Positions 1 to 64,000 are shown, counted from the first letter of the stretch. The stretch is DNA of 64,000 nucleotides from Paraphysomonas bandaiensis (GCA_965644295.1 CBFFRP010000365.1:167793-231792); one strand, 5' to 3'. Notes: generated from the sequence alone by a model not told the origin. A program made the numbers and translations.

Positions 1-674
1 ATAATCTCGGATCACGGGAGGAATTTCCTCTGGAGATCGATATAGCTTAACAGCGAGCATATTGGCACTGTCCATCTGTACATAAGCTTCACCATTCTCT
101 ACCAATCCCTCATACAACCACCGTAGAACTTTCTCCAACATACTCTACAAATCCAATCATAAAGATAAAAAATATTTGAGTACTGACGATACCTTCGAAG
201 AGGGATTGAATAAATACTCGACTTCAATTTCTAATGCTACAAGAGTTGCAGCCAATTTACGTAAAACTGGTTCATAAGGTTCCTGTACATACATCAAGTA
301 TAAAAAACAATCATGTATGTGATGTAGTTAATTACCGTATCAACACACTCTCCAACTACGAATCCTATAGCAAAAGACAGTGTGTTTCTCCCATACTGTA
401 AGCCTTATTATCCATATAGGTATATGTATGTATCATCCCACATGTTTCTACTTACTTTAGCATTCTCAATAGCAACCGAGAAGTTCATAAACTGAATCTG
501 ATCGTATTTAATCACAATAATTTGCTCACATAAATGTTTCCCCACAATCACATAATCAGATACACATTCAAATGATTTTAAAGACATTATCCCATCAGGA
601 TATTGATATAATAATTGTGGACCGACATCATTATCAAATTCTGAATATGTTATACCGATTAGTTGATTGGTCAT
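1..674 (-). CDS. NPRL2: GATOR1 subunit NPRL2/Npr2 (5' part; multi-exon; runs off the window start)
   Basis: The N-terminus YSEFDNDVGPQLLYQYP matches NPRL2 FSEFHPTLGPKITYQVP. Later exons give IENAK|YGRNTLSFAIGFV and EPYEPVLRKLAATLVALEIE, matching IEHKKYSRNALLFNLGFV and EPIVKKLAGYLTTLELE. Short GT-AG introns. Confidence 0.92.
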
Positions 675-1041
675 ATATATGAGGGGGATATGATGGTATT
701 GAGGGGGTGGAGAGGTATGTATGTATGTATGTAGGTAGGTAGGTATGTATTGAGGGAGATGTAAGGAAGAAGTGAAGCATATGATATGATGAAGTTATTA
801 TCTTAAGAACAAGGACTGTGTACTTCATGAGGTGTGGTGAAGTACTTTATTATGGAATATGTGTAGAGTATGGAGGAGAGTACCTACAGAAGTACACAGC
901 CCTCTATGCAGGTACACATATGTACATACATCTCCATAAGAATCAGTCATACAGCAGTACAGTACTTTTCTAGGTACAAATGTACATATCTACAACATAG
1001 AGAAGTACACCTTACCATATACACAGGTACAACTATATCCC

Positions 1042-1219
1042 CATACATACATACATACATACATACATACATACATACATACATACATACATACATACAT
1101 ACATACATACATACATACATACATACATACATACATACATACATACATACATACATACATACATACATACATACATACATACATACATACATACATACAT
1201 ACATACATACATACATACA
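1042..1219. repeat. (CATA)n microsatellite, about 44 units
   Basis: Perfect tetranucleotide array between the divergent NPRL2 and CFAP61 starts. Confidence 0.99.
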
Positions 1220-1462
1220 CTATGATTATGTCCGTTACATTTTCAAGCATATGGATGTATGAATACATTGATAATACGTGCAACTTAACACAATCCTTTG
1301 CATCGATTGATATTGTTATCATTGTTTCATCACACCTCTAGTCACAAGAGTGTTTACTGGCAATCAATCAGTACATCTTGTTCTTAAGTGATTCATATCA
1401 CGTCATTTTGCGGCCGGTACACTGACTCAGTGATTACATAATTAATTATTTAAAGTTCTGGA

Positions 1463-4400
1463 ATGCAAAAAGTTAGAAGTGCAACTATAGAGGATGGTCG
1501 TGAGTTTAATGCCCTCGTTAACTCACTCGGTGGTACAAATCTTTTTCGTGCGCAATTTGGTCAATATAATTTCACGTCATTAATTGAATATGCGCATATT
1601 TCACTTTATCTACCTGCTGACGATGGAACTTGCGGATGTTTTGCAACTTTTACAGATGGTTTGCTAAATGCTGGTGATAATATTTCATTTGATAGTATCT
1701 TGAAGAATCTGAGCGAACTGATGCCTTGTAGAGTAAGTTTTATTAGTTTGAAGTTGACGAGGTGTAACCTCTCTTGCAGGTCACAAACAGTTTGATTCTT
1801 AATTTCTGGGCCATCAATGAAGATGCAGTGGGGTCTAGTGGGGGCTACGATTTACTTCGATATATGTTTAGTCAATGCCCTGAAGTGAACTACGTGTTTT
1901 GGGTGTGTTCTGCCACCACCAACCCTCCGTCGTTTCTAGAGCGCAATTTTACCAAAGTAAATTTGTCTAAACGCACTGTTAAAGAAGAAGAAGATGTACT
2001 AAAAAAATCAGCGGTATATTTCCTTCATCGGTCTAAAGTACTTCCCCAACTTCAAGTAAGAGATGCTCGTGTTGAAGACAACGACGATCTACTACCGATT
2101 TTGCAAAGTAGCAACCCTAATGTTGCCAATGGTCAGGAAGAGTATTTTCTGGCGAATCTCATTCAGTCTCAGGATGATCAGAACAAATTTTTTGTTGGGG
2201 TACATAAAAACCGTCCCGTTGGAATGTTGGCGACTAGTTTGAATATCAACTCTGAACTATTGGCGAGGGTGTTTTCCTTAGAAAAATATACGGGGTTGAT
2301 ATCGTATCCTGATGTTGTTATAAATACCAGACCTCATGTAACACTGCTGGTCGGAGAGCCCCAAGCTGTTCAATACTTGAATTTAAGCAGAATTGCTGAC
2401 GAAAGTATGTGTAATTGGATAGACGGGGCACAAATTCGACAGAGTGATTCGAACCTTCAAGTCTCTTCGAACTTTGCCTCCGCAGTGGCGTCCAAGATAA
2501 AGCTATTAGCCGACAAGAAATCTCAGTCCCGTGGCTGCTTTGTTACTGATTTTCCGCGAAACGAACATGATGCAAGGGCCTTACTCCATTATCTGAGGGA
2601 AGAAAAAATTGTAGTGGATGCTGTAATAGAAGTGCAGGGTGTGGAAGAAGATATTGATCTCGAAGCAGAGGAAGATATTGCTGGAGAATACCTTGATGCT
2701 ATTGAAATTTTACGCGAGCCATTTACCTCTGCTGATGTACCCCATGACGATTTCTTCAACTATAATGTTACTTGGAAAAAGATCAAGCTAGAGGAATCTG
2801 TAGCCTCGCCAGAAATTGCGAATGATTTAGTTCTTGTCGAACTGAAATCTTTACTTGATGGGTATGAGAAAGAAGCAGAAGCATTGGTAAAAAGCAACCA
2901 AGCTGGGCCTTCGACAAATGCATTTGCGATATCACTATTCAGTATGGACGAGAAATTTGAATCAAGGTCTGAGGATTTATTGAGGGTTGCTTTTGAAGAA
3001 TACGAGGGAATAGACTATTGTATTCTCATGGTTCCAAACGCGACAATTCCGTCAAGCGCGTTGACTCATGGAATGCAATGTCCACGCGTTCGCGAGGGAG
3101 TTAGTTTCGACCAATCGCTCTATATCATTCACAGACAAGCGTTACTAGCTCATGATTTTCTTTCTGTAGTAAGACTGGAAGACTCGCATATTGAGTTATT
3201 GGGCGGATTGGTGACAACACTTGATGAAGATGATGGCTCGGATTTATTGGCTACTGCAACAAGATCACTGAGAGATAAAGAAGTTAACCTCGCCAACAAT
3301 CCAGCGGAAGTCTGCTTCTCAGTTGTCATTGGAAATGACGTTGTTGGAGTGGTGTGCTTATCAAGAAAATTGACCACTTCTGAAGATATTACTCATTTCA
3401 GAGAGAATTATCTTCTTGATGATATTATCAGCTACGAACGGCACCGAGGAAGAGCTCAAGCAATGATTACCCATTGGGTTATTAATCCCATTTACTCCAA
3501 GTGGTCTAGATTTATTCTACGTGAAGTCATGAGATACTATCACAAAACACTCCTATATTTTCATGGAGCAAAACAAACTAGGCCGTGCTCTGAAATGCTT
3601 GAAGAAATGATTCCCGTTAGGGTGCGATCTGTGGTATATGCGAAGCCTGCAGATATGTTTGAATCTAAGGACTGCTCTGCGGGTTATTATCCAGCTTGTG
3701 ATCGTCCACTTTATGTCATGATGAAAAAGGATATCGTGCACAGAAAAAACGTTATCGGCAAACGCGTTGTAGTTGTGGGAGGAAATTCAACTGCACTTTC
3801 AATATTAGAACAGATTTGTATGAATGACAGCAGATATGTCAACAATGTATACCTTGTTATGGAGTCACCACCGACTCCTTGGAGATCCTCAACTGCTGAA
3901 AATGAATTCGATGAAAGTAGTGATGTTGCAGATAATTACTCCGGAGCTTTATCCCCGAAAGATATTGATGATTACACAGAACAGGAGTTATTTGCACTTG
4001 GACTGGCAAACCGTATTACTCTTATCCAAGGAAAATTATCTGATATCGATCGCAAAAACCAAGCCATCATTGTTTCTGACGAGGTTATAGTGGAATACGA
4101 TGTCTTGGTGGTAGCGTCAGGGCTGCAAGGTAAGGATTTTTTTTTTCTGTAGTTATGGTTATATTTCGCCTCACAGATGTGACGTACAAGAAGATTCCCA
4201 GTTTGTCATCATTGCATCCAATTTCATGTTCCGACAAAGGTATTTTCTGTTTAGGAAGTTACCATGTTGACATGATGGCGATAAATCACTTGCGAAAGGA
4301 AGGGGAGTATCCCACCAACAAAAGTTGCAGCGATCGTATTGTTGTTTATGGCAAGGGAATAAAAGCATTATGTGCACTTGGACGCCTTGAGGAGCTTGGT

Positions 4401-5877
4401 ATTCCTGCATCAAGAATAGTTTGGGTGAATCCAGAAGAAGGTGTCAGTGAAATTGAAAATGAAGAGGTAAGACTCCATTTAAGCATATTCTACGGTTTTA
4501 GATGTGTTACAGATGAATAAGATTGCCACCACTGGCCTAAAATTCAGTACTGACGATGAAGAAGAATCGCCAGGAACTATAACTATATATTGGAATTCTC
4601 AAATATTAGATGTTGACTATCCTTCTCATGATGAACTCATTGCTGAAGGTGGAACGGGGGTTATTGACGGCCTCAGCATACGCAAGTACCCTCCCAAGAA
4701 TTCAGTGATGGGGCCGAAAGATGAGTTCTTAGAATGCAGTACTCTGATTCTCTGTGCAGACTTGCAGTGCGATGTTGATGTGTTCACGGCTATCAATGAG
4801 TCAGGACTTGTTTATGATGGTGGCGTCGTTGTCGACGAGGTTGAATATGTCACTTGTTATTGTTACCATTTTAATTCTGCTGTTTGTGTACAGAATTTTA
4901 GGACTGTTGACCCTTGCATATATGCGGTTGGTGCATTCAGCCGGTATTCTCGTAGATTCACTGATCAAGTTTCACACAGCAGGTATTATGCCTCTTTGTT
5001 CTAAAACGTTTACTGTTTAAAAAATAAATAAATAGAATTAATTCTCGGGAGCTGGGAGAATACGTCGCTTCAGAAATTATTACAAAGCATTTTACAAGCG
5101 AATCAATATCTGATGATGCGGAATTTCGTCACAATGATACACTGAAGCCTCCATCCTTGACTCGTCCGAAGTTTCACAAATTTCACCGTCCCAAGATAAT
5201 AGATTGTCGATTTCCTGGAAACGTTCAATACTTTTACAGTTCTGTTCCTGACAATGTCCCAAACACGAAGAATGGGTACTTAATCACTGGACCAGCTGTG
5301 GATTTGAGCAGCAGAGTTTGTGGTGTCAAGGTATTTCTCACTATACTACTGTTTTTCTTCCCTCTGTAATAAATGGCTTGCGTAGATTGCACCACTCGGT
5401 TATGTTTCAGAAATTACTTGTTGCCAGTTGTTACATCCTGCTACATCGGCGTATCATCGTAACTTAGCGAAGTATATTGGCTGTCTGGTCGGATGGCACG
5501 AGTCGTACCTTAACTCTGCGGCGTTTGCTTTCGAATCAAACAGTGTACCTGACTGGATAGATTTTTTTTCTGGCGATTGGGTTACATGTCTGAGATTTGA
5601 TAGATTCCCTGCTCTTGCAGAAATGATTCGCGTATCATTATATTCTGATAGAGGAATGATTACTATTATGGATAAAGTCATGGAGAATGCTGAATCAACT
5701 GCGCTTGTGGATGTGATTGCCTCTGCTCGTCGTAATATTTTAGGGGATCGAGCAGCGAATGTGGATGCGAATACCAAAAATGTTGTTGTCGCGCAACTTC
5801 TTGACTTCATAAGAAAAAATAAGGCATATCTGCCGAAGTATTTCTTACCGAATCCTAAGTCATCCAAAAGTTCGTGA
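1463..5877 (+). CDS. CFAP61: Cilia- and flagella-associated protein 61 (multi-exon)
   Basis: Motifs VRDARVEDNDDLLPI, NAFAISLFSMDEKFESRS, RVVVVGG, YDVLVVASGLQ, AINESGLVYDGGVVVD and FRTVDPCIYAVG give the CFAP61 architecture (N-terminal domain plus degenerate FAD/NAD-binding-like C-terminus). ORFs 1463-5877 join through short introns. Confidence 0.92.
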
Positions 5878-6309
5878 ATATAGTAGACGTTGCGATAACG
5901 CCTGTTTTTTCTCAATAATGTGGAGTAAGCATTCGAAAGGAATTAACAGTTGCTTGATAATGAATTATGACTGAATAATGATTACAATAAGTAGATATAA
6001 TACCACTTACTATTTATAATATCCTTGGATATTGTACATTATAGCTAACTGAATGGCCATCATGGCGTTCGATAAATTCTTTTGCCTCAATAGACCCTTC
6101 CCAACTGGGCATTCTCACCTGATAATTCTCTCCATACAGATTGCAGTATTAAAACTTTGCTTTCTTAGTTTCTCTGTTTTCTTAGTTTCATATTTTATCA
6201 TGACGTATGTATGTCAATAATCATAATTGCTACTTGCAGTAATATCTATAATTTCTACAAAAAGTAATGTCTTAATTCTTGCATGCTAAGTACTATTCAT
6301 AATTACTAC

Positions 6310-6695
6310 CAAGGCCTGGTAACCAATAATGGCCCATTAATGGTAGTCCAGTTCCCGGCAATTATAATGACATAAATGAAAAATATCCCGGCAATTATAA
6401 TGGCCATTAATATTGCTCGCTCAGGAAACTATTCTCTAAATCTACAGAGCATTGAGAAGATAGTAAATAAAGTTGCCACAAAGTGTCTGAACATTGTTGT
6501 CTAATATTGCTTAGAGCTTCTTCGGAGTATAGAGGCGATACGATATTATATTATCTAAAAAACACTCAGTTCTATATATAGCAGTACAGGTAATTAATTT
6601 ATACCATTAATGACCCATTAATGGTAGTCCGGTTACCGGCAATTATAATGGCATCAATTAAAAATGCCATTACCATTAATGGTTACCAGGCCCTG
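6310..6695. mobile_element. hAT-type MITE, 386 bp
   Basis: TIR caaggcctggtaaccaataatgg / ccattaatggttaccaggccctg. Perfect 8-bp TSD ATTACTAC at 6302-6309 and 6696-6703. Subterminal repeats ccattaatgg and ccggcaattataatg. Confidence 0.9.
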
Positions 6696-6811
6696 ATTAC
6701 TACTCATTAAGTAACGTACTTTGTTTATGAATTGGTTAGCGGAATCATGCAACCTTTCATTCACTTTACTACACTGTATCCAACATTGTGGTGAATATCT
6801 TATTATGAGCA

Positions 6812-7200
6812 GTCAACGTTACGAAAGATGCTTGTGCGTCACTGCAAGCACCAAGGTGGAACCACTTTTACTCTATCACTTAAAGCAAACGCAGTGAGCA
6901 AACAGAATATCTGACATCTGGTGACTTTTGGATTTTGAATCCTTATGGTGAACAGCCCGCATGCTTGACTTCAGCAGACAGTCCAATATATCCCGGTTGC
7001 CTGTTTATTCGTCAGGGCCCAAAGACACTTATTGGTGTGCCTTGTACCTCACACAAGAATTTGGCTATATAAGTGGACAGAAAACTATTTGGTTACTATA
7101 CATGCGGCTCACGTTATAGTTTCCCGGAGAAATATCTCTGGTACTTATCCCAGAAAACAGTCTGACTTTTTTGCGGGTGTCCCCAACATGGCTCCCCTTT
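6812..7200 (+). repeat. Dispersed repeat copy (family shared with 22960-23365 and 33186-33600)
   Basis: Shared blocks gcttgtgcgtc.c.gcaagcaccaaggtg..accactt, atgcttgacttcagcag, gcctgtttatt.gtcaggg and ggtacttatccc. Confidence 0.8.
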
Positions 7201-7870
7201 TGTCAAAGAAACCCATTCAAAAGTTGAATCTAGAGCACTGTCAATGACAACTTTTACGTGGCTTTAACTATTCAAACATGAGATACCTAGTTTGTTAAAA
7301 AATATCCGAGATTGTCACGTGCAAAACTTCTTCATAACATTATCGAAAAATTAAGTCGAAACAACTCCACCCGATGCTGATGGCGATACCACAACTCTGG
7401 CGGGTTTACACCAGTCATATAGTAAGATTAGAAAAACCACATTGCATTTTCCATATTATTTCGGGATGTCAAATCCAATCCTACTGGAATTGGCGAAGCA
7501 AGAAGAATACCATGGATTGAGGGCTTAGACAAATCAATTGCCGTATATTGATTGCACGAAAACAGTGGTGGAGGACTGGGCTACATAATGGCAGTCTTTG
7601 TATTCTTACCCAATCCTTGTTTCTTATCACTATTTATTTCCTCTTAAAGCGATGAAAGTAATCACTAGAAACTAGATTTGCGTAATCTTCAATGGTTGCC
7701 TTGTGTACCGCAAGTTGATTTCAGTACGCTATACTCACAGGTGAAGAAAGGTAAGACATCCGCAATATGAAATAAGGTTATAAATACTTGAATTATTATA
7801 CTAACCCCACTAATTTAAGAATAGAGCTACACAGTTGGTAAATATCTACATAAATATGCACCAGGTTGGA

Positions 7871-9348
7871 CTAGCTGCACTTCAGTGAGTGTACCACTTC
7901 CTCGACTGGCACAGTCACAGCTGATGAGAGATCTACTCGAATTTCTTGCACAACACACCCCGCACTTCGAGCAGTGCTCAGGAGATACGGTAACACCTAT
8001 ATAGCACTTTGTTATCAGTTGCAGTATATATCATTAGTTGGGTACCGAAAAGTGGGAACTTCGTTCAGCCGACACTGGTTTAAGTAAAGTAAAATGAGCT
8101 CCATCGCTGTGAACAACAATGTCTCGCAATCGATCGCAATCCTACTCACACATATTAAGAATATACTTAATGTACTATCTTTACCTCTCCTGAATAAAAT
8201 GTGGTAAACATAGGCTTCGTGGTTCCAGATATAATGCACACTCTGGCATCATGAAATTCTTCTGGCCATATATACAGCAAGCAATTCGCATCTACGAACC
8301 CTGCATACTGCAAGCAAGAGTTCAATATTTCCTTTTCTAGATCATCTGCAAGGAAGATTATGTATATTATATATACAAATCAAATACTCACCTGAAGTTT
8401 GAGCCACTCGGTCGGCTGAGAAACGCCTGAAGTACACTTGGAGTGCGAAGGGGTGTATATTAAGCGCAACACCCAGATGAATGAAGAAACACCTGTTGCC
8501 TGTTAAACTTGCATGCGGTATTCAATGTATAACACCAACCTATTAGTTTCTACGGCATATTTACATTCCTTCAATGTGGAAGGAAGATTTGGAAGGAAAC
8601 TTGAAAATGACACGTGAAAGTCGTGTCGATAGAATGACATTTGATGCGGAGCTCCGTTACAAAACAGCGAAAATGATAGAAGAGTTCGATGCGGCTGTGG
8701 GATATCAAATCGGCGTATATCATGTAAGGTGTATAAGATCTCGATCTCATATACACTCACGCTAGAGTAACTGTCATCCTTTGATGGAGCCGCAATTTCG
8801 CTTTCTGTATATGTAACAGGATAGCTATCACCAGTGCTGAAACTTTGTGACTCGTCTTCTTGGCCAATTATTTTCAGAGCTTCTTCTAAAGAGCGACTCA
8901 TTCTACCATTATTATCATTGCTTTCATGTTCAAGTGCAATATCAGTCGGTAATTTGTTGCAACAATCAAACTCATCAATCAGATCAATTTCAGCAGCAGA
9001 ACGAACTAGATCCTCCTCATGATCTAATTTCTCTACCAAAGATTCCAAAATTTCAAAAGCACAATCAGTCGCTCGTTTTAACTGTTGTATACTTGATCGT
9101 ATCTCATAGTCTGAACTTCTGTATGATTTATGATTCGGTAGTTTGTCTACAACAAATATAATAAATTGTTTCCAGTATATATACGATCTTGATGTATAGT
9201 TCTCTTTCATAGACTCTGTTGCTCTCTTATATAACTGTTTCGCTTTATCAAAATATCTGTGTATAGGTATTGAGTTCTTTACATCTTCCACCTCATGCCC
9301 AATCATGAGCTTTTGTCTGATCTCATATGAGGAGTTCGATCTCGTCAT
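7871..9348 (-). CDS. USP8-dimerisation (MIT-like) domain protein with putative C-terminal OTU-like cysteine protease (5 exons)
   Basis: The N-terminus IPIHRYFDKAKQLYKRA...SYIYWKQFIIFVVDKLPNHKSY resembles the AMSH/USP8 N-domain. Spliced exons give ETNR|CFFIHLGVAL and DIVVHSDGAHFTLLKP. Stop at 7871-7873. Confidence 0.7.
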
Positions 9349-9831
9349 CTTAATAGAATAAACTATTAATTAAACAATATACTTGTATATATTAATGAGT
9401 GTTTTAAAGGTAGAGATGGAGACTATAATGCCTCACTGTCTGTGTGGGTTATTCCAATGAACGATCTTAGATATACTGTACACTGAGTATGGTATTGTGG
9501 GAAGCAAGTTGTTGTCTGGGTGTGTTATTTTGGTCGTATTGTGATATGAAATGCTAAATTTTAGTTATATTTTTTAGTTTTTCATAGTAAATCAGGGATT
9601 TCTAAAAGAAATGTATGATTTCTATGCACATACTGTGTGTTTTTAGTAAAGTTGTAGCAAAAGCAGTTGATATATACACAGCAGTGGAGTATGTAGTGCG
9701 TATATTTAACCACCTAACAGCTATGGAACTCCTCACTCTACATACTTATATTGATAGATGACAGTACTGCTTCGAACACTGCTGTATATCACATAAATCC
9801 GTCATTGAATTCCATTCATCATAATACTTCA

Positions 9832-11252
9832 ATGAGAAGTATATACGCTCGTAATACCATAGCAGTCGTACTTACCGTCTATCTTCTAGTGGAATGTTGG
9901 TATATCATACACACACGTCATCTATCCGCTATACGTACCTATGAAGTTAATCATATACTATCCTCATGGAAGACTATACAACACACACTCAATGAGAGTG
10001 TTATTCAATCTATAGATCAGAAGGATATACATCATAACACTGTCTCTCCACATCCATTAGATACGAACCGTCTGAGAGGACAACCCCATCAATCAACTGA
10101 TAGAACACCACAGAAAACAAGTCTGAATAGAATAAAAACAACCCATCAAGCTGTTTTATTTACAATGGATTCCATAACATCATGTAACTAGTATATCTAT
10201 CTATGTATTGGTTTGATTATATCAATTCTATATAGATGAAACGAACAGTGCGAAAGGAGGAGCTGCAGGTAGGTATTACTATCTACTAACATCTAGTTCA
10301 TGATATAATATACATACAGGGGAACTGTTGATACGCCATTCTTTAGAACAGGCTTTCCGGGAATTAGGAATTGAATTAGCTGTCAAGAAATCAGATATTG
10401 AATTCATTCAAACTGATATGAGTCAGTATGATATCATCATAGTAGATCCGTGGACATGGGCATCCAAAGGTATGATTCATATTCAATTAGTTGTATTGCG
10501 AACACTGCTATTGATGCGGTTGAATTCAGTGATGACTATATCTAGTAATATCTTGTACAGGATGGGTTCCCAAAAAGGTTTTGGTTGGCCAGGAAAATAA
10601 AGTATATGTATTAGATTTTTTCGGTTCAAAAGAATTACTGAATGCTAGAGGCAAATTCAATATACCTCCAAAGCGATTACTCACTGCATTTGGCTCACCA
10701 TGGAATACCTTTCTCGGATATTATATGAATTCGGATATTATATCAAAATATGCTCGCGAAAAGAAGCCACAAGGGGTTATTTGGGGGAAGGATCCCAAAC
10801 ATTATAAAGACAGCATTCAACTGTTGCAACACGTTGCGGATACTGTGTCGTTACACTCAACTGCCACAAGGAGACTGTTTAAACATAAAAATGTCGTTTG
10901 GCATGGTCATCAGACTGTAGAGTCATGGATGACGCTGCTTGCGGAGTCGAGGTTCTTAATCGGTTTAGGTGATCCTCTTCTCGGCCCCTCTGCTATTGAT
11001 GCAATAGCAATGGGTTGTGTTTATATTAACCCCATTTACGATACGCCTGTACGTGAGGTACATAAAACACAGCATGACTATGCCGTTGATAAAATTGGGG
11101 CGCCGTATGTATGTAACGCTCATTTGAGTAACATAGAAGAGGTTCTTGGTTGCGTAAAGCTTGCGTTGAAGTCAGACTTGAAACCGTTTATTCCACGAGA
11201 TTTTTCTTATGAAAACTATATTGAGCGCGTTCGCAGTATATTTTTAAAGTGA
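9832..11252 (+). CDS. GT18 family, MGAT5 (GnT-V)-like beta-1,6-N-acetylglucosaminyltransferase, type II membrane protein
   Basis: N-terminal TM anchor. GGAAG|ELL, VLDFFGS, SPWNTFLGY, VIWGK, FLIGLGDPLLGPSAIDAIAMGCVYINP, TQHDYA and IGAPYV are colinear with MGAT5 GGPLGELV, VLDSFGT, TPDNSFLGF, LVYGK, FVGLGFPYEGPAPLEAIANGCAFLNP, SQHPYA and IGRPHV. Confidence 0.85.
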
Positions 11253-11772
11253 AACTGTACGTCAATAATAATATATCTCTAATAGTGCTCGCACATTACA
11301 TAAGAGTTTGCCCACATGTAGGGTGTAAGTTATGTGTTACTTTGCATAATTTTCAAATTAAATACCTCATACCTTAAATGGAATAACTTGTAATATATTA
11401 ATAGGATTACGCTTTTACGAAACAAGTACGTATGTGTTTTGTGATGGAGTGCTCTACACGAGTTTTGGTTGTCAATTATGACCGTTACTTGAAGACTACA
11501 GTGGTTATGTAGTTTTAAGCAGTATTATTACATGAATTAGATTATCTAAGATCTGATATTGTCGATTGGTAGTAGGTATGTAGAAATTAATTAATAGCAA
11601 AGTATATAAATATAGAATATCTGACAGTGTAAAGTGTAAAATGCAATTCTCTATTTAAAAACAATATTGACATTAAGTAATATAATATAGGTTGAAAAGA
11701 AATATTTATTACAAATAGCAAATACACAATATCTATTCAAAATTAGAAACAAACAAAAAACTAGAAAGTACG

Positions 11773-14700
11773 TCATTTTCGCTTTTTCGTTTTGATGTCA
11801 CTATAGATATGTGGGTTTGAAGAACTCGCTCGAAGAAAACTAACACATGTCTTTACGCTGACATTATCATGTTGCCCCCGAAAAACATCACGCGGAAGGC
11901 CAAAGTCTCGTTCTTTTGTTTTCTCCAAACTAAAGTGTTGGAAAAGAAATTAGAATTCAATTTCATATTGAAAAAACTAACCTATTCATAATTTCTTCAA
12001 AACGCTTCTTTTTCCTTCGCAATTTGTCTTTCTTACTATTTTCTGTTGAATTTTGTGGGGAAATTTTATTATTTTCCCCACTCTTACGTGGTGGTGGTTC
12101 CTCTAAAATAACTGGTGCAGTACTATTCTGTCGCGATACTGATCCGCTATGCTTGGACCTCCCTTTGCTCTCACTGTAACTGCTCGATTGTGCTTCGGCA
12201 AACATCATTTTTCTAGCAGTTAATAACGCTGACATCGATGATGTTCTCTCCAATGTGTGTGAGGCATCGGCGCCACCGCCATCACTATCTCCTTGAGGAT
12301 GAGGAGCTGTAGTAGGTCTATCATCGATTCCCATTAGGGATTTAGATTTCCGTTTGAGATCTCTAATTGATTCCATCTTCAAATTTGGGGCACTGCCTGG
12401 GCGTGACATAGTACGAGGAATACTATTCTTTCTGGGGACTTCGGTGACGAACACTGTTTGGGATTCCTGTCGCTCACGCAGACCAACCTCAAGATTGGAT
12501 TGTTGGCTCTGGAGAGAATGAAGAGGAGGTTTATCCATGGGTTTCTTCGAAACTGACTTTTTATAGGTCACAGTAACTGGATGGTAAGAGTTTCGAAGTT
12601 TCTTCATTCCATCATTATCAATTCTTCTGAAAGACCGTTTCCATGCAAACACATACTCCATTTTCTCTCGTAAAAATCTTTGAATAACTCTCGCAGCTAC
12701 TTCTTTCTTGTCATGAGATCTAGCACATACGGCATCAAAAATAAGAAAAAATATATACTGTATTCCTTACATTTCTTGATACTTAACCATCGATGACGGT
12801 AAATGCTCCCATGACTTTGTGTTCATCAGAATACAATTGGCAACATCCCAATATGCCTCTTCAGCCTCCAAGAGCGAATTCGAGCCGGAGTTCGCAGCAT
12901 TTCCCTTATCAGTTTCATCCGCAATAAAAGAACCCTGCTGCTTCGCCATGTTGGCCCTGATCTCTTCCGCTGATTATACACACTAAATTAAGCAATAAAT
13001 ACATCATGTATTACAGTACCGATTGCCACTGCGTCCGCTTTGGCATTCTTGTAAACTATGGAATCAGAACCGTACAAGTTACGCAAAAAAGTGACGTCTG
13101 GACCATCTGCCCGGAAATTTCGGAGCATTTGTTTGTCAAACTTGGCAAGTAAATGAAGTTGCTTGGACTCTTGACTTTGAAGCTGAGGTAAGTGTCGTGC
13201 CACAACTTCTTCGGATCGTAGATGTGTTGGTAGACTTCTGCTTAAAGATACACTGAGCACACTCTCCTGCTTTCATATATGACATATATAGAAATAAATT
13301 CATACACAGTCAACCTTTTTTCGTCGATCTTGTGACGATAACTTAATTTGATCTTTCGCCTGCTCCAACAGATATTCCCTGAAACGAGCATCCGGATTGT
13401 CGTCGCTAAAGAACCATATTAGGCATTTAAAAGTGATATTCTACTAACATACCTCGGCAGCGTTACTAAGTGCAATTTCCATTTGCACTCGTCCGTCGGA
13501 TGAAAAAAATCTGCACTATTCGAATTAGACTTTTCTGCATCTTCGAAGGAATTATATTTCTCCATAAACGCATCATAAGGAGTGTGCGAAGCCAGAAAGC
13601 ACCACTCCTGCTCCAGCATTATATGATCCTGATGCAACACCTGTAGAAATAATTACATGGCGATTATATTATCCACGTTTCTTGCCTGTTCCCCAAGCAT
13701 CCCAGTCGGGTCTTGTCTATTTAGTACAATCCACCTTCCATATTGTTGGGCTTTGAAAAAGTTTTCCCGTCTGCAATTTATTAGTGCTGGGTGAATTTTG
13801 CGAATACCATCTGATGATATAGCCTTGCCACCATACTGCGCGCCGAGCACTTCATGCGCTCCAGCCTACTTAAATATCAAAGATATATGCGTAACGACTG
13901 CCTATTATCAATACCTGAAGCCAAACTGCATCGCCATATCTTACAATTCCATGATCACTTAGATCATCGCAGTTCCAAACAACGAATCTCGCGGACGGTA
14001 ATATCTTGTGAGCCGACGCTTTTATATCAGATGCATGATTAAAAGACAAGAATCCACCATGGCGACTCTGATTTCTAAACTTAAAAAATACATGAAAGCA
14101 ATTAAGACGCACCTGAAATGCGATTGTAGCACCAAAGTATACAGCCGTTCCAGGAGCATAATTAAGAACCTCTTGTAGGTCCAGCTTTTTCATATTCTTC
14201 AAGTTATGCCGAATTTTGGAAGCTACACATTAATGATTAATCCTTGTGCACATAGAATTAAGGACTTCAACTTACTTTTAGCGGACTTATCAAGTTTATC
14301 GGCTGGAGTGGAGATATGCATATTCTTTTGTAAAATATTACTCATATCCTTAGCGTTAGAATCCTTGATAGCAGGCGTCCGACTTGCGCCCCTGGAGTTT
14401 TTTTGAGAAGCCAAGCTCCTTCTGTAGTCACTAGCGTATCTAGATTTCATTGATCTAATCTTATCTGCAATAGACAGAACATACGGATCTGCCCGGTTCG
14501 ACCCATAGTGTGGGGAAGCCGGTTCCGCCATGCTCTGGAAATCGATATAGTTTCTCATTCCACCTCTTCTTCGTTTGAGAAGTTCATTTTTTTCCAAACG
14601 TTTTTCTTTCTCCCTTTGAAGTCGTCTGGCCTCATCTTCACGATATTTTTGAATTCTATCGGCATCTAAGTCGACGACTACTCGGCCAAAACTGGCATAT

Positions 14701-14903
14701 TTGACAGCCCTCTGTGATTTATGAATTTCAACAAGTAGAGACGATTTAGAAGTAGGGTTTTTATTCTTCTTATTGTTATCCCATTTACGACGATTTGCAA
14801 TCATTCGTTTGAATGCAATAATAGCAATAAACAGTCGAACAATAAAAGGATGATTCCTTTCTGTTTTTTGGTTTGTGGCTATCCCGATCCTCTTCTGCAG
14901 CAT
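11773..14903 (-). CDS. Uncharacterised multi-exon protein with an IQ-like motif (AARVIQRFLR) and a beta-rich central region
   Basis: A chain of minus-strand ORFs is separated by about 50-nt GT-AG introns. The last exon ends KTKKRK* at 11773-11775. Confidence 0.7.
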
Positions 14904-15714
14904 ATTGATATGATATCAGGCCACTTCAAGATTGATCTGACTATAATTCAAACACACAAATGTTTATATTCTATGTATGTATGTATGTCTGTGGAAGTGT
15001 CATTGATTCAGGTGTGTTATATATGGGGGACTATAGCTATATCACACACTGAAAGAGCTCAGTCATTAACAGGTTCCTCAAGAACTCCGTTACAATTCAG
15101 TGCCTTACAATACTATCTAAAGAGTTGTTTGTGTCATTGAATAACAAGGGTGTGTTATTTCATATAACAGAGTGGAGAAAAGTGGAATCGATCCCCTCTC
15201 TGCATATATATATATATAAGCTCTACCGTAACTGTACATACATACATATATACACATACATACGCCTGAAATTCATATATACAGAAGATGTAACAGTTAA
15301 ATTTATAGTGCTGAACTGCCGCTGGTACTGTCGTCAATCTTCTAACACCTATAAAATCGCGGTTTTTAGACCTATATCTCGATATGCAGAAAAAAACTAC
15401 TCAGGAGTACAATAGATATGGCCGAATAATTGATGGTTTTTTCTAAAAAAGGCATGTTTTAGATTTATTGTACACCAGAATATTGGCAGTATATCCTACA
15501 GCAGCACTTTGTATGTGTGGTGTATCACTCCATGATGATCTCGCAATATACACACATGTATCATCACATCAGCACTGGATCATCATATAAATCCAGATCT
15601 AAATTCAATTCCCGCAGTCAATGCCTATATATTCTATACTCTAAACTAGCATATGGCTTCGTTCATTAGACTTAACCCACCTATCACTATCTAACACACA
15701 GAGTCCTATCAGAT

Positions 15715-17743
15715 ATGGTAATATACGCTATCATCAGCATATAAGACAACTGATTGATGTATTCATTGATTAGGGGAGTGCAGAATCAACAATAGATGAG
15801 GAGCGTATGAAGGAAATAACTGATGAAGCATGTGAGCTGTTTCTATCGAAGATCACTGTATGCTTTGAAGACGCGCTATTCGAAAAGTTTGAAAGACTTT
15901 ATAATAACAAAACAGATAAAGTTTCCTATCAACTCCAGTCACCTCCTAAGCTAGAGTTTTCTTTGAAATGTGGTTTCTTGTTGAAGCGAGGGGGGCAGGT
16001 AGGAAACCCAATTGTGTTATCGTTGAAGTGATATTCATACAACTTTGAAGGTGAAAAATTGGAAGAGGCGACATTTCGAGGCATTAAATGAATCTGAAAA
16101 TTATAATATTGCTTATTACAAACAGTACAAAGGAAAAATGGTGCGTAAAGGAGTTATTAATTGCAACGGGTATGTGATGTATTTACCGTTGCTTGTATAC
16201 ATGGTTTGATGGTATGCAGTTATCGCGTTGAAATGTTCTTGGAAGAAGAGGAAGAGGTGTTCGGCCAATTTGGCTTTAAACTGGTTCCTTATGATGAGCG
16301 GCGTCGATGTTGGTGGTTTCGAGCTGAGGATGAAGATGATAAGAAAGAGTGGGAAGAGGTGTATAAAGTAAAGCTATATCATTCGATTATGTCCTTATGC
16401 TTTCGATTTTAGATATTTAGCAACGCATGCAGGAAATCTCAGCCATCCAGGCACCACATCCCACTCATAGAAACTGCATTTGACCGAGCGTTTCACTCCG
16501 TGCGATATTCGTATGGCTATTTTAACCCTATTGAGGTGTGCGGTACGGAAGAAGAGATGTTATTCGACTTCATAGGTGGAGAAATTCTACACAGAGAGCT
16601 TCTGCATGATGCATTCAGCAGCATTCCTTCGAGACCTGACAAAGCCTCCCAAGTCCAAGAAATTAAACATATCGCAAATAAGATTGTGGGAAAAGCTGTT
16701 AAAGCTACTTGGAAGAGTGCGCTTGAAGGCTTGATGCCACTTATTCCACCAGCATTTCTTCCTCAAGGAGGCAAGCAAACCCAATCAGAGTCGACCTCCA
16801 CATGCAGCAGTGATGAGCATGATATATCTGAGTTTCTCAAACAACAGTATGGGGAAGTATACTTCAATAAATTTGTCAATACGATTCAGGTTCAAGCAGA
16901 AATTCAGTCGAAGGTGTGTGCTGCTGCTGCTTCTGTTGTAGATCCTGTTATCCTGGATGCGGCACAAACAACCTGTGTGCCTTTGTTGGAGGCCATCACA
17001 GACTCTGTGGCTCAAGCATACGCTGAAGCTGTGGAGGGTTTTGCTTCTGACGTACAGCACACAGTACTGGTAAGTGCAAAATTATCGAGAGAGACGGGTT
17101 CGGGTGAACACGCTGAGGCTCTGGCGAACGCCCATCGCAGGGTGAATGTGGGGTATAATTCAGGACCGTTGAAGGAGTCCCGGATGACGTTATGGGCGAT
17201 GTATACAAACAATCTAAACCAACCCGATGTACAGCAGTGTTTTTCTAATGGAGCTCTTAATGCGTATGATATTTATTCCCGTATATCAGACAACATTGCA
17301 GCACTCACACATAGTGCAATATACACTTACGGAAAACTCACTATCGAAGGCGACATGGATCCAGAGTCTGCACTCTCCAGTTGCAAGGACATGGCCTCTG
17401 CTGATTCTAAACTTAGACAGCAAGAAGTTTTGGTGGACATTTTGAATCGGTTCGTGTAGTATATTTCGTTGATGTGTGTTAATTATTATTGTGTATCAGA
17501 TTGGTAGACCCAGTGGTCCAAGAGATGATAGTCATACCTTGCTGCGACGTGATACAGCAAATGCAAATCCTAGTCCCACCTCATATGAGGGATGACTTTA
17601 GTATACAGTCATGCGGCGATCGTCTAATTGCGGACATGGTCGACAGAGTATTGGCCTCTTTAGTTAAGCAGTTTCTTTCGAAGTCATATTCTACCAGTCA
17701 TGAAATATCAAGTTATTCTCCTGTTGAAGTTACTGTTGTATGA
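15715..17743 (+). CDS. Niban/FAM129-like PH-domain protein, predicted N-myristoylated
   Basis: ATG|intron 15718-15773|GGG AGT GCA GAA TCA gives MGSAES. PH motifs GFLLKRGGQ|VKNWKRRHF and WWFRAEDEDDKKEW. A helical Niban-like C-terminus follows (AFDRAFHSVRYSYGYF, CGTEEEML, PLLEAITDSV). Confidence 0.75.
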
Positions 17744-18456
17744 TTATGTAAATATAATAGGCATTAGTATATATTTGTTTTACAATAATGGGGAAGGCGC
17801 TTTGGGAACAGTAGCGTCGTGTTGGAAATATTCCTTCCTTACATCGAAAGGTATTTAGGAGTGAGGAACTAATTAATCTGCTCTTCTAATCAGCAGCATC
17901 AAGGGTTGTATACGACATCCTTTCTTCTTACATTTCCGCACAAGCATATAACAACAACGTACTGTAGAGCTGTAAAGTAAATGAAAAATGAACTGTATTT
18001 GGCGCAGATATACGTAATATACTGTTATTCGTTGTCAGTATGTAAAATCCATGCAGCATAAATTTATTATTGTGACGACTTGCTGTATTAATGGTATGTA
18101 TGGATCTGACTACTGTAGTAATTGCTATAAGCTTATTGTGTACACGACGAATGTCAAAACGAAATGCTTAGCATGTCTACCACAAGTACAACTAAGCGAA
18201 ACATGTCACCAGTTCTCTCATGAAAATACCGTACACAGAGAGTTGTCATTCATCGTATTCAATACCGAACGCTGATATATCGATCAACATTTTCTGAACT
18301 ATTTTTGTTAACATTGTCAAGCTTGCCACAAGACAACAATAGTGTGTAATGCAGTCGAGCAATATAAACGCAAAAGAGATTATTTCGAATTGTACAGTTT
18401 ATTACCAGCACAGCATTTGGCACGCACACTGCTCTGACAAGATCCAATTGCTAGAT

Positions 18457-18761
18457 TTATCTGAGACGGCGTGCTTCACGCTCCCATTCCATCAAGGACA
18501 AAATGTCACCCTATATAGCTGGTTGTTACCACTGCTTTAATTAATACAACACAACTATACCTCTCTAACAGGTCCTTTGACATTTCTAATGATAGAACGG
18601 TTGGGGTCATCAAGAAATTCAACTCTGACCTGAATGACATTTCCGGTGTTACCGGTTCTGCCAATAACGCGGTTAACCTTTGCAAGCTTTACAGGCTGAT
18701 CCTATACAATGCATCAACATGAGATATTATACAATAAAATGAAAATATTATAACTAACCAT
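18457..18761 (-). CDS. RPS28: 40S ribosomal protein S28 (eS28), 3 exons
   Basis: Manual translation: M|[47 protein letters not shown]|[17 protein letters not shown]. Absent from the ORF track because its exons are short. Confidence 0.97.
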
Positions 18762-19384
18762 TTTACTACACGCTGCCAATGTGCACGGTAAATTATTATA
18801 ACTTGATTGGGTTGGTATTATATGCCTCTATATTGCATAGATCTTGAGGTGGTGGTGTCAATAGCATGATGCATAGTTTGAGGTCAGTGGATGGCGGTTA
18901 TGATGAAAAATCTTGAATCGTCAGTATTCAGTTTTTGTTGATTATGTGTTGGTAGTGTACGTTTGGTGAACCGTATACGGGCAGATATATCCGTTGATGA
19001 GGAGAATTATCTACGAAAATATGACTATGAACACCTTGAGGTGTCTGTACTCTGGTATTATACCATCTACATACGGACCATGTGCTGTGAAATCGTGTGT
19101 ATGGTGTCACCCCATACTGCAGTATACTGTATACTGTATAGATACCTACATAAACCACCATACCTAACATACACACACACCTCTGTACGTATCATACACA
19201 CACATACATATATATATAACATCTATTCAACAATCTCAATACTCTTACCTCATTTCTTCGATATTCAACTTCACTTCTTCATCTCCCTATCATTCCCATG
19301 TATCCATCTCTCTTAACCACCCCTTTAACCCATCTCATAATGCCATAAGACACATACACGCATCCCCTCTATAAACAAACACAC

Positions 19385-21513
19385 ATGACACACTGTGATA
19401 GTCAAGACATTGATCTAGGTCCATTAGGGATAAACTACATTGATATTTTCTATTGTCAATTACAAGGATATGAATCTGTTAGTGTTCTCTTCTTCATATG
19501 CTGGACGATGTATTTGATTTATATGTGTAAGTCTCTCTCTGTATATATACATACATATCATGTATAACTATATGTATACGTGTATATATGACTATATGGG
19601 GATAACTCTTATCATTTATTTTTAGTGGGAGACACCGCAGACACTTATTTTTCACCTACTTTGGGGTCTATTTGCGAAAAGGTTTATTTGTTGTGTACTA
19701 TAATGACATTCATAATTATTACATGTAGATGAAAATTCCGTACCAGGTTGCAGGTGTGACTTTTCTCGCCATGGGAAACGGATCTCCCGATGTATTTGCA
19801 TCAATAACTTCGTTTACAGGTTTTTGAATAAAGTGTACTTTAAGTAGTAACAAAATATGTAGGAGGACAGGATGTACTGATTGGAGTTGGTGCTTTACTC
19901 GGGGCCAGTATGTTCGTAGCAACCATCGTTGTTGGGGTTGTATCCATTATTTCGCCGTGCAAGATAGATCCGTTTGTGTTTGGCCGTGATATTAGCTTCC
20001 ATGTACTGGCCGTTACTGCTGTCACGTATTGTGCCATAGCTGTGGAAGTTACTTTGTATTCGGCCTTGGGTTTCTTTGTCTTGTATGCCGTGTATGTGAC
20101 TGTAGTTATCGTGGGGTGGTGGTATAGTGCTAGAAAATCCCCAAGTACGAGCTCGATTCCTGTTGTCGCCGGAGTACAAGCTGCCTATTGGCATGCGTCC
20201 TCCAAGTCGAGTAAAGACGTCAGGAAGTATGACGATGGTGACACGACTGAATCTAAGTATACGTTTCTGATTCTTGGGGAACCCCAATATGGATCTCGAT
20301 CCCCTGTCCCAGACTACGAGGAAGAGGAATATGAGGACGCGGAGCGCGGGAGTGATGATGATCAGGATGTCACGATAAACCTTTCTGGAGGGCTCATAAC
20401 GCCGAAATTTGATCATGAGGTCTTAGAAGATTATTTTCAACCATTGGAATTGAAGCCCAAGACTCACACACTGCAACCATTTGATGGCGTAGAGATGGAT
20501 TCTGACAGACCAAGGAAAGTGCACAAGAGCGATGTTGCGTTGGAAAATGGAAGTTTAGAGGTTCCACTATTGCGGCAACAGTCGTCTGAACTGCGGCGAT
20601 CAGCCTCCCGCCGGCAGAATATGTTTCTAAGCAGTATATATTGGCAACAATGGCAACTGCGTAGACGGATGCAGAAAAATATACTAACTGCTGATTGGTG
20701 GGAGTACCCGATACACTGGAAGATTATGGCAATAGTGTCATTCCCTTTTGTTCTCTTGAGGGACATAACTATCCCAACAGTAGACAGTGAACTGTGGTAC
20801 AAACCGTACGCTGTGCTTCAGCCGTTGTGCTCTCCATTGTTGGTCCTCTTTACTGCAGAGAAATGGGGGTCAAATGTGGGTCTTTTGCCTGCTCCTGTAC
20901 TTAGCGTCATTATTGGGATCCCACTTGCTGCATTTGTGTGTTTAACGACTCATTATTCGCACCCTCCCACTGGAAGTGTGTACGCTGTGCTATGGGTTCA
21001 GATGGCATTTATTATGTGCGTGGTGTGGATTTATCTTTTTGCAGGAGAGTTGGTTGCATGTCTCCAAGCCATAGGAATTATATCAGGAATACCTCCAGCT
21101 GTACTAGGCTTGACCATTCTTGCTTGGGGAAATTCTGTTGGAGATTTATTTGCCAATATGGTTCGTGTGTGCTTATTTTGTAAGTCATACTTACACTTGT
21201 ACTGTAGGCTGTAGCTAAACAGGGCTTGGGTGAAATGGCAATTGCGGGAAGTTATGGAGGGCCAGTTTTGAATCTCTGCCTTGGTCTTGGAGTTTCGTTT
21301 GCGTATGTCTGTACGAGCTCGTTCCCTTTACCGTTCACACTTAGAGTGGATACATCGTCGATAGTGTCTCTAGTATTTTTATATATTGCTTTACTTTCTA
21401 CTATCGTAGCAACAGTGTTCAATGGGTTTGAAATGAAATCGTGTGTTGGATATTATTTGATTGGCTTATATGTCGTGTATTCCATTATCCAGATAGGATT
21501 TCTGCTGTTTTAA
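19385..21513 (+). CDS. Cation/Ca2+ exchanger, CCX/NCLX (SLC8B1-like)
   Basis: Alpha-1 repeat AGVTFLAMGNGSPDVFAS. Alpha-2 repeat LGLTILAWGNSVGDLFAN...MAIAGSYGGPVLN. N-terminal INYIDIFYC. The start codon is uncertain. Confidence 0.9.
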
Positions 21514-21913
21514 TCATAAATGATATGTATAGTGTTGGCGTAACACTTTAACACAATTTCAGTCTTCCAGACGCGCGTCATATTCATTCGAAATCTGTTT
21601 TACAGAAACGAATGAAGATATAGGGCAGTTGTTGGTATTTTATATTGTGAACAACAGAAGTATCTCATCTCTAAATACCACTTGCACTTCTCTTAAAGGT
21701 TATAGCAAGAAAAGGATACGGAATGTGCCTATATATATTATATATAATAGAATGAAGTAGGGAAAAACATATTAAGAATGTTACAAGTACCTTTTTTTTA
21801 AGCACTTTAAGCTTATACTTTTAAGAATAATATTACCACGTTTTGCACTTTTATTGAGAAGTTATAATATACGAATAACGATCACAAAAGCCATGCTTTG
21901 ATGGATTCAATAC

Positions 21914-22030
21914 CAGATCTAGGGAACAATATTTATATTATATTTCAATGCTATTGTTAAATATAACATTTTATTATACCCATCATCAATAATATTGCAA
22001 AACTTCTGTAACCGGTCCAATAACACTATT
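21914..22030 (-). mobile_element. Degenerate terminal fragment of the hAT family seen at 48265 and 59653 (right end, inverted)
   Basis: cagatctagggaacaatat...caatgctattgtta...catcaataatattg...aaccggtcc aligns to the reverse complement of the right end of 48265-49059. Confidence 0.6.
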
Positions 22031-22959
22031 TAAATATATTATATATTAGAATATATTAAATACATTATAGCCAAACCCACTACGCTGCTTGCAAGCAAAG
22101 GCTACCCACTACTTAGCCAATCACAATATTTATCAACTCATCCTCTGAACTCTCATCGTAATTATGATCAAAACAACGAATATTCTCAACACTGAGCTAA
22201 CATGATGGGACAAGTCATCATTCAGCATCGATCGAATAATAGAGAGCCAAAACAAATATTATGTGGCTTTGACCACACGACAAGACCGCATGCACCGATT
22301 GCGGCTACCAGGTTGGTTCTCTAAAACCCATGATTCTATCACTCAAATACGAGAATCAGCCTTTAGATTATGCTTCAAGTTCGCAGTCAATGCTATGCTG
22401 CTTTATCGAGGGTTTTACCCAGACTTCCCCCCAGAACACGTGTAGTAAGCAGCGAATCTGGCAAAGACAACCGCTGTGTTCTTCGACTCTAATAAGTAAC
22501 AAGACTGTCTGTGTGCTCTGTACCCAACCCCGCCCCAAGTCAACAGCTCCCTCATTTTACAATTCGACCTCAAATAATGATCACCACACAACCCGTAAGT
22601 TCCCTCACTTCGTCCCGATGGTGCCTCCGCAGAGAGTCACAGCTAGGCGAATAAACACATCTCCTAATTTTCTAACACTTTCACACCCCAACACGCGGGA
22701 ACCCCAGCGTAAGCGACTCCGCTAGCTCTGTTTACGTCTTATACAGTGCAGTCAGGGGTACCCCGAAAGTCTACAGATTCTACGCCTCTTTACCTCTCGC
22801 ATCATCTCACACTCCCATGTGGAGCACATCTACATAATTCTGCCCCTCCCTATAAAGCTTTGCGGACCCTCTACTCCAAAAGTGCATTCCCCTGCTGATT
22901 AACTGCATCTCCTAGTACTGAAGGACTACACGTCCATGGGCAACTCTTACACTTTTACT

Positions 22960-23365
22960 TCAGGACTGATGTCAGGTATATATAATCCTGAACATTCTGC
23001 TTGCTCACTGCGTTTGCTTTGAGTGAAAGAGCGAAAGTGGTTGCACTTTTGTGTTTGCGGTGACACACAAGCGGCTTTCGCAGCGCTAAATAGTAGAATA
23101 ATATCAGAGTTAAGTGCTAGTTAGTTAAATTGCAATGCTAAATAAATTAGTTAGTTCTAATTCTTACACATCTATTGCAATTAATAAGACATTCACTACT
23201 ACTATTGCAATAAAAAAGTGGTTGCACCTTGGTGCTTACGGTGACGCACAAGGAGCTTTCGTAGCGTAGATAGTAGGATATTATCAATTTGAAGTGCTAG
23301 TTAGTTAAATAGTTTTGACTCTTACACACGCCAATTGATAATAATCAGACATTCACAACTACTGC
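22960..23365 (-). repeat. Two tandem, diverged (about 180 bp) copies of the dispersed Helitron-like repeat end
   Basis: aaagtggttgcac...ggtgac.cacaag..gctttcg.agcg...atagtag.ata occurs at about 23034 and 23215. Its reverse complement matches 6815-6920 and 33186-33255. Confidence 0.75.
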
Positions 23366-23584
23366 GATATATCCAGCTGCCAATAGCGAGTGGTTGATCA
23401 CTTGATTACTATTATCATTTGCCTTTTTACTTGATGTACTTGCATATATATACATATCACTTCCATGATGAAACTAATTGTCTGTGATCATAATATTATA
23501 TATGTATGTATGTATACATACATGTATGTATAATAATGTAAACTAAAATATTAACAAGCGTTCGTTTAAACTACTATTGTATAA

Positions 23585-23723
23585 TAATATTATGTTGATT
23601 GCAATATATTGCGAGTTATCTACAGTAACAATATTGATGAAATTGTTTGCCAGTCGATCAATCAATAAACTGTCTAGCTGTTTAGTATATTACAATACAA
23701 TAATATACTGTTCTCTAGCTCTA
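23585..23723 (-). mobile_element. Degenerate terminal fragment of the same hAT family (left end, inverted)
   Basis: ttgattgcaatatattgc...tattgatgaaat...ccagtc...caatcaata...acaatacaat...tgttctctagctct aligns to the reverse complement of 48265-48430. Confidence 0.6.
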
Positions 23724-23838
23724 ATATGATTACTTTGAATGCAATTAAAGAGAAACTGTGTGACGCCAGGAGTGTTTCTTATTACTTACACATATATTCA
23801 AAAATACAACAACAATGCAATATATTAGCAATAAAGAT

Positions 23839-26800
23839 TTACGATCGCACATCAACAACGCTATCATTATCTCTGCCTGTATGGGAAACTCGCTCCACTG
23901 TACCGAACAGTGTGTCAAAGAATGGGAAACTTCGGCTGCATGCGTTCTCATTCCGTATGTGATTCACTATTCTATCTCTCGCTGCCTGTAGAATTGTTAA
24001 ACCATAAGTATTCACAATCCGATACATACCTGAGGTGACATGGCGTGAGATTGATATTCACTATGTCCTTCGTGTGCCAATTTTGATATGTCTCGATAAA
24101 CATTCAACGATGTCTGTCTCACTAAACGTGGTAATTGGGACAAGGACACCACCATTCCATCTGATAAGGGTCCTGATACCGAATAAGACAAACACATACG
24201 TAAATTGCAGTATACCTGGATCGGAAACGCTTGTTGTGGCTGTGTTCGACTTGTATAATGACTATGAAGGAGCAGCTGAGTGTAACTCGCACAACTATAA
24301 TACTACTTACGTGATCAGGAATATAAACTCGTACGCGATAAAGACCAGAAACTTCACTTTCAGCAATTGGGTCAATGAAGAGCATGAGATGCCTGGCTTC
24401 TTGGAGTTCGTAGACTTCCCAGAGTGGGTGATCGGGGTATACCTGAAGTAGATACAATGACAAGAAGCCATCGCAAGTGCGATCACTAACCTGAAGGCTA
24501 CACTGATTCCACACCACGAGCACTGGTGGTAACGGTGCTACATTGGCGTTCGATTTAAGTATTCCATCTCTCGGTAGACAGTAATCCTGACAAGTATTAA
24601 GTGTAGGCTTCTGATGAAGTTCAAAAGCATGCTGGTGAAAGATCATTTCCTCCACAACCGATGAATAATACAGTAATTTCCCAGAATATTGATTGGGGTC
24701 AATGTCACCACTGTAACCTATTTACAAGTTAGTAAAGTTAGAATACTCGATTAATGTACCTGTATGACGATCGAGGTCCATTAAAGACCCTAGGCCAAGA
24801 AGAAAATTGATGTATTTCATGTCGTATGTATCTGTTGCGGATATTAAGTGATCAGTAATTACAGTTACTGATTTTTTATTGTCAGCAAGTTCCTTGTTAG
24901 CGGCATAAGCAATCCACACATCATACTGATTACGTGTTGGACAGTCATCTAATCCATTCAATTCTTCGCTTAGATTGTTTGAATATTTCAAGCGATCAAT
25001 CTTTCCAAAATTTCGATAATTAGCTAAGTGTGATTGGCCCAGCCACTTTCGTTTATTCGCACATAAAACTGGCTGTATTTCTTTTACGGAGTCTGTTGTG
25101 AAGCGTTTTGGCCCTGAAAAGGTTGATGTTGATGTCTCTGAAAGAGTATGTGCTTTTTCAGCTTCCTGCTGCTTTTTTAATCGATCCCGGAAGGGATTGT
25201 ACCAAGACGAAGCCATGTCCACACAATTGGTAGCATTCGGACCTAACGTCGACGTTTGAAGCAGTCGATGGGCATGATTCCCAGAATAAAAATTTCCTGA
25301 GGAATGCTCATCGGTGTAGCCGTCATGTTTTCGAAACATCAAAAGGTCTGACTTTGAATGACAATACTCCAATACAGTGCGCATACCATCACTTGATATT
25401 TTTGACTGTATCACTGATGTATCTATCTTTGATGTCGATTGCGGTGATGGAGTTGATTCGATTTTGCCTAATGTTGAGTCTTCTCTTAATTTCGGCACCA
25501 GTGAGTAAGGCGAAAATATTCTGTGTGCAAATATTCCATCTCTCGATCTAACAGCAACTAGCATATCAGAGCCAGTGGCTGATTTAACCTCACCACCCGT
25601 ATTACATTCACTACTCTCTGAGCACTCAACCACTGATAATATCATAGAATTGTTCATTGCGTAGTGCGATAAGCAAGAATGAGGATCGATGTTCTTTGCA
25701 CATGAGCTCAACACTTGCTTATTAAACCAATCAGGCATCATACCCTCAAAACCCAGTGGGTATCGACCACTCCATGAAAGAGTATATTGAAGTAACTTGA
25801 AGGCTGAAAGGGACATCACATAGTCTAGTGTGTAAATCGAGGGTGTAATGGTGCCCATAACATTCATATACTGTACCGCTGTTGATTGAATTTTGAATAT
25901 TATGGATTGGCTCTGCTGGGATTTCAAAAAGCTGAAACATAGCGTCTTATAGACCCATTCAAAAAGGGCACAAAAGGAGTATTCCAATAAATCTTTATTT
26001 CCGGCTTCTTCAGGATCAATATCTACTGTACGACTCTTTTTCGATTTGAGAGGTATATCACGTTCGCAACTAATCGGACCACTATCGCGCCAACTCGATA
26101 GTTGTACCTGTATAAAGTCGCAAATAGCCTGCAGGATAGAGTGAACAAGATCACGAAGTGAATTAGTCATCCAGGCGTCATCGTCGAACAGGATGGTACA
26201 GCTTGGTAAGTCTGCCAAACATTTGATGGCAACAACTTTAACCGAGAAAGTAGCGCGAGAAGCATGCAACAACCCCAGTGCTGCGACAATTAGATCGGAG
26301 GATGCTTTCTGCTCCATATCATATAACCTAAAAAGAGGTAAACAGGGAATAGATCTCAATATTAGCTCCATATTCCTCGGGTTACTTTCTGATTTTAAAT
26401 AGTCGGTTAATAGATTTAAAGGACTAATTGAATTGACCCCTCTAACGCCGCCAGCACTGAGCACACTGTGGACGGAAGGTTATGTCATACACAAACAGAT
26501 TTACAATACGAAACCTTGAGCGATTAATGACACCAAGAAGAAGCCGTATTGCCGATCGTCGGAGATTTGCAAGTGAAAAATTGAAGCTCGCTATCGTTGA
26601 CGCTGGCATTTCAGAGTCTAATGCTCTGGCTTGTTCAAATCGCTTCGAGGCACTAGCTGTGAAGGGCTGATACTCCTCTACAATATAATTACACCAGCGA
26701 AGAATTCATACTACCTACATTACCTCGAGATGCCTTCAACACAGCCTCAACTGCACATATGCAGTTCGGAAGGATTATATCAATGCCTTCTATGTTCGTC

Positions 26801-28164
26801 CCCAGAACACGATGTGAAGACAGAAGTGCAGATGCCAATGCCTTCTTGCTGTACATTTCTTTGGAGGTATCAAAGGCATATCTCAACGACAACAAAAATC
26901 TATTTCTGTGTGGAACAAGAATCTGCATATCTCTTCCCTGCTGTCGAGAAGAGAACATTCTTCCTAAGGCATCTAACGCTAACAATCTACTTTCCTCGAG
27001 GGTATCTCTACCTCCAACTGTTCTGAGAGAGGCTTGAAATAACCACGCCCCCATAAGTCGAAGCACGTTGTTTACATCTACTGGAAGTGTGCTAAGATAT
27101 GAAGCAGACGAAACGGATGAAATGCTCGTAAGTTCCCTAAAGTGCTCCGCTCTGATGGCATTCGAAGTATGTGGACGCAAAAGGAGGCAGTCACAAATTG
27201 AACACACACCGAATAGCATTTGTGACAAAATAAGAGCTTGGGATTGCGATAGCTCTTTGTTGGGATGCGAAGGGGCAAAACTTGGATTACCGAGACAGTG
27301 TAAAACACGGTGCCAAGCAAACTTTAAATGGTGTGGCAATACAGCTATCTCCACTGAACTGGGTCGCCAGTGTTTCGGAAAACTAATACTGACATGGGTA
27401 CCGTCATGACTACTACTTCGCTCAGAAACTCGAGGAAGGTACCGTAGCACATGCAAAGTCAGATTTATGCATATATCATTCCACTGCTCTATAATAGGTA
27501 AGCGATGAGTCCAGCGTCGCGTAAATGAGTCCAAAAGGTTCCATAGTGCCAGATCGATACCCACAGTTGGTAAAGATCGAATATACATTTCATATATAAG
27601 ACGAGACAGATCAACGGCTACATTATTTCCTAAAGTAGCTTCTCCAGTATCAGGCGCTTCAAAAACACAGTCAGCGCTTCCCAACATCAGTCGGATGCAG
27701 TAATTCCAAGTAGCTGACGTGATACAGGACCCTCGATTCACAATAAATGCACGTATAACTTCAAGCACACGCATTGCAAGAGTAGAATGTTCTCCAATCC
27801 TTAACAAAGGCGTAGAACTATGAAATAAAAGAGAAAAATGTCCCACTATATCTTGTATTAGTGTCTGTTCTATCTCATGTGCACATTTTGGTATATTAGA
27901 GAGCCATGACTCGTATATCTTCGTCGCTTTACTGATAATATCCACACTACGTGAATCAATGGGTAATAAAAAGCTATAACCAATTGCTTCTAATGCAAAA
28001 TTTAAATGCATACGTGTTTGTATGGTTTGATCTGGTGATTTTGTAACTCCATCAACTATAGTCTGACATAATACAAAACAGGCTTCTACTGTGTATGCCT
28101 TTAATACCCCTGTTTCTGCTCGTCGTGGTAAGAGATTATGAGCGGCAACACGGGAATTAAACAT
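23839..28164 (-). CDS. RALGAPB: Ral GTPase-activating protein subunit beta-like (C-terminal Rap-GAP-like domain)
   Basis: EAIGYSFLLP, WTHRLPIIEQW, WHRVLHCLGNP, VNNVLRLMGAWLFQA, FLLGLG, EMIFH, VLVVWN and GPLSDGMVVSLSQLPRLVRQTSLN all match RALGAPB motifs in order. Confidence 0.85.
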
Positions 28165-29053
28165 GATTAAAGTGATATAATTTAAGTGATAGTATCCCTA
28201 TAGGCTATAGGCTTTGTATGTATCGTATCGGCAGTCAGCATCTTATTTTTCGGAAATGTATTGAGGCAAAAATACTCTACATTACTGAGATACAATTACG
28301 GCTAGAATACACATAATTGTTGTCTCAATATTGGAGGCATATTTGAACAAAAATATACACAAAGGATGCGTTGTATGTATGTATGGGCTGTAGTAGGATG
28401 ACAAGATCACTGTACTTCGTACCATACCATACATACACTGCTATGTACATACTATTTCGCATACACTCTCATTTAGATGAAGTGACCTGAAGTCTATCCA
28501 ATTATCCAATCACAATAAAGGAAAAAACACTTCTTTTTTTGAATATTAGATCGATATGATTTTACTCAAAAGTACAGCTTTTGAAAGTATTTTTGAAATT
28601 ATTTGTGGGTTTTTAAAGGTCCTATTTCTAGAAAATTAGGAGTTCTATGAGAAAACTCTGAAATTCAATAGACTTTCACAATGCAAGCGTAGATGTATTG
28701 GGCTGGAAAGGGGGGGGTCACTGTATGACTGCATAGATGGCTATATATATATATATATACTCATCAGATAGATTCATTAATACACATACGATCTCATTCC
28801 ATCCATTTATTCAATCCTACTGTAAGACTCTCATTCCAGCAACACTTCTACAAGTCACTCTTATCAATGTGCCATACAAGTATCTGCTAACAACACACAC
28901 TCATTATAACTAGTTTACTTCTAGTAGTTAACATATACACACTATACATCATATAGAGGCGTATATTACACCCATCTCTACATTCAACGCACTACTTTGT
29001 ATTACTACACACAAGACACAACCCACTATCACCCGTATTGACCCTTATCAGTC

Positions 29054-32000
29054 ATGTCTACCGACACAAGTAGTCCAAAGCCGTCTATATTTTTCACTGA
29101 AGCAACAGAAAAACTTCATCAAAGATTCCCTATTGAAGATTTTAATTTCTTTGATTCATCCACTGATTTTACAATTGAAGTTGGAAATGTTATGCTTCTT
29201 GATCAATTGGCACGTGGAGCTTATGGTGTTGTGTATAATGGAATTATGAACAGAGAAAAATATGCTGTAAAAATTGAAGATCTTCGAACTGGAGTTGAGG
29301 AACAAGTTAATATTCTCTCAGAATTGACTGTGTTGCAATCATTACCTCACGAGAGGCTTGTAAAGTACTACGGGACGGGTTATCTTTCTAAATCTGCAGC
29401 AGAGGCCAAAGTATAATCCAAGACAGCCAATATTTTCGTACCCTTATTGTTATGTAGGTAATGATAGTAATGGAACTGTGTGAACACGGAGCGCTTCGCG
29501 AGAGAATTAATGAAGATCTACCGTGGCCATTAGCTGTCCGTCTTGCGCTCGATGTTGCGCGTGGTTTAGCGTTTCTACACGAGAATAATGTAATCCACAG
29601 GCATGACTAGTACTATATTTCCTACCGATGATAATATATATCGGTATTGCAGGGATATTAAGACCACCAATGTTCTTGTCGACAAAGACTGGAGAGCAAA
29701 AATTTGCGACTTCTCATTTTCATGCCATAGGAATTCAACTACGAAGCGTGAATTTATCTACGGAACTGATGAATTTATGTCACCCGAAGTTGCCATGGGG
29801 GAGGAGTTTGACATTTCGTCAGGTTAATTTATTGTTTGAAATGTAAAACTGGCTTATGCTTGACGTTATCAGATATATTTAGCTTCGGAATATTGCTGTG
29901 CGAGATAATAACGCAGCGCGAACCAAATGGCGATTTTTTAAAGCGGTATGCACACAAGGGTTGCTTTGCACTGCCTGAAGAAGAGCTACGAGAGGCAGTA
30001 CTCGCGGACTGTCCCGAATCCTTAGAAGCTCTCGCCATTCAGTGCTGTGATATCGAACCTGCAGAAAGGCCATCAGCTGCTGATTGTGTGGAGTGGTTAG
30101 AGGTGGCGCAATTTTTTGAATACTTCATTTTAATATACCTATATGTAGGCACTATTAGAAGATTTAGGTGGCACGAGTAGCGTAGGGAATATGGTGGGTA
30201 CCCTTCCTGTGAAGACTGCTGTTGCAGGAGTGAGTCCCATTAGGGAAGGCACCGTTGTCTACCCTAAGACGAAAGATATGGATGTTGCAAGGTGTTGTTT
30301 CCTGAGGAGCACTTCTATCGTCGTAATACCAGCTCTGTATCTTAAGGTTTTCTTCGCGGCCCCCGTCCGGTACGAAAAAGAAACAGTCCACACCACCACG
30401 CGAGATGGATGTGTATAGCCGTATAGCATATCTTGAAGTGCAAGTCCAAGAGTTGCGTGCGGAGAATAGGTAGGAGTGCTATAATGTACGAAATATTAGT
30501 GATTGTGCTGCAGATGCTTAACACGCGAAGTGTCTAAGTTGTCAATGATAAGCGGAGATCCCACTCGTGGGGTGCGATCAGAAAGTGATACTCGCTTTTC
30601 ACGAATGGGCACCACTACAAGCTTTCGGTCATCTGCTCCTGCCTCTCCGGCCTCTCCTCGAAGTGAATCTCCCGCCACCATTAAGAAAACCCCGGTCGGG
30701 GCAGGACGTCCTTCAAGTAGCTACGATTCGATGCGAGATGAGATTGACTCACTCTCAAGGACTGTGAAAGATTTAGCGAGTGAGTTGTTTTCTCTACGAG
30801 CACGTCAGAGACTAGAAAATGCCGAAAAGGGGCCTACCAGTAGTACTAAAATACCTGAGCAGAATCTTCACGCAAATTGTGGACAGTCCCCTACGGTTGC
30901 TCGTGATAACACTTACATCTCTGGAACAAGTCCATCCTGCCACAGTCCCAGTATACTTGTTCGTATGGGCAATGGAGATCACCATAAGCCACCCAGACGA
31001 GAAGTTCCCCAATCTTACGGAGCGTCTCCATATGATGGTATCGTTAAAAGTATAGTGTTGTGTGTGTAATGTTATGCACAGTGCCGTTCACTGAAAATGG
31101 TTCCATGAGTGGATCTGACGATGACGCTTCAGAAAGTAGGGACAAAAATCTGGATTCTGTTGTGCAATCATTTCTTGATGTTGTGGGAAAGTGTTCCCAG
31201 ATAAAAGAGAAGGTACATTTTATGTAGTAATTCTACCTGGAAGTACTTATACGAATACGTTAGGCGCAGAATACTATAGACAGCATTGACCAGAAGGCTG
31301 GCGGCGTCGTTTCTCGACAAACTGACACGAAACCATCCAGAGCTGCACCACCAGCTCATACACGCGCCTCTCCATCATCACCTTACCACTACTCTCCTCA
31401 CCCGGGATTTTTATCCCAATTGACAGAATCACCTAGACGCGGGGCGCGATCTGCGTCACCAGTACAGTCAATCCACTCACGCTCCAGCTCAAGGCTGGCT
31501 GGAAACAGCAGTGCGGTATCCTCCCCGCAGAGTGGCGGCGTTTCTATGTCCAATAGGCCTTCCTTGCTGTCCCAGGCGAACGTTATGAGAAGGGAACAGC
31601 TGGACCCCTCCGATGGAATCGATCGCACTGCTAGAGGACCACACTCTGCTCAACCACCTTTATCGGAATCCTATCCGGATGAAGATTTCGTGGACTTGTC
31701 GAATCCAAACCGAATGAATGTCGAAGATATGAATGAATCTGAGTATAGCCATGAAGGTTTTGATGTTAGCGATACTCGTACTCCCCCTGCAGCACATGAA
31801 ACCTGGCGTACTGTTCATTCACGTACACCTCCCCCTCCCGACCGCGCGCGATATGATCGTGCTGGACAAGATCTGCGAGGAAGACTGACACAGGAGGACA
31901 TAAATGCTGCTGCAGATATGCCATCTGGAGGAAGTGGTCTTGCGCGTAAGTCCCCGGTATATCGTTCGAGAGACATAGGAAATCGTCGAGGTTCCAATGA

Positions 32001-32301
32001 TAGTGTTTCACGACTGTCGAACTCGCCGCAGCTGCGGGGTGGGTACATTTCACACGAGCAGCAAATGAGGACTAGCGCTTCGGTATGTGCCACCAATATT
32101 TGATTCCAGCTAATGCCTAATTAATGACAATTTTAGAAATTTTTTCATGCAGATTATGTTCGAGAATCTGTGTTTCGGAATGATGCGAAGCATGGCGCCA
32201 ATTCCACTCCGAGGACTAGCGTTGGTGAGAATATGACGACACGCATATCTGAAAGTTCTACTCGTGGGGCAAGATCCCTAGGGTCTGTCGTTGGACGATA
32301 A
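29054..32301 (+). CDS. TKL-group protein kinase (LIMK/TESK-like) with a long Ser/Pro/Arg-rich C-terminus
   Basis: ARGAYGVV, YAVK, H-R|DIKTTN, ICDFSFS, GTDEFMSPE, DIFSFGILLCEII and DCPESLEALAIQCC..EPAERP. Confidence 0.88.
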
Positions 32302-32639
32302 TACCAGGTCGATATTGTAGTGCTATGTGTTCCAATCGTGAATAGTAGGTGATCAAAGCGTGATATTGTAGATAAGAGTGCTAACAAGTAGGCACAGTAC
32401 GGATATAGTTGAGTAGTATCGTGGAGACTGTCATATCACTACATTATTATTACCATACTATTATACTGTATATGCAATAATTAATATACTATCACTTACT
32501 CTATATATACTAGTTACGCTCATTGAAATGATATATATATGTGATATTATTATAGCAGTAATTGACATTTGGATGGTGTAACTTAAGTAGATGAACAATT
32601 AACTCACTCAATAATCAATTGTGATCAACAAAATTACCA

Positions 32640-33060
32640 TCCGATACCATATTGTCAGTGAAGGAGATTTTCTGATTTTATTGACTGAGCCCAGGAATCC
32701 TCATACTTGGTAAGTATCTTTCAGTTTGAGTAGCCAGATCACATTGGATGAATTTCTTGGTCCTTGTAATACGAATATTTAATAAGTGATCGAGCTTTGC
32801 CCATATCCAACATCACAGGATTTATTCTTTTCTGTCATCACATTGTCATCATTTCTGTCAGAATGTTAATGTCAGAACAATATCATCAACGTATATTCTG
32901 AGATAGACACAATACATCTTGGCGGCAACACTGAAAATCCGGTGGTGAATTCTCCTTTGGTTTGACATATAGCAGGATGTGTTAGATATCATCCAACTGA
33001 TAAATGTTGAACTTGTATGCCAAAATTCCACAATTAGTTGTTACCATTTCATTGAAGAGA
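32640..33060 (-). pseudogene. Degenerate Ty1/copia reverse-transcriptase fragment
   Basis: Frameshifted minus-strand translation gives YQLD, RIYVDDIVL (about 32875-32900) and DMGK..LLNIRITRTK. These parallel HQLDV, IYVDDIII and DLG..FLNIRITR in the intact element nearby. Confidence 0.75.
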
Positions 33061-33185
33061 ACATCATCACCTTATATATATTGAAAGTCTTATTATTAGC
33101 AATATGCGTTAAAAACCTGCACCAACTTAGTAGCTAGATGAATGCTAGACAAACCAGTTAGACCTCTACCTGTAACTAATTTTTT

Positions 33186-33600
33186 ATCCTACTATTTAAC
33201 GCTACGGAAGCTGCTTGTGCGTCGCCGCAAGCACCAAGGTGCGACCACTTCCGCTCTGAGTTCTTAAGGTGAGAATCCCGGATGCTTGACTTCAGCAGGC
33301 AGCCCAATACCCCGGTTACCCTTCAGGTGGGCCCTGTCCCGGATGCCCTTGAGGTGGGCCCATTCCCGGATGCCTGTTTATTTGTCAGGGCTCAAAGACG
33401 TCTACACAAGTGACACTAATTAGTGTCCCTTGTACCACACAAGCATTTGGCTATGAGTGGGCAGAAGAATATCTGCTGACTATGTTTCCGGCTCACGTTA
33501 GTTTCCCAGAGAGAACCTCTCCGGTACTTATCCCCCAGAACACGACGAAAAGGTGCGAGTCCGACTTTGTTGAGGGCATCATCACCTTTACAACAATTGC
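33186..33600 (+). repeat. Dispersed repeat copy with a Helitron-like 5' start (a|TCCTACTAT) and internal 26-bp tandem units
   Basis: Homologous to 6812-7200 over about 400 bp. cccgg.t.ccctt.aggtgggccc repeats at 33310-33375. Confidence 0.7.
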
Positions 33601-34070
33601 TTCCCACTTCCCAGAACAGTCTGTAGTTTCGTTATTTATAGCAGTTCGACCATTTTTTTATGATAATGTTCAAATGAAGAGTCAATGGCTGAACATAGCA
33701 AGGTCTTCAGGTAAAACTGCTTGTTTTTAGGTCCACAGATTCGTACTGGATTTCCCCTCAAAATTGCTCTACAAAACTGGCATTTTAATCACTGGCTAAT
33801 TATTCATTCGCAAGTTCATCATACAATAGGAGCATATATCCTTCTCCCGGAATTCAACTAGCCACTATATCGGAACGAGTTTTTAACGCCTATTGCTAAA
33901 TAAAAAGTCTTTCAATAAAAAATCCTTCTCCCGGAAATACTGATCCACTATCTCCAAGGCTTCTGCCGTATAGATCGAATAGTCTCAAAAATAGAACAGA
34001 TACAGGTGTCCCTCCTCTTTTGCCAGTTATCAAGATACTCTTTATATTTACTTTTTCGTACAGTGGTTGA

Positions 34071-34365
34071 TGTTGAGAAACGCTCATTTTACACTAGATC
34101 ACAGAGAGAATTTGTCGTAAGACTAGATAGATTTATTAATATCGTTTACACGAAGTTGTGATAACCAACACTAACTCATTATAATCCCTGCATAATATCC
34201 TACATATGCGAACCTCTCGTTACTGAACATATCATGAAAGATCAAACTATTTCAGTTTCTCAATATCATCACAGCATTTGTACATCACTATATTTCACTG
34301 TATTCTCGTACATTGTCTTGAAAGTGACATACTGAATATACTAGAATAAGATCCATATTCTAATA
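34071..34365 (-). repeat. 3' LTR (295 bp)
   Basis: Matches 40434-40727 except for about 3 differences (gtcttgaaag vs gtcttcaag; gaataag vs gaagaag). Preceded on the minus strand by the purine tract GAGTGGGAG. Confidence 0.97.
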
Positions 34366-34375
34366 CTCCCACTCA
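34366..34375 (-). promoter_or_regulatory. Polypurine tract
   Basis: TGAGTGGGAG abuts the 3' LTR on the minus strand. Confidence 0.8.
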
Positions 34376-34544
34376 ATGTAGAATGCAGTGAGATAAAACA
34401 ACAGTGATCACAATAATCTGATAATGCTATGACTATCTAGTCCCATAGGTAAAAACAGATGTGAAATCTTTTAAAGATACATATATACCTAGCAGTCAAC
34501 TAGATATACAGTTATGTGGGATTTTCACCCACTAAAACACACCT

Positions 34545-37500
34545 TCAACCTCTTCGGGGTCGTTTCTTCTGCTGCTCCTCCACACTGTTAGACACACTCC
34601 TCTTAACCCCGGTAATCGTTTTCTCATGACGACTGAAGATCTTCGTGGACAACGCCTTTGTAAAAATATCAGCCGCCATATCATCCGTAGATACATGAAT
34701 CAACTTTGCTGTAGGAAATTTTCCATTAACATGTTCTCTTATCCAGTGATACTTGATGTCAATATGCTTCGACCTCTTATGATACACTGGATTCTCTGAA
34801 AGATCCTTTGCACTCTTACTATCCATAAAGAATGGAGTCGGCTTCGCTACCAAGAGTCCGAGCTCCTTGAACACCCCCCGAAGCCACACCAGTTCTTGCA
34901 TAGCCGCATACTCCGCCATATACTCAGATTCCATGCTCGAAGTCGCAACTGTGGTCTGAAGCTTGGACTGCCAGGCCAAAGCGCCCGCACATAAAAACAC
35001 GATGTATCCCGTTGTGGACCGCCGAGTCATCCTATCCCCAGCCCAGTCTGAATCACTGAATACATGTAAATCAAACTCACTCCCACTGAATCTGATTCCC
35101 TTATCAACTGTACCACGTAAATATTTCAACAAATGAATAGCTAATCTGCAAGTCGCATATGTTGGAGAAGTACTAAATCGAGCCAATAACCCCACAGCGT
35201 AAGCCAGATCAGGTCTAGTGTGAATCGCCAAATGCAACACCGCTCCAATAATTCCTCTATACGGAAATGATTCGACCCACTGCTTCTGCTCCTCCGTCAG
35301 CTCACGTTGCTCTGCCAACAAATCCTGAACATTGGTAGGTAGTGGAGTCTCCTTATTCTTACTGCTCTTTCCCATAAACGAACTGAATTTCTTGACAATA
35401 TTCTTGGCATATTCCGATTGATCTAACATGTACCAGTCCTCGCCTCTCGTGATTCTGATATTCAGAAACCGTTTGCACACACCCAGATCGTGCATTTCAA
35501 ACGTTTCGCAGAACCTACGTTTAACACTTTCTAAGTAGGTGAGATCAGCAGATGCAATGATAATATCATCAACATATATCAGCAATAAGTGCAATTGACC
35601 ATTACTCCATCGCATATACAAGCATGTATCTAAAATGCAAGCAGTAAAATGTAACGATTTGATAAACTTGTCAATATGCTTGTTCCACTGCCTCGGTGAT
35701 GACCGCAAACCATATAAGGCCTTGATCAATTGAAAACACCACCCCGCTGGCAACTCTTCATCAGGTGGAGGTGCCATATAAACATCCTCTTCAAGATCGG
35801 CATAACAAAACGCTGATGATACATCCAACTGATGTACATGCATATGGAACATAAATGCAATCGCGAGTACCAGTCGAATGGTTATTCCTTGACCACTGGA
35901 GCAAACGTGGACGGCTCCTCCTCCGTTTTTTCTTGTAGATTTCCTAATGCAACCAGCCGCGCCTTATACTTGACTACATTCCCCAGAAGGTCTCTCTTCA
36001 CCGTGTGAACATACTTTGCTCGCACCAACTTCACTCCCCGTGGAGTCCGCACAATCTTTAAGACACGTCTCTTCAGTAGTGAGGTCTTCTCCACCTTCCG
36101 AGCTTCTCGCCACTTCATGTACTGTGGAGATCTCTCCGCTTCAGCATAGGAGTCTGGTATCTTAAAGTCATCATGTTGAAACTCTGCATGTTTAAAGTTA
36201 ACAGTGCATGCATCTGGCACCTCAACCATATTTATTTCTCCTAACACCGATGCGTTCGCCAACCTACGCTGTAGCCGTTTCCGCCGTACACGACCATCAC
36301 CATCTAGTTCAATAGGTCGTCTAGTAGTTATATACGAACCCATACCTTGCTCATCCTGAGCCCGCAAATCTTGCGGTGTGGGAGGAGCCCCGCTCGCATC
36401 CCCAGACCCATGGTCTGTCGAGGTCTGCAACCTCACGACTGTCTGTTGACAGGTTGGGTCAGGACTCTCCTGGAACCCTCCAGGTCTTCCCTGGTCCAGC
36501 TCCCTGGCTGGCGTAGTACTCAGGGCGTCCCCCTTTCTTATGTACCCGGTATTCCCGGGGGTTTCTGCAGTCATACGCACCACGTCTTCGACGTGTATAG
36601 GCACCCGGTGCTCTATATGCTCGCGACCTGCAGTAACAAGTGAACGGTATGCTACAATCACACCCTTACGTTCTACAACTCTTGTTGTCTTATACAGAAG
36701 TCCGTCCTCATCATCAATATGATACGTTCCTTCTAAGCTGGCATAGTCGGATGCAAGCTTGGGTCTAGCGGCCTCCCGCACTCGAAGAGCATCAATCTCT
36801 GCAAAATACTTCTCTGATCGTGATGGCGTTGACTCATCAGTCAATATATGGACTTCTCATCAGAGTAACCCATTAAATATCCAACTAGAGCCTTATCCTC
36901 CCAATCCTTTCGTCGATCCGCCTTCGGTGAAAGAACATAAGTTCGACACCCCCATACCCTAAGATATCTCAAATTTGGAGGCTCGCCCGTTAGAAACTCT
37001 ATAGGAGACATATACCCTTTATCTGTTTTCGTTGGCAATCGAATCAAAATATATCTGGCTGCCATGTATGCATCCAGCCAAAATTGCGGTGGCAGTCCAG
37101 ATTGGATTAGCATTGCAAGAGTCATCTCTCCAGCAGTTCTGAACTTCCTCTCCTCTATGGCATTCATTTCTGGAGAGTCTGTTGAGCTCCACGTATGTTG
37201 ATAGCACTCCTGTGTCCTAAGATACTGACGCAGCTCTTCACTGATTAATTCTCTTGCACCATCTGCATGATAGTGCTCCATCTTGAGCTTGTACCTTTTA
37301 ACATCTCCTCTAAATAGCTCTTTGAAGACTTCTAAGACCGCTTCCCCAGTTCTGTGGACTAAACCCGTCGCCCAGAACATTTTGCTGGCATGATGCGTTA
37401 TCTTTAACACATACCTCTCACCTCCTCTAGCAGGACAATTTAAGTACACTGCGATATCTGCTGAAAAATTCGGTCTAACGGAATTCTCGTCCTTCGTTCG

Positions 37501-38559
37501 GAAGCTGACTCGGGTTATCTTAGACCTGGCACACACATCACACAAACACTGATTTTTGTGTACCTTGGCTGTGAGGTGTTTTCGTTTCAACCCTGTACCC
37601 ATGATGAGCATCCTCTTATGTGCCTCCACTAAAGCATGTTTGTTGAAGTGACCCGCTCTCCGATGCAGCAACTCCAGCTCGTCCTCACCAGTCCTATCGC
37701 TAAGATTTACTTCACAATTACTCGGTGTAGACACATCTGGAAGCTCCAACAGCTGCTGAGTTGGAACTGCTGTCATGCCATTCTTCATGGGTCCCTCCAG
37801 TACTAGCTCACCAGTATTACAATCATATATTTGGATGCCATACCAAACCGTGAATCTATATCCCATTTCGTTCAGCTTACGTCCGGAGCACAGGCATCGA
37901 TTGATCTGATCTGAAATTTCAATGTCTCTCCATGCTCCACGGGAACCCACACTTGTGATATGAATCTCTGATCCCTTCTTAGAGCCGTTTATCACCTTTG
38001 ATGTATTCATATGAGTGTCAAGCATGGTCACATCATTCATCAAGAACATTGATGATGAACAGCAGGTGTCAATATATGTATAATGCATGTCATCATTTAC
38101 ACTACATATATTCGTTTCATGTATATTGCATGACAATTTCATAACATCCTCGATCATATTAGCTTCATCTTCATCAGAGAAATCTGCTGGTTCTCCACGC
38201 CGTATATTCTCTACTGTCAGCAACCGTTTGTCCGGCTTCCTACCATGATTCTTCCCTTTCTCTCCTCTTCTAGAATGCTTTTTCTTCGTCGTTGGACAAT
38301 CAGCAGCAAGATGTTCCAGAGACTTGCAATTTCTGCATCCCGTGTACTCCGCACTTCCAGGACGCTGCCCTGATATCTCTCCATCCTTCTTCCTCTGCTT
38401 CCTCCTGCACTGTTCAGTTGAATGGCTATGAGGAATTCCTTCTTTCCTGCAATATCTACAGTTGCCCTTCTTACGCTTATCCCGTTCCGTTCGAGACCGT
38501 TTGCTCTTTTCAATGAAATTCAGCTCCTCCACCTTCTTGCGTTTCCGCTCTAACGCAAT
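34545..38559 (-). pseudogene. Copia gag C-terminus and pol (Zn knuckles, protease, integrase, RT, RNase H), broken at about 36841 and 35885
   Basis: Knuckle CRNCKSLEHLAADC; protease YIDTCCS; IN HRRAGH..CDVC, SADI, HADGARE, NAIEERK, LRVWGC; RT KYKARLVALG, HQLDV, LYGLRSSPRQW, YVDD; RNase H SDSDWA, SSMESEY, KHIDIKYHWIRE, ADIFTK. Confidence 0.95.
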
Positions 38560-39763
38560 ACTGCAGTACTTCCACTACATGAGTCAGCTTTCTCTGATTT
38601 GCAGCGAATGCGAACCACTGATTGTGTAAAGTGGTCGCGCTGGGGATACAAAAGAGACGATCACTGTGCTGAGCACAATGCTCGTGTTGAATGGACTTAT
38701 ATTGGAGGGGAAAGAGTTGAGCAGAATGCTTTACCAATGCAGCCTAAAGTGTTCCGGAAATGGAAGGAGCGGTATAAATTGAAGGATGATGAGCTACCTG
38801 GGGCCAGTTTTATTTTAGCCAAACGCCGATTAAACGATCCCACCGCTCCATTTGACAGAGAGGGACAAGTATTTTCACTTCGAAATGGTACGCAGAAGCG
38901 TGTGTACTGGAAGTACAGTCGCAATCCAACTGTGATAGATAATGGTACCCCTAGTTCACTGGAATCGAATTTAGAATCTGGCTTGTGGAAACTTGGTAGA
39001 CTGGAGGCCCCATCTGATCAGATTTCCGTCGACTACGCTCCAGAGGACCTTCCACCTGACGATGTAGAGATTACTGCAACAGCAGCGCGACGTGCAGATG
39101 GTGGGTGTGATAGTGACCGCTCAGGTAGATGTCGTCGTAGAAAACATAAGAATTATGTGGAATCGAATTCTAGCGACGAGGATGAATTAAATTCTAGCGA
39201 CGAGGATGAATTAAATTCTAGCGACGAGGAGGAGCAGGAAGTCACAGAGAGCGAGCTGGAAAAATGTGTCAGTGAAAGTTCCGATGAATTCAGCAGTTCT
39301 GATGGTGAGGATGAAATACAGTTCAAAGTAGGTGAGAAAGTGAGAAATATTCATGGGCTCAATGGTATAGTTACTGCAGTGAATGGAAAGTTATATGATG
39401 TTACCTATATTGATGGTCGTACTGATAGACTTAAGTCATTGTATTTAAGACCACAAGTAGTTAGAAACAAAGTAGGTTCGAATAGGACAATGACTGCTGG
39501 CAGCTACACTTATGTTGCTCATGATGATCAATGGGTCGACAGTGGTAGTATAAGGGCAGATAACGTGGTTGCTGGTAAGCGAAAACGTGCTTCTGTTACA
39601 TCCTATAGGACTTAAAATGTTAATAAAATTAATATTTTTTGTTGTCTCTAACCCTAACACTACAAATAGAATAGCTTTTTAAACATTTCTGTTTATATAC
39701 TGTAAATACTCCTAAATTTCCCAAAATATCGTAAAATTCCCACGTTTGCATAATGTTTACTTC
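38560..39763 (+). other. Foreign insert (about 1.2 kb) within gag carrying an antisense, 5'-truncated ORF (reading frame open 38554-39615)
   Basis: It interrupts Gag between ...RYDDTIP(EV) and IALERKRKKVEEL. The ORF has an ESAFS motif, an acidic NSSDEDEL tandem repeat, a Tudor/SH3-like domain and a C-terminal DNVVAGKRKR..V.SY motif, followed by an AT-rich 3' region. Confidence 0.85.
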
Positions 39764-40450
39764 AGGAATGGTATCATCATACCGTTCTATCTTCCTTGAT
39801 AATGTTGCATAATCAACATCATCAGGCATCAAATACAAAGCAACATTCAGAGGAGCATATTCTTCATTCAACAGACCTTCTCGTAACCGTGTTATTTTTG
39901 AGAGCTCCGATATGTCCTGCTGCTGCTCCTGTAGCTCTTTCAGCAGTATTTCAAACCGTATTATATAGTCCTTCGCAGTCTCCTCCGGACGCATACGGAA
40001 AGATCCATACTGAGTCAACAGCTCACTGATCTTGTTTTGCTTCCCTCCAGCAAAGCACTTCTTCAACTCATCAATCATAATATGCGCCTTAAACCTGTTG
40101 CTTCCTTTTCCATCAGCCTTGAACCCTTTATGTAGAAGATGGAATTTCTGAAGCGCCTTCGAAGATGTTTGCACTGCCTCTCTGCAGTACGAATACGCTA
40201 TGGCATTCGCCTTCCAGTACTTCTTCACAGCCTGTCTGTAAGACTTCTCCTCCATTAACGTGAGTGGCTGTTCCCCAAAGTCGCTTTCCTTCGGTGGTGG
40301 CTCCACCGCTACTTCACTTTGCTCTTTCCTCATGAGGAATGTTTCGAAGTCCTCAATCCATTGTTCAACATTGCTCTCATTAAACTGTGGCACTACTCCT
40401 CTATCCTCCTTCTCTCCTCCTCGCTCGCTACCATGTTGAGAAACGCTCAT
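39760..40450 (-). pseudogene. Copia gag N-terminal part; the first ATG lies inside the 5' LTR
   Basis: VPQFNESNVEQW...FRMRPEETAKDYIIRF...LREGLLNEEY is a retrotransposon gag (UBN2-like) pattern. Confidence 0.85.
40416..40433 (-). promoter_or_regulatory. Primer-binding site TGGTAGCGAGCGAGG
   Basis: TGG directly follows the 5' LTR end (...AACA). TGGTAGC is complementary to the GCTACCA 3' end typical of initiator tRNA-Met. Confidence 0.75.
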
Positions 40451-40727
40451 TTTACACTAGATCACAGAGAGAATTTGTCGTAAGACTAGATAGATTTATT
40501 AATATCGTTTACACGAAGTTGTGATAACCAACACTAACTCATTATAATCCCTGCATAATATCCTACATATGCGAACCTCTCGTTACTGAACATATCATGA
40601 AAGATCAAACTATTTCAGTTTCTCAATATCATCACAGCATTTGTACATCACTATATTTCACTGTATTCTCGTACATTGTCTTCAAGTGACATACTGAATA
40701 TACTAGAAGAAGATCCATATTCTAATA
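40434..40727 (-). repeat. 5' LTR (294 bp)
   Basis: Direct repeat of 34071-34365. Confidence 0.97.
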
Positions 40728-41351
40728 GTTGAAGCATTATCAGTGGGTCTAGTTGATCTTTCCTCCAGGAACTGATCGAACTACAGAAGTTTCTTCCAAC
40801 CTGAGCTATCAGAATGTGACATAAAGAACTAAGGAACTACACAATAAACTCACTTCATAATCAATTAATTAAAATTGCAATCAATTAATCGTTTAATGAG
40901 TATACATTTGACAACTCTGGTACCATATATTTTATAAATTATAATGTGGATGATGTATGTGTTCTTATAAAAAAACATAGAGTATATTTTCAATAGAGAT
41001 CACACTGTAAAACTGTATTGTCTCTGTAAATTTCTAATATGATGGCACTACTAAAACTATTTATAGATTAATTTTTATGCGCTTCTTTTCTAAATTCTAC
41101 GTAAAATAACTTCGATGTATTTAGTCTTGCAAAGTTCACGCATCTAATATTAATAATTCGTTCTTTAAGTTAACATATTTCAGTATTCGAGAATTAACTA
41201 TGGCGTTTCAACACATGAATATTAGCCTCGCCCACGGGTGTTACTGATCGTATATCAAAAAACCTCTTACGCCAAAACCACATGTGCAACTATACTCCAT
41301 GTTTCACATTCTGCCAAGCATTAACACTCCAAGATGCTGATTTTAACAGCA

Positions 41352-43361
41352 CTACATTAAGTCGAATGATGTAATAATGTTGTAAGGGTGCTCGCTCGGA
41401 AGAGGAGCGTTTCCAGGGCGCACAGATAGAACAGTGTGAAGCCCCGCTTCCACAGCGGCGTCGGACTCCTCGATAATATCTGTTACGAAGAGAACTTGAT
41501 CTGGAGAGTCCACACCTAGCGACTGTACTATTTGTTTGTAGCTCTCTGCGTCTCTCTTATGCCCAATTTTGGTATCGAAATAGCAACTTAGCATAGGACG
41601 GAGATCACCGAAATTTGAATACTTAAAAAGAAGTTTCTGGGCCTCTCGGGATCCTGATGAGTATATGCAAGTATGAACGCCTGCTCTCTTCATGCGAGAC
41701 AGAAAAAATGGTACGTCGTCGTAAACAGTAGACTTCAATGCGCCAGAAGCATATCCAGTTGCCCATATATGTCCCTGTAACTGCTTAAGCGAGGATATTT
41801 TCCGATCAACCGCAATATTCCACCGTACATATTCACATAAGCACTGCTTCAGCTTCTCAGTGTCATGTGTTGCGGTTCCAGAGGAGTGTGCAATCAATAC
41901 ATCAACACATGGCATACCAGCTGGTAATTTTGTATCTTCCCTATCTGCTGCTGCCTGAATGCATAACGCAGAGATGTCATCCTGAGTTTCTTGTGAATGC
42001 CATGTGCTGCTGAGATGAGCATACACATTATCACGGGCAAACGGAAACAAAACGTCCTTCACGAATGTGATTGGTGTTGTGGTCCCCTCAATATCCAACA
42101 CAACATACTTATAAGAGCTAGCGTTCACTTTCAATTCAGTTGAAAGTCGTTTCTTGCGACAGGCATCACAAGCATGGGTACTAGAGTCAATACTAGTGCG
42201 CTGTCTCTTGCTCGGTTGTTCGCCATTGCCATTCACATCTACTCCGTTAACAACTTCTGTCTTATACTCCGACAAACCAAGACTGTGCTTCTGAATTGCG
42301 ACATTGAAAAGATAGTGAAGACACTCAGAGTGTCGTTTAGCTTGCTCCCATGTGTCTCCCCATACATATATACCGTGATCTCGGACCAAGACTGCGTAGG
42401 ACTTAGGGTAGAGAATAATCGCCTGCTCCAGAGAGTCGGCGAGCTCACTTTCGAAAGCAGTGTTGTCAATGATAGGAACCACCAACTCATCGTGATAACC
42501 ATAGCCAGCAATGCCCTTGATCATCTCCTGGTGAGATATACGAAATTCATTGCTATTGGGGTTAATGGCCGTGACCATGACACAAGTCATGTCGTGACTG
42601 TGGAGTACAGCGCCTGGAGAACAATTATATTAAAGTGTGATCGAACAACTAAGAGTAAAAATACCTGCATTTCTCAGGCGATATGAATGTAAAAACAACG
42701 GTGAGCAGTCAGAGAGCTTAGGCAATTTTCCTGGGGTCTTCTGAGGGGGAATAGATAGTATATTGCCCGCGATGTCCAGCATAAACAGTTCGTCAGGAAG
42801 AATTCTCTCTTTTTGGACACCCGAAGGTGTCATAAATATTCTATTTCCATAACGAATACTAATGCTACCACCAGTTCCAGTAACCCATCCCAAGGAATAA
42901 AACTGTGAGCACAACTCACATATCAATTCACGAAACCTGTGGGGCTTTACAAGAGTCAGAGCATCCACCTCCTCGACAAATCGAAAAGTAAAAGCTTCGT
43001 CATATGACGAATAATTGTCTGTGGTGTTGAAATCTACTGCAACATTAACGCGCTCAATGTTCTCATGAGAAAATCTATGATATAGATTCGCTGGTAGTGA
43101 AAGCACAGAATTAGTTTCCAAACAAATGCGGAGCCAACAATCTGCAGAATCTCTTACGTCCACATACAAATCCCCAGTCATAACTTTATAATATACTGGT
43201 GAATTACTCTTCCTCTCACGAGTTAATACATGACGCTTATTCAAACAATCAGAAGATTTAAAGTCTTTGAATGGTAGCTCAGGATTTATAGATACTTGCA
43301 ATTGCTTTAACATCGCTAGAGACCCAATTTCATTGGGAGAATCCAAGTAAAATAATCTCAT
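41352..43361 (-). CDS. Fused methionine-salvage enzyme: ARD/MtnD-like cupin + methylthioribulose-1-P dehydratase (MtnB/APIP) + enolase-phosphatase E1 (MtnC/ENOPH1); one intron at about 42615-42664
   Basis: Cupin YVDVRD..DCWLRI...LPANLYHRF. Mtn[23 protein letters not shown]|[16 protein letters not shown]. Mtn[43 protein letters not shown]. Probable start MRLFYLD at 43361. Confidence 0.93.
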
Positions 43362-43935
43362 GTTGAAATAACAAGCAATGAAGAATTGCAGATGAGTTGT
43401 ATAGTAGGTTAGTTTATATATATGCACCTGGAAGATATACTTGCAGCAGTGGAGTTGTTTGTGTTGCAGTCTGTGGCTGCAAACACCACAACTCAACCGT
43501 TCACAGAGGGGGGAAACTACCCGTTCATATCTACCCCATCAACCGTACAACGACCGTTTGTTGCCCGTTAACCACCCGTAGTCCATTTTGTCGTACTTGC
43601 ATGTATGCTTCCAATAGCCGGATACGGGCTTGCACTGAAAATTCTATCCACACTGCTGTAGATACCAACCTTGATAATGTATGTGTCAAGTCGTACTCTG
43701 TTGTACATGTATAGTGTATATATGTATATATATGTATGTATGTAGTATCGCTATATGATGTGCGTGTAACACAACATCATTCAAGTAAGTTGTTTAGTTG
43801 CAGTTACAAAAGTAGCAAGCAAAGGATTCACATATAGACTGTGATTGAGTATTTTAGGTTATTCACCTAACCAGTTCTTTGCTTTGTTAATATAAAATTG
43901 ATTTGATCTTTAAGATCTAAGTTTCTTCTCTCTTA

Positions 43936-44544
43936 ATGAGCTCTGATGACCAAACGCCAGTTGCTGTGACCGTATCCGCATATCCTCAACCACAACAAGT
44001 CGTTGCGACACCTGTGGAATCTGGTGAAGCGAACTATGGTGTTCCTGTCTATGCACAATCAGTATCAGCTTCGTCACCAAATACTGCATATGCTCAGGCA
44101 TATCCGCCACGAGTAAACGTAGTTATTGCAGGTAATCCTGGGGCGGGGAGTTTAACAGAATCTATAATTCGAACCGTCTCATTATCTAGAAGTATGAGGT
44201 GTTTGACAACTGTTGATGGAATTGTTGTTCTTCTGCTATCAATATTTAATATATATTGGTTATTTTTTCTCTGGGGACCAGTGTGTGGTTACATTGGTGC
44301 AACTCGCTTCAAGCTGAACTTCACTTACGTGTACGTGGCATATTGGGGTTTACGCCTTGTGTTCGATCTTTTATATGCCGCTCTCGGTTATTGGTGGTTT
44401 ATTATCAGTTTACTTATCGATATATACATTTTGCGTTATGTTTGGCTGTATGGAACGATTCTGAAAAGTTTAACTGAGCAGGAATTAGAGTATTTGAGAA
44501 CAGCCGAGAGAGAAATGGCATCAACGAGTCGTTGGACACGGTAG
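43936..44544 (+). CDS. Small integral membrane protein (about 4 TM segments) with a Pro/Tyr-rich N-terminus, function unknown
   Basis: Single-exon 202-aa ORF with an ATG start, hydrophobic segments and AYP/PVY/YPP motifs. Confidence 0.75.
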   Translation: MSSDDQTPVAVTVSAYPQPQQVVATPVESGEANYGVPVYAQSVSASSPNTAYAQAYPPRVNVVIAGNPGAGSLTESIIRTVSLSRSMRCLTTVDGIVVLLLSIFNIYWLFFLWGPVCGYIGATRFKLNFTYVYVAYWGLRLVFDLLYAALGYWWFIISLLIDIYILRYVWLYGTILKSLTEQELEYLRTAEREMASTSRWTR

Positions 44545-45478
44545 CATAACTATAGCGTTTATATTATTCCCATGTTGGTGCTCCTTGTTTGTTGCTATGG
44601 AACGGTCGTAGCTATTTACTTTAAGCTCCCGATATGTATGCGGTTGAACGTTTTCTATAAAACACACCGAGTGAAATTGCTATGGGTTGCACATGTCGTA
44701 AGTTTGTAATTATAGTAATTAATGTAGTAAACTAAAATACGAATTAGTGATGTTTCATGCTTGACATATAATATAGAAAATGGAACTTTTGAAGGAATCC
44801 TACCAGATCAATAATATAACACAGTCGATTAATCAAAGAGCTCTACTACAATGCATATTATAAAAACATATTAACTAGTTATAAAAACATATTATCTTTT
44901 CGCGCATTCGCTTTATTTGAGTCCCGAATGTAATCGAAGTCTTCAATAATAGAATCCAAGTGAGATAGTAAAAAGAAATATTTGTAAAAGTATATATTAT
45001 TGTGTGTTTGTGGTATTGACGAAAAATGCAGCGGTCATCTATTCGCAACATATTTAATTATTGATGAGAAAACCACTTCAGGTTTATAGAAAATCATATA
45101 GCATGCGAGCCTACAAGTCAATATTCAGTATCACGAACAATAAAGTTCAACTGTACTTGAATTTCACAGAAGTTTATTAAAGCGCAAGAAGATAAGGGCC
45201 TCTAATCACTGAGGCGCCATAGAATTGCGCAGATCACTCATGTTGATTTTTGCTCTACTGAAAAGCCTTTCCACACAAGGAAAGAGCTCATGTTGTAAAT
45301 ATAGCTTGGGTTGCACTAACAATTCACCTAGAAGCTATTCCCCCGTTCTGGGTGTAAGTTGAAAGCTAATCAGATATATTTGTAATAGGTATGATTACTC
45401 TAATCCCGTGAAACGAACTCTGTGTTACGTGGCGATTGTACCTGTGGACACACTGCCCGAACTATGTACTCCTCTTGC

Positions 45479-46136
45479 ATGTATGTATGTATGTATGTAT
45501 GTATGTATGTATGTATGTATGTATGTATGTATGTATGTATGTATGTATGTATGTATGTATGTATGTATGTATGTATGTATGTATGTATGTATGTATGTAT
45601 GTATGTATGTATGTATGTATGTATGTATGTATGTATGTATGTATGTATGTATGTATGTATGTATGTATGTATGTATGTATGTATGTATGTATGTATGTAT
45701 GTATGTATGTATGTATGTATGTATGTATGTATGTATGTATGTATGTATGTATGTATGTATGTATGTATGTATGTATGTATGTATGTATGTATGTATGTAT
45801 GTATGTATGTATGTATGTATGTATGTATGTATGTATGTATGTATGTATGTATGTATGTATGTATGTATGTATGTATGTATGTATGTATGTATGTATGTAT
45901 GTATGTATGTATGTATGTATGTATGTATGTATGTATGTATGTATGTATGTATGTATGTATGTATGTATGTATGTATGTATGTATGTATGTATGTATGTAT
46001 GTATGTAGGTATGTATGTATGTATGTATGTATGTATGTATGTATGTATGTATGTATGTATGTATGTATGTATGTATGTATGTATGTATGTATGTATGTAT
46101 GTATGTATGTATGTATGTATGTATGTATGTATGTAT
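45479..46136. repeat. (ATGT)n microsatellite, about 164 units
   Basis: Near-perfect array with a single variant unit (gtag) near 46007. Confidence 0.99.
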
Positions 46137-46227
46137 AGGTAGATGTTGCATTGGGTATGTATATCGTCCTAATTAATGTTGTGTTATTATTATAATATTC
46201 TAACCATACAGCTACATATTCTCCACT

Positions 46228-47688
46228 ATGGCCGGTGAATGTCAAACTAAGAATACAAAGAATTATGAAGATGAGGAAGACGATAAGCCAGTGACAGCTC
46301 TTGATGAAGGTGAATAACACTGTCTGTATTTCATATCCCTCATGTGCGTACAGGTGATATCGCATTACTTAAGACATATGGCTTGGGACCCTATACGGTT
46401 GCTATCAGGGCTGTTGAGGCAGATATTAAACAACACCAAGAGACTGTAAAGGAGCTCATAGGGATAAAAGAGAGTGACACGGGTTTATCTCTACCCTCTC
46501 AATGGGATTTAGTGTCAGATAAACAGATGATGCAGGAGGAACAGCCACTACAAGTAGCGCGGTGTACAAAAATTGTGAATATTGGGAATGAAGACCCGAA
46601 GTATTTAATTAATATTCGTCAGATTGCGAAATTTGTTGTCGGATTAGGAGAGAAAGTCTCCCCCACCGATATTGAGGAAGGCATGCGTGTGGGTGTTGAT
46701 CGAACAAAGTATGCTATTCAAATCCCATTACCTCCGAAGATTGATCCAACTGTGTCCTTAATGGAAGTTGAGGAAAAACCAGATGTGACCTACGATGACG
46801 TTGGTGGCTGTAAGAAAGCCCTAGAGCAGCTACGCGAAGTTGTAGAGATTCCATTGCTTCACCCCGAGAGATTTGTGACACTTGGTATCGATCCACCGAA
46901 GGGTGTTTTGTTGTATGGCCCTCCTGGTACTGGGAAAACTCTATCCGCTCGTGCCGTGGCAAATCGAACCGATGCTACTTTTATCCGTGTCATTGGTAGT
47001 GAGCTTGTTCAGCGATATGTTGGAGAAGGTGCACGAATGGTTCGCGAGCTATTTTCTCTTGCGCGGTCAAAGAAAAATTGTATAATATTTTTTGATGAAG
47101 TTGACGCTATTGGAGGTGCTCGTAGTGGAGGGGATGACAACAATTCTGACAATGAAGTTCAGCGCACAATGCTTCAGATTGTCACAGAACTTGATGGCTT
47201 TGACTCGAGGGGAAATATCAAGGTGCTAATGGCTACCAATAGACCGGACACTCTTGATCCAGCACTCTTGAGACCTGGCCGTCTTGACCGTAAGGTGGAG
47301 TTCGGTTTACCAGACTTGGAGGGGCGAACACATATCCTTCGCATACATGCTAAAGTGATGAGTGTTGACCGTGACATTCGTTATGAGTTACTTGCCCGAC
47401 TATGCCCCAATACTACTGGTAACTACAAACTTTTCTGTAGTGAAAGGAAATTCGTGTGATATTTTGTTGCAGGTGCTGAGCTGAGGTCTGTGTGTACAGA
47501 GGCTGGCATGTTTGCCATTAGGGCCCGAAGAAAGAGTGTTTCGGAGAAGGACTTCCTTGACTCTATCAATAAGGTATCATCTCTACTGCTACTTGTTAAT
47601 GTTCTGAAATCTTCTCACTATGTATTGTTAGGTTATCAAGGGATATCAAAAGTTTTCATCCACTCCGAAGTACATGGTGTACAATTAA
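46228..47688 (+). CDS. PSMC2: 26S proteasome AAA-ATPase subunit Rpt1 (regulatory subunit 7), 4 exons
   Basis: LDE|[50 protein letters not shown] and the C-terminus [11 protein letters not shown]. Confidence 0.98.
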
Positions 47689-48264
47689 GCCATTATATTG
47701 AGATTGGGGTTCGGATTGTACCCTTTGTCAGTAGATGCCTCATTTTAGATTAAGTACGCGTAGTTTGAAGTCAGTAATAAGAATTATTTCCTAAGAGGGT
47801 ATGATCATGTTAATATGAATCTACTGTCTGAACCACTTAAGATTTATACGATACATTGTTGGTATTCTATTCTTCTCAAGGTAGAAGGTAGTAGTGTTTC
47901 GTTTAGTAAATATTCAATATGTAGCCCTTGTCCTGATTGTGTTTAAAGCTACTATGGTCTTACTGGATTCTAAATGGAATAAGGCAAATGGGTGTGAAAA
48001 AATATTGAACACAAGTTCAAATGTATTTTAAAACTTTGTATATATGTATATATACTACATACAGTAGTATAATAGTATGCAGCAGTTCTGTTGGTACAGT
48101 TCACTGTAGATTGTAGTACATAGTACACAGGCTTACGTAACAATTAATTGATCTTCAATTTATTGGCAATAATTGCCAATTAAATAAATTGGTTTTAAGT
48201 TATTATTTCAGTTATTATTATTGGTAATTGTTGCCAATTAATTGGCTGGCTAAATTATATATAG

Positions 48265-49059
48265 CAGGGATAGGGAACAATATATTGTATTGCAATACAT
48301 TGTACAATATATTGCAATATATTGTAAAATATATTGATTGGTGGACTGGTCAAATATTCCATCAATAGTGTTTCTGCTAAAAGATCTCACAATACTATTG
48401 CAATATATTGCAATCAATATTATGATAGTCATATAAGAGAAGATTCTCAACTGTAGGGTGCAAAATGGATATAAATAACCGAGAAATTGATTACAACATT
48501 ACAAAGGATAATGAAGCTGATGTTGACTATGCGACTAAAAATCTTCAGTCAGCTCAAAAAATTAAGAAACGTACAGATCCACGAGTCATTAGCGGTTGCC
48601 TGGCCTTGGTATGTACTTCCAATACATGGGAACGTCTGTTCAGCACAGCTAAACATATTATATCAGTGTTGCGCAAAAGTATCCATCCTACTTAATATGC
48701 TGTTGTTTTAGAAAGCTCTTCGACAGTTATGGCCGGATACTAGCATATTTCAGTTAATTCTGTGGATGAATATGGTAATGTTGACCTCACCGATGATGGC
48801 TCAGAGGATGAGGACGAGGTGGATTTTTGTAGCTATAAGCAGCAGTTGGTTTGGTTGTCATGTGATCTTAATGACTAATACTAAAAATGAAATCTACGGA
48901 TCTGTTTACCTACTGATTAGTCAAACCTAATATATCGCAATACATTGACAATATATTGTAATTGTATTGTAGGACCGGTTTAAAAAATCCATCAATACTA
49001 TTGATATTGATGGAACGCTATCTAACAATAGTATTGCAATATATTGTTCCCTATCCCTG
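48265..49059 (+). mobile_element. Non-autonomous hAT element (795 bp) with a transposase C-terminal remnant
   Basis: Perfect TIR cagggatagggaacaatatattg. 8-bp TSD ATATATAG. Internal TSNTWERLFSTAK matches the hAT dimerisation-domain motif. Confidence 0.95.
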
Positions 49060-49325
49060 ATATATAGTATCTTAAGATGTGTAGCTACTGATCATAAATA
49101 CAAACCCATTATCAGAAGTTTGGATGCATGAAAGTCAGTGTAGTACAGGTGCTTGTCGAAACAAAGCCACAATTACACTAAAGTTACGCCGAGAAGCAAT
49201 GAATCTCGTATACACATTTCCACAGTACATATAATTACAAAATGCTACTCTATATTCTGACCAATTTACCATGCACAGGGACAATGCTTTTATTAAATAA
49301 CCATACAATAATATTATTATCAGAA

Positions 49326-50377
49326 TTAGCCATCACTTTTTACCTCATCTTTGTGTATTTTCTTATACTGCTGTTCCAAAGCTCGTGTGCGTAACTTAGT
49401 AATAAAATCATCGGTGCCATCTTTTCTATTGCTTTCTTCCACATAAGTCTTAAGACTATCAATACGAGAGCGACATGATACCAACAATGACCCATCTTTT
49501 CCGGACTCAATGACGGATCCGTTTCTAGCAGGACTTGGAGGATTACTATGAATTGATCTCTGCCGCTGTTCTATTCTGCTAACCGCCCGAGAATACTCGG
49601 AATCCAGTTCCTAGACAAAGTTACAGATGCATACAAAATACATAGGACATACTTTTATTGTAGCATTCAAGTCGAACTGCGAATAAGATTGAAGCCGGCA
49701 TTTTCTGTCGACTACTTCTCTTAAAACAGCAGCAGGATCCAAAGTTCCGGAAGGAGTCAGAAAAGATTCGGACGGTTTAGACGTAGAATGAGGTAAAGAA
49801 ACCTCCGGCTGAGAATATTCGCTCTCTACGGGGACAGATTCAGCAGGTTCATTAGAAGAGCTCTCCAAAATTTCTTCGCATTTTTCAGCTGTGGTCACGA
49901 TTTCCAGTTGTGGGTGACGAGCTTGTAATTTTTCAACAGCGCTTGTACTCTCAGCGCATGGATTTCCAGATATTATCAACCGCTTCAAGGATCGGGGAAA
50001 TACAGCTTTAAAGAATTTGTTAGCTACATTTTTTGACAAATGGGCACCATACCACTCAAAAGTGCTTCATCTTCAATTTGATTATTGGCGACATCTAGTA
50101 GCCACAACTATAAAATAATAATACATAAGCCCAATCAAAAGAATATGAAGATAATATCACGCACATTTTGTAGTAATTCAATATTGTCAATAGTCTTCAA
50201 ATTATTGTTTTTTAAATGCAATTCTTCGATTTCATGAAATAGTTCTAGATTATCGATATAACTGATGCTCTGGTCATTCAACTTCATAACACTGATTGAT
50301 CCAAAGTCTTCATCAGATAACATTCCATTTTTTTCAGGAAAATGTGTTTGGAGTATAACTCTGAGGGTTAATCTCAT
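49326..50377 (-). CDS. SDS22-type leucine-rich-repeat protein (LRRC46-like)
   Basis: ISYIDNLELFHEIEELHLKNNNLKTIDNI, LDVANNQI and LKRLIISGNPC (LRR cap), followed by a coiled-coil tail. Confidence 0.8.
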
Positions 50378-50911
50378 TGTAGTTACTGTTACTCTGATAT
50401 CTTAACACTCTATCCTCTATCAACTGATTTATAGCCTATGAATCACACTGTACTGCAGATATAGGCTATGTAGATACAGATGGTAATAAAACAATGATTA
50501 ATACAGACTCAGATACTCCAAGTTGCTTAATAGTTCTATGAAACCAGTGTGATCTCTCTATGGAGCCTTCCATACATAACATCCTGCACCACTATATATG
50601 GCAGGAGAAGAAAAATTTAAACGATTTTTGATGCTGAAAAGTAACGATAAAATGAAAAAATTAAGGATATATAGAATATTTATATCAATTTCTAGATATA
50701 ATTAACTGCAAAAACCCAGGGTTTTAAGTTTTTTATTGCTTATATGTACGGATACTGTTGCTGTTATGATGTGGGTATGTGCGTCTCAATATGGAGGAAG
50801 GATCTGCATCACTACTTAAGGTGCATACTATATATTAAAGACGGAAATACCAAAGAAGATCACTTCATAGAGTATATCTTACTAGTTAGTATCAATATAA
50901 TTCATACATAT

Positions 50912-51889
50912 ATGGCAAGATCCAAGAAAACTGTTCGTAAAATAGTGTCTGCTGGTCGAGGAAGAGTCATACAGTCGCCAGGCATTCGCGATGCAATCAT
51001 ATCTCTTTCAGGGAAACGTAACCCGCATGTAGTTTATCTAGGTACAGCCTCATATGAAAAACAGACGGGGTACGATTTGCAAGCAGCTGGATTTGCTGAT
51101 GTTGGGTGTACAGTTGAGCACTTAAAAGTTACTGCTATAAAGAACAGCCCACAAAATAGATCAATGATTGCTACGGCACTCAATAAAGCTGATATCATTG
51201 CTGCATCAGGTGGAAATACACTTTACGCAATGAAGCAATGGAAGAAACTAGGAATAGATAAATTATTGAGAAGAGCCAATGATCGTGGGGCAGTGTTATG
51301 CGGTGGTTCTGCAGGTGCCATATGCTGGTTTGATGCTGGACATTCTGACTCACGTGACCCCACCACTCTTCTTCATGTTAACCCGAAGTAATATTTATAT
51401 GTTTTATAATTTATATGGACTTATATAATGTGTAGTTTAAGTGAAGAAGAAAAAAAGTCGTGGAATTATATTTGTGTGAAGGTCAGTGCGTAACGTGTCA
51501 TTGTCATGGAGCAGAGCTTTGTCGTTGTGCTTGACTTCGAGTAATTTTTCCATTGTCTATAGTCATTTTCAATATAGGGACTAGGTCTAATACCAGGCGT
51601 ATGCTGCCCTCATCACGACTCTACACAGTCTAATGGACTTCCTCGTAGTGATGACTTCGACGGCATGCTCCGCCGACGTATGCGAAAATCTAAGTCTGTG
51701 CCAAATATTGGTGTGTGTATTGATGATCAAGCTGCACTGCTTGTTGATGGCGACTCGTTTAGAGTTTTATCAACGGATGGCAAATCTGGAGTCTGTAGAA
51801 AAGATGTCCAAGACGATGGTTCTATTGAAAAAACTGTTTTTTCACCTTCTGAGGAGTTTAAATCGTTAGACCATTTAATTGGAAATTAA
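50912..51889 (+). CDS. Peptidase S51 (dipeptidase E / YgaJ-like), 3 exons
   Basis: YLGTAS, ADIIAASGGNT, nucleophile motif GGSAGAICWF, GLGLIPGVCCPHHD and GVCIDDQAAL. Confidence 0.9.
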
Positions 51890-53200
51890 AATTATATTTA
51901 CTAGTGATTACAGTGAAACTTTATTTTCAATTGAAATAAAACATGTAAATTACAATGTAATATACTCTTAGTCGTATATGTAATAGTAGATACAGAAGCC
52001 GGGTTTGCGCCTCTATTGTGCATTGTATCATATATTCCTCGTATTAGTGAGGAACGAATAAATGCCGCCAGTTCGTAATACTAAATAGTAGAATAGACAC
52101 TAAGTAATTAAGTAATATGATGAGAACTGAGAACACTTAATTAGCAATTTTTCCTACCACCAACACAATTTCCAGGATTATCAATACATGATCATTCTAC
52201 ATATGAAGCACACCTATGTCAACTGCTAGTTCTGGCACTGTATTGGAGTAACTGATTGGAATGTATAATTATTGTACAATGGTCATTGATAGATGATCGT
52301 GTAATTATAATTCCGATTGTCGTGCTGTATTTTGATAATGTAGCCGTGCAAATCAACCATTCGGGTATTTTTCTTATAACTGAGCTTAAAATGTCCAGGT
52401 ATAATATGATCCACTCTTGTTGTGCGGATAGCAAGTTAGCGTTTACTTCAATTTACAGAAATTATACTGACGCCGAATTAATTTATGTACTCTATGCAAT
52501 ATAAACAGTCAAGCAACCTCAGTTGCAATCTGCGTATTTAGCTCTTTTCTTTACATATCTGTATGAGATTAGAGTCATTTGATATGAATTTCCTGATTAG
52601 TGCTGTGCTTCTCAAAGGAAGCCCTGCGAGCATCGGTCGTCACTGGGAGATTATGTTTCTTTTGTTTAATGCATAGCACCAAATAAAGAAACTGACCATA
52701 TCATTGCACGATATTGTACAATGCAATAGCAACAGCAATGCAATATCATGGTGTTCACACAAAGAAGAAACTGCTGTCCACAACTGTACATACATCCACA
52801 ACTGTATTCTATATAATACATAGAATACAGTCTCGTAGTGTCAGTTCACCACAATGGATGGAGAAACGTGAGCCTATGACGACGTCTCATGTTCCCCTCC
52901 CAACCCTTCATCTGAGTCTATCATATGACGAATGCCGTACCAGTACGTATACAAAAAACCCCACCATGAGTGCAACTTCTAGTGGTATGATAGGAGGAAA
53001 TAGATGATGATCTCTGGACAGATCTATCTATACTCTTGTGATTGTAACTGTGTGCTGTGTGATGTGTGATATGTCCTTTAATTCCACTGTTACATGAATC
53101 AATGATGTAACATATGAACTGATTACTGTTATGAGTGGACAAACGCACAGCACACTAAGTGTTACATAACCATATCAATTAGATATCAGAATATCTCAAT

Positions 53201-54754
53201 ATGACATCTACTGAAAAAGAACAAACTTGTAATTTTTGTCATGGAAACAAACCTCATGTTGTACTTCATCCATGCATGCACTGGTTTCACAGTAGGTGTA
53301 TATTTCCTTGGCCGATATCTGTGTGTCCATTATGTGATAAGAGTGTTGCTTCTGCGGAACCAAAATATACATCACTCGATGGAGATGGAGATGTACTTGC
53401 AACAAACTGTAGAAGTGGGAGGTGGATCAGTAGCGAAGAAGACTACGCCCGACTTCTAATTTCTAATTTTCACAATGGTAATAATTCTATTTCGTATATA
53501 TACCACTGAGTTTATGCTATTTCTAGGAACACTGCCTCTTGGTGAAAATACCAAGCTAAATGGATTTTTGTGTGATGTGCTCCAGTGCAATCCATCGCGA
53601 CTGGCGAGTAAAATTCGAACTGGAAAGGTAATCATTAGATATTATCCCACTTATATATTCTCATATATTTCACTAGAAACTCTACCACTGCCGAAATGCG
53701 CGAGATTTGGCTCCTGGTGATTTGGAAAACTTTGGCCACACTCAGCGCCGCTTGACTGAGCACGAAGAAGATTTTTTTTGTGCAATTCTTGTTACCCACT
53801 CACCAAAGGTGAGTATATATAGCTGGTATGAAGGCGTCATAAACTGACATTGACGCGCAGGTTGCTGGCGCGGTGCTAAGACGCATACAGCAGATATGGT
53901 GCGATCAGTTCATTCAACACGCAGTCGCTGTCGGCCAGGTCCTTAGTTTTCCCTCGCGTGATTGTAACTCTTCATGCATCCAGACTAATCATGTGTTCCC
54001 ATCACAGCCACGGAGACTAAATAATGATGTCGTGGAAGGAATTCTCACTGATATATCGCATGTTATGCAGAACTTACATGAAGAGCAGGGGTATACACAG
54101 TCAGAAGCTGACGATTGGTCGAAACAAGGTATCACACTTTACAGAGGTGGGAATAATATCGATGTACCTCCGCCAACTACTCCGTTTACAGTCGTGAAAG
54201 ATGTTCACGGCGAACGAGATAATGTTGACAGCCCTACTTCCTCAGAGTCGTCCCAGAATTCAGTGCCACCAACTGGAGATCTTGCGTGGTGTCTTAACCG
54301 TATGCTAGAGAAGTTTCCATTCGAGTGCGTTGATCTGTGGGTACCTGTTACCATAGATGACTACGAACTTCTTCTCATGGGCGGCAGTGCATCTATTGAT
54401 GAGAAATACCGTCCTTGGCTGGACTACTCGAAGAACTTCTCTTTCCAGCTTTCGTCGGGTGTTCCCGGACGCGTTTACTCCTCCGACCATCCTGAATGCA
54501 TTCCTGACTTGAATGATGTTCCTATGTCTGTGTTCCACAGGAGAGATGGGGCACTACGTTTGGATATACGGTCTGTGTTCGCAGTCCCAATGACATCTTG
54601 CAACGGGCCATCGTTTGTCGCAGTATTCTATAGTACAGACGCTTTCATGCCAACCACGGAGCTGCAGCGGGAGATATACGATTTTATGTGCACGTGGAAG
54701 TTTAATATATCTGTCGTAAGAACTTATTGTGATGGCACCAGTTCTGATTCCTAG
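53201..54754 (+). CDS. RING finger + Myb-like helical domain + NLP-type GAF domain protein (probable transcription regulator)
   Basis: RING CNFC..PCMHWFHSRC..CPLC. RSGRWISSEEDYARLLISNFHNG..LNGFLCDVLQCNPSRLASK. VDLWVP..YSKNFSF..GVPGRVY..PE..FHRRDGA..IRSVFAVP. Confidence 0.8.
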
Positions 54755-55391
54755 TGAACTGCGGTGCGGATGGTGTGGTTGCTGTTTGATGTTCATGTGT
54801 GCGAAGTCACAATTAATTGTGAGAAGTCAAATACTACCCATCATTATTCCATGAGTCGAAATATATGTTATAGTTTAGCCCTTTAAAGGTCAGAATGTCT
54901 TTTTTAGAGAGTGTAGTTACTGTCATGACTGTTGACTTGTACTCTTAGTTTTATAATGTGTTGAGCTCTTTCGCTTATAATTTATTAACTCACATTGTCG
55001 GTTGTTGTGCTAGCTATATCATCGTTGTATATATCGCGTTATTGTATTTTCCAGTAGTATAGTGTATAGTACATTATACCACGATAATGTACAAAATTAA
55101 GTTAACTATCAAGTATATCTAGTCGAAGGTATCACATAGTGCGCAAAAAACTACAGCCTCCTACACCATTTAATTCAGTCTATTGTAAAGATTCCTACTT
55201 ATGACAGTGCTAATACCGAATAACAGAATCGCTCTTCTTTGCAGTAATATTTGCCTTGATAAATAATTCCAAATCGTTGGAATAACTACAGTAGTGAGCA
55301 TCTTGGACAAAAAAACGGAATGATTTAATAAGCAATAATGCATAAATATATCAGCGACGTCAAGAACAACAACTTTAGATGATATTATAGA

Positions 55392-56409
55392 CTATATGTC
55401 TTCTTCATCATCATCGGACTCCTGGGAATCACTTCCAATACTGCTGCCACTGCCCATACTGCCTGTTGGGCGATCCTCGGCACTAGCATTGGATTCCAAG
55501 TCGACTGACGATGATGTCCCCTGGTTATCACCATTGCTGCTCTCGATACTCGTTTTAGTGTTCGCACTGATGAGATGGATATGGGGCCAAATCATCTCCA
55601 ACATCTGCATCACAGCGGGATTCTGATCTATCCACACAATAAACTTGGCGATCTAGACGATCTATATCAGTTTCGATTAGCCAAATCAAAGTAACACGTA
55701 CCTGTCGTGCGTTTAAAATTCCATGTAGCTTTTTCATTTCGCTGTCCAGAGTTTCATTCTTATTGGAGATTAACTCATCTAGGCGGTCCAAGATATTGTT
55801 CGCATCATCGGTGGCTTTCTGAAGAGCAGGGAAAGGAGAATTATTATCCGCGGTATATTCAACAAGTTTACGCTTCTGCTCCAGGGAGGGCTCCATGACA
55901 GCCATCAAGTCCTGCCATAGTGCATACACTTCGGGGTCTCCATTGAACTGTGTAGTTTTTTCGTTGCCTTCACGGTCGATGAACATAGGGGCACATGTCA
56001 TTAACCACAACAGTGTACGGGTTGTTTGTGTCGGAAGCAAACATTTCCGTAATTGAGTTATATGAAAGTCAATAGAACTTCTGCGGTCACGACCATAATC
56101 AGAATATTTCTCCTGTAACTCTTCAATTTCTTTCTTAATATCAGCTTCACTACCTCCTTCTTGTAGTAATACATTTAATCTTGATGTAATATCATCTCTA
56201 TCCGCATCTTGAACAGTAGAAGAATCTACACCTATCTTTAATTTTAATCGTAATTGAAGATTCTCAGCTTCTAAATGAGCAAGTTGAGCAAATAATGATT
56301 GATTATATTCCTTCTTTCTCTTCCTGCATTCTCTGGCACTTTCTCGATTTCTTGCTAATCGTCTTTTCCGTTTTTGTTCAGCAGTTAAACGTTCACTATC
56401 TCTCATCAT
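55392..56409 (-). CDS. bZIP transcription factor, 2 exons
   Basis: KRKRRLARNRESARECRKRKKEY followed by a leucine heptad. The C-terminal helical domain ends LNARQ|IAKFIVWIDQN. Confidence 0.93.
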
Positions 56410-56994
56410 ACTTTATAATAATATGATCTATTATATCATCTCCTATGAGACTATTGTATGATTAATGACTTGTGGTTTATTGGAGTTCCATATATGGTAG
56501 TGAGGTTACTATGCACTGTACCATATATATGTATGTATGTATGTACGTATGTACATAGAGTGCTATGGATAAAGGTGGTGATGTTTTTCAGTTTGCTCAC
56601 ACACATCATCTTCCACATAGATTCCAGATCACTGCATTGTACGATCGTAGTGTATAGAGTACATACTGTACATACATTATACACATAGACACCTCCATAT
56701 ACTCTACAAAATGTATCGACCTGGATATAAACCCCACTTTTCACATCAATATCATGGATTTTATTGAAGGTTACAAGAATATACCGGATTATCTTAACTA
56801 CCTCTAAAATCCTCCACTATTCTCATGATATTATCCTCTTACAACATACACTCCATCACTATCATAGTTACTCTATCTAATACACCACATATTCACCTCC
56901 CTAGACAAATCCTATCAATCTCCCCTATTTCCCTAGGAACACTAACATCTTATCACCTCTATCACCCATATGATATAGCTAATCTACTCTTCTA

Positions 56995-59483
56995 ATGCGA
57001 GTTAAGATTATACAGTGGAATAACACGCATATTATATGCTCTGTACGAAATATCGATACAACTCATGTGAGTATCACATTCTATCGACCTGATAACGCTT
57101 CAGAAATAGATTTTCAGGTGATTTCATTATACATATACCCCTTATAAGGTATTAACGTATAGTGTCTTACCAGTTAAGCAGTGAGGAAATCAAATCCATA
57201 CTGTGTAAAGATATCGGACAGGAATATACAGATGATGATATTGATAAACTCGCTCAGAACTACAGTGTTAAGCTTACTGATTTAGTTGGTAGAAATGAGA
57301 CTTCATCGAGTTCACGTTGTTCTCAATTGGAGGTTGAATTCTCATCGATAGCTGCAAATGCTCCCGTGTTGGAGGAATATTTACATGGGAAATACAACGA
57401 GGCAAGATATCTATGCGAAGAACTTATTGCAAGTAATCCTCAAGACCCACTACTGTTGCTCGATATGGGTAAAATTTTCTTGAAGCTGGAGAAATTCGAC
57501 GAAGCACTGGGTCAATTTAAGCAGGCTATTAGTCTAGTGCGTCGACGGTGTCGCCACGGTAGCAACTCCTCTGGTTCTGGGATTTCTACCACCTCCACTG
57601 CGAGGTCATTTTGTTTTACTGTAAATGAGGTATCTTTTGTTGCCTATTGTGGCATGGGTCAAGCTTATGAAGGTAGGCTGTGTTTATCTGTACTTACTGC
57701 TGTTCATGGGGCAACGACTAGGTTTGGGAAAGTGCAACCGGGCAGTGACTTGCTATGTCCTAGCTCTAAAATTCCATCGACCTCCTCAGACTACTCTGAA
57801 CTCTTCGCTTCCTCCTCCGCCACCTCTGAGTGGTACTACTGCAGTTATACCTTCTAGTTATGTGCCTCTGCCAACTGCAGTCGAGGAGGGATTTGATATA
57901 GAGTTTGCTTTGAAGCGCCTACTTCCGGCTAGGTCAGATACTGGTGAAGTTGACATAGAAGAAGCGCTATCACTGCACTCTGTACAGCATATAGATGAAC
58001 CCTTTCAATTCTCATGCACAATGTGTGGTGAATGCTGTCGTACTTCAGATAACATAATGCTATCTCCACATGATATATTCTTAATGACCAGGTGAATAAT
58101 TAACACGACTTTCGAACGATTATTTTATTGCTATGATTACAGATCCAGTGCACTGGGCATGTTCAATGCTAGTACAACGACGTCATTAAATCAACATGAC
58201 TATTTTAAGGTATTGATTTTCATTAGATCCTTTGCACTGTAAAGTTGTTGCTATGTGCTCCAGGGCGTGTTTCACTATACCCGAAAGGGTGGGTACCCCA
58301 TATGCTACTTGCGCCCAGTGAAACAAGCAGAGAGTAGAGGACATTGTCATTTTGCTTATCCACTGTACTCTACAAGAGTAAAGCAACCGAAAATTCATGA
58401 CCCGTCCTACGATGTGTCAAAAGGTGTGGATTACGCTGAACTTGAGAGACAAGAGAGGAATGATATAGCAGCAGTCAATAAGTCTCCTGAGTCGAATAAG
58501 AGTGCACTTTTGTCTTTCGAAGAGTACTTCACAAAATCGCTGGCGATCGATATGGCAAAGGATGGAGAAGAGCAATACAATGACACCAGTGATTCGCTGG
58601 ATGCGAATTATGATGAAGATGCTGAGGGAGCCCATGGCAGTGATAACGATAGTGGATCGGAGGAAAGTGAGGGCCCTGACTGGAGCTCAGTGCTGAATAT
58701 AGTTGGAAAACAGGCTCTGGGGTGTATGTTGGGCCCATCACACATGCCTACTATGTGTGCTTCGTATCCAGTAGCTCCAGAACTATCGCAAGCAGATTTT
58801 TGGCACGTACGACGGAGTTTCTGGAGGCGAGAAAATTCTGGAAACAAGGGAGAGGATATTGAATCATCAGTCCATAAACTTGCTCCCGGATGGCAGCTAG
58901 AGGAAATGTATGTTGTTGTGAACGCCCCTGCGTGTGAAGGGTTTCCGAGTCACATTATGAAAGATGCGGAGTCTGTACCATCGCAGTATCGTAGAGAAAA
59001 GACGCCAATCCAGCATGGACAGCTGATTGAACCTGGTCGTCAAAATCGTATTTCCGAGGAAAGAACAATGAGACAGTTCCTCGGTGAAAATTCTGGAGAT
59101 GTACTTGATAGGTGGGAGGAAAGTCAGTGGTTTATGGGACTCGTCGAAGATATATCTTGTTATCTTCCCATAGATATGATACAATCACGAGAAATTGAGC
59201 TGGTATGTTACAGGTATATCTGTGAAACGTTTTGTGATTTTTATCAATTCAGGCATTCGTTAACAAATTAGCACTGATTTGGTATAATTTTGACTCTCTC
59301 CGGACTGCCCGTTCGCGCCTTTTTAAGAGCTACAAGCGACTAAAGAAAACTATAGAAACCTTGACGTGGACATTGGTTCGTGAAACCCGTAGATTCATTA
59401 CATCTGATACACACGTGGGATCCAATGAGGCAACTTGCGTAGAAATGTATCATGATCTTTTAAATCGTTTGAATATTATGTAA
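56995..59483 (+). CDS. TPR + YkgJ/UPF0153 (CxxCxxCC) cysteine-cluster protein, multi-exon; 5' end uncertain
   Basis: TPR LLDMGKIFLKLEKFDEALGQFKQAI. FQFSCTMCGECC..IMLSPHDI, CHF, CML..MPTMCASYPV and CEGF. Confidence 0.78.
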
Positions 59484-59652
59484 ACTGAAAATATTTTCAT
59501 AGTATTGAAACCCTTGTTGCTTTTCGCTATTATTATTGTATCGATGTATCTATGCATTCAAAGTGTATATCTGGTCATTGTTCTTATCAGCATCATTCTT
59601 GTCATTAACAGTTAGCAGTATCATGACAAACTAGCGCGATATATATATTTAC

Positions 59653-60451
59653 CAGGGATAGGGAACAATATATTGTATTGCAATACATTGTACAATATAT
59701 TGCAATATATTGTAAAATATATTGATTGGTGGACTGGTCAAATATTCCATCAATAGTGTTTCTGCTAAAAGAGCTCACAATACTATTGCAATATATTGCA
59801 ATCAATATTATGATAGTCATATAAGAGAAGATTCTCAACTGTAGGGTGCAAAATGGATATAAATAACCGAGAAATTGATTACAACATTACAAAGGATAAT
59901 GAAGCTGATGTTGACTATGCGACTAAAAATCTTCAGTCAGCTCAAAAAATTAAGAAATGTACAGATCCACGAGTCATTAACGGTTGCCTGGCCTTGGTAT
60001 GTACATCCAATACATGGGAACGTCTGTTCAGCACAGCTAAACATATTATATCAGTGTTGCGCAAAAGTATCCATCCTACTTAATATGCTGTTGTTTTAGA
60101 AAGCTATTCGACAGTTATGACCGGATACTTGCATATTTCAGTTAATTCTGTGGATGAATATGGTGATGTTGACCTCACCGATGATGGCTCAGAGGATGAG
60201 GACGAGGTGGATTTTTAGTAGCTATAAGCAGCAGTTGGTTTGGTTGTCATGTGATCTTAATGACTAATACTAAAAATGAAATCTACGGATGTGTTTACCC
60301 ACTGATTAGTCAAACTAATATATCGCAATACATTGACAATATATTGCAATATATTGTAATTGTATTGTAGGACCGGTTTAAAAAATCCATCAATACTATT
60401 GATGGAACGCTCTCTAACAATAGTATTGCAATATATTGTTCCCTATCCCTG
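59653..60451 (+). mobile_element. Second copy of the non-autonomous hAT element (799 bp)
   Basis: Same TIRs and a near-identical interior to 48265-49059, with a different perfect 8-bp TSD (ATATTTAC). Confidence 0.95.
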
Positions 60452-60837
60452 ATATTTACTACTATGCATATTTTCGACTGAGACTTGTAGACATTAAAAG
60501 CACTTCATCAACTAAACTGTAAATTTCTCTACGTGTACTACATACTCACACTGCATTTACTAAGAATACGAAGTCGATATTATATTTCGTAGACTGATAT
60601 GTACTCCTCAGATCACCTTGTTGTTGAATGTTATCAGGATAGTGCCGTAAATAACAGTAAATTATAAATTACATTCACATTGAAGTGTACTAGACATCTA
60701 AAACACGAAGTATTCCATTTGCGCAGACTAATTCAAAAGTTGTCACCGTTACAATGGCTCGGTATCTACGTGTTTTCAAAAAAAACTTGCATCAACTGCC
60801 TTTGAAAAATAAAGAGTGTGAAATAATAAAACACAAA

Positions 60838-61731
60838 TTAACAATAATTTCTAATAATCGCCTTCGGTAAAATAGCTGTCCCTCCACGAGGATTTTTTAC
60901 CATGCAATTACTCTCGAATTCGCTCCAAGTAATTGAGCCGGTGCGATTGTCGTCGAAATATGCGAACAAAGCTAAGCTTTGTACTTCATCAATATAACAG
61001 TTACTGAGTTCCAAAAACTGTCGAAATTCCAATTCATCAAGTGTTCTACTTTTATCCATGTCAAAATATTCGAAAGCTTTTCGGTTTTTTATTCTTTGTT
61101 GAGCTAAACTGTTGACTCGTTCTGACAACTTATTTTGCACTAAACGGAGAACAGATTCTTGCGTCTGACCTCGGTTATGTAGTAACCTAATAGCATTTTC
61201 GTACCTCTCCTCCAACGCCATATTCTTCCCAAGTCGACGAAAATTAGCAAAACTAGACCCCAATGCAGACTGCTCAACCATATTGCCAACATGACTCGCT
61301 CGACGCTGACGCCTCGCATTCAAGTAGCCCTGATTAGTATTATCGTTACAATCACCATCAGTTGAGTCATCTTCCGAAGCATCATTCTTTCGAACAGACA
61401 TTTTCAGTGCTTGCGAGAGGTCACGACTATTCAAAGTATACTTATCATAAGAAATTTCAAAACATTCGTCAGTATCGTCATCATAACATGTGTCAATTAC
61501 TTTCTGTGAAGCACAGCCCTGTAAAGAAACTACTGTCTTCTCTCCATAACATCCAGACGATTTTTTGGGTTCACTCTCCTGGAACGGTTTCGTATTCGAG
61601 ACTAGACAATAGTCTTGACGAGGAGGGGTACGGCGTCTTGGTGCAGGAGGTGATATAGATGGAGACGGTTCGTTAGTATCTGGACGAACAATAAGGGATT
61701 GTTTGCGTTGAAAATCCCGACGATTGGGCAT
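60838..61731 (-). CDS. EF-hand pair Ca2+-binding protein with a disordered N-terminus
   Basis: AFEYFDMDKSRTLDELEF and LFAYFDDNRTGSITWSEF. Confidence 0.85.
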   Translation of the reverse strand: MPNRRDFQRKQSLIVRPDTNEPSPSISPPAPRRRTPPRQDYCLVSNTKPFQESEPKKSSGCYGEKTVVSLQGCASQKVIDTCYDDDTDECFEISYDKYTLNSRDLSQALKMSVRKNDASEDDSTDGDCNDNTNQGYLNARRQRRASHVGNMVEQSALGSSFANFRRLGKNMALEERYENAIRLLHNRGQTQESVLRLVQNKLSERVNSLAQQRIKNRKAFEYFDMDKSRTLDELEFRQFLELSNCYIDEVQSLALFAYFDDNRTGSITWSEFESNCMVKNPRGGTAILPKAIIRNYC

Positions 61732-62140
61732 TCGAAAAAGATAAGGAGTGATAAGGAGTGTTATAGTTAGCTATACAGGTAGAAATGTATAAGTGATCTA
61801 CTCATGTACATGTACAGTGTATGTCTGTATCGCTGATATAACTATGTCTTGGGCTGTGTTGAAGAGACATGCAGATGGCGGGATATATTCAACTGACAAA
61901 CAGAAGTTACATACTGCTGCCTGCTGTACTACACTACGGTATACTGCTGTATATATATATGCCCACATATGTGTACATGCTGTGCATCATACTGTGTATA
62001 CCGCCGTATATGTGTCGTGTGAGGGAGATAGGAATGATATGTCTATGTGGTGATACTAGAAGAGCCTGTGGGATTATATGCATCATTGTGGACACTGTTC
62101 ATATATAAACACAAACACATCTCTTCGTAACAGTGTAAGT

Positions 62141-64000
62141 ATGCCAACTCCAAACACTGTCATTGACACTCTACTCAATAATACCTTTATATCATGCATA
62201 TCAGATTCTTGTTGGAATACATATCATACATGTAATTTTACATCACCAAGAAAATTCCCATCAAATTCTTTCATTTCCAATGGATACTTCAACTTCAAAG
62301 AAATTCTATCATATATATCAAATGAAGTCGAAGTCACTTCATATGAGATCATATCAATATTAGGTAAACAATCATATGAGTATATGATACAGAGAGATAC
62401 ATATATATGCCATTTAAAACATCATGATCAATTCATTCCATTATTTTTATTACATTGTACAGTAATTGAGACATTATTACATCAAGCTGTTAAATTGAAT
62501 GGTGTATCTACTGTATTACTTAAAGATGCATTGAATAGTGAGGTACTTTTACTTGTACTACCATCTGCTATAGTGGAGATGTGTCGCTATCTATTGTTAC
62601 CATCCGGTTTAAATCTTCGAAATGTTTTATGGCATGGATTTATGACACCAACAGAAGTTGATATTCATTTTTATTGTCTATTATATACATTGCGTTACAC
62701 TCTGGAAGCTGTGATAAAGGACACGAGCTACGTCAAACATACCAGGACATTAGATGAATCCCGTCACACTGAATTATACACACCATTGCGCCGTGTATGT
62801 TGTGATCCTAATGCCATTGTATCAGCACTCGCAGCGGAATCGCTCTTTCTTTTGCCTGGTCGATCAGCACTAGTTCAATCTGCATACACAGATTTTGCAC
62901 ACGGCAGGCATCTCAGCTGCTTACTGAAAGTGATTCCGTGTCTTGAGCACAGCTTACGGGTGGTGTTCTGTCTTGCAAACCAACTACCGGAGTATGTTCT
63001 AGCTGAGGAAGGTCGTTACTACAGTACGCTAGATGGATTTGGACAACGCAGTAAACATCAGTTACTACTTGACCCTTTTCTACATCCGTCGCACTCTTCT
63101 GCAGAAGCAGGAGGAATGTATACAGAGATTAACAGACTTCCTGAAGCTGTAGGTTGCGGAGCCTATTCCCTGCTTGTCGACATGTTCTTTTCGGATGCTG
63201 GTCCTAATATTCGCGGTTTGCTCGCTCATGGGGAGGTGGATCTATCTTCGGAATTTGATACAGATGGACATCACCCAATGGACAGAGATCTCTCTGGGGC
63301 GGCATGTGCTATATTGGTGCTCTTTTCATATCTGTCCTGGCGTTTCAGAAAGTCTCATGACTTTACAGAAAGACTGATACGTTCGTATAAAGAAAAAGGG
63401 TCAGTGGACCTTCTTCAAGGCAGAGTTATTTTATCACCTGCTGATGCTGATCTCTCGTTGTTGGTATCGACTGTGGAACAGTGGCAGTCACTCTATCATC
63501 CCCACCGTATGCTTGCTCGTGACATTGCACAAGCTTGCACTGCTATTGGAGATCTTTGTCGTGCATTATCATGCCGTATGGTTTCTGTTGTTGAGGCTGA
63601 TCACAGAGGGGATATAGCAAACGAAGGCTGCGAACCCATGTCCGAGTGCCAATTCAATGTTCAGGTTTGCGACAATGGTGCAGTGGTGAGTTTGTGGGAG
63701 AAATCGTCCCGTATTCATGCGCTGGTGTCTTCTGCTATTATCCCAAGCAGCATTCGAGAAAAAAAGGATCAGAAGCTGAAGAGTAACAGGAGCATAGGAG
63801 AGCTTACTGCAACTGCACTACGTACTTCAGAGAATCATATCAAAGCTCTTTCATCAAATTCCCACGCTCGTGAGTGGGATGTATTTCAAAATTTAGTGAA
63901 CTGCCTGAAATGTGTTCCTGAGCCCTCGTTACATCCACAGACTACCCCATCGGTACCATTCAAAGACCCCAGGTGTACAGTGGATGCATGTTTTCACGCC
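62141..64000 (+). CDS. ERMARD: ER membrane-associated RNA degradation protein (DUF4209/C6orf70)-like; runs off the window end
   Basis: Manual translation of the long exon from about 62463 gives LLKDAL, PSGLNLRNVLWHGF, IPCLEHSLRVVF, YYSTLD, GPNIRGLLAHGEVD and YHP. Confidence 0.85.
   Translation, partial: MPTPNTVIDTLLNNTFISCISDSCWNTYHTCNFTSPRKFPSNSFISNGYFNFKEILSYISNEVEVTSYEIISILGKQSYEYMIQRDTYICHLKHHDQFIPLFLLHCTVIETLLHQAVKLNGVSTVLLKDALNSEVLLLVLPSAIVEMCRYLLLPSGLNLRNVLWHGFMTPTEVDIHFYCLLYTLRYTLEAVIKDTSYVKHTRTLDESRHTELYTPLRRVCCDPNAIVSALAAESLFLLPGRSALVQSAYTDFAHGRHLSCLLKVIPCLEHSLRVVFCLANQLPEYVLAEEGRYYSTLDGFGQRSKHQLLLDPFLHPSHSSAEAGGMYTEINRLPEAVGCGAYSLLVDMFFSDAGPNIRGLLAHGEVDLSSEFDTDGHHPMDRDLSGAACAILVLFSYLSWRFRKSHDFTERLIRSYKEKGSVDLLQGRVILSPADADLSLLVSTVEQWQSLYHPHRMLARDIAQACTAIGDLCRALSCRMVSVVEADHRGDIANEGCEPMSECQFNVQVCDNGAVVSLWEKSSRIHALVSSAIIPSSIREKKDQKLKSNRSIGELTATALRTSENHIKALSSNSHAREWDVFQNLVNCLKCVPEPSLHPQTTPSVPFKDPRCTVDACFHA

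What the first reader, a model, noticed from the sequence alone, without database searches (positions are those of the whole stretch)
38560..39782. Copia retrotransposon with an antisense, chromatin-reader-like cargo ORF inside gag
Seen: a 1.2-kb segment splits Gag between RYDDTIP and IALERKRKK, in an element whose LTRs differ at only about 3 sites. The insert has an uninterrupted opposite-strand frame of about 350 codons, while pol carries two lesions. Its features, in order, are an HESAFSDL motif, a beta-rich block, an acidic tract (NSSDEDEL repeats), a Tudor/SH3-like barrel (FKVGEKV...GIVTAV...YDVTYIDG...L...LRP) and a C-terminal IRADNVVAGKRKR..V.SY. Established: ESAFS/ERxFS carries the catalytic Glu in hAT transposases; IDxxNIxxGRRTR..IDY is the CHZ H2A.Z-H2B-binding motif; known antisense ORFs in LTR elements (Grande, RIRE2) lie between pol and the 3' LTR, not in gag. 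Inference: this is either the 3' end of an unclassified DNA transposase with histone-targeting modules, or captured cargo that the retroelement propagates. There is no clear TIR pair; a 6-bp repeat TACTTC flanks the insert (38567-38572 and 39758-39763).
Basis: partly seen in the sequence, partly recalled or inferred. Interest (0 to 1): 0.8.

Follow-up and report, generated by a model that had tools for sequence, protein, structure and literature searches.

The report
Broken transposon end inside a copia
The "cargo gene" inside this copia retrotransposon is the cut-off last third of a cut-and-paste DNA transposon (its transposase tail plus one terminal repeat) that landed in one dead copia copy only, so it is an ordinary nested insertion, although the transposase tail it preserves does look like a nucleosome-binding module.

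Summary
A 1,203-bp segment (38560-39762) splits gag of a young copia element and carries an open 353-codon frame on the opposite strand.

The "cargo" reading does not hold. The frame is colinear with residues 540-905 of a 905-aa DUF7869 transposase on another contig. The segment ends exactly in that transposon's terminal inverted repeat, which has about 101 copies in the genome. It has no left repeat and no target duplication, and 5 bp of gag are lost.

Both junctions are unique in the genome, and 53 other copia copies have the uninterrupted site. This copia copy is dead: its open frame is 324 aa where intact copies have 1,587 aa. So this is a one-ended, 5'-truncated DNA-transposon fragment nested in a copia, and nothing propagates it.

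- HESAFS is not conserved, and there is no hAT match.
- TACTTC is not a target duplication.
- No Pfam CHZ match was found.

The tail does fold as a Tudor/SH3-like barrel (pLDDT about 90; PHF1 Tudor Z 8.1). It is followed by a family-conserved motif, N-V-x-x-G-K-R-x-R...Y. The only PDB match for that motif is the 53BP1 UDR nucleosome-binding peptide, at a non-significant E of 0.9.

The scan has already found this Tudor-tailed transposase and similar broken tails on other DNA of this genome.

The parts
34071..40727 (-). Host Ty1/copia LTR retrotransposon, a dead copy. It is flanked by the 5-bp target duplication GTTGA at 34066-34070 and 40728-40732.
   Evidence: LTR alignment. Pfam RVT_2, Retrotran_gag_2, zf-CCHC and SH3_retrovirus on its ORFs. 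Sister copies have a 1,587-aa frame, this copy 324 aa.
34071..34365 (-). 3' LTR of the copia element.
   Evidence: Aligned with 40434-40727; 3 differing sites.
40434..40727 (-). 5' LTR of the copia element. A primer-binding-site-like TGGTAGCG follows on the minus strand.
39764..40450 (-). N-terminal part of gag, up to RYDDTIP. On this strand the frame runs on into the insert and stops at 39629.
   Evidence: ORF list. Weak Retrotran_gag_2 match.
36841..38559 (-). Rest of gag from IALERKRKK, with zinc knuckle, protease and integrase start. The frame breaks at about 36841-36844, and a second break lies at about 35852-35885.
38560..39762 (+). The insert: a 5'-truncated, one-ended fragment of a DUF7869 cut-and-paste DNA transposon. 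It holds the last 40% of the transposase gene, the 3' UTR and the right terminal repeat. It replaces CCTTC of gag, with no target duplication and no left repeat.
   Evidence: 47 DNA matches in the genome. The C435 copy continues upstream of 38560 into transposase sequence. Empty site seen in other copia copies. Junctions unique.
38554..39615 (+). Open frame of 353 codons plus stop, equal to residues 540-905 of the 905-aa transposase at L033:4471-7188. Its first two codons are antisense gag sequence. It has no upstream start codon of its own.
   Evidence: 60% identity, colinear. 63% in six-frame search.
38605..39010 (+). Conserved middle region of the transposase tail: the RMRTTDCVKWSRWG motif followed by a beta-rich domain. 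No fold could be assigned.
   Evidence: Alignment A5. Model pLDDT about 90 for residues 70-150. Best matches are only Z 5.0 to Spindlin and Foldseek E above 0.03.
39160..39318 (+). Acidic, serine-rich low-complexity linker (NSSDEDEL repeats).
   Evidence: Only low-complexity Pfam hits such as Pox_Ag35.
39319..39459 (+). Five-stranded Tudor/SH3-like beta-barrel.
   Evidence: AlphaFold2 pLDDT about 90. PHF20 Tudor-2 TM 0.79-0.80 at E 2e-3. PHF1 Tudor Z 8.1, rmsd 1.4 over 50 residues, tied within 1 Z with Agenet, PWWP, KOW and NdhS barrels.
39532..39606 (+). Conserved C-terminal motif W-V-D ... N-V-x-x-G-K-R-x-R ... Y. It is predicted disordered.
   Evidence: Conserved columns in alignment A4. 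Single PDB hit is the 53BP1 UDR peptide 5kgf_L at E 0.9. No Pfam CHZ match.
39737..39762 (-). Right terminal inverted repeat of the DNA transposon (AAGTAAACATTATGCAAACGTGGGAA, read inward). It is the only copy in the window.
   Evidence: One match in the window against 0 expected. In the genome, 49 forward and 52 reverse matches against 0 for the control.

Best explanation
A cut-and-paste DNA transposon of the DUF7869 family left a one-ended fragment in the gag gene of one already integrated copia copy. The family carries a transposase plus a divergent Myb-like helper gene, has roughly 26-bp terminal repeats beginning AAGTAAAC, and makes 3-bp target duplications. The fragment runs from inside the transposase gene to the exact right terminus.

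Two routes fit the junctions. In the first, a complete element inserted at CAG and its left 4-5 kb was later deleted together with about 8 bp of flank. In the second, only the right end was joined, by one-ended strand transfer or by end-joining capture of a broken excised copy, with loss of 5 bp of target.

The open 353-codon frame is inherited from a recently active transposase gene. It has no promoter or start codon of its own and is not a gene of the copia element.

What is shown:
- the homology to the transposase;
- the terminal repeat at the end of the segment;
- the empty sites in other copia copies;
- the uniqueness of both junctions.

What is inferred:
- which of the two routes made the fragment;
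- that the fragment does nothing now.
For: - **Parent protein.** The frame is colinear with residues 540-905 of a 905-aa ORF on contig C373, at 60% identity. That ORF matches Pfam DUF7869 at 81.9 bits against a cut-off of 26. A divergent ORF with a weak, below-cutoff Myb-like match sits next to it.
- **Terminal repeat.** The segment ends at 39762 in a 26-nt repeat that occurs 49 times forward and 52 times in reverse in the genome, against 0 for the control. Pairs lie 4.4-6.6 kb apart on other contigs.
- **Family target duplication.** A 594-bp miniature copy at L033:7909-8502 has both repeats and a 3-bp duplication, CGG.
- **Truncation.** The 95%-identical copy on C435 continues upstream of the window's 5' end into transposase sequence, so 38560 is a truncation point.
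- **Target site.** The uninterrupted site reads GCAAT-CCTTC-CAGG in 9 of the 9 sister-copia loci where the site could be read and in 53 places genome-wide.
- **Uniqueness.** Both junction sequences occur once.
- **Age and state.** The copia copy has two private frame breaks and LTRs about 99% identical. The nearest transposon fragment is 99.3% identical over 446 nt. The open frame therefore needs no selection to explain it.
Against: - No full-length master copy of this exact subfamily was seen. That subfamily has the ATTATG variant of the terminal repeat, with copies at least 95% identical. The best full-length relative is only 60% identical in protein.
- The route that produced a one-ended fragment cannot be decided from one locus.
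- There are no read or RNA data, so a misassembly, or transcription of the frame, cannot be excluded here.
Confidence: 0.9

Rival explanations
1. Captured cargo. The copia element acquired the antisense frame and carries it along when it retrotransposes, as in LTR elements with antisense ORFs.
For: The frame is intact and lies inside a young element whose LTRs are about 99% identical.
Against: - Both junctions are unique in the genome.
- 53 copia copies have the empty site.
- The insert breaks gag, and this copy also has two private pol lesions.
- The segment ends in the terminal repeat of a DNA transposon.
Confidence: 0.02
2. Assembly artefact. Two repeat families were joined wrongly by the assembler.
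For: Both partners are high-copy repeats. The copia family has at least 40 copies at 99-100% identity, and the transposon end has about 100 copies.
Against: - Gag resumes precisely on the other side of the insert, with only 5 bp missing.
- Both flanks belong to one element with matching LTRs and a matching GTTGA target duplication. A chimeric join would not restore the same element in register.
Confidence: 0.03
3. A functional truncated protein. The fragment is expressed, for example from a copia antisense or internal promoter. A product made of the tail only would compete with full-length transposase for chromatin sites, acting as a repressor or as a domesticated reader.
For: - There is an uninterrupted 353-codon frame with in-frame Met codons near its start.
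- The tail domains are conserved in the family.
- Truncated transposase products act as repressors in other systems, for example P element KP. This is from general knowledge and was not tested here.
Against: - There is no evidence of a promoter or of transcription.
- Youth alone explains the open frame, given the 99.3% identity to another fragment.
- Comparable fragments elsewhere carry stops and frameshifts.
Confidence: 0.05

Closest known systems
DUF7869 (Pfam PF25273) transposons, called Sola1-like or Zator/ISAzo13-like in other notes of this scan
   Same: - The parent protein matches DUF7869 well above the cut-off.
- It carries the DGMAQGH, DGGSEN and GHTHEDID motif series.
- The family has terminal inverted repeats and short target duplications.
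   Different: - The window holds only the tail of the gene and one terminal repeat. It has no catalytic core, no left end and no target duplication.
- I did not test the Sola1 or Zator assignment.
- No paper in the library mentions DUF7869.
Fractured or one-ended copies of cut-and-paste transposons, such as fractured Ac in maize and terminal-deletion P elements (from general knowledge)
   Same: One intact terminus is joined to host DNA and the other side is truncated inside the element. There is no target duplication, and a few bases of the target are lost.
   Different: The events that make such copies are known from genetics in those systems. Here the route is inferred from a single pair of junctions.
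   Same: An opposite-strand open frame lies inside an LTR element.
   Different: In those families the ORF is shared by the copies and lies between pol and the 3' LTR. Here it interrupts gag and is present in 1 of 54 sites.
53BP1 tandem Tudor plus UDR motif, the nucleosome-binding module (PDB 5KGF; review PMC9162042)
   Same: - A Tudor-fold barrel is followed by a short motif.
- SIRADNVVAGKRKRAS aligns with DISLDNLVEGKRKRRS.
- Four of the five UDR residues needed for recruitment are kept: I, N, L (here V) and R.
- N, V, G, K, R and R are the family-conserved columns.
   Different: - The match has E 0.9, so it is not significant.
- There is one barrel, not a tandem pair, with a linker of about 35 residues.
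- L1619 is Ala here.
- No full aromatic cage is present.
- GKRKR could be a plain nuclear localisation signal.
CHZ motif of Chz1/HIRIP3, an H2A(.Z)-H2B chaperone motif (PMC6544321, PMC10854748)
   Same: An acidic tract lies upstream of a short N-[IV]-x-x-G-[KR]-R-x-R...Y-like stretch.
   Different: There is no PF09649 match at E up to 10, and Chz1 chains are not among the PDB hits at E up to 10. The motif here sits at the extreme C-terminus, after a folded barrel.
Chromodomain integrases of chromoviruses, and other chromatin-tethered integrases (from general knowledge)
   Same: A small reader-type barrel is appended to the C-terminus of a mobile-element recombinase, which suggests tethering to chromatin.
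   Different: The enzyme class differs (DUF7869 transposase), and so does the barrel type. No binding or targeting data exist.

Membership tests
Ty1/copia LTR retrotransposon (the host element) | Paired LTRs with a target duplication, copia-type gag, and pol in the order integrase before RVT_2 reverse transcriptase. | tested here: met
   LTRs of 294-295 nt with 3 differences and a GTTGA duplication. RVT_2 at E 5.8e-37, plus zf-CCHC, SH3_retrovirus and a weak Retrotran_gag_2 match.
DUF7869 cut-and-paste DNA transposon | The protein carries the DUF7869 catalytic core. | tested here: not met
   The window frame has no DUF7869 match, because it starts at residue 540, after the core at residues 211-369. 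The full-length relative at L033:4471-7188 meets the criterion, at 81.9 bits against a cut-off of 26. The window copy is therefore a fragment of a member, not a working member.
DUF7869 cut-and-paste DNA transposon | Terminal inverted repeats at both ends. | tested here: not met
   Only the right repeat, at 39737-39762, is in the window. Across the genome there are 49 forward and 52 reverse copies.
DUF7869 cut-and-paste DNA transposon | A short (3-bp) target-site duplication. | tested here: not met
   At the window site 5 bp (CCTTC) are lost and nothing is duplicated. The miniature copy at L033:7909-8502 has a CGG duplication.
Sola1 superfamily | A DDD transposase related to Sola1, with a 4-bp target duplication. 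| not tested
   The name comes from other notes of this scan. I ran no comparison with Sola1 sequences.
hAT transposase | A C-terminal hAT dimerisation domain with the conserved catalytic Glu motif, and 8-bp target duplications. | tested here: not met
   No hAT family appears at E up to 1. HESAFS is replaced by SIIRNL or GIGADL in relatives P0002 and P0001. There is no 8-bp duplication.
LTR retrotransposon carrying an antisense cargo ORF | The ORF is shared by other copies of the element family. | tested here: not met
   Junctions are unique. There are 53 empty sites. No other full-length match to the insert exists.
Tudor / royal-family reader domain | A five-stranded SH3-like barrel of Tudor type. 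| tested here: met
   pLDDT about 90. PHF1 Tudor Z 8.1 with rmsd 1.4 over 50 residues, and PHF20 Tudor-2 TM 0.8. KOW and NdhS barrels tie within 1 Z, so the subtype is open.
Tudor / royal-family reader domain | An aromatic cage for a methylated Lys or Arg. | tested here: inconclusive
   The conserved aromatics are F/Y12, Y36 and Y40 only. An invariant R-N and aliphatic residues sit where cage Trp and Tyr lie in my hand alignment with 53BP1 and PHF1. No Pfam Tudor match at E up to 10. No residue-level structural superposition was available.
CHZ motif (Chz1/HIRIP3) | A match to Pfam PF09649 or to Chz1 sequence, and H2A(.Z)-H2B binding. | tested here: not met
   No PF09649 match at E up to 10. 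No Chz1 chain among PDB hits at E up to 10. Binding cannot be tested with these tools.
53BP1-type UDR motif | Sequence match to the UDR, with the residues needed for nucleosome binding. | tested here: inconclusive
   Single PDB hit 5kgf_L at E 0.9, with 10 of 15 positions identical. I1617, N1621, L1622 (here V) and R1627 are kept, and L1619 is Ala. The family profile A4 did not retrieve it at E up to 10.

The most novel reading that the evidence does not exclude
The fragment preserves an intact copy of a nucleosome-tethering tail of a DUF7869 transposase. That tail is a Tudor-fold barrel followed by a UDR/CHZ-like basic motif. It would work like the Tudor-UDR module of 53BP1, holding the enzyme on the histone surface of nucleosomes and so steering where the transposon integrates. 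It would be the DNA-transposon counterpart of chromodomain integrases.
Probability: 0.25. Interest if true: 0.6.

Novelty: new member of a known kind. Interest (0 to 1): 0.22.

Why it matters
As a copia element with cargo, it does not matter. It is one more nested, truncated transposon fragment in a repeat-rich protist genome, and no new class of retroelement cargo should be counted here.

Two smaller points are of use:
- **For annotators.** Long open antisense frames inside young LTR elements in this genome can be tails of DUF7869 transposases. These can be recognised by the terminal repeat that begins AAGTAAAC.
- **For transposon biology.** The tail is conserved in only 31 representative proteins out of 1.84 billion. 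It joins a Tudor-fold barrel to a motif that resembles known nucleosome-surface binders. If it tethers the transposase to chromatin, it would be a rare case of reader-guided targeting in a cut-and-paste DNA transposon. This claim belongs to the intact elements elsewhere in the genome, which the scan has already flagged.

Tried and rejected
**LINE-like origin.** Many copies share the 3' end with variable 5' ends, so I first suspected LINE-like 5' truncation. I dropped this once the shared end proved to be a terminal inverted repeat with paired copies and a miniature derivative with a 3-bp duplication. Many of the "5' ends" also lie in an internal minisatellite.

**TACTTC as a target duplication.** Rejected.

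**hAT origin.** Rejected.

**Searches on the tail that gave little**
- Pfam gave only weak YjdM, DUF7141 and SH3_1 rows.
- The ESM Atlas gave nothing above 0.79.
- The word-based protein search found only two relatives, probably swamped by acidic low-complexity words.

**Middle domain.** Foldseek rows were all at E above 0.03, and the best structural match was Z 5.0 to Spindlin. I assign no fold.

**Literature.** A search for DUF7869 found no paper.

- As a result I could not fetch the paired-repeat full-length copies or the contigs of P0001 and P0002.
- I did not score the family motif profile against the human 53BP1 peptide in a script, because that would have meant typing a human sequence.

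Full report
**What is there**

The window holds a Ty1/copia element on the minus strand, at 34071-40727.
- Its LTRs are 294-295 nt long and differ at three sites. The element is flanked by a 5-bp GTTGA duplication.
- Its ORFs match RVT_2, a zinc knuckle, the retroviral SH3-like integrase domain and, weakly, copia-type gag.
- Gag reads up to RYDDTIP at 39765 and resumes with IALERKRKK at 38559.
- The 1,203 bp between them (38560-39762) carry a plus-strand frame that is open from 38554 to the stop at 39613-39615, which is 353 codons.
- Pol is broken twice. Sister copies at 97-99% identity have a single 1,587-aa frame where this copy has 324 aa.

**The insert is a repeat, and it is the tail of a DNA transposon**

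The segment has 47 DNA matches elsewhere in the genome. A six-frame search with its translation found a 905-aa open frame on contig C373, at L033:4471-7188.
- The window frame is colinear with residues 540-905 of that protein, at 60% identity.
- The protein matches Pfam DUF7869 at 81.9 bits against a cut-off of 26, over residues 211-369.
- It carries the motif series DGMAQGH, DGGSEN and GHTHEDID.
- A divergent 703-aa ORF with a weak Myb-like match lies next to it.

Notes from other windows of this scan named AAGTAAAC as the terminal repeat of such elements, so I tested that.
- The insert ends at 39762 in the 26-nt sequence AAGTAAACATTATGCAAACGTGGGAA, read inward. This is the only copy in the window, with 0 expected by chance.
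- The genome holds 49 forward and 52 reverse copies, against 0 for the control. Facing pairs lie 4.4-6.6 kb apart on several contigs.
- A 594-bp miniature derivative at L033:7909-8502 has both repeats and a 3-bp CGG duplication.
- The 95%-identical copy on contig C435 continues upstream of the window's 5' end into transposase sequence.

So 38560 is a truncation point, not an element end.

**It is private to this copia copy**

- The uninterrupted gag site reads GCAAT-CCTTC-CAGG in all nine sister copies where I could read it, and in 53 places genome-wide.
- Each of the two junction sequences occurs once, in the window.
- At the filled site CCTTC is missing and nothing is duplicated.
- The TACTTC pair is not a target duplication. 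Its first copy lies inside transposon sequence that the C435 copy shares.
- On the copia strand, gag runs into the insert and stops after about 45 codons.

Nothing suggests that the retroelement propagates the segment.

**How it arose (inferred)**

Two routes fit the junctions.
- A complete element inserted with a CAG duplication, and its left 4-5 kb was then lost together with about 8 bp of flank.
- Only the right end was joined, by one-ended strand transfer or by end-joining capture of a broken excised copy, with 5 bp of target lost.

Another copia-family copy on contig C149 has 1.25 kb of pol replaced by a 610-bp right-end fragment of the same transposon. Such one-ended remnants therefore recur in this genome. 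One locus cannot decide between the routes.

The open frame needs no selection to explain it. The copia LTRs are about 99% identical, and another fragment of the transposon is 99.3% identical over 446 nt. Comparable fragments elsewhere carry stops.

**The protein features**

*HESAFS.*
- It lies about 170 residues after the catalytic core.
- Relatives have SIIRNL or GIGADL at that position.
- No hAT family matches.

*Middle region.* The RMRTTDCVKWSRWG motif plus a beta-rich domain is conserved, and residues 70-150 are modelled confidently. Its best structural matches are at noise level: Z 5.0 to Spindlin, and Foldseek E above 0.03.

*Barrel.* The last 108 residues were modelled with a 20-sequence alignment.
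- Residues 11-57 form a five-stranded barrel at pLDDT about 90, and the rest is disordered.
- Foldseek ranks PHF20 Tudor-2 first, with TM 0.79-0.80 on the target and E 2e-3.
- The second-look aligner gives PHF1 Tudor Z 8.1 with rmsd 1.4 over 50 residues. PHF19, PHF20, Agenet, PWWP, KOW and NdhS barrels fall within one Z unit.
- "Tudor/SH3-like barrel" is thus fair as a fold.
- The conserved residues are F/Y12, R19-N20, G26, Y36-D37, Y40 and D42-G43. In my hand alignment these do not form a full aromatic cage.

*C-terminal motif.*
- It is conserved as W-V-D ... N-V-x-x-G-K-R-x-R ... Y.
- Pfam CHZ is not matched at E up to 10, and Chz1 is not among the PDB sequence hits.
- The only PDB hit of the last 38 residues is the 21-residue UDR peptide of 53BP1 from its nucleosome complex (5kgf_L), at E 0.9 and with 10 of 15 positions identical.
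- A review lists I1617, L1619, N1621, L1622 and R1627 as needed for recruitment, and says the UDR binds the nucleosome acidic patch (PMC9162042). Here these positions read I, A, N, V and R.
- 53BP1 also has Tudor domains directly before the UDR, so the parallel is suggestive.
- It is not significant, the family profile did not retrieve the peptide, and GKRKR may simply be a nuclear localisation signal.

**Breadth of the family**

A full scan of 1.84 billion representative proteins found only 31 relatives of the 353-aa frame, 12 of them at E up to 1e-10. The word-based search found two, both carrying DUF7869. No paper in the library mentions DUF7869.

**Relation to earlier notes of this scan**

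Other windows of the same genome have already yielded this Tudor-tailed DUF7869 transposase. At least two further "cargo genes" there turned out to be broken transposase tails. The family's terminal repeat and 3-bp duplications were also noted before. I used the repeat as a lead and confirmed it here. I did not test the Sola1, Zator or diatom statements.

**Limits**

I therefore did not see a near-identical full-length master copy, or the contigs of the metagenomic relatives.
- No read or expression data were available.

**Verdict**

The feature is real, but it is an ordinary nested fragment and not retroelement cargo. The only part of wider interest is the possible nucleosome-binding tail. 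That belongs to the intact transposons elsewhere and has already been noted by the scan.

Noticed in passing
L041 (G000:C149:203501-213500), about 3463-6970: A copy of a related copia family, 87-93% identical, has about 1.25 kb of pol (window equivalents 35822-37070) replaced by a 610-bp right-end fragment of the same DNA transposon. This is another one-ended remnant, here in the sense orientation.
   Followed up: partly
L034 (G000:C132:30001-40000), 4765-5403, 6887-6975 and 6988-7191: Three right ends of the transposon lie in the same orientation within 2.4 kb. All are followed by the same flank (AACTTA), so they look like local duplications of one junction rather than separate insertions.
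   Followed up: partly
L039-L044, e.g. L043:4650-4930: Many copies at about 81% identity break off inside an internal minisatellite, with units of about 55-165 nt containing GGTGCACCGAGAGATAGTG. No left terminal repeat lies within 4.6 kb upstream. It is unclear whether these are internal-deletion derivatives or one-ended remnants.
   Followed up: partly
window 38605-39010, and alignment A5: The transposase region just after the catalytic part has a near-invariant RMRTTDCVKWSRWG motif followed by a confidently modelled beta-rich domain. It has no convincing match in the PDB: best Z 5.0, Foldseek E above 0.03.
   Followed up: partly
window 45332-46400: A long perfect 8-nt microsatellite array, at least 85 overlapping 300-nt copies at a spacing of 8. 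It creates spurious ORFs such as TYIHTYIH and CMYVCMYV in all frames.
   Followed up: no
window 41352-43496, minus strand: Two adjacent ORFs lie here. The downstream one matches class II aldolase and HAD hydrolase, the domain content expected of a methionine-salvage fusion gene. Another note of this scan calls the locus an MtnD-MtnB-MtnC triple fusion.
   Followed up: no
genome-wide: The host copia family looks recently active. At least ten copies at 97-99% identity have an uninterrupted 1,587-aa gag-pol frame. A second family at 86% identity has dozens of copies with 1,475-1,577-aa frames.
   Followed up: no
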